Assembly (NCBI GenBank): GCA_000388065.2
Contig: KB932207.1
Strand: one strand, 5' to 3'
Length of the DNA: 30,461 nucleotides
From: Fonticula alba ATCC 38817
Lineage: Eukaryota; Protista; Nucleariida
The notes below the pieces were generated by a model. It was not told the DNA's origin. It searched no databases and saw only the letters and a list, made by a program, of their open reading frames with translations. Positions 1 to 30,461 of the stretch are shown here, piece after piece; the first letter of the stretch is position 1, and the number at the start of each line of letters is the position of its first letter. The position numbers and the translations under genes were made by a program.

Positions 1-38
<38 letters not shown>

Positions 39-347
39 CACCCCTTCTTCCTCCTCCTACCCACTGCCTGACGCTGTGTCGCACGTGCAAATGGGCCCAC
101 AAGCTGGCGGCCCGCATCCATCATCCTCACCCCGCGGGCCTCGCCTTCTTTTCTCCAATACAATCCCCCTCCCTCGCGGGGCCGGAAAGGCAGCATGCAT
201 AAAATGGGTGGGAGAGGGAGGGAGAGAGAGAGAGAGAGAGAGAGGGCAGGGCAGGGCAGGGCACCATTCAGCATGCAAATGGAGGGATTATTTTCCGGAC
301 ACGTGGCTGGGGCAGGTCCAGAGGAGAAGGGGGGTCGAAGATGGCCC

Positions 348-2295
348 TCAAACGGGGACATACCCCGGTGGCGGCCGGTCGGCCACACACCGGAAGCCCA
401 GGTTTCCCGTGGCTGTTGCCAGCTGCTCGGTATCCTCGACAGCCATCGGCCCAGGCAGCTGGCCAAAGGCAAAGGACCGGGCGCCGATGCGCGCCCGATG
501 GCAGAACGACTGGGCAAAGTGGGGCGACAGGGACAAGATGCGGCATTAGTCAACGACCGTGGGTCATGGGGGGGGAGGGGGGGGGCAGGGCAGAAGGGGA
601 GGCCATGGGCCGCCACAATGGGCCCCCAACGGGCTCCGGCCCGGGAGTAACACAAACAAGCGAGCGGAAGTGCAAGTGACCGAGCACACGAGCACACGAG
701 CACACGAGCACCGGCGTACCGGATGGCACATGTACGACCCGCCCTTGAGGACAAATTCCTCGAGAACGGCACCCCCTGCTGGCTGGCCCTGTCGCGACGT
801 GGCTGTCCACTCCCAGACATTGCCAATTAGATTGAAGAGACCCGCAACCGGGGCAGACGCCGGGCCGCCGGCCGGCCGGAGAGTGTGCTCCGGGAAGGGG
901 GCGGGCACTTGGGCCGGGAAGGCGCCCGTCGGAGCCGTCCCGGGCCAGCCATCCCCGCCAGACACCAAGCCCGCCTCCGAGAGATCGACATTGTTCCCCG
1001 GGAAGTCCCCGCGCCAGACATTGGCCCGTGGCGTGCCCTTGGTGAACGGGTAAATGTCAGTGGGGGAGCTGGGCAGGCCACTCGGCGCCATGGGACATGG
1101 TGGGGAAGCGGATGCGCCACAGGGGGCAGGGGCATTTTTGGCGCACCGTGGGCCAGTCAAAGGCCGCGGCCCAGGGGAATTGCCAGGGCGGCGCGTCGCC
1201 CGGGGAGGCCGGCCCCGGGGGAGCAAGACGCCGCCGGCGCTCTGGGGCATGGCGTGCCGCCCGCGCGGCCCATTCCCACTCGATTTCGGTCGGCAGGCGC
1301 ATGCCGTAGAAGTGACAAAAGGCCGCCGCATCCTCCAGCGACACATGCGTCACAGGGTGGTCCACTCGACGGCCCAGCGGCCCGTCGAGCTGGGAGGAGG
1401 AACCAGGCCGGAGCAGGGCGAGGCAAGCCAGAAGGGTCAGCGAAGGATGCCATCTGGCATGGACCGGCGGGGGAGCCGGCCGTCGGCTGTACGTACCAGC
1501 GATGAGTCCTCCCCTTCCGGCGAGTGCCAGAAGGCTCGGTCGACAAGACGCCACCATGGGACACTGGATTGCAGCAAGGCCGCATCGTGGGCCCAGTGCG
1601 CCGGCGAGTGCCCGGGCTGTCAGGACGAAGTCAGCGATCGCCACCAGGCGAGCAGGGGGGGGGGGGGGAACCCCGGCGGCCAGGAGGCCTCATGAAGGCG
1701 GGGTGGGGGGAGATATGCGCACCTGGCTGAGAAGGCCCTCCCACACGAAGCCCCCGCGATCTGGGTGGGGATCCCGCTCGCGCGTGCTCACATAACCACT
1801 GGCGAGCGAGAAGTGGGCAAACGCAGCGGCGGTCACCTCGCCGGCCTGCACGTAGAGCGGCCGCGGGTTGGTGGCCATGGAATCGCCGGCCGGCAACCGC
1901 CCGGGCCAGGGCCCGACAGTGTCCACATCCGGCGGAATCACCACGCATCGGGGCGGAAACTCGCCATCCACATGCATGTATGGCGCCTCGGCGGTGCCGA
2001 TGCGCACGGCCCCTGGCCCGCAGCCGGCCCCGGCCGTGCCCCCTGGCCGGGGGAAGAGCACCAGTTGCTGCGAGGGATCCGCCGGGCGAGGCAGATCCCG
2101 GGCCATGCGCTCCATGAGGGCCGCCCGGTCGAGGTCCAGGTTTCGAGCTGCGCACACGGCCGGCCGTCCCAGGCCCGGGGTCGGGCGAGACGCGGCCAGG
2201 GCGGCCGACGAGCAGCCGCACCCCATGCTCACCGGGGCACCGAGGGCCCGATGGAGGAGGGCGACGACGATCAGAAGCAAGAGGCTGAGCCGCAT
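348..2295 (-). CDS. SUMF1: Formylglycine-generating enzyme (sulfatase-modifying factor 1), 5 exons, ~471 aa
   Basis: Model: complement(join(348..509,720..1037,1147..1389,1497..1616,1723..2295)), all introns phase 0 and GT-AG. The protein has a signal peptide (MRLSLLLLIVVALL), an N-terminal CGC, and the FGE motifs DGEFPPR, FVWEGLLS, PWW..V....W..PEG, DHPVTHVS...AAFC...RLPTEIEWEWAAR, ANVWRGDFP and GLFNLIGNVWEWT. Across the last junction it reads KGGSYMCHP|SFCHRARIGARS...GNLGFRC. Confidence 0.95.
682..711 (+). repeat. 8-bp tandem repeat (GAGCACAC)~3.7 in SUMF1 intron 4
   Basis: Seen directly in the sequence. Confidence 0.8.
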
Positions 2296-2887
2296 GTTTC
2301 CGAGAAGAAGGGGGGGGGGGGGGCGAGCGGGAAGCGATCTGCCGGGGGGTGCCTGCCGGCCCTTCGGGCGGGCCACCCGCGGAAAAGGGCCACTGACAGC
2401 GGCGGCGAAGGGGCAGGCGGCAGACCGATCGCCAGCTCGGGGCATACGAAGTGCCAATGCACATGCCGAGGACTGATCGCCCGACCCCCGGCTCTCGCAA
2501 AGACTGCGCGCGGGGGCGCGCACACGCCTATCGGCATGCCCAGGGAGAAAGCAGCGCGGGGGCACAGGGCCGCCGGCCGCACGGCCGGGGAAGGAGGGGG
2601 GGCTAGACATAGCCAAACACCCGTGCCCGAGGATGAGCACCGAAAGGCCGCCCACTTGGCAGCCGGCCGCCCGCGCTGCTCTGAGCACACCCCCCCCCGC
2701 CCCGCCCCGCCCCGCCCAGCCACCACCTGCCTACCCCTCCCTCCCTCCCTCTCCTCCTCTTTTTCCTCTTGCCCCCTCTTCCTTCTCCCTGCTCCTTCCT
2801 CCCCCCCCCCTGCTACTCTCCCTCCACTTGCCCTGTTGAGACCGCCCGCCCCGCGGCCAAAGAGAAGAGACACGCCCAAGCTACACC
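2296..2887. promoter_or_regulatory. Divergent (head-to-head) intergenic region between SUMF1 and LSM8; probable bidirectional promoter/5' UTRs
   Basis: About 590 bp between two oppositely oriented ATGs. Inferred from gene geometry only; no core promoter motif was identified. Confidence 0.45.
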
Positions 2888-3239
2888 ATGAGCAACGAGC
2901 TCCAGCGACTTGTTGGTCGTGCGTCCCCCTCTGCCTTTCTTTTGCATCTGCCTTGCACTCGCTTGCCCCATACCTCCCTCCTTCCGGCTATCCTGCTCTG
3001 ACAAGTGTTGCCGCGACTCCCGTCCTCCTGCCTGCCCACCCGGCCAAAGGGAATATTTTCGTGATGACCTGCGAGGGAAGGGTCCTGATCGTGCGCAAAC
3101 AAGAACAACGTCCTTCGTCGTTCCTTCCCCTTCCGCCTCTCCACATCGACCACCCCTGCCATACAAACTATTCTCCTACTCACCACCCTTCAATTCCCCC
3201 ATCTCCCCTCTCTCCACACGCACACGCACACACACACGC

Positions 3240-3289
<50 letters not shown>

Positions 3290-3781
3290 GCTGATACTTG
3301 TGCACGCCTGTACACCGACGCCTCCAGGGAAAACTCCGCGGTGTAGACACGGTCATGAATCTCACCATGTCGGACCTGCGGGAACGTCTCTTCCGTGGCT
3401 CAGGCTTGCCGCCGGCCGAAGGGGCTGGTGAGACCTTCATGGCCGAGCCGGCCGCCGAGGGCGAGGGTGTTGAGGAGATTTCCCTCGGGACGATGGTCGT
3501 CCGCGGAGACAATGTGTGCGTGTCGCACCAGCACCCTGTTGCGCCCTTGCGCCCTCACCTAGCCACTTGCCCGCCTTTGCCGCCGCCTTTGCCGCCGCCG
3601 CCCTTTGTCCCTGGTCCTGACCCTTGCCCATGGATGCACACATTGGCCCTGACCACGACCTCCCTCGGACGGGCATGCCTTTCGACCCAGCGCGGTTGTC
3701 GGTGAAATCGATGAAGATATCGAGAGCCAGATCGACTGGTCGTCAGTGGCCGCACTACCACTTCCGCCCATCAAGCACTAG
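2888..3781 (+). CDS. LSM8: U6 snRNA-associated Sm-like protein LSm8, 4 exons, 116 aa
   Basis: Model: join(2888..2918,3050..3090,3328..3515,3691..3781). Translation: MSNELQRLVGRNIFVMTCEGRVLIGKLRGVDTVMNL...ERLF...GVEEISLGTMVVRGDNVAVVGEIDEDIESQIDWSSVAALPLPPIKH. It contains Sm1/Sm2 motifs and the LSm8-type C-terminal tail (GEIDE...D...P). Confidence 0.93.
3213..3287 (+). repeat. (CA)n microsatellite with CG interruptions in LSM8 intron 2
   Basis: Seen directly in the sequence. Confidence 0.9.
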
Positions 3782-4717
3782 AGCCGCCACACAATTCTCC
3801 CCCCGCCCACACTCCAGCGCGCGGCCGCGCTCGCCCTTGCCTTTCCTGCCTTTGTGCCGCCCGTCCATGTACACATGTTTCCCTCCGCCCCGGCCCCCCC
3901 TCCCGCCCCCTCCCTTCCATCTGCCAGGAAGGGGGGGGGGGGCGAGGGGGCTAAATGTATCTTCTTTTTTTTGTCCCCCGCCCGGCCACCTTGCAGTCTG
4001 ATGCGCGACACGCAACGGCCTTCCGGCGAGAACAAGCCAGGGCAAGGAAGGCGAGGGGGCAGGCGGGCAGGGCCGCCATGCAGCCCGCGGGGAGGGGGGG
4101 GGGGCGGTGCTCGAGCACCGACTGCCCCTACGGCCGACGGTGCGGGCGATCTCCGGACGGGCACCAGTCTGCCAGGCAACAACACGAAAAAGGCGGAGAG
4201 ACACCCCGCGCGCCTTCTCGTCCCCCCCGCCCTTCCCCCCCTTCCCCCTTTTCCCGAGACTAGAGCCAACGGGTCCCCAAGACGCGCGACCACTGCCGGG
4301 GCATTCCGTTGGCAGCATGAATCCCGGCACAATGCCCGCGACCCGGGCCCATGAGGGCGATCCCCGGCGCGACTGAACGCCCGCCGAGGCAAACAAGCGC
4401 CGGGCCGGGTGAGCGCCAGCACAGCGGCCCTCATCTCGGACCGGCATGCTGCCTCATGCGCCGGGGTATGCCGTAATCCCCCGCCCCTCCCGCGCTCGCA
4501 TCCACCGCACTCGCACCCACGCGCCCACACGCATAGACAGCTCTACTTTCTTCTTTTTTCTTTCCTGCACACACTCGCACGCATCGACGCACCCCCAGCC
4601 ACACACCCCCGGGCGTCGGTCGCTCCACACACGGCGCTTTTTTTTCTTGCCCTCCCTCTCCCCTGCCCCCGGTCTCGGCGGCGGCCCTGTCTCCAGCCCC
4701 ATCGGCTTGCCACAACC

Positions 4718-5655
4718 ATGGGACCCCTTGATCGAGCCCGGGATGCTTCGGCACCAAACCCGGGGACCCGGTCCTCCCTCTCCCCAACCGGCGATCTTTC
4801 GGACGGGCCCCCTCACAAGCCGATTGACGATGAGGAGGACGACGAGGATGATGAAGACGACGGGGCCGAGGAGGAGGAGGAGGAGGATGAAGAGGAAGAT
4901 GACAACGACGACGACGACGACGACGACGACGGCGAGGACGGTGAGGATGGTGCCGGCGACAAGTGCGCTCCATGGATCTTGCCTGTGCCCACAGCTCCGC
5001 CCCCCCCCCCCCCCCGAATGCGGCCACTGACCGACTCGCCCTCCTCGCTAGATCCGCCAAGAAAGCACGCATCGAGTCCATGAAGATGGAGGCCATTGCC
5101 TATGCTGCGGCCGCCGGATACCGGTACGCCCTTGTGCCCCATTCGACATCCCCGCTGTGGATGTGGCTTCCGGGAGCCTCGGTCGCTAACCGATGTGCCC
5201 TTTTGCAGGATCCCCAAACTCGACACCCCGGAGGCCATCGAGGCATGGAAGGCCGAGCGCCGGGCCCGGTGGCCCACGGCCGCGCGTGTCGAAGCCAAAA
5301 AGGCTGCCCTTGAGCAGGCGCCCGTGGCCACGACCTCTGGGCCCTCCGGCGCGGCCGAGCACCCGGCCAGCGCCGGACCCAAGCAGCCGACCGTCCGGGT
5401 GTGTCACTTCTTCCGCAAGGGATCATGCAAGCGCGGGAACATGTGCAAGTTTTCGCACGACCTCTCGGCCGATGCCAAGCCTCGGGCCGGGGCGCCGGAA
5501 AACGCCAAGGTGCGTGTCCTGCCATATATGACCGGGCCACGCCGGGGGGCCATGGGGGCGGCCACCGGGCAAGGGAGCCGCTGCTCGAGCTTTTTTCCCT
5601 TCACCTGGGCCTGCAGCGATTCTGACCTCGTGCATCCGGCCATGTGCTTGCGATC

Positions 5656-5694
<39 letters not shown>

Positions 5695-6124
5695 TAGTCC
5701 GCTGCCAAGGCACGCAGCGCCCGGGAGCGGAGCCAACCCGGTGGTCTCATTCATCAGGTACGCATGCTGGGGTGGGCCCACGCACACACACACACACACA
5801 CACGCACATGCAGGCAGACTGTCTGTCTTATTTTCCCGGGGAATAATCGCCAGCGTAAGGCGAGCGATCTCCCGCCCCTGTTTCCGGCGGACATCGCCGA
5901 TCGAGGCATGGGCGACAGGAGACAACGGGGGCGGAGGGGCAGGGGGGGGGGGGGGGGAACCACACACACACGACACACAGTCACGCACGCATGCTCAACC
6001 ACCCCCGCACTGCCCGCTGACCTGGCCAAATTCGATCGCTCGGAAGCTGATGGCGGTGGACATGGAGCGGACGCGCTTTGTGGCGGCGCAGCTCCTCAAC
6101 CGGATGATCGGCGATATCATGTGA
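4718..6124 (+). CDS. NUFIP1: NUFIP1/Rsa1-like box C/D snoRNP assembly factor with C3H1 zinc finger, ~251 aa (start codon tentative)
   Basis: Model: join(4718..4962,5052..5123,5209..5509,5698..5757,6047..6124). An acidic tract precedes the PEP motif GYRIPKLDTPEAIEAWKAERRARWPT. This is followed by a CCCH finger (C-x7-C-x5-C-x3-H, CHFFRKGSCKRGNMCKFSH) and a C-terminal helix GLIHQLMAVDMERTRFVAAQLL resembling NUFIP1 'LLEKLLAPDIRHERNVILQ'. A possible upstream intron (4466-4696) means the 5' end may extend further. Confidence 0.8.
5657..5692 (+). repeat. (CA)n microsatellite in NUFIP1 intron 3
   Basis: Seen directly; it ends just before the TAG acceptor at 5695-5697. Confidence 0.9.
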
Positions 6125-6356
6125 ATGTAACTTCCTTTTGTTTTCGACATTTCCACAATGGTGTTTGGCCCGCCTGGGGGGGGGGTGGCTGCCTAGGGTT
6201 GGTTGGGGCACGAGCCCGACAAAGGGGCATATTTATATTCAAATATTAGATGTGCTTGGGCCTTGGAGTGCTGCGGATGTATCGGCCGGGCCCATCCGGG
6301 GGCCAGCCACGCGCATTGCGCCGGCCAGGGCGCGGAGGTTCTTCTTCGGAACAGTA

Positions 6357-7070
6357 TTATATCCTGTGTTCTGGAGACACAGCCAGTTCAATCTGATGTG
6401 TGGGGCGGGCACGCGCGGCCAAGTCTGTGTGTGTGCACCCTGGCCGGGGCCATGCCCCCGCAATCTACAAAGTCAGATGGAGCGGTTTGACTCACGACTC
6501 CATCCCTTGGGGGCGTTCTGTCGGCGTAGATGCCGTGGCCGAACGGTATTCTCCTGATGATGGAGCCCGTACACTGGCGGGGGAGGGAGCGGGCGTGCGC
6601 GTGCGCCGGGTGCTGGTGGTTGGGGGGGGGCGGAGCCGGCGGGTGAGGCCGGGAAAAGAGCGCAGGCCGTCTTTCCAAGGGTCTGTGAGACTCTTTGTCT
6701 TGCCCGGGCGCCGGCGTGTGCACACGCGCATTCGCGTCATCCTAGCCCACTCCTCTCGTCTCCTTGCGCCTTGGTTCTCGGTGCTGTGTGTTGCCCGGGT
6801 GGCCTCCGGTCCATCGGTGGATGGATGAGTGAGCGAGCGGGGGGGGGGGGGGGGCACGGGCGCCGAGTGACCGCGGGCCTCCGCTTTCCGTGTCCGGACT
6901 CGCGGGGTTGTGCTCCGGGGGTCCGTGGCTATGCGATGATGATGCCTCCCCCCCCCTGCCTGCTTGGCCTTCGCTCCGTTGCTCCATCGGCCCTCCTGCG
7001 GTACGGAGGGAGGCAGAGGGCGAGTTGCCCCCGTGGTTGCCGGGCAGGGGGGAGAGGGGGACCCGACCAG
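6357..7070 (-). CDS. Possible small multi-exon hypothetical gene; structure unresolved
   Basis: G-runs and GT tracts on + (C/CA on -) match the polarity of minus-strand introns elsewhere in the window. Candidate exons are 6496..6573 (CTGSIIRRIPFGHGIYADRTPPRDGV; CAG acceptor, GTGAGT donor) and 6357..6392 (IELAVSPEHRI*). Upstream exons and reading frame are ambiguous, and no homology was recognised. Confidence 0.3.
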
Positions 7071-8268
7071 TTGGGCCATTGTGCTCAGTCCTTGGAGCCT
7101 GCTATTTGTGGCTGATGCCACTCTGCCCGAGGGGGCCTGCCTCCTCGGCTGGTTCATCGTTGTCTCCTCCTCCCCCCCCTTCTCTGGTAACCCCTCTGGC
7201 ACCTCTGTGAGTCTCCCCCCCCCCCCTCAGTTCCCCCATCGACATCCTCGCCCCCCTCGCCCCCTGCTCTCTATGCTTCGCCCCTCCTCCCCCCCCCCCT
7301 CCCCCCACTGCAGCCACACATACACACATGCGACAGCAGCCTGCGCGTGTGCATGCCCCCCACTGCACCAGGGCGTGCTCGCCGCGTGGCTGGCGGGCAC
7401 ACGCGCACGTGCGACTGCTCCGCCGGATCGCGCGCGGGCACTGGCCGCTAGTATGCGTGCGCACGCGCGCGCGCTCGCGTGTGTGTGTGTGTGTGTCTGT
7501 ATGCGTGCACGCAGTGCCCGGCCCTGCTGCATGTCGACCCCCTACCTCCTCTCCCTTTCGGTCGCCCCCGCTCCTTCTCATCGCGTCACCTCTCCCGCCA
7601 TGATGATGCCCCCCCCCTCCTGCCCCCGCCCACCCGCCCTCCCGCCTTCCCGCCTTCCCAACTGTCATCCCTCCTTTCTAACCAAGTCCCCTTTTGGTCT
7701 CTTCCCCCCCCTCCCGCGCCTTCCTGCCCCCTTCGCTTCCCCGCGCACGCGTCCTCCTCCCCCCACCTCTGCCTTTGCCTCCGCGGCACGCGCTGCGCCC
7801 AGCCCTGCCCCCCCGGGTTCACCTCTGCCACCTTTCACCTCGGAGGGCACTCACCGCCACTCGCGTGTCCCTCGTCGCCTGCCTGCCTGACCCCTCGCAG
7901 GACAGTCGTCCCCCTCCTTGCCACTTCTTGACAACGACCCCCTTCCCCCTGCATTTGCCGCCGCGCCCAAACGCCACCCGTTGTCCCTGATCCCGGGTCT
8001 CCCTTTTTGGCTTGTTCGTCCACGTCAACCACACCTCCCTTCTTCGCCCTTTCCTTTCTTTGTCCCCCCCTCTCTCTCGCGCGCTCGCTCGCTCGCTCGC
8101 TCGAGGAGTCTCCCTTCTCCCCCTCTTCCTCTCCCTCCCCCCTCCCCGCTGCCCGAACGTCCATCTCACCGCCCGGATCTTCCGGTGTCTCGCCCCACGC
8201 CACTCCCCTCGGCCCGCCCCCGCCCCCCACCCCCACCCCCACCCCCACCCCCTGCAGCAGCCGCTGCC

Positions 8269-11200
8269 ATGCTTCATCTAGCCTCCAGGCGCTTCGCCTC
8301 CGGGCCGCCGCCCGGCGGCCTGAGCGCGGCCCACATCGCGGCGCGCCTCTTCTCCACGCAGATGTCGCCGGATGCGCGCGCCTATCAGCGTCTGGATCAC
8401 AAGACCGGCGATGCGGCACACGATGCCGAGGCCCTGCAAGCCCTGATCGATGACAAGTTCAACGAGAAGTACTTCGACCTGAATGACCCGGAGGCCCGGG
8501 ACTCCATTCGCTTCCTGGCCGACGGTGCCAAGTCCCCGATGAGCCACTTCTGGAACCAGGACCTGAGCCGCGACGCCAGCCGGCGGAACATGTACCGGTA
8601 TCTTGCCGGCAAGTTCAGTGGCCAGATGTACGATGGAACCATCTCCCGGGATGACATGGTGGATGACATGGATCTGCGCTTCTCCATGCAGCATTCCGAG
8701 TCCAGCTTCGCCGACCTGGACACCCTGGACGCCGTGGATGAGAATGGCTTCGATCTGGGCCCGGTCGGTGTGCGGGACCACATGTTCCAGCGGTCGTCGG
8801 CCATCCGTGGCGCGGCCGGTCGCCTGCAAATCCGTGACAATGAGTATGATGTCAAGGTCATCGACCGCCTGGCGACCGAGCTCTTCCAGGCGCAGCTGGA
8901 CAAGCGCAAGGCCACCCTCCAGGATCTGGAGCTGCTGGCCCGGGTGAACCACCGCCTGGCCCAGCTGAACGGCCCGCGGCTCACTCTCACCGACCTGGCG
9001 CAGCTGCGCGCCGGGCGGGAGCTCCGCGACCCGGTCAGTGGCTGGCGCTCGTTGGCCCCGGTCGGCGACGCGTATGCCGCCCAGCGCCTGCCCCTCATGT
9101 CTCGCGAGGAGTTCGCCGCCGAGCTGCCCACCATCCTGACCGAGGCCGTGGATGCCTCCAACAAGGAGACCTTCGAGGCCATCATGTCCAATCGCGAGAA
9201 GTATGAGGACCGCTTCTATGCCCTGTATCGGTCCTTCCATGAGGATCTGCCCCAGGGTACGGGCATTTCGCTGGCCGGCCGGGCCATCGAGATCCCGGAC
9301 TTCGACTCGCCCGTGCACGCGCGCGACTGGGTGGCCAAGAACCTGGAGTACCTGCTCTTCACTCGGCCCATCATCGAGAACATGGCCTTCGATGCGCATA
9401 CCTTCCTCCCCCGGAGCCAGGAGCCGATCCTCGGCTCGCGCGAGAACAACTACACCACCTTCTCCCCGCGCATGCACACCCAGGACCCGCAGTACTTCCT
9501 CAACAACTCGGATCTCTACTTCGGCGCCATCACCGAGAATGAGATGGCCGCGCCGCATGACCTGACCTACTTCGTTCACCGTGACACTCACGAGCTGCCG
9601 GTGCGTGCGGTGCTGCCGACTTGTGCTCCCCTTTGCCGGGCTCCCGGGTGCCCGCTGCTCGGCTCCCGCAGTTACTAATCCGCCTCTCGCTCTTTCGTGG
9701 CCACCTTGTGTGTTTGGCGAATGTCGTTGCTGGCCCCCGCCCCCGCCCCTTTCCCAGCGTGCCCCGCTTGACATCGACGAGGGCCTGCTGAACGAGCATG
9801 AGGACGAGGACCACGAGCTGGATATGCGCAACACCATGCGCGACCGCCTCGGCCGGCCGGACACCATCACCGGCTATGTGCAGAAGCAGATGTACCACCT
9901 CAATCGCCTGTACCCGGACATCTACACCCCGAACAACCTGGCCCTGCTCTTCAACCTCCGTGTGCGCGAGGCCCGCAATGTCCTGGTCATCCAGCAGCGC
10001 GGTGCCGAGCTGAACAAGGCTGTGCGTACCGCCACACCGCCGCGGGGGCGGCCGAGCGCCCGCAATGTTCTTTCTTTGCTTTTTGTTCTTTTCTTCCCTG
10101 TCGTCGCCACCGCCACCGCCACCGCCACACCATCACCACCGGCGCCTCTCCTTCCAACGGGCCGGTGCCGCCATTCCCCCTGACTCACCCCCTCCACACT
10201 GCTTTTCCCGGTCTCCCTCCACCACCGGCCCTCGGAATCACCGCGCAGGGCTACCCCAACCACTTCCAGATTGAGTCTCTCATCGAGGGCGAGCAGAACC
10301 GCGCCTACGGCCGTCACCATGACCACGAGATGACCGGTCTGGTGGACAACCTGTCGTCGCCGATCGGCATGGAGCCCGGTGCGGTCAACTACCAGTACAT
10401 CCCCAACATGCCGGAGGCGCCGGACGCCGTGCTGGACCCCTCCTCGCGGCGGTTCTTCACCACCATGGAGAGCCAGGCCAGCCACACGGCCGGTCTGAAC
10501 CGCCGCCGGGCCATGATCGAGCCCTTCACTCGCGGCATGTCCGACACCCAGATCCAGGCCTACGTGGAGGACCCCTTCAACAAGGTCCTCGATGAGCGGT
10601 CCCTGGCCCTCGAGGATCCGGGCGTGGTGGTCAACAATGCCGTCATGGGCAGCGTCTTCCCGCTGAACTACGGCAACAAGCTGGACGCCGTGGAGGAGGC
10701 CCTCTTCACCGATCCCGACAGCCCGACCAAGGGGCTGAACTACCAGGATCTGGATGAGCATGAGCGCCTGCTGGCCAAGCTGGTCATGCTGCGCGTGTAC
10801 CACGTGCGCCACATGCGCGAGGTGGCTCCCTTCATGAAGGAGTATGAGACCCAGCTGGAGGCGCAGTTTGGCGCCTACTGGACCCAGGCCGTGGAGATGG
10901 GCACCGAGGTGGGGGACATCGTGCCGAGCATCATCGCCTCGCGCGTGGCCAGCGGCACCAAGCTCAAGGACCGGTCGGCTCTGGTGGACCGGTTCCTGAA
11001 CCCCTCGGACAGTGACCTGCGCGCGCAGTATGACCAGTTCATGGACAACCGCGCCGGGGCCGGGATCCCGGCCGGCGCTGCTGGGCTGTATGCGCCGAGC
11101 TTCGACGAGTATGCGGCCCGGGTGCGCCGTGTTCGTGCGGCCTATGCCCACACCCTGCCGCATGATGGGGATCTCGATGGGCTGGCCGCGTCGACCACCA

Positions 11201-14200
11201 AGATCTTCGACATCGCCCAGCTGGATGGGCTCCCTCGTAGCGAGGCCCAGCAGCTGCTCACGGACAATGACGATGCCGTGTTTGCCCTGCTGGATCGCAT
11301 GCTCTTCAACACCAACAACATGACCGGGCGCATGCGTGACATGGTGCGCGATTTGCAGCTGTACCAGGAGCTCCGGTACAAGCATTCGCACGATCTGAGC
11401 CAGTCGCTGCTGCCCAGCCGCCAGGAGACCTACCTGGCCTCCTTCGCCGCGCGCATGAAGGAGTTCCGCAAGCAGTACAGCGCGCTGCGCATTGACGGCC
11501 GGCCGGCCGAGAGCTTCACCTCCATCGGCCTCGGTGTGCTGGACCCGGCCAACACTTGGCTCGGGGACTTCTCCCTCAACCACCGGCACCGGTCGCTGAC
11601 GTCCACGCTGGCCAGCTTCGCCGAGGCCAGCCGCGGCCATGGGTCCGACAAGGTGGTCTTCTGGCCGGAGGAGACCGAGCATGCCAACCTCCGCGAGCGT
11701 GGTCGTCTTGGCCGTCGTGGGGCCGTGTCGCCGCGCGTGCGCGAGACCGATGACAGCGACAGCGAGGATGACTCCTTCGACGAGGTGCACCAGTCGACCA
11801 CCACTCCCCAGGCTCATGCCAAGCTGCTGAAGCGCACGATCGATTACGATGCGCGCAACAACATCGAGGAGTTGCATCCGCTGGTTCGCGACATGCTGGG
11901 CTCCATCTTCGGGGAGGGCCGCGCGCCGCAGCTGTACAGCCAGCTGAAGGACCCGAATGTCAAGCAGATGGCCGACTTCCTGAGTGTCATGCTGCAGGAG
12001 GTGGACTTCCATGGGAACCCGATGCCGGGCGCGGTGCAGAACCCGATGGCCATCCTGGCGGCGCACAAGTTCCTGGGGCTGGTGCGCGATGCCGCCCAGC
12101 GCGAGCTCAATGCCAACATCAACTTCGACTTCGACCCGACCCAGGTCATTGGCAATGCCGTCTACAAGAACTACAATGCCAGCGGGAGCTTCGACTTCTT
12201 CAACTACTATCGGGACATGCCGATCTTCGATGTGCCGCTGCCGCTGCCGTCGCAGTTCCCGGCCCTGGCCGCTCGCCAGCAGATCTTCCTGTCGGCCGTG
12301 TATGATGGTCGCCAGGATCAGCTTCTGCGCGCGCATGCCATGGGTGTCGAGGCCATCGACGAGCTGGAGACCCGCATGCGTGCCCGCTATCCGGAGCACT
12401 TCCCCGACGATCTGGACACCAGCCGGTACTACCGGTCTCGGGGGGACATCCGCCCGGAGATCCGGCCGCTGTTTGCCACCTTCGACAATCCGTCGGTCGA
12501 TCGCCATGCGCTGATGGCCGTGCCCAATGAGGAGGCCATGCGCATTGCGGCGGCCGGCTTCAACTATGCCTACAACACGGATGCCGTTTTCGATGAGATC
12601 TACGGCTCGGAGCTTTGGTCGACGCACTTCAGCGCGGACTTGCCCTTCAGCCTGCCGGAGCACCGGATCAACCTGCCCTACCGGTTGTCGCTGCTGCGGG
12701 AGCTCAATGACCGGGTGTTCTATGCCAACCGGTTTAAGTTGATCTTCGACATGATGAACGGCACGGCGGTGCCCTTCATCCCCAACACCATGAGCATCCT
12801 GCTGCCGGATACCGACCGGCACATGCAGATTCTGGCCAACTCCCTGGCCGGCCTGGGGCATCTGGATGCCGGGCGTAACATCAGCCCCGGCAGTGATCCG
12901 GCCACCTTCGGCCTGTATGTCGACCCGTCGGAGGAGCGCTCCCTCGAGGACGAGGAGGAATCCGACGAGGATGAGGATGACCCGCTGAACCCCAGCTATG
13001 TGATGGACTTCGGGTCGGCCGGGTTCGGTGGGGTTGTCCACCCGCACCAGCTGCCGGATGACGCCACCCGCGCGGACTTCGTCTTCATGCATGCGCTGGC
13101 CGACTACATGTCCCCGGGCAAGCAGATGTACAGCACGGCCGACACTCGGGACAGCTTCTTCCCGCCGACCGAGCGGCTGGACGTTGCTCAGTACTATGTC
13201 AACGACGATTCGGATTCCGATGAGGATTCCGACGGCTCGGATGGCTTTGATTCGGACCAGGGCGATGGCGGCCAGGGCGGCTCGTCCAGGCCTCGTCGCC
13301 GGGCTCCGCGCAACGACTTCGACTTCCCGCGCATGCCGCTGGGCAGCCGTGCCGCTCGGTTCCCCAAGTCCTCCCAGTACTTCTTCGATGGGAAGATCCG
13401 CCAGATGAAGATTGCCCGTGACAACCTCCATGCGGAGATGATGCACGCCATCGAGGGCCCGCTGGTGCCGTACCATGATGCCCCGTCATTGACCCCGGTG
13501 CAGGCGGCCCTGGTGCTGGTGCTGCGCATGATGGATGACATGATCCTGTCCCGGGCGCAGACGCGCCTGCCCCTGCCGGACTTCAAGCGCACCAACCCGG
13601 ATGGCACGCCGAATGACGCCCTGCCGCCGGCGGTCTTTGTCACCTTCAACATCGATGCCGACATCGACGATGTGGAGGACCTGACGCGCGAGCTGCCGGT
13701 CCCCATGACGAACCCCTTGTTCCATGGGTTCGAGAACTTCAACTCCGTGGACGAGGTGCAGACCTTCATCCGGCAGTTCACCCAGCACCCGAACATCAAG
13801 TTCCGGGAGGATGGCATCCAGCCGCACATTTCGATCGACCCCCTGCTGGAGGCCATCAAGGCCAGCGGCAAGAAGGAGGAGCAGATCAGCCCCCGCGAGC
13901 AGACCCTCATCCAGTATTCGATCGATGAGCTGAACAAGATCATCGATCACAACAATTACATGTATGAGCGCCTGCTCCTGCCGGCGGCCGAGGACACCCT
14001 GGACCTGTTCACTGCCCTGGATGAGATGATCCAGACCCGGCAGCCGGGCTCCGTGGGCGAGCTCATGACCATGATCGCCGAGGATGAGACCCTGGCGCCG
14101 ATGGTGTGCACCGATGAGGATGACCCGATTGCCTTCTACAACAAGCATGAGGGCTCCAATGCCCACACCTTCAATGTCAGCGAGCTGGCGTACAACCTGA

Positions 14201-14997
14201 CGGTCATGCGCACGGCCGCCGTGCTGGATGATGTCATTGTGCCGTCCTACCTGCAGGAGGCCTTCCAGCATACCAAGAACCAGCTGGAGCGCGTGTCCCG
14301 GGTGCCCACCTTCCGGACTCTGGATGATGAGGTGCCGATCCGGACGAACCTGCATGCCCTGCGCGCGCACGATCTCTACCATGTTTCCTTCATGTCGCCC
14401 GGCCAGCTGGATGGCGAGGTGGACCAGTTCCAGGCCTTCGCGGATTTGGCCGCCTCGGCCATGGCCCATTCGGAGATGGACCGCGAGCACAACCTCTTCC
14501 GGCTGAACACCTACATGCGTGGCATTCAGTCGAGCATGACCCTGCCGCTGCCGCATGTGGATTCCTCCTTCAATGCGTACAAGGATGTGGAGAACTTCCG
14601 CGAGCTGATGGACCTCGACCGGATTCCGGAGATCCGCGGTGAGATGCTGGACATTGTCCGGGCCGAGCGCGACCTCGTCACCCCGGAGAACATGGAGCAG
14701 ATCGAGTACCTGCTGCACAAGAACCACCGGCGCCCGCGCGACGACCCGAATGCCCGGGACCCGGCTCTGGTTGTGCGCAAGGACCCGGCCCCGGTGGACA
14801 ACCGCCATGTTCTGCAGTTCTGCGACACCTCCGAGTCCCGGAACTACACTCACACCTACCGCGAGCGCGATGGCACTCTGCGCCGTGCCACCCACAGCGA
14901 GAATGCCCTCCTCAACCACCCGCGCGACCGGGACCTGGCCCGGATGGATAACATCGGTGATGCCGTCCGCCAGGGTCACTTCATCCCCAAGAAGTGA
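8269..14997 (+). CDS. Giant hypothetical protein (~2114 aa) with a predicted mitochondrial presequence and an mS45/Bot1-like helix-turn-helix segment
   Basis: Model: join(8269..9600,9758..10021,10249..14997), both introns phase 0 with GTGCGT donors and CAG acceptors. Strong GC3 codon bias and globular-type composition support real coding (confidence refers to the CDS; the product call is about 0.5). The N-terminus MLHLASRRFAS...AARLFST has three Arg and no acidic residue before position 35. Exon 2/3 encodes MYHLNRLYPDIYTPNNLALLFNLRVREARNVLVIQQRGAELNKA|GYP. Confidence 0.9.
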
Positions 14998-15028
14998 TTT
15001 GGCGTGTGCCGGCTTTTTCTCCTTCTTT

Positions 15029-15181
15029 CCCCCCCCCCCCCCCCCCCCCCCCCCACCCCCCCCCCCACCCCCCCCCCCACCCACCCCCCCCCCCCCACCC
15101 CCCCCCCCCCCCACCCCCCCCCCCCCCCCCCCCCCCCGGGGGGGGGGGGGGGGGGTTTCCCCCCCCCCCCCCCCCCCCCCC
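15029..15181. repeat. Poly-C tract containing a G18-TTT-C23 homopolymer inverted repeat
   Basis: Seen directly; may be partly an assembly or base-calling artefact. Confidence 0.8.
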
Positions 15182-15631
15182 AGAGAAGGAGGTGGCGGAG
15201 AGCGGCGGAGCCGCTGGTGGGGTCGAGCTGCAGGCGGGCATGTAGGGAGAGAGGGGACGTTGTGCGCGCGTTGCCTTCTCGGGGGAAGGGCCGGCAAGGG
15301 TCGTCGGATGGCGGAGGGCACACCAGGCCTCCTTGCTTTGGTGCCCGCCGCCGTCCTGGCCTCCGCTGTCTCCTCCCTCCTCCCTCCCTCTCGCCGTCCG
15401 TCCTCGGTGCTTCCTCTAGATATTCCCCACTTGCTTCCTGTGCGCGCGCGCGCGCGCGCGCGCCCTCTCCCTCCTGGCCGTGTGTGTGTCCCCCGCCCCC
15501 TTCTTCCTCCTTACTGCCCCCCCCCCCTCCCCCCTTCTCCTGCTGCAAGGACACAATACACCCAAAGATAGATTCGACACACATTCGCCTGCGGGCTCCC
15601 CTCTTTTGCCTGGTCTTTGTCCGCGTTCTCC

Positions 15632-15668
<37 letters not shown>

Positions 15669-16290
15669 CCACCGCATGAGCCGGCGCGTCGCCTGCCCCC
15701 TTCCCCGAGACCGTGCCCTTAGCCGGGCTGAGGTGGCATGTCTGGCTGGCGGGGCAACATTCGAGGTGCCGGCGGATGGGCCGCCCCCCCGCCGGCCCCC
15801 GGGGCCCGACGTGGTGCCTTGGGCTCTCTCCATGTCCCCCGGGCGATCGACGCTAGCCGGGAGATTCTCTAGGGCGCCGAATGAGCGCGGCGGGTGTGTC
15901 CCTGCCGCGTTCACCCTTTCCCTCCATCCCGGGAGCCCATGACAGCCAAGCGAGCCCCCCCCCGCAAACCGAGCCCGAGGCAGCCTCGACTAGCGCGAGG
16001 ATGCGCGCGAGGGTGACGATTAACCATTCCCCCCCCCCCCCCCTGCCCGCAGGGCGTCTCTGGAAGTGCCCGGAGACAGATGTCCCGGACTGGAACCTAC
16101 TTTTTTTCTCTCTCCCTCCCTCTCCTCCCCTCTCGCTCAAGGGCCAGGGGCAAGAAGCCCACCCACCCAGTGGAGGTGGTCAGCCCGCTTCTCGCGCCTT
16201 CTCCCTCCCTCCCCTCCCCCCTCTTCCACCTCCAGCGCCCCTCCCCCCCCCCCTTCTCCGCTCTCCCTCATCCCATCCTTGCCCGTAAGA

Positions 16291-16725
16291 ATGTCCAGCG
16301 ACGGATCGTCTTCCTCCAGGCGCCAGGCCAACAATGTATGCCCTCCCGACCGCCGTCCTCCTGCCTCTCCCTTTTCCCTCCCCTCTGTCCCCCTATCGCC
16401 TCATGATTTCCCTCACCCACGCAACCGGGCCTGACCTTCCGCTGCTCTGCACCGGCTCCCCACCCCCCAAAGGGCTCCCCCCGCATCATGAACATGTCGG
16501 ACCTCATCCGGTCGAATGACCCCGGCGATGCTCCGGGCGAGAATCGCCACAACGAGTATTTCGCTGGCGGCACGCGCTCGTGCGTTCCACCTGTCCGGCC
16601 TCAGCTATGTGCCCATGTGCCTTTGCTAACCATAGCCGTCCACTGTCCGGGTCTCCCTTCCGCTTCCTCTCTCTCCCTCACACACACACACACACGCACA
16701 CGCACACACACACACACACACGCAC

Positions 16726-16761
<36 letters not shown>

Positions 16762-18379
16762 GTCGTCGGTCTGCATCCGCCTTTGCCGGCCAACGCACAG
16801 TGGCTTGGCCATTGAGGGCCCGGACCAGGGCCGCCCCGGTGATGCCCCGGCCGACCTCCGCAGCATGTTCCTCCAGCACGCCTACCAGAACCAAGTCCAG
16901 GCATCGTATGTTCCCCCCCCCCCCCNNNNNNNNNNNNNNNNNNNNNNNNNNNNNNNNNNNNNNNNNNNNNNNNNNNNNNNNNNNNNNNNNNNNNNNNNNN
17001 NNNNNNNNNNNNNNNNNNNNNNNNNNNNNNCACACACACATACACACGCCTGACCTCGCGCCCCTGCTGCCCATCCCTGGTCCTCGTCCTCCTCAACTCC
17101 ACCAGTGACACCGACAGCGCATACGACTCGCAGGAGGCGTCGACTTCCTTCACCGGGACCTCCTACCGCCTGGGGCTGGCCAACGGCTCGCCCAGCATGA
17201 GCCCCTCCACCTCCAGCCAGGGAGCCCTGAATGCCCAGTCGGAGGCGGCCCCCCAGTCCCGGCGGGTGTACCTCCTCATGTACACCGATGGGTTCGGCTT
17301 CTCCAACTCGGCTGAGGGCCCGGCCGAGCCGCTGCACTCCTTCGCCGATGAGGCATCTCACGAGCTGCTGCAAGTCGTCATGTCCGGGTACGCACATGGC
17401 TGATCCTCTGGCCGGTCGAGGGGCACCCTCCTGGCAACCTTCGCCTCCCTGTGCCGCCCGCTGCTGGCACAGCCACCGCAGCCACCGCAGCCACCGCAGC
17501 CACCGCAGCCATTGCCACAGCCGCCGCCGTCGTCGCCACCGCTCTCACGCCCAGTCGCCAGTCTCACTAACCAACCGCGCACCATGACGAAACAGGCGCA
17601 TCCCGCGCGAGCTTCTCCCCCGGCTCGGGGTTGCGGCCGACAGTCCCACCCTGCACACCGACATCCAGGTGGTTACCTTCAACCATCCGGCGCCGACCCC
17701 CCCGGCGCCGAAGTTCGCCGGGACCAGCCTGCGCCTGGGGTCGGCCGGCGGTGCTGATGAGGCGGCCGCCAACTCCATTGCCAATACCACCGACTTTTCC
17801 TCCCCGGCGGAGATCTCCCTGCCGGCCGGCAGCCCGGGCTCCTTCATGGTTCGCGTTCGCCTGGCCTCTGGCTCGAAGTACGCCACTGCTGCGCCCCTGC
17901 TCCCGGCCCTTTCCATGGTCCCCCTGCTGTGGGGGCCCCCCGACACGGTGCCTAACATGTCCCCTGCTCCTCGATCCGGGCCGATCCCGTCCGTGCGTGC
18001 TGGCCCAGCCTGACCGTGCGGCTTAATGACAGCCATACTGTCCTCGATCTGTACAACCACATCCGGGCGTACGTGTCCTCTCCATGGGCATGCGCGTGAC
18101 AGCCGCTCACGTCTTTCTCTGCCTTTTGCGCCGACGCCCCCACGAAAGCTGACATGCGTTTGCCCCCCCCCCCCCCCTCTCCTCGTCTCCCTCTCCCTTC
18201 CTCATCCCTGGCCCTGGCTCCCGCATCTACCTGGAACCAGCGTCAATTCCGACTCGAATCAGCGTCGCTTCATGCTGAAGAGCACTCTCCCGGGGTCGGA
18301 TGTTGTTGCGGACATCCAGAATGTCACGGTCAAGGGGGCTGGCTGGGCCGGGTCCACCCTGGCTCAATCGTGGCTGTGA
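16291..18379 (+). CDS. NSFL1C: p97/Cdc48 cofactor of the p47/Shp1/UBXN2 family (SEP + 2 SHP boxes + UBX), 7 exons, ~339 aa
   Basis: Model: join(16291..16335,16473..16579,16801..16905,17106..17387,17596..17877,18009..18068,18241..18379), phases consistent. Motifs: RIMNMSDL; NEYFAGGTRSGLAIEGP; SHP box FTGTSYRLG; SEP domain VYLLMYTDGF...PLHSFADEASHELLQVVMSGRIPREL; SHP box FAGTSLRLG; UBX domain VRVRLASGSNLTVRLNDSHTVLDLYNHI. An N-gap lies in intron 3. Confidence 0.88.
16679..16759 (+). repeat. (CA)n microsatellite with CG interruptions in intron 2 of the UBX gene
   Basis: Seen directly in the sequence. Confidence 0.9.
16926..17030. other. Assembly gap (105 N) between a poly-C run and a CA tract
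   Basis: Run of N. Confidence 1.
17470..17510 (+). repeat. 9-bp tandem repeat (CAGCCACCG)~4.5 in intron 4 of the UBX gene
   Basis: Seen directly in the sequence. Confidence 0.85.
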
Positions 18380-18587
18380 GCGCGCCCGCTCCGTGGCAAC
18401 CAGCAACCAGCCTTGTCCCTCCTTTGCCCCTTCCTCCCAGAAGAAGAGGGAGTGGTAGCAGGACGGGCCCGGGGGGGGGGGGAGGCATAAACGCCGCCCG
18501 TCCAACGTCCTCTGTGTCAACCTCGCCATCGCGCCCCCTCCCAGCCCGGGACAGGGCCGGGTCGCTGTGAGATCATCATGAACTTCA

Positions 18588-18593
18588 AATAAA
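18588..18593 (+). promoter_or_regulatory. Candidate polyadenylation signal AATAAA for the UBX gene
   Basis: AATAAA about 210 nt after the stop codon, in the convergent intergenic region. The motif is rare in this GC-rich window. Confidence 0.4.
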
Positions 18594-18830
18594 CCCGCAC
18601 CCGTGCATGTGCATACGTGTAAACATGTCCCTCTCTGGCTGTGCACATTCGTGGAGATGCGCACGCACAGTCACCCCCCCCCCCCCTCCCCCCCCCCCCC
18701 CCCCCCTCCAGAGGGGAGGGGGGTGGGAAAGCACGGGGCCGAGTCCCATTTGTGGATTTTGTATTATTTTTCTCCCCAGGCCTGCACGCGCTGGCGGCCG
18801 GCACAAGAGCGCGAAGACCCGGCCGCCCTG

Positions 18831-21800
18831 CTACATGATCAAGCATTGGGCCGAGGCCGAGGCCTTGATGGCGGAGATGCTGTCCCGGCGGGTTTTCAGC
18901 GGGGAGTTGAGCGCGTCGTTGGCCAAGCTGTCCAGCTTGTCCACATAGGTCATGGCGTAGTCGTTGATGTCCTGCCGCAGGGAGGCCTGCTCCTTGAGCA
19001 AACGCGCCAGCAGTGCCGCCAGCCGAGCAAGCTGCTCGGATTCGGCCGGGTCCGCCGCCAGCAGGGGATCTCCCAGCGTGGGGGATCGGGCCGGGCTGGC
19101 CTGCGTCGAGCGCTGCAGGATGCTTGCACGGCTGGGAGCGACGAGGGACACCTGCAGGGGGGGGGGGGAGGGGGGAGGCCGGGCCGGAGGTCAGAGGCAG
19201 AGCCCTTCAGAGGACAGACGGAGACCGGCCCCAGGGGCAGCAGCGGATCTCGAGGCGAGCAAAAAAAAAGGGGGAAAAGGAAAGAGACCACAAGCGAGGG
19301 AGGCCCCGGGACCCATGACGCGGTCAGGGGCCGGGGTGGTGTGGAGGCACGGCGTACCTCGATGTCGTCGATGATGTTGCTGATGATGTAGTTGGACATG
19401 GCATTGACGGTCCGGGTGTCGAACGCCTGCACGGTCTGGGCATTGGAGGCCAGATCCCCCGAGCTGGCCCCGGTGCCGGAAACACTGAGCAGAGCCTGCC
19501 GAGTGGTGACGGCCAGCGAGCGGTTCAGTCGCACCGGCGACGTGAGCGCCAGTCGATCGGAAATGTCCCGCGCCAGGGAGATCATCTCGCTGACGGTTCG
19601 CGGACAGGGCGGGGGGCTGGTCCGGCTGAAGACGGTCGACAGGTCCACCGGGTCCTCGGATCCGGGGGACGTGGGAGGCGCATGATTGACCAGGCGCGTG
19701 GTGGTGGTGGTGGTGGTGGTGGTGGTGGGAGCCCATGGCACGGACGCCGGCCGGCTGCTGGTTGGCAGCGGTAGCCCAGGGCGGTCACGCCGGACCGGGG
19801 CAGGGCTCGGGGCAGCCGCACCGGCCGCACCGGCCGCACCGGCCGCACCGGCCGCAGTGCCAGGCCCCGCGTCCGAGACCGGGTCGGAGGCCGAATCGAC
19901 CAGCCGATCATCATAGTCCGACATCGAGCGTGGAAGAGCCGCCTCACCGGCGACATCGGGGCCACCGGACGGCTCGGGCAGAAGCCCGGCAGCAGGCCCC
20001 CCGACGAGCGGGACCGCCGGTGAAGTGGGCCGCGACTCGTCCGGCAGATCGAGACTGCTGACGGTCAGCGGGTAGGCCGGCAGGGACGGCAGGACAGACC
20101 CCAGGGCGGCCGATGGATGCTGACCCCGGCTGGAGCCCAGGTTCGCCATGCTGACGCTCGCGCGGATCGGCGTTTGTACGATGTGCTCCGGCCGGCGAAC
20201 CGGCGACAGGCGCAACGGCGAGGAGGGCACACCCGCCGGGGCCGAGCCCTCAGGCAAGACTTCGCCGGCGGCCGCGAACTCCACCGCCAGCGAGCCAGGC
20301 CGGGCACTGCCAGCAGCAGCAGCAGCAGCAGCAGCAGCATCACCACCAGCCGTCCCGGTGTTCGATTCTCCAAGGTACATATCGAAGGAGGAAAACTGCT
20401 CGGCATCCGATGACCCGGCATCCTGAAGGATGCCCAACGGGTGCCCATGCTCCTGCTGCTCCTGCTGCTCCTGCTGCTGCGCATATTCCTCTTCGGTCAG
20501 CCAGTCGCCGACGGCCGCCGCGCCGAGAACCGATGCCCGGCGCTGGGCCGCCAAGCGCCACGCCTCGGCCTCGGCGCGTGCTTGTGACAACAGTTCCGAA
20601 TCTCGCAGAGCCTGCTGGTGCAGCTTGAAATTCGAGGCCGACAGCTCACGCATCGCATGGAGCAATGACTGCGCGACATCATTCGAGGCAAGCACCCGCG
20701 AGGCCGGAGGCAGGGCCGACGCCGAGGCCGGCACCACCGCCGGGGCAACTTGGTTTCGGCGAGCCGCCGCCGCCGTGGAGGGAGCCTTGGTCTTGGGGGG
20801 GGCCGGGGTCGAACCCGAGGTCGAGGCCGAAGCCTCGATGGCATCCTGCGCATGGGGCAGTTGGTGGAGCGAGGAGAAATCATCCTCAAAATCGCCGACC
20901 GTCTCGAAGAGGGACAGCGAGGGCGAGGAAGGCATGGAGGCTGTCTCCTCGGGCGGGGCATCCACCAGGGAGCCTGGGTCCGAGACCAGGCCCTCCGCCA
21001 GCAGGGCATCCGGCGCGCCATGCAGCGACGCTTGCACCAGGATGTCCGCCTCGCGCAGGAGGGCTGCCGCGTGAGTGGCCTCGGCGGCTGCGGCGATGGC
21101 CGGGTCCGGGCTCAGGACCCCGGCCATGGCACCGGCTGCCCGGCCGCTCGAGGGGGACGTCGGCTCGGACACATCCTCCTCGTCATCCATGCTGTCCCCG
21201 TCCATGTCCCCCATGCCGGGCAGATCCCACTGGCGAACCTCATTCATGACCAGGCGATTGCTGCTGGCCTGCCAGGTGAGCCGCCGACTGGGCGAGTCCC
21301 GGAAGGAGGGGCTAAGCTGGAGATTCGGATCGGCCAGCGCGCTGGCCCGTGGGGACATGCCCAGCCAGGGGTCGGCCCCGGTGATCCCGGCGCCCGGAGG
21401 GGTGCTGCTCAGCTGGGCGAAGCGATCTTCGGCGGCGCTTTGCTGCTGCCGCAGGGTCCGCTCAAGGATGCGGTTGTTCCGGCGCAGGCGTGACACCTCG
21501 GCCGTCAGTGGCCGGAGAGTATCGATCTCGGCCTCAAGATGTCCTGCAGGGAGGGGTGGCGGGAGATCAGCACAAGCCGCAGGGCAGTGAAGAAAAAAAG
21601 AAGGGAAAGCAGCGGAAGTGGAGCAAGGCCCAGGCGCACCCTTGTCCTCGACCTCGGACGAGAGCAGCCGCTCCGTGTGCCGGAGCGACCGCCGGAGGTT
21701 GGTGATCTCGGCCAATTGGCTGGCAGTCTGACCGTGTGGCAGACGGGCAGAAATGGCGCCCCAATGGGGCCAGTTAGCCGGTGTGGAGGGGCCCCGAGAG

Positions 21801-22172
21801 CGGGATCAAAAGGGAGGCCAAAACACAGCAACATCCGGACGGACGAACCTTCTTCTCCTGCGAGGTAAGCTGCTGCTCCATGTCACCGGCCCGGGCATTG
21901 GCCTGGGCCAGGTCGGCTCGTAGGTTGGTGATGGTTTGCGACTGGGACTTGGATTGGCGCTCGACCTGAGTCAATCGAGAGCCAACGTCAGCCAAGTCGC
22001 GCTGAGTGGCCACCAACAGCTATATTCGAGGCGAGGCGAGGGGGGAACGGGGGGGGGGGAGAGAGGATGGCACACATGGCGGGAGGGGTGAGCAGGACAC
22101 AGAAGAAACGACCAGGCAGCAGCAGAAGAGAGTACCGGCCGAGGAAGTGCAAGACGGTGGGCAGGTGCAGGG

Positions 22173-22225
<53 letters not shown>

Positions 22226-22856
22226 GCGGGGCAGCGTGTTGGACATACTTCTCGAGTATGCGTGAGATCACTCTCGCGGTGCGACAGCTGGAGCCGACTC
22301 TCGGCCAGCTGATCCAGTAGCGACTGCTTGGCCTCCTCCAGGCGCTCTAGGCGCGCTTGCAGGTGATTTGCCTGCTCCTCGAGCTTCTCATTGATGAACT
22401 TGCACGAATCCAGCTGGGCAGACTGCGCGACAANNNNNNNNNNNNNNNNNNNNNNNNNNNNNNNNNNNNNNNNNNNNNNNNNNNNNNNNNNNNNNNNNNN
22501 NNNNNNNNNNNNNNNNNNNNNNNNNNNNNNNNNNNNNNNNNNNNNNNNNNNNNNNNNNNNNNNNNNNNNNNNNNNNNNNNNNNNNNNNNNNNNNNNNNNN
22601 NNNNNNNNNNNNNNNNNNNGCAGACGGACGACGCAGGGAAGAAGCAAAATGGGGGACATGGGGGGGGGGGGGGCGGGGGGGGGGGCAGTACAAAGACACG
22701 AACCTCCTCGGGGTGGCTTATAGCCGGCGAGGAGCCGGTCACAGAAGACCCTCCCCAGCCGGAGGGACTCTCATTGACTGAGGACATCGAGTAGAGGCTG
22801 TCGGGCTCGTGGTCAATGGCCTCGAACCCGTCCAGCGGTGAGCTGTGGGTGGACAT
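18831..22856 (-). CDS. Hypothetical coiled-coil protein (>=~1030 aa) with a long disordered middle and C-terminal CaaX box (CLIM)
   Basis: Model: complement(join(18831..19151,19358..21543,21640..21727,21849..22019,22249..>22433,22704..22856)); one acceptor lies in the N-gap. A Ser-rich head (MSTHSSPLDGF...) is followed by a heptad-like rod (EKLEEQANHLQARLERLEEAKQSLLDQLAESRLQL...LEAEIDTLRPLTAEVSRLRR). An Ala/Ser/Pro-rich region and a short C-terminal helix follow, ending SAQCLIM*. Junction phases are consistent. Confidence 0.8.
22434..22619. other. Assembly gap (186 N) interrupting the 5' part of the coiled-coil gene
   Basis: Run of N. Confidence 1.
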
Positions 22857-23659
22857 CCCCCAGTGGACGGCCCAAGGGCAGGGGGTGTGTGGAGGGGGAG
22901 GAGAGAGAGAGAGAGAGGGAGGGGGATCGAGTCCGGTGGAGAGGCGGCAACGAAAGGGCAAGAAAGGGGCACGGAGGGAGGGAGGGAGGAGGGGGGGAGA
23001 GAACGGGGGCTGAACCCGCGCGGGAGGGAGGAGATGGGCAAGTTTTTGGGCAACCCGCGGCCGGGCGCTTTTGGGGGGGGGGGAGGGGGTGGCCGAAAAG
23101 AAAACACACGGACGCTCCTATTTTCCGGGGACCCGGGCGAGAGGGAGCATGGTAAAAGGAGGGAGGGGGGGGGGGGCAGGCAACCATGGGGCTAATTGAA
23201 ACCGATCTCCGGCGCCCCGCGCTGGTGCCCGTGCGAGGTGTTGTGCCCCCGCCGGCAACGGTCAAGAATCCCAGCTGGCAATCTGCCTCCGGTGAAACCG
23301 CCCTGGTCCGGGCGTGCCCACCCACGGGGGAGCAGGAGGGGCGGCGGGCTGCGGCCGGCGGCCGAGGGTGGAGTGGAGTTTCCTTAACTCTCGCCGCAAT
23401 CCAAGGCCTTGCCGGGAACGCGACCGCCCTTGTGGCCGGCTCCATCGCAGTTTCGCGGTCCCCGCTCCAAAGCCGGGGAGAGACCGGGAGGCCTCATTCG
23501 TTGGCAATTCCCATGCCTGGGAGGCTCTCTCCAGTCGCTATGCCAACAACTCCGCGACGCGCACCGGGCACCCACACACCCGCTCAAGAGCCCGTGGCCT
23601 GGAGATGCGCCCGCCTCTCTGGAGGGGGTCCGCGCGGCCGCGCGCTTCCGTACACGCAT

Positions 23660-23660
<1 letters not shown>

Positions 23661-23710
<50 letters not shown>

Positions 23711-23711
23711 C
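23661..23711 (+). repeat. (CACG)~13 tetranucleotide microsatellite
   Basis: Seen directly in the sequence. Confidence 0.9.
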
Positions 23712-23726
23712 CGCGCAGCCCCCCCC

Positions 23727-23810
23727 NNNNNNNNNNNNNNNNNNNNNNNNNNNNNNNNNNNNNNNNNNNNNNNNNNNNNNNNNNNNNNNNNNNNNNNNNN
23801 NNNNNNNNNN
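23727..23810. other. Assembly gap (84 N)
   Basis: Run of N. Confidence 1.
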
Positions 23811-24167
23811 CCGCCTCTGCGCCATACATCTGCCCCTGTGCTCTTTCCTGCCTGCCGCCTGGCCGTCGATCGTCTGCCCCCATGCACCGGCCTCTCGGCG
23901 ATTCGCCACCATCACTCTTCCCTCCGGATGGTACCCTGTTGCCTTGGGTCGGGAGCCTGCTCTGTGCACATTGCCTTCGCGCTTGGCCCCCGCTGACCCA
24001 TGTTCTGTGTCTCCTCCTTCCCTCGCTCTCTCGCTCTCTCGCTCTCTCGCTCTCTCGCTCGCTCTCTCTCTCTCCTGGGGTCAGATCTCCCGCCTCTTCC
24101 ACCGGTCAGCCTCGGGGCACCGGTACTTCTGGTCGGGCAGCCAGCTCCCACTCTCTCCTCGCCGACC

Positions 24168-24512
24168 ATGACCCCGGTCCTTTTGGATGAGGAGCCTGAG
24201 CAAGACGAGCCGATGGCCTCGCTGTCCGTGGTGCCGGAGCCCGAGCCGGCCCCCGGGGCGGCCTCCATGCCGGAGCTGGAGCCGGGGTCCGAGGCGACAC
24301 CCACGCCGGGGCCCGACCATGCTGAGTCCTTTACCCCCTCATCCGAGCCAAGTGCGTCACTCGCCCTCACTCGCTGCCACTCGCTGCCACACCACTGCCA
24401 CTGGGCCTGGTATACCGAGACCCACAGAGACTGGGAGGCGGGATGAGGCTGCTCTGTCTCTCCCCTCGAGGATGCACCACCTCCGACCATCTCACGCATC
24501 CACACGTTCACC

Positions 24513-24579
<67 letters not shown>

Positions 24580-25661
24580 ACTGCGCACCGCACAGATGGC
24601 ACATGGGAGTCTCCGGAGCTGGGACCCTCGCCGGTCGCGTCCAGGTCCACCCCCCCGGGCGGGGACTCCCCGATGGCTTTCAGCTCGGACATGACTACCG
24701 ATGATACTGCGGCCCCGACGGCGGCCACCTCTCCCTCGTCCGCTGCTGTCCATGAGCAAGGGGACAATGAGGAGGATGCTGCGCGCGCGGAAGACGACAG
24801 CGACAGCGACAGCGATTCCGAGGAGGACTTCACTTGGTCCGCCCCCACCCCGGCGCGTCCGCGACGGCCGAAGTACCATCCAAGTGACAACGAGTCGGAC
24901 GACGACGACGACGACGACGACGATAGTGGCCACCACCGCAGCATCCTGGATGGGGCGCGCGAATATGACCGGACCGAGACCGCCCGTCTGGACATGCTCC
25001 AAACGATTGAGGATGTACCTGGCGCACTTCCCCCACTTCCTTCCCCCCGCCCCCCATTTGCTGCCTTGCCTGTCTCTGACCTGAGTCTGCATTTGCCCCA
25101 GCAACTGATCCGGCTTCTGGAGGTGGCTGGCGATGCGGCCGACGAGCTCGGCGGCAATCTCGACACCCTGCGAGACGCCTCATCGTTGGACCATGCCAAT
25201 GACCACCTGCCCGACTATATGGACGCCTTGTCCCAGTACCTGATCAACATTCAGGGGGCCGAGCCTCTCCTGCGTGAGTTCCTCGGCCTGGTTGATGTGC
25301 GTACGGCCTGTCGCAGAGGCGGAATGGGGCATCTGCATTTTCGTTCGGGCCTTCCTGTGTGCTTCTGCTCCTTTCTCTTCCCCCCCAAGGCTCCCCTTCC
25401 CCAACTGACAAGCTCCCCCCCCCCCCCTCCCCGCCTGCCCCGGCTCCTCGTCTACAGTCGATAGAGAGCCAGACCAAGGTTGCCATCCTGACAGCGGCCA
25501 CAGCGGAGGCCCCCTTCCAAGCCAACTCCTACCTTGAGGAGAAGACCTACGAGCTGCAGGCCATTACCGCTTCGCTCGGGCGCCAGGAACTGGATAAGCT
25601 CCTGGACAAGATTGACCGGACCCTGTTTGATCATTACACGCAGAAGACTGGGTCTGAGTGA
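24168..25661 (+). CDS. MED11: Mediator subunit 11 homolog with long acidic N-terminal extension, ~333 aa (start tentative)
   Basis: Model: join(24168..24351,24596..25014,25102..25296,25458..25661). ARLDMLQTIED|QLIRLLEVAGDAADELG matches the MED11 pattern [44 protein letters not shown]...APFQANSYLEEKTYEL matches FTASVQHVEAEL..QI...QPHEGSSYSSRK. Both comparisons are from memory. Confidence 0.78.
24515..24579 (+). repeat. (GCC)~21 trinucleotide repeat in MED11 intron 1
   Basis: Seen directly; lies between the GTGCGT donor (24352) and the CAG acceptor (24593-24595). Confidence 0.9.
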
Positions 25662-25716
25662 AATAGACGGACCGATCGGGAGATCTCCCAACCCTTCATC
25701 TACACTGGTATATTGC

Positions 25717-25800
25717 CGCGCGCGCGCGCGCGCGCGCGTGCGCGTGCGCGTGCATATGTATGTGCACGTGCATCGTGCGTGCGTGCGTGCGTGCGTGCGT

Positions 25801-25832
<32 letters not shown>
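25717..25832 (+). repeat. Compound microsatellite (CG)n/(CGTG)n/(GT)n between the convergent MED11 and PIGO 3' ends
   Basis: Seen directly in the sequence. Confidence 0.85.
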
Positions 25833-25833
<1 letters not shown>

Positions 25834-25887
25834 TGCGATAGTGATGGTGGTGGTAGACACAGGGGAGTGGGGAAGGAAGAAGAACCC

Positions 25888-28800
25888 TCACAGCCGCAGG
25901 GGCGTTTGTAGCCAGGCCCCTAGGAACACCTCCGTGAGGAACCCGGCCCCGTGTGCGAGAACCATGATGACGAACCTGGTCAAGAAGGTGTGAGCTCGTG
26001 GGTGGAACATAGGAAATAGAGGCAGGGAGGGAGAGAGGGAGAGAGCGGGAAGAAAAGGAAAGGTGGATGGTGGCCAGGGGAGGGAGAACAGCCGGAAAAG
26101 GCGCCCAAGGTGCGCGCAAATAAAGCGCCAGCATCGTACCGCGGGGCAAAGACACTCCAGATGAAAAGGTGCCGTCGGAGGATGGCCGTGGCCACCACCG
26201 TGCAGACAATGGCCAATAGATCGATGGCACAGGCGGCGGCCGAGGTGACACGCAGCCGGGCCCCGGCGTCGGAAGCTTCGAGCCCGGGCCCGGCGAACCA
26301 CGCGGCCAGGAAATGTGCCCGAAGGACCCAAGCCCCGAAGAGGGCCATGCAGATGAGCCCCCCACTCAGGACCATGTGTGCCCGGTGGAGGCCGATGAAG
26401 CCGGGCCACCATTGAATCGAGGCGAAGACCGTCTGGTGGCCGGTCTTGAAGAAAAGGTGCAACGCCAAAAATGACAGGATCCCCCCGCCCAGGAGGCCCT
26501 GATGCAGGGGAGCACGATCGCGAGAATGCCCGGGCCGCTGGCCGGGCATCGAAGGAGACCCCACCGGCAGGGGGATGCACGCCAGGACGCCAATCCAAAC
26601 ATGGCACACTCCCGGCCCGCTGAGCAGCTTGCATAGGCTCAGCAGCGCAGCCAGTCGCGCGAGCAAGCCATCTTGCACAACCTGGCGAGGGTTCGGGTGG
26701 GTGCGCCCGCCGGGCCAAATGTACGTGGCTGCGAGCAGGAGGTACAGCGCGCGGGGAGGCCACTGACAAGGGGCCAAACAGGCGACGGGAAGGCAATCGA
26801 GGGGGTGGGGAGTGGATGTGTGTGTGTGTGTTAGGGTCATAGAGGGCGAGGGAGGGGAGAGAGTAGCGGGGAAGAGGCGGAGGGAGGGAAGGAAGGAAAG
26901 GGCAACACAGGTTGGAGAGTCGCGCCAGGTAGAGAGGAGGCACAAGAAGAGCATGGCGGAGGAGGAGGAGCGGGGCGGCACGCGGATCACGGACCAGGTG
27001 AGCCAAATCCAGCCAAACCGGAGCAGCGTTCTCACCGGACAAGAGACTGTCGCGCCAGCGTGACAGGCCCCACCACGCCAGGATGGCACTCCCGGCAAGG
27101 GTATACACGACGAATGCCCGCGATCGCAAGGCCCGACCAACACTGCGATCGCCGCGCACACACACCAATGCCACCGCCAAGGCCAGGCACTCCAGCGGGA
27201 AGACGGCCAGCTGGTGTGGACCATGGTTCCACAGGGGATCCGCCTGGCGCGTGGGGCTCACGAGGAAGTCCCACAGCGCAATACCCAGGGACGGAAGGGG
27301 GGCGCCCGGGTCGGCTGTCGATGCGGGAAGTCCGGCCGCGTGGGCGGTCGGCGAAAAGAGCAAACTCGGGTCGTCATCATTCGATGCCCGTAAAAAGACC
27401 AGCCCCGGGGCCAGCAGGCGGAAGATCACCAATGGCGCCAGGGCCTGGATACTGGCTCCGGTCTGCGGATCAGGGCAATGTCAGGCCAAGCGGGCTCCCT
27501 GGGAAGGGTAAAAGTGGCCGGGAGGGGCCGGGGCGAAGGGGCAGGGGGGCGGGAGCCCTGGCCAAAAGCACGCACATTGCCTTGGCGCAAGTGTGACCAG
27601 GCCAGAATGACCAGCAAACTGGATAAAGCCCACCAAGTGACGTCGGCCTCGGCGGCAATGAAGCTGTTGGAGAAGGGCTGCGCGGCCACGGCCAGGGCGA
27701 TGGTCACCAATGTCACAAGTGTCTGGATGAGGTTTGAGGCGCACGGGGGGGGGGGGGGGGGCATGGGGCATCAGTTGAGATGGAGAGCAGGCGCAAGGGA
27801 ATCGGCCCACCGACAGCGAGAAAGGGGTGGACTTGCTCTGGTGGCCAGGCAGAAGGCCCACGCACAGAGACGCGGAGGCCACGCTGACACGCGGGAGAAT
27901 GTGCCGGGGCCGCCGGGGCGACAGCCATGTTCATGTTCTTTTCGGCGACCGCCGAGCCCGAGAAGGCGGATGCCAGCCACCAAATCAGCACCCCGGCCAG
28001 CGCACACACGCCGAGCCCCAGTCGCGTGGTGTCGAACTCGGCCCACGCCCGGCGACAGCGCAGCCCGGTGGCATGGAGGAAAGTCCGAGTGAGACGGTTG
28101 CACCGGGCCAGCGGCCGGTCATCGATGTCGGCACCCGGCCCGGAAGAGGGGAGGCCCGCCGAGGAGAGCATGGTCTCGGGGCTGAGCGTCTCGCCGAGGA
28201 GCACACGCGTGAAGGCAACCTCATAGCAGAACTCCAATTCGGCAAAGGCGGACACCAGCTCGACAAGGGAGGGGATCCCCCCGGCAGTGGCGTACGTCTG
28301 CCCGGCAGCCACGGGACACGCCTCATGGTCCGGGGCGGCGGTGTGTGCATGCAGCACCGGCCAAACGGCCTCCGGGTTGCCAGTTCGCCGGGCATCGGCC
28401 AGCTTAATGGCCAAGTCTCGGCGACCAGGGTGCCGGTCGGTAGCCAGGGCTTCAGGCGCATCGGCCAGCTGCTGCTGCTGCTGTTGCTGCCGCTGCTGCT
28501 GCTGCTGACTGCCCCCGGGGGCGGCATAATGGGACAAGAAGCGAACCACCTGCCGGAGGGTGGCTCGCAGGGCGGCAGCCTCGGTGGTATGTGAGCCTGG
28601 GAAGGCCCGGGAATCGAAGCAGCCAGGGGGGGGGGGGGGGGGGGGGGGCGCATGTGAGTCGGGGCCGAGACAGGCCAAGCCCGCGGCGCCGCATGCGCAT
28701 ACGCACTTGTGAACAGCCCCTCGATGGGGACACCGAGAGAACTGAAGGGAATCGGAACGCCAGTCAACAGGGCCAATGTCGGAACGTAGTCCGTTTGGAA

Positions 28801-30227
28801 GATCGGCTCCCCGACCGGCGGGGGTACACAGGTCCCAGCCTCGTCCAGCAGGCCGACGGCCCGGCCATCACAAGCAGCCCCGCCGCTCGGGGCCCAAACC
28901 CACAGGGCACTTGTGGTCTCGGGCAGGGTGTCTCCCCCGTGGTCGCCGGTGACGGTCATCCCGTGGTCGCCCAGCACCAGGAGGGCCGTGCTGCCGGGCA
29001 ACTGGGGAATGGCAGAGGTCAGGGCCTGGAGAAAGCGCTCGACCTGGTGGATTTTGCGCTCGAGCGCTCCGGATGGGTGGTGTGGCCCGAGACGATGGCC
29101 AACATGGTCCAGGCCCAGCATATGGCCGATAAGCACATCCCAGCTTGGGCCTGAGCGGCGGTCGGTCAGTGGCAAGATGCGCAGCCGGGGGAGGAGGGAG
29201 GCGGGGGACCAAAGAGCAGGACATCGACCGGGCATCAGGAAAGGCGGCACGACAGAACAGAGCGAGCGAGGCAGGACGCACTGCCGCTGACCGGGATGTG
29301 GTCCACCCACTCGGCGAGACCGTCAAACCCCTGGAGGATGTCCGGGTCATGGAGCTCCAGGCACCGAGCGAAGTAGCGGATGACCGCGGCGTCGACCGTG
29401 TCCAAGTCGGCCACGTCGAAGCTCGGCAGCGCCAACACCTGGCTGCAGGCCGAGCGCCCGGCTGGCTGGGGCGGCTCCCCCTCGCGCATCGGAGCCACCC
29501 CGCCCAGGCGGCCCTCCGGGAAGAGCCCGACCCAGGTGTCGTCGCCGACGAAGCGCACCGCCCGACCGGCCCGGCGCCATGCGTCGGGCAGGGAATCCTC
29601 GCCGACAGCACGCGCGGCGAAGTTCGATCCCGCCTCCACGAAGGCCGGCAGCCCGCCGGTATTGAGGGCCTTCAGGCGCTGGAGAGTGGTGGTCGGGGCA
29701 TCGGCGATGAATTGCCGGAGCATGGTCCGGTCGGGCTGGCTGTCGAGCAGACGCCCCGGGGTGTGGAGAGCTGGCAGGGGCGTGGTGGCGGCGGAGAAGC
29801 CGGCCCCAAAGTTGGCATCCGCAAAGTCATACCGCAGGGCATCCACCAGCAGGACAATCACCCGATCGAAGGGGCGCAGGACTCGGCGCGCCTGGATGGC
29901 CAGGCGCCCAGCCAAGTGGTCCATTTGCTGGTGAAGGGCGGCCCCATGGGCAGGGCACTGGTGCCGGGTGTCGAGCAGGGGCAGCGGCTTCCAGGCTGGC
30001 ATGCTGCCCACCGGCTGGTCGGCCGGGTGTCCGGCCAGTGGCTGGGTCAGATCCGGGAGCGCCACACCGAAGGCAATGTCCCCCCAATCGGCTGGTCGAT
30101 CGACCGGGGTCCGAGTCAGCAGGAATCCCTCGGCGAAAAGCCACACCCCGATTGCCAGGAACAGGGCAAACATGGTGCGTGCGGCCAGCCCGGCGCCCGG
30201 GCCTGGCCGCAGCAGGGGGAGGGTCAT
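25888..30227 (-). CDS. PIGO: GPI ethanolamine phosphate transferase 3 (PIG-O/Gpi13), 7 exons, ~1148 aa
   Basis: Model: complement(join(25888..25975,26140..26762,26995..27462,27576..27722,27866..28596,28707..29150,29282..30227)). Motifs: TM-GFLLTR, VLLVDALRYDF, ADAPTTTLQRLKALNTGGLPAFVEAGSNF, GDDTW, PSFDVADLDTVD, HMLGLDHVGH, GDHGMTVTGDHGG, QTDYVPTLALLTGVPIPFSSLG, CRRAWAEFD, SNSFIAAE, FFKTGHQTVFASIQW, RRHLFIWSVFAPRF. Donors at 27865 and 26994 are best-fit choices. Confidence 0.95.
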
Positions 30228-30461
30228 GCGTGGAGAGGCGATCCGAGAACTGGGGCCTCGGGTCAGGTTGTGGGAGGGAGCAAGAGGCCGGCGGGGGGGG
30301 GGGGGGAGGGGGGGAGGAGAGATGCAGGCTGCGGGTATGTTGAGAAGGCCAAGGGGAGGGGGGATATCAAACACAGCCTCACCCAATGACAAAAAGCACC
30401 GGCTGATCTGTCTGTGTGGGCAAAGGGACAGGCGCGCACAGAGAGAGAGAGAGAGAGAGAG

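What the first reader, a model, noticed from the sequence alone, without database searches (positions are those of the whole stretch)
8269..14997. ~2100-aa predicted mitochondrial protein carrying an mS45/Bot1/GCD1-like domain: candidate giant lineage-specific mitoribosomal subunit
Seen: a clean 3-exon CDS of 2114 aa with an Arg-rich, acid-free N-terminal presequence (..RRFAS..ARLFST) and no obvious transmembrane helix. Exon 2 plus the exon 3 junction (about aa 480-535, nt 9863-10257) reads MYHLNRLYPDIYTPNNLALLFNLRVREARNVLVIQQRGAELNKAGYP. Known, from memory: mitoribosomal mS45 (fungal Bot1/Mrps35, plant GCD1) has a helix-turn-helix with the pattern MY.L....P..[YW]T...LA..[YF].....RV.AIL.L...E.......G.P, and these proteins are only a few hundred aa. 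Inference: this is a several-fold expanded mS45 whose ~1600 aa of unrecognised, globular-looking sequence could be new mitoribosome mass. The normally conserved R of 'RVxAIL' appears as E here, so the match is not perfect.
Basis: partly seen in the sequence, partly recalled or inferred. Interest (0 to 1): 0.72.

Follow-up and report, generated by a model that had tools for sequence, protein, structure and literature searches.

The report
Giant mitoribosomal mS22/mS45 of Fonticula
This expressed gene of the amoeba Fonticula alba most likely encodes a 240-kDa version of a mitochondrial ribosome protein (mS22, called mS45 in fungi and plants) that is normally 200-400 residues long, which would make it the largest ribosomal protein I found on record; the kinship rests on weak matches and the protein has not been shown in a ribosome.

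Summary
The 3-exon, 2114-aa CDS equals the public Fonticula alba model H696_04394. Transcript contigs show both CDS introns spliced, plus an unnoticed 5'UTR intron.

Pfam finds nothing. Word and exhaustive HMMER searches covering residues 1-1200, the motif region and exon 3 find no relatives; residues 1201-2114 had only a sparse word search.

Four lines point to mS45:
- A protein language model search with aa 440-660 puts three Bot1p (mS45) clusters first.
- I fished genuine mS45 genes from metagenomes. Their profile hits solved mS45/mS22 mitoribosome chains.
- That profile's only hit in the 2114 aa is aa 485-528 (hhalign P about 0.002).
- New here: the family's C-terminal motif has its best hit at aa 2050-2083, at the expected position (P about 0.001-0.04).

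The architecture is presequence, a 450-aa extension, a basic three-helix domain, a 1,500-aa acidic orphan insertion, then a basic C-terminal motif. Chlamydomonas mS45 (999 aa) is a precedent. Ribosome membership and uniqueness in the genome were not tested.

The scan's unchecked notes list other giant mitoribosomal proteins elsewhere in this genome. This is a new variant of a known kind.

The parts
7765..8013 (+). Non-coding first exon (5'UTR). The start is approximate, taken from the extent of the transcript contigs.
   Evidence: Contig records begin about 135 nt upstream of 7900 and run to 8013. There is no ATG in the 5'UTR.
8014..8257 (+). 5'UTR intron, 244 nt, GTTCGT..CAG.
   Evidence: The contigs join 8013 to 8258. 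The 7 letters between the laid pieces equal 8258-8264.
8269..8367 (+). Presequence-like N-terminus, aa 1-33: acid-free, 3 Arg, two R-x-F|S/A sites.
   Evidence: No predictor was available, so targeting is inferred.
8368..9865 (+). N-terminal extension, aa 34-480 (51 kDa, pI 4.9). It has no relatives and is interrupted by intron 1 (9601-9757).
   Evidence: Pfam and PDB find nothing. Exhaustive HMMER finds only one borderline hit, P0002.
9601..9757 (+). CDS intron 1, 157 nt, GTGCGT..CAG.
   Evidence: Spliced in contigs of all four runs.
9866..10284 (+). A3T2-like three-helix domain plus the following G.P....IE.L motif, aa 481-544 (pI 9.6). It spans intron 2 (10022-10248).
   Evidence: hhalign P 0.0012 and 0.0019. 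The family HMM's only hit is 485-528. The Atlas's top three clusters are Bot1p.
10022..10248 (+). CDS intron 2, 227 nt, GTGCGT..CAG.
   Evidence: Spliced in contigs of all four runs.
10285..14799 (+). Orphan insertion, aa 545-2049 (170 kDa, pI 4.85), non-repetitive. Three acidic linkers lie at 11737-11793, 12916-12999 and 13198-13257.
   Evidence: No Pfam, PDB or word-search relative. Only aa 545-1200 of it was also searched exhaustively. No internal repeats. Coding-like GC3 throughout. Linker coordinates.
14800..14901 (+). C-terminal family motif, aa 2050-2083, probably the B2T2 domain of mS22. With the tail it has pI 9.6.
   Evidence: The family C-HMM's best hit in the whole protein is 2051-2080 (1 of 2000 shuffles). 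hhalign P 0.037-0.071. It is the top BLASTP segment against the chytrid protein.
14902..14997 (+). Basic tail, aa 2084-2114, and the stop codon.

Best explanation
The gene encodes Fonticula alba's mitochondrial small-subunit ribosomal protein mS22 (the protein called mS45, Bot1 or GCD1 in fungi and plants) in a giant, 240-kDa form.

Proposed mechanism:
- A short presequence imports the protein into mitochondria.
- Two small basic elements anchor it at the mS22/mS45 site on the body of the small subunit. These are the three-helix A3T2 domain (aa 481-544) and a C-terminal motif (aa 2050-2083, probably B2T2).
- The acidic 450-aa N-extension and the acidic 1,500-aa insertion between the anchors project outward as protein-only mass. 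I expect a body protuberance near the mRNA entrance, like the one the mS45 insertion forms in Chlamydomonas.

Shown here: the gene, its splicing, its expression, the absence of relatives in the searches run (aa 1201-2114 by word search only), and the two nominally significant colinear family matches.

Inferred: homology, import, ribosome incorporation and the protuberance.
For: - The gene is real and expressed.
- The ESM Atlas feature search of aa 440-660 ranks three PF12298 Bot1p clusters first (0.89, 190 of 256 features). Neugrin and MRP-L20 clusters, which carry the same domain type, follow.
- Independent family members were fished by a degenerate DNA pattern and confirmed as Bot1p/MRP-L20 by Pfam.
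- Their profile hits solved mitoribosome chains named mS45 or mS22: 6xyw, 9evs, 6yw5, 5mrc, 8d8j, 7pkq, 7ane.
- hhalign of that profile against aa 440-640 gives P 0.0012 and 0.0019 over 56-63 columns that cross the exon junction.
- The family HMM's only hit in the 2114 aa is 485-528. Only 2-5 of 2000 shuffles reach its score.
- Among about 7,000 background pieces, it is the best one that the DNA pattern did not select.
- The family's C-terminal motif has its best hit at 2051-2080, 34 aa from the end as in relatives. Only 1 of 2000 shuffles reach it.
- That C-terminal match is the top BLASTP segment against the chytrid orthologue, 39% identity with a shared GTLRRA.
- Both motifs are basic (pI 9.6) in an acidic protein (pI 5.0).
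- The N-terminus looks like a presequence.
- Precedent: mS45 is described as highly variable, and a >400-aa insertion forms the Chlamydomonas body protuberance (PMC8660880).
- A two-domain mS22 is expected in non-Dikarya relatives of fungi (PMC7947838).
Against: - Pfam Bot1p, MRP-L20, Neugrin and MRP-S22 give no hit even at E<=10.
- phmmer against PDB and against 1.84 billion representatives finds no mS45.
- The third helix lacks the family's R-V-x-A-I-L signature.
- The C-terminal match is weak by hhalign (P 0.037-0.071) and with a plant-enriched HMM (15-20 of 2000 shuffles).
- The Atlas gave nothing for aa 2000-2114.
- AlphaFold was uninformative for the Fonticula segment (pLDDT 35). It did not resolve the C-terminal motif even in the chytrid protein.
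- I built the C-terminal HMM after noticing by eye that the Fonticula C-terminus resembled the chytrid one, so its P values are post hoc even though no Fonticula sequence is in the alignment.
Confidence: 0.7

Rival explanations
1. The protein does carry an A3T2-type three-helix domain but is not the ribosomal subunit. It would be a paralogue of the mL58 / Rrg9 / Neugrin kind, or a lineage-specific mitochondrial RNA or translation factor that binds the ribosome transiently or not at all.
For: The A3T2 domain is shared by mS22/mS45, mL58 and Rrg9 and does not by itself tell them apart (PMC7947838). Genuine mS45 members hit Bot1p and MRP-L20 about equally. Neugrin clusters score only 0.02 below Bot1p in the Atlas.
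Against: Bot1p clusters hold the top three ranks. The similarity extends past helix 3 into the mS45-type G.P....IE.L stretch. According to PMC7947838, mL58 has no C-terminal domain, yet this protein carries a C-terminal family motif at the expected place.
Confidence: 0.13
2. The resemblance is chance. This would be a fast-evolving Fonticula-specific orphan protein, perhaps mitochondrial, whose function has nothing to do with mS22/mS45.
For: No curated profile or database-wide search reaches significance. About 95% of the protein has no match at all. Three-helix motifs are common, and the best PDB hit of the segment was a homeodomain at E = 0.82.
Against: Three things point to one family out of thousands: two colinear matches, each at P of about 0.001-0.04, at the positions the family architecture predicts, and an independent language-model retrieval of that same family. 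Both motifs are also basic islands in an acidic protein.
Confidence: 0.14
3. The 2114-aa model is an annotation artefact: a fusion of neighbouring genes, or a spurious long ORF of a GC-rich genome.
For: GC-rich DNA gives long chance ORFs. The antisense strand here has one of 1184 aa (9922-13476).
Against: Single transcript contigs of about 6.6 kb span the 5'UTR, both spliced introns and exon 3 without further joints. Strong codon-position GC periodicity holds over the whole CDS. The splice sites are GT..AG on the + strand.
Confidence: 0.02

Closest known systems
mS22 / 'mS45' (S. pombe Bot1, S. cerevisiae Mrps35, Arabidopsis chain 6xyw_BD; Pfam PF12298 Bot1p)
   Same: It has an N-terminal presequence and a three-helix A3T2-type segment carrying the family's M-Y..L....P..Y-T...L-A..F signature. 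The following G.P....IE.L stretch is present. A C-terminal F-x-D-x-S ... G-T-L-R-R-A motif lies close to the end, as in the chytrid and protist members. The domain order is the same.
   Different: It is 2114 aa against 217-420 aa for typical members. Helix 3 lacks R-V-x-A-I-L. It has a 450-aa N-extension and a 1,500-aa acidic insertion between the two family elements. It scores below every curated threshold.
Chlamydomonas reinhardtii mS45 (PDB 7pkq chain C, 999 aa)
   Same: It is a greatly enlarged mS45 in which lineage-specific helical mass is added to the conserved core. That mass forms the small-subunit body protuberance near the mRNA entrance (PMC8660880).
   Different: The Fonticula protein is twice as long again. 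Its added sequence shows no detectable similarity to any PDB chain, the Chlamydomonas one included. No structure exists.
Kinetoplastid giant mitoribosomal proteins mS48 (1788 aa) and mS49 (1181 aa)
   Same: They are very large protein-only scaffolds of a protein-rich mitochondrial small subunit (PMC8998825).
   Different: Those are lineage-specific proteins with no universal core. Here a conserved subunit appears to have been inflated. The lineage is also different (Holomycota).
mL58 (MRP-L20, PF12824), Rrg9 and Neugrin (PF06413)
   Same: They share the A3T2-type three-helix domain, and they appear just below Bot1p in the Atlas ranking.
   Different: They are large-subunit or assembly proteins. 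PMC7947838 describes mL58 as carrying a single A3T2 domain and no B2T2; for Rrg9 and Neugrin I did not check. The Fonticula protein has a candidate C-terminal mS22-type motif.

Membership tests
mS22/'mS45' (Bot1p) | Match to the curated Pfam models of the A3T2-bearing families (PF12298 Bot1p, PF12824 MRP-L20) at the gathering score | tested here: not met
   There is no hit for any exon, for aa 440-640, for aa 470-560 or for the whole protein, even at E<=10. Genuine plant members reach only 26-33 bits, so these models have little reach.
mS22/'mS45' (Bot1p) | A3T2 domain: about 50 residues, three helices and two turns, with the family signature | tested here: inconclusive
   For:
- hhalign P 0.0012 and 0.0019.
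- The family HMM's only hit in 2114 aa is 485-528, with i-E 0.0036 and 2-5 of 2000 shuffles reaching it.
- It is the best unselected piece of about 7,000.
- The Atlas's top three clusters are Bot1p.

Against:
- The significance is nominal, not database-wide.
- Helix 3 is degenerate.
- The structure prediction was uninformative.
mS22/'mS45' (Bot1p) | C-terminal B2T2 domain (about 40 residues) downstream of A3T2, as in the two-domain mS22 of chytrids and most protists | tested here: inconclusive
   For:
- The best hit of the family C-HMM in the whole protein is 2051-2080, with 1 of 2000 shuffles reaching it.
- It is the top BLASTP segment against the chytrid protein.

Weaker or negative:
- hhalign P 0.037-0.071.
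- The plant-enriched HMM is weaker.
- The Atlas gave no hit.

That this motif equals Valach's B2T2 is my inference. Pfam MRP-S22 does not detect it even in genuine members.
mS22/'mS45' (Bot1p) | Mitochondrial targeting | tested here: inconclusive
   The N-terminus is acid-free for 34 residues, has 3 Arg, and carries two R-x-F|S/A sites. The chytrid orthologue starts with a similar RRFST. No targeting predictor or localisation data were available.
mS22/'mS45' (Bot1p) | Physical component of the mitochondrial small ribosomal subunit | not testable with these tools
   This needs mitoribosome purification with mass spectrometry or cryo-EM.
mS22/'mS45' (Bot1p) | Orthology: the only or best mS22/mS45 candidate in the Fonticula proteome (reciprocal search) | not testable with these tools
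   The Fonticula proteome could not be searched on its own. The family-profile word search returned no Fonticula protein, but it scored only 8,000 candidates. The scan's notes on this genome mention no mS22, mS45 or Bot1, which is weak evidence.

The most novel reading that the evidence does not exclude
Fonticula alba builds a mitochondrial small subunit of unprecedented protein mass. This 240-kDa mS22/mS45 would be larger than the largest mitoribosomal proteins named in the review I read (T. brucei mS48, 1788 aa). Its 1,500-aa acidic insertion would form a new protuberance at the mRNA entrance. It would be one of a set of inflated small-subunit proteins that the scan noted elsewhere in this genome (mS29, mS26, uS2m, uS9m, uS10m, bS18m, mS31; all unchecked). 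If so, ribosomal gigantism arose independently in a close relative of fungi.
Probability: 0.5. Interest if true: 0.72.

Novelty: new variant of a known kind. Interest (0 to 1): 0.58.

Why it matters
mS45 is already described as a highly variable mitoribosomal protein, and its insertions shape the small subunit. A 2114-aa version would extend that range about twofold. It would also show that a universal subunit, not only lineage-specific additions, can be inflated to a size above the largest kinetoplastid scaffold proteins.

Fonticula is a cultivable sister lineage of fungi, so the prediction can be tested directly by mitoribosome purification and cryo-EM. Together with the scan's other (unchecked) notes, it suggests that the Fonticula mitoribosome is a new extreme of protein enrichment. 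That bears on why and how mitoribosomes accrete protein.

On the practical side, the public record calls this gene 'hypothetical protein' and standard annotation (Pfam) cannot name it.

Tried and rejected
Searches that found nothing useful:
- Pfam on each exon, on junction-spanning parts of P0001 and on the whole protein.
- PHROGs on aa 150-400.
- phmmer against PDB with aa 440-640, aa 2020-2114 and the whole protein. The only hits were a homeodomain at E 0.82 and PCF11 at E 0.34.
- Word search with exon 3 and with aa 440-660: only self, or nothing.
- Exhaustive HMMER of aa 1-1200 against 1.84 billion representatives: only self plus P0002. P0002 is 341 aa, E 2.8e-4, 26% identity to aa 181-374. 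It has no Pfam or PHROG family and sits on a 1.7-kb prokaryote-like contig. I treat it as uninformative.
- ESM Atlas on aa 2000-2114: no usable hit.
- The C-terminal-motif profile against PDB: no hits, so the profile is too weak for a database search.
- Pfam MRP-S22 on genuine family C-termini: no hits, so it cannot be used to name the motif.
- The supplement of PMC7947838 (species lists) is not held.

Structure predictions:
- AlphaFold on aa 420-700 from a single sequence gave pLDDT 35 and is unusable.
- AlphaFold on the chytrid orthologue with the family alignment resolved the three A3T2 helices at pLDDT 93-98 but not the C-terminal motif.

Other:
- A self-comparison found no internal repeats.

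Hypotheses rejected: an artefactual or fused gene model, recently exonised non-coding DNA (codon-position GC is coding-like throughout), a transmembrane protein, and a repeat protein.

Procedure:
- Exons were searched by reference.
- Stretches across the exon 2/3 junction were taken only from the stored public protein P0001, which a tool returned and which equals the three exons.
- I sent no self-joined sequence to any search tool. One script concatenated the exons only to compute codon-position GC and hydrophobic moments.
- Read laying was given 5,901 letters.
Full report
**What is there.** The window is GC-rich eukaryotic DNA. The three exons are 8269-9600, 9758-10021 and 10249-14997 on the + strand, and they translate to 444 + 88 + 1582 residues. 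A word search with exon 3 returned a single protein, P0001: 'hypothetical protein H696_04394 [Fonticula alba]', 2114 aa and 100% identical. A script confirmed that each exon translation sits in P0001 at aa 1-444, 445-532 and 533-2114.

**Expression and splicing.**
- Four 2012 runs (one study, two samples) hold 93% of the sampled words of the gene.
- Laid on 7900-13800, each run gives one contig of about 6.6 kb. It skips 9601-9757 and 10022-10248 (GT..AG) and is otherwise continuous and identical. These runs therefore contain spliced RNA.
- The contig lengths fit a transcript that ends about 55 nt past the stop codon.
- The 5'UTR has no ATG, so 8269 is the first AUG.
- Codon-position GC is coding-like in every 200-codon bin (GC3 0.82-0.93, GC2 0.34-0.47), while the introns are flat at 0.67-0.70. 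The whole 2114-aa frame, the unmatched parts included, behaves as long-standing coding sequence.

**Properties of the protein.**
- It is 240 kDa with pI 5.0. It is rich in Asp, Leu, Ala and Arg and nearly free of Cys and Trp.
- The first acidic residue is at position 35, and the first 33 residues hold 3 Arg.
- RRF|AS and RLF|ST fit the R-3 type of matrix-peptidase site. That motif is from my own knowledge, and no predictor was available.
- The best hydropathy window is 1.28, so a transmembrane helix is unlikely.
- There are no internal repeats apart from three acidic linkers.

**Standard homology searches fail.**
- Pfam gives nothing for any exon, for junction-spanning parts or for the whole protein, even at E<=10.
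- phmmer against PDB gives only a homeodomain at E 0.82 on the YPDIYT..LAL..EAR stretch, and PCF11 at E 0.34.
- A word search with aa 440-660 finds nothing at E<=10.
- An exhaustive phmmer of aa 1-1200 against 1.84 billion representatives finds only the protein itself and one borderline 341-aa protein from a short prokaryote-like contig. I regard that hit as uninformative.
- Residues 1201-2114 were covered only by the sparse word search of exon 3.

By sequence the protein is an orphan, as far as these searches reach.

**Test of the mS45 idea, step 1: language-model search.** The ESM Atlas feature search with aa 440-660 ranks three clusters of PF12298 Bot1p first (0.89, 0.88 and 0.88; 190 of 256 shared features). 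Neugrin and MRP-L20 clusters follow, and all ten best family-bearing hits belong to one family or clan. A score below 0.9 is only a lead.

**Step 2: literature.** S. pombe Bot1 is mS45 (PMC8565316). Valach et al. 2020 (PMC7947838) make three relevant points:
- Fungal 'mS45' is a derived mS22.
- The ancestral protein has an N-terminal A3T2 domain (about 50 residues, three helices, shared with mL58 and Rrg9) and a C-terminal B2T2 domain (about 40 residues).
- Chytrids and most protists keep both domains.

This gave a fresh prediction: a relative of fungi such as Fonticula should have a second family element downstream.

**Step 3: real family members.**
- No tool hands out Bot1p sequences.
- Of 57 loci, about 45 encode one clear family from plants, green algae, a fungus and several protists.
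- Pfam confirms Bot1p and MRP-L20 on them.
- A profile search added a chytrid protein (P0010, Chytriomyces, 275 aa), two basidiomycete proteins and green-algal proteins, all carrying Bot1p.
- The family alignment A3 hits solved mitoribosome chains named mS45 or mS22: Arabidopsis 6xyw_BD at E 4.5e-43, then 9evs_e, Neurospora 6yw5, yeast 5mrc and 8d8j, Chlamydomonas 7pkq_C and 7ane_o.

The comparison set is therefore the right family, and it was collected without using the Fonticula sequence.

**Step 4: the A3T2 region.**
- hhalign of the family alignments against aa 440-640 aligns aa 481-544 over 56-63 columns, with P = 0.0012 (A1) and 0.0019 (A3).
- Shared features are M-Y, L, P, Y-T, L-A and F of helices 1 and 2, and the G.P....IE.L stretch after helix 3. 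The alignment runs across the RNA-confirmed exon 2/3 junction.
- A family HMM reports a single hit in the whole 2114 aa, at 485-528 (3.7 bits, i-E 0.0036). Only 2 of 2000 global and 5 of 2000 local shuffles reach that score.
- Among 7,118 six-frame background pieces, the Fonticula exon-2 piece ranks just after the family members and the pieces that the DNA pattern itself had selected.
- AlphaFold on the chytrid protein resolves the three helices at pLDDT 93-98. The single-sequence model of the Fonticula segment is unusable.

**Step 5: the C-terminus (new here).**
- The family alignment shows a conserved motif within the last 70 residues of chytrid, basidiomycete, protist, green-algal and plant members.
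- The Fonticula protein ends with a similar stretch at aa 2050-2083. It shares F-x-D-x-S and then R-x-x-x-G-T-L-R-R-A with the chytrid protein.
- I noticed this resemblance by eye before building the HMM, so the figures below are post hoc. The HMM itself holds family members only.
- That HMM has its best hit in the whole protein at 2051-2080 (4.5 bits), and 1 of 2000 shuffles reach it, global or local.
- A plant-enriched HMM keeps the position but is weaker, with 15-20 of 2000 shuffles reaching it.
- hhalign gives P 0.071 and 0.037.
- In BLASTP of the chytrid protein against all 2114 aa, this is the top segment (39% identity, E 0.46).
- The Atlas gave nothing for aa 2000-2114.
- Pfam MRP-S22 fails even on genuine members. 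Equating the motif with B2T2 is therefore my inference.

Each line is weak on its own. Taken together, the hit is the best in the protein, lies 34 residues from the end as in relatives, and is colinear with the A3T2 match.

**Architecture.**
- aa 1-33: presequence.
- aa 34-480: acidic N-extension (51 kDa, pI 4.9).
- aa 481-544: A3T2-like segment (pI 9.6).
- aa 545-2049: acidic orphan insertion (170 kDa, pI 4.85, three acidic linkers).
- aa 2050-2114: C-terminal motif and tail (pI 9.6).

Two basic islands at the family positions, inside an acidic protein, fit ribosome-binding anchors that carry peripheral protein mass.

**Comparison with what is known.**
- Typical members are 217-420 aa, but the family is not uniformly small. 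Chlamydomonas mS45 is 999 aa, and chains of 530-604 aa have their A3T2 domain 260-370 residues from the start.
- Waltz et al. 2021 call mS45 'a highly variable r-protein'. Its insertion of more than 400 aa forms the small-subunit body protuberance near the mRNA entrance (PMC8660880).
- In ciliates mS45 is part of the back protuberance. The largest kinetoplastid mitoribosomal proteins are mS48 (1788 aa) and mS49 (1181 aa) (PMC8998825).
- The Fonticula protein would exceed these sizes. I found no paper that links Fonticula to mitoribosome composition.

**Context from the scan (unchecked leads).** Other windows of this genome carry notes on giant mS29, mS26, uS2m, uS9m, uS10m, bS18m, an mS31-like protein, mtIF3 and Pam16. 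The scan has therefore seen this kind of thing before on other DNA of this genome. I did not test any of those notes.

**Verdict.**
The name should be refined to mS22/'mS45', and the extra mass is an N-extension plus a large internal insertion between two family elements.
- The homology rests on nominal, not database-wide, statistics. Import, incorporation into the ribosome and uniqueness in the genome are untested.
- This is a new, extreme variant of a known and notoriously variable mitoribosomal protein.

- Exons were searched by reference.
- Junction-spanning pieces came only from the stored public protein P0001.
- I sent no self-joined sequence to a search tool. One script joined the exons only for composition statistics.
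- Read laying received 5,901 letters.

Noticed in passing
window 8014-8257: A 244-nt GT..AG intron lies in the 5'UTR and ends 11 nt before the start codon. It is spliced in all four transcript contigs. The first exon (about 7765-8013) is non-coding and has no ATG.
   Followed up: partly
window 9922-13476 (- strand): An 1184-aa open frame runs antisense to exon 3. I take it for a chance ORF of GC-rich DNA, because the splice sites and codon-position GC support the + strand.
   Followed up: partly
window 5096-6124 (+): The upstream neighbour encodes a NUFIP1 domain (E 1e-11) followed by a CCCH zinc finger.
   Followed up: no
window 25980-29310 (-): Two ORFs match the phosphodiesterase domain and the PIGO/PIGG membrane region. 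This is probably one spliced GPI ethanolamine-phosphate transferase gene.
   Followed up: no
window 564-1346 (-): An ORF has a weak FGE-sulfatase (sulfatase-modifying factor) domain hit, E 1e-6.
   Followed up: no
window 8809-9390 (aa 181-374 of the protein); P0002; L058: This is the only non-self hit of the exhaustive search. P0002 is a 341-aa protein on a 1.7-kb prokaryote-like metagenome contig, 26% identical over 226 residues (E 2.8e-4), with no Pfam or PHROG family. It may be chance or a real shared fold; this is unexplained.
   Followed up: partly
PDB 8a22 chain Yc: The 159-aa Polytomella chain named 'mS109' matches the A3T2 part of the mS45 family profile at E 4.9e-17. It looks like a piece or paralogue of mS45 under another name.
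   Followed up: no
P0011:286-359 and P0012:171-232: Two basidiomycete Bot1p proteins keep a C-terminal K-F-[VI]-D-V-G motif that aligns with the chytrid and protist C-terminal motif. PMC7947838 states that fungal mS45 kept only the A3T2 domain. A remnant of the second domain may survive in Dikarya.
   Followed up: partly
L034:1332-2429 (-): A metagenomic protist protein has an A3T2 domain at its start and the C-terminal motif about 270 residues later, with an acidic spacer between them. It is a smaller example of the insertion site proposed for Fonticula.
   Followed up: no
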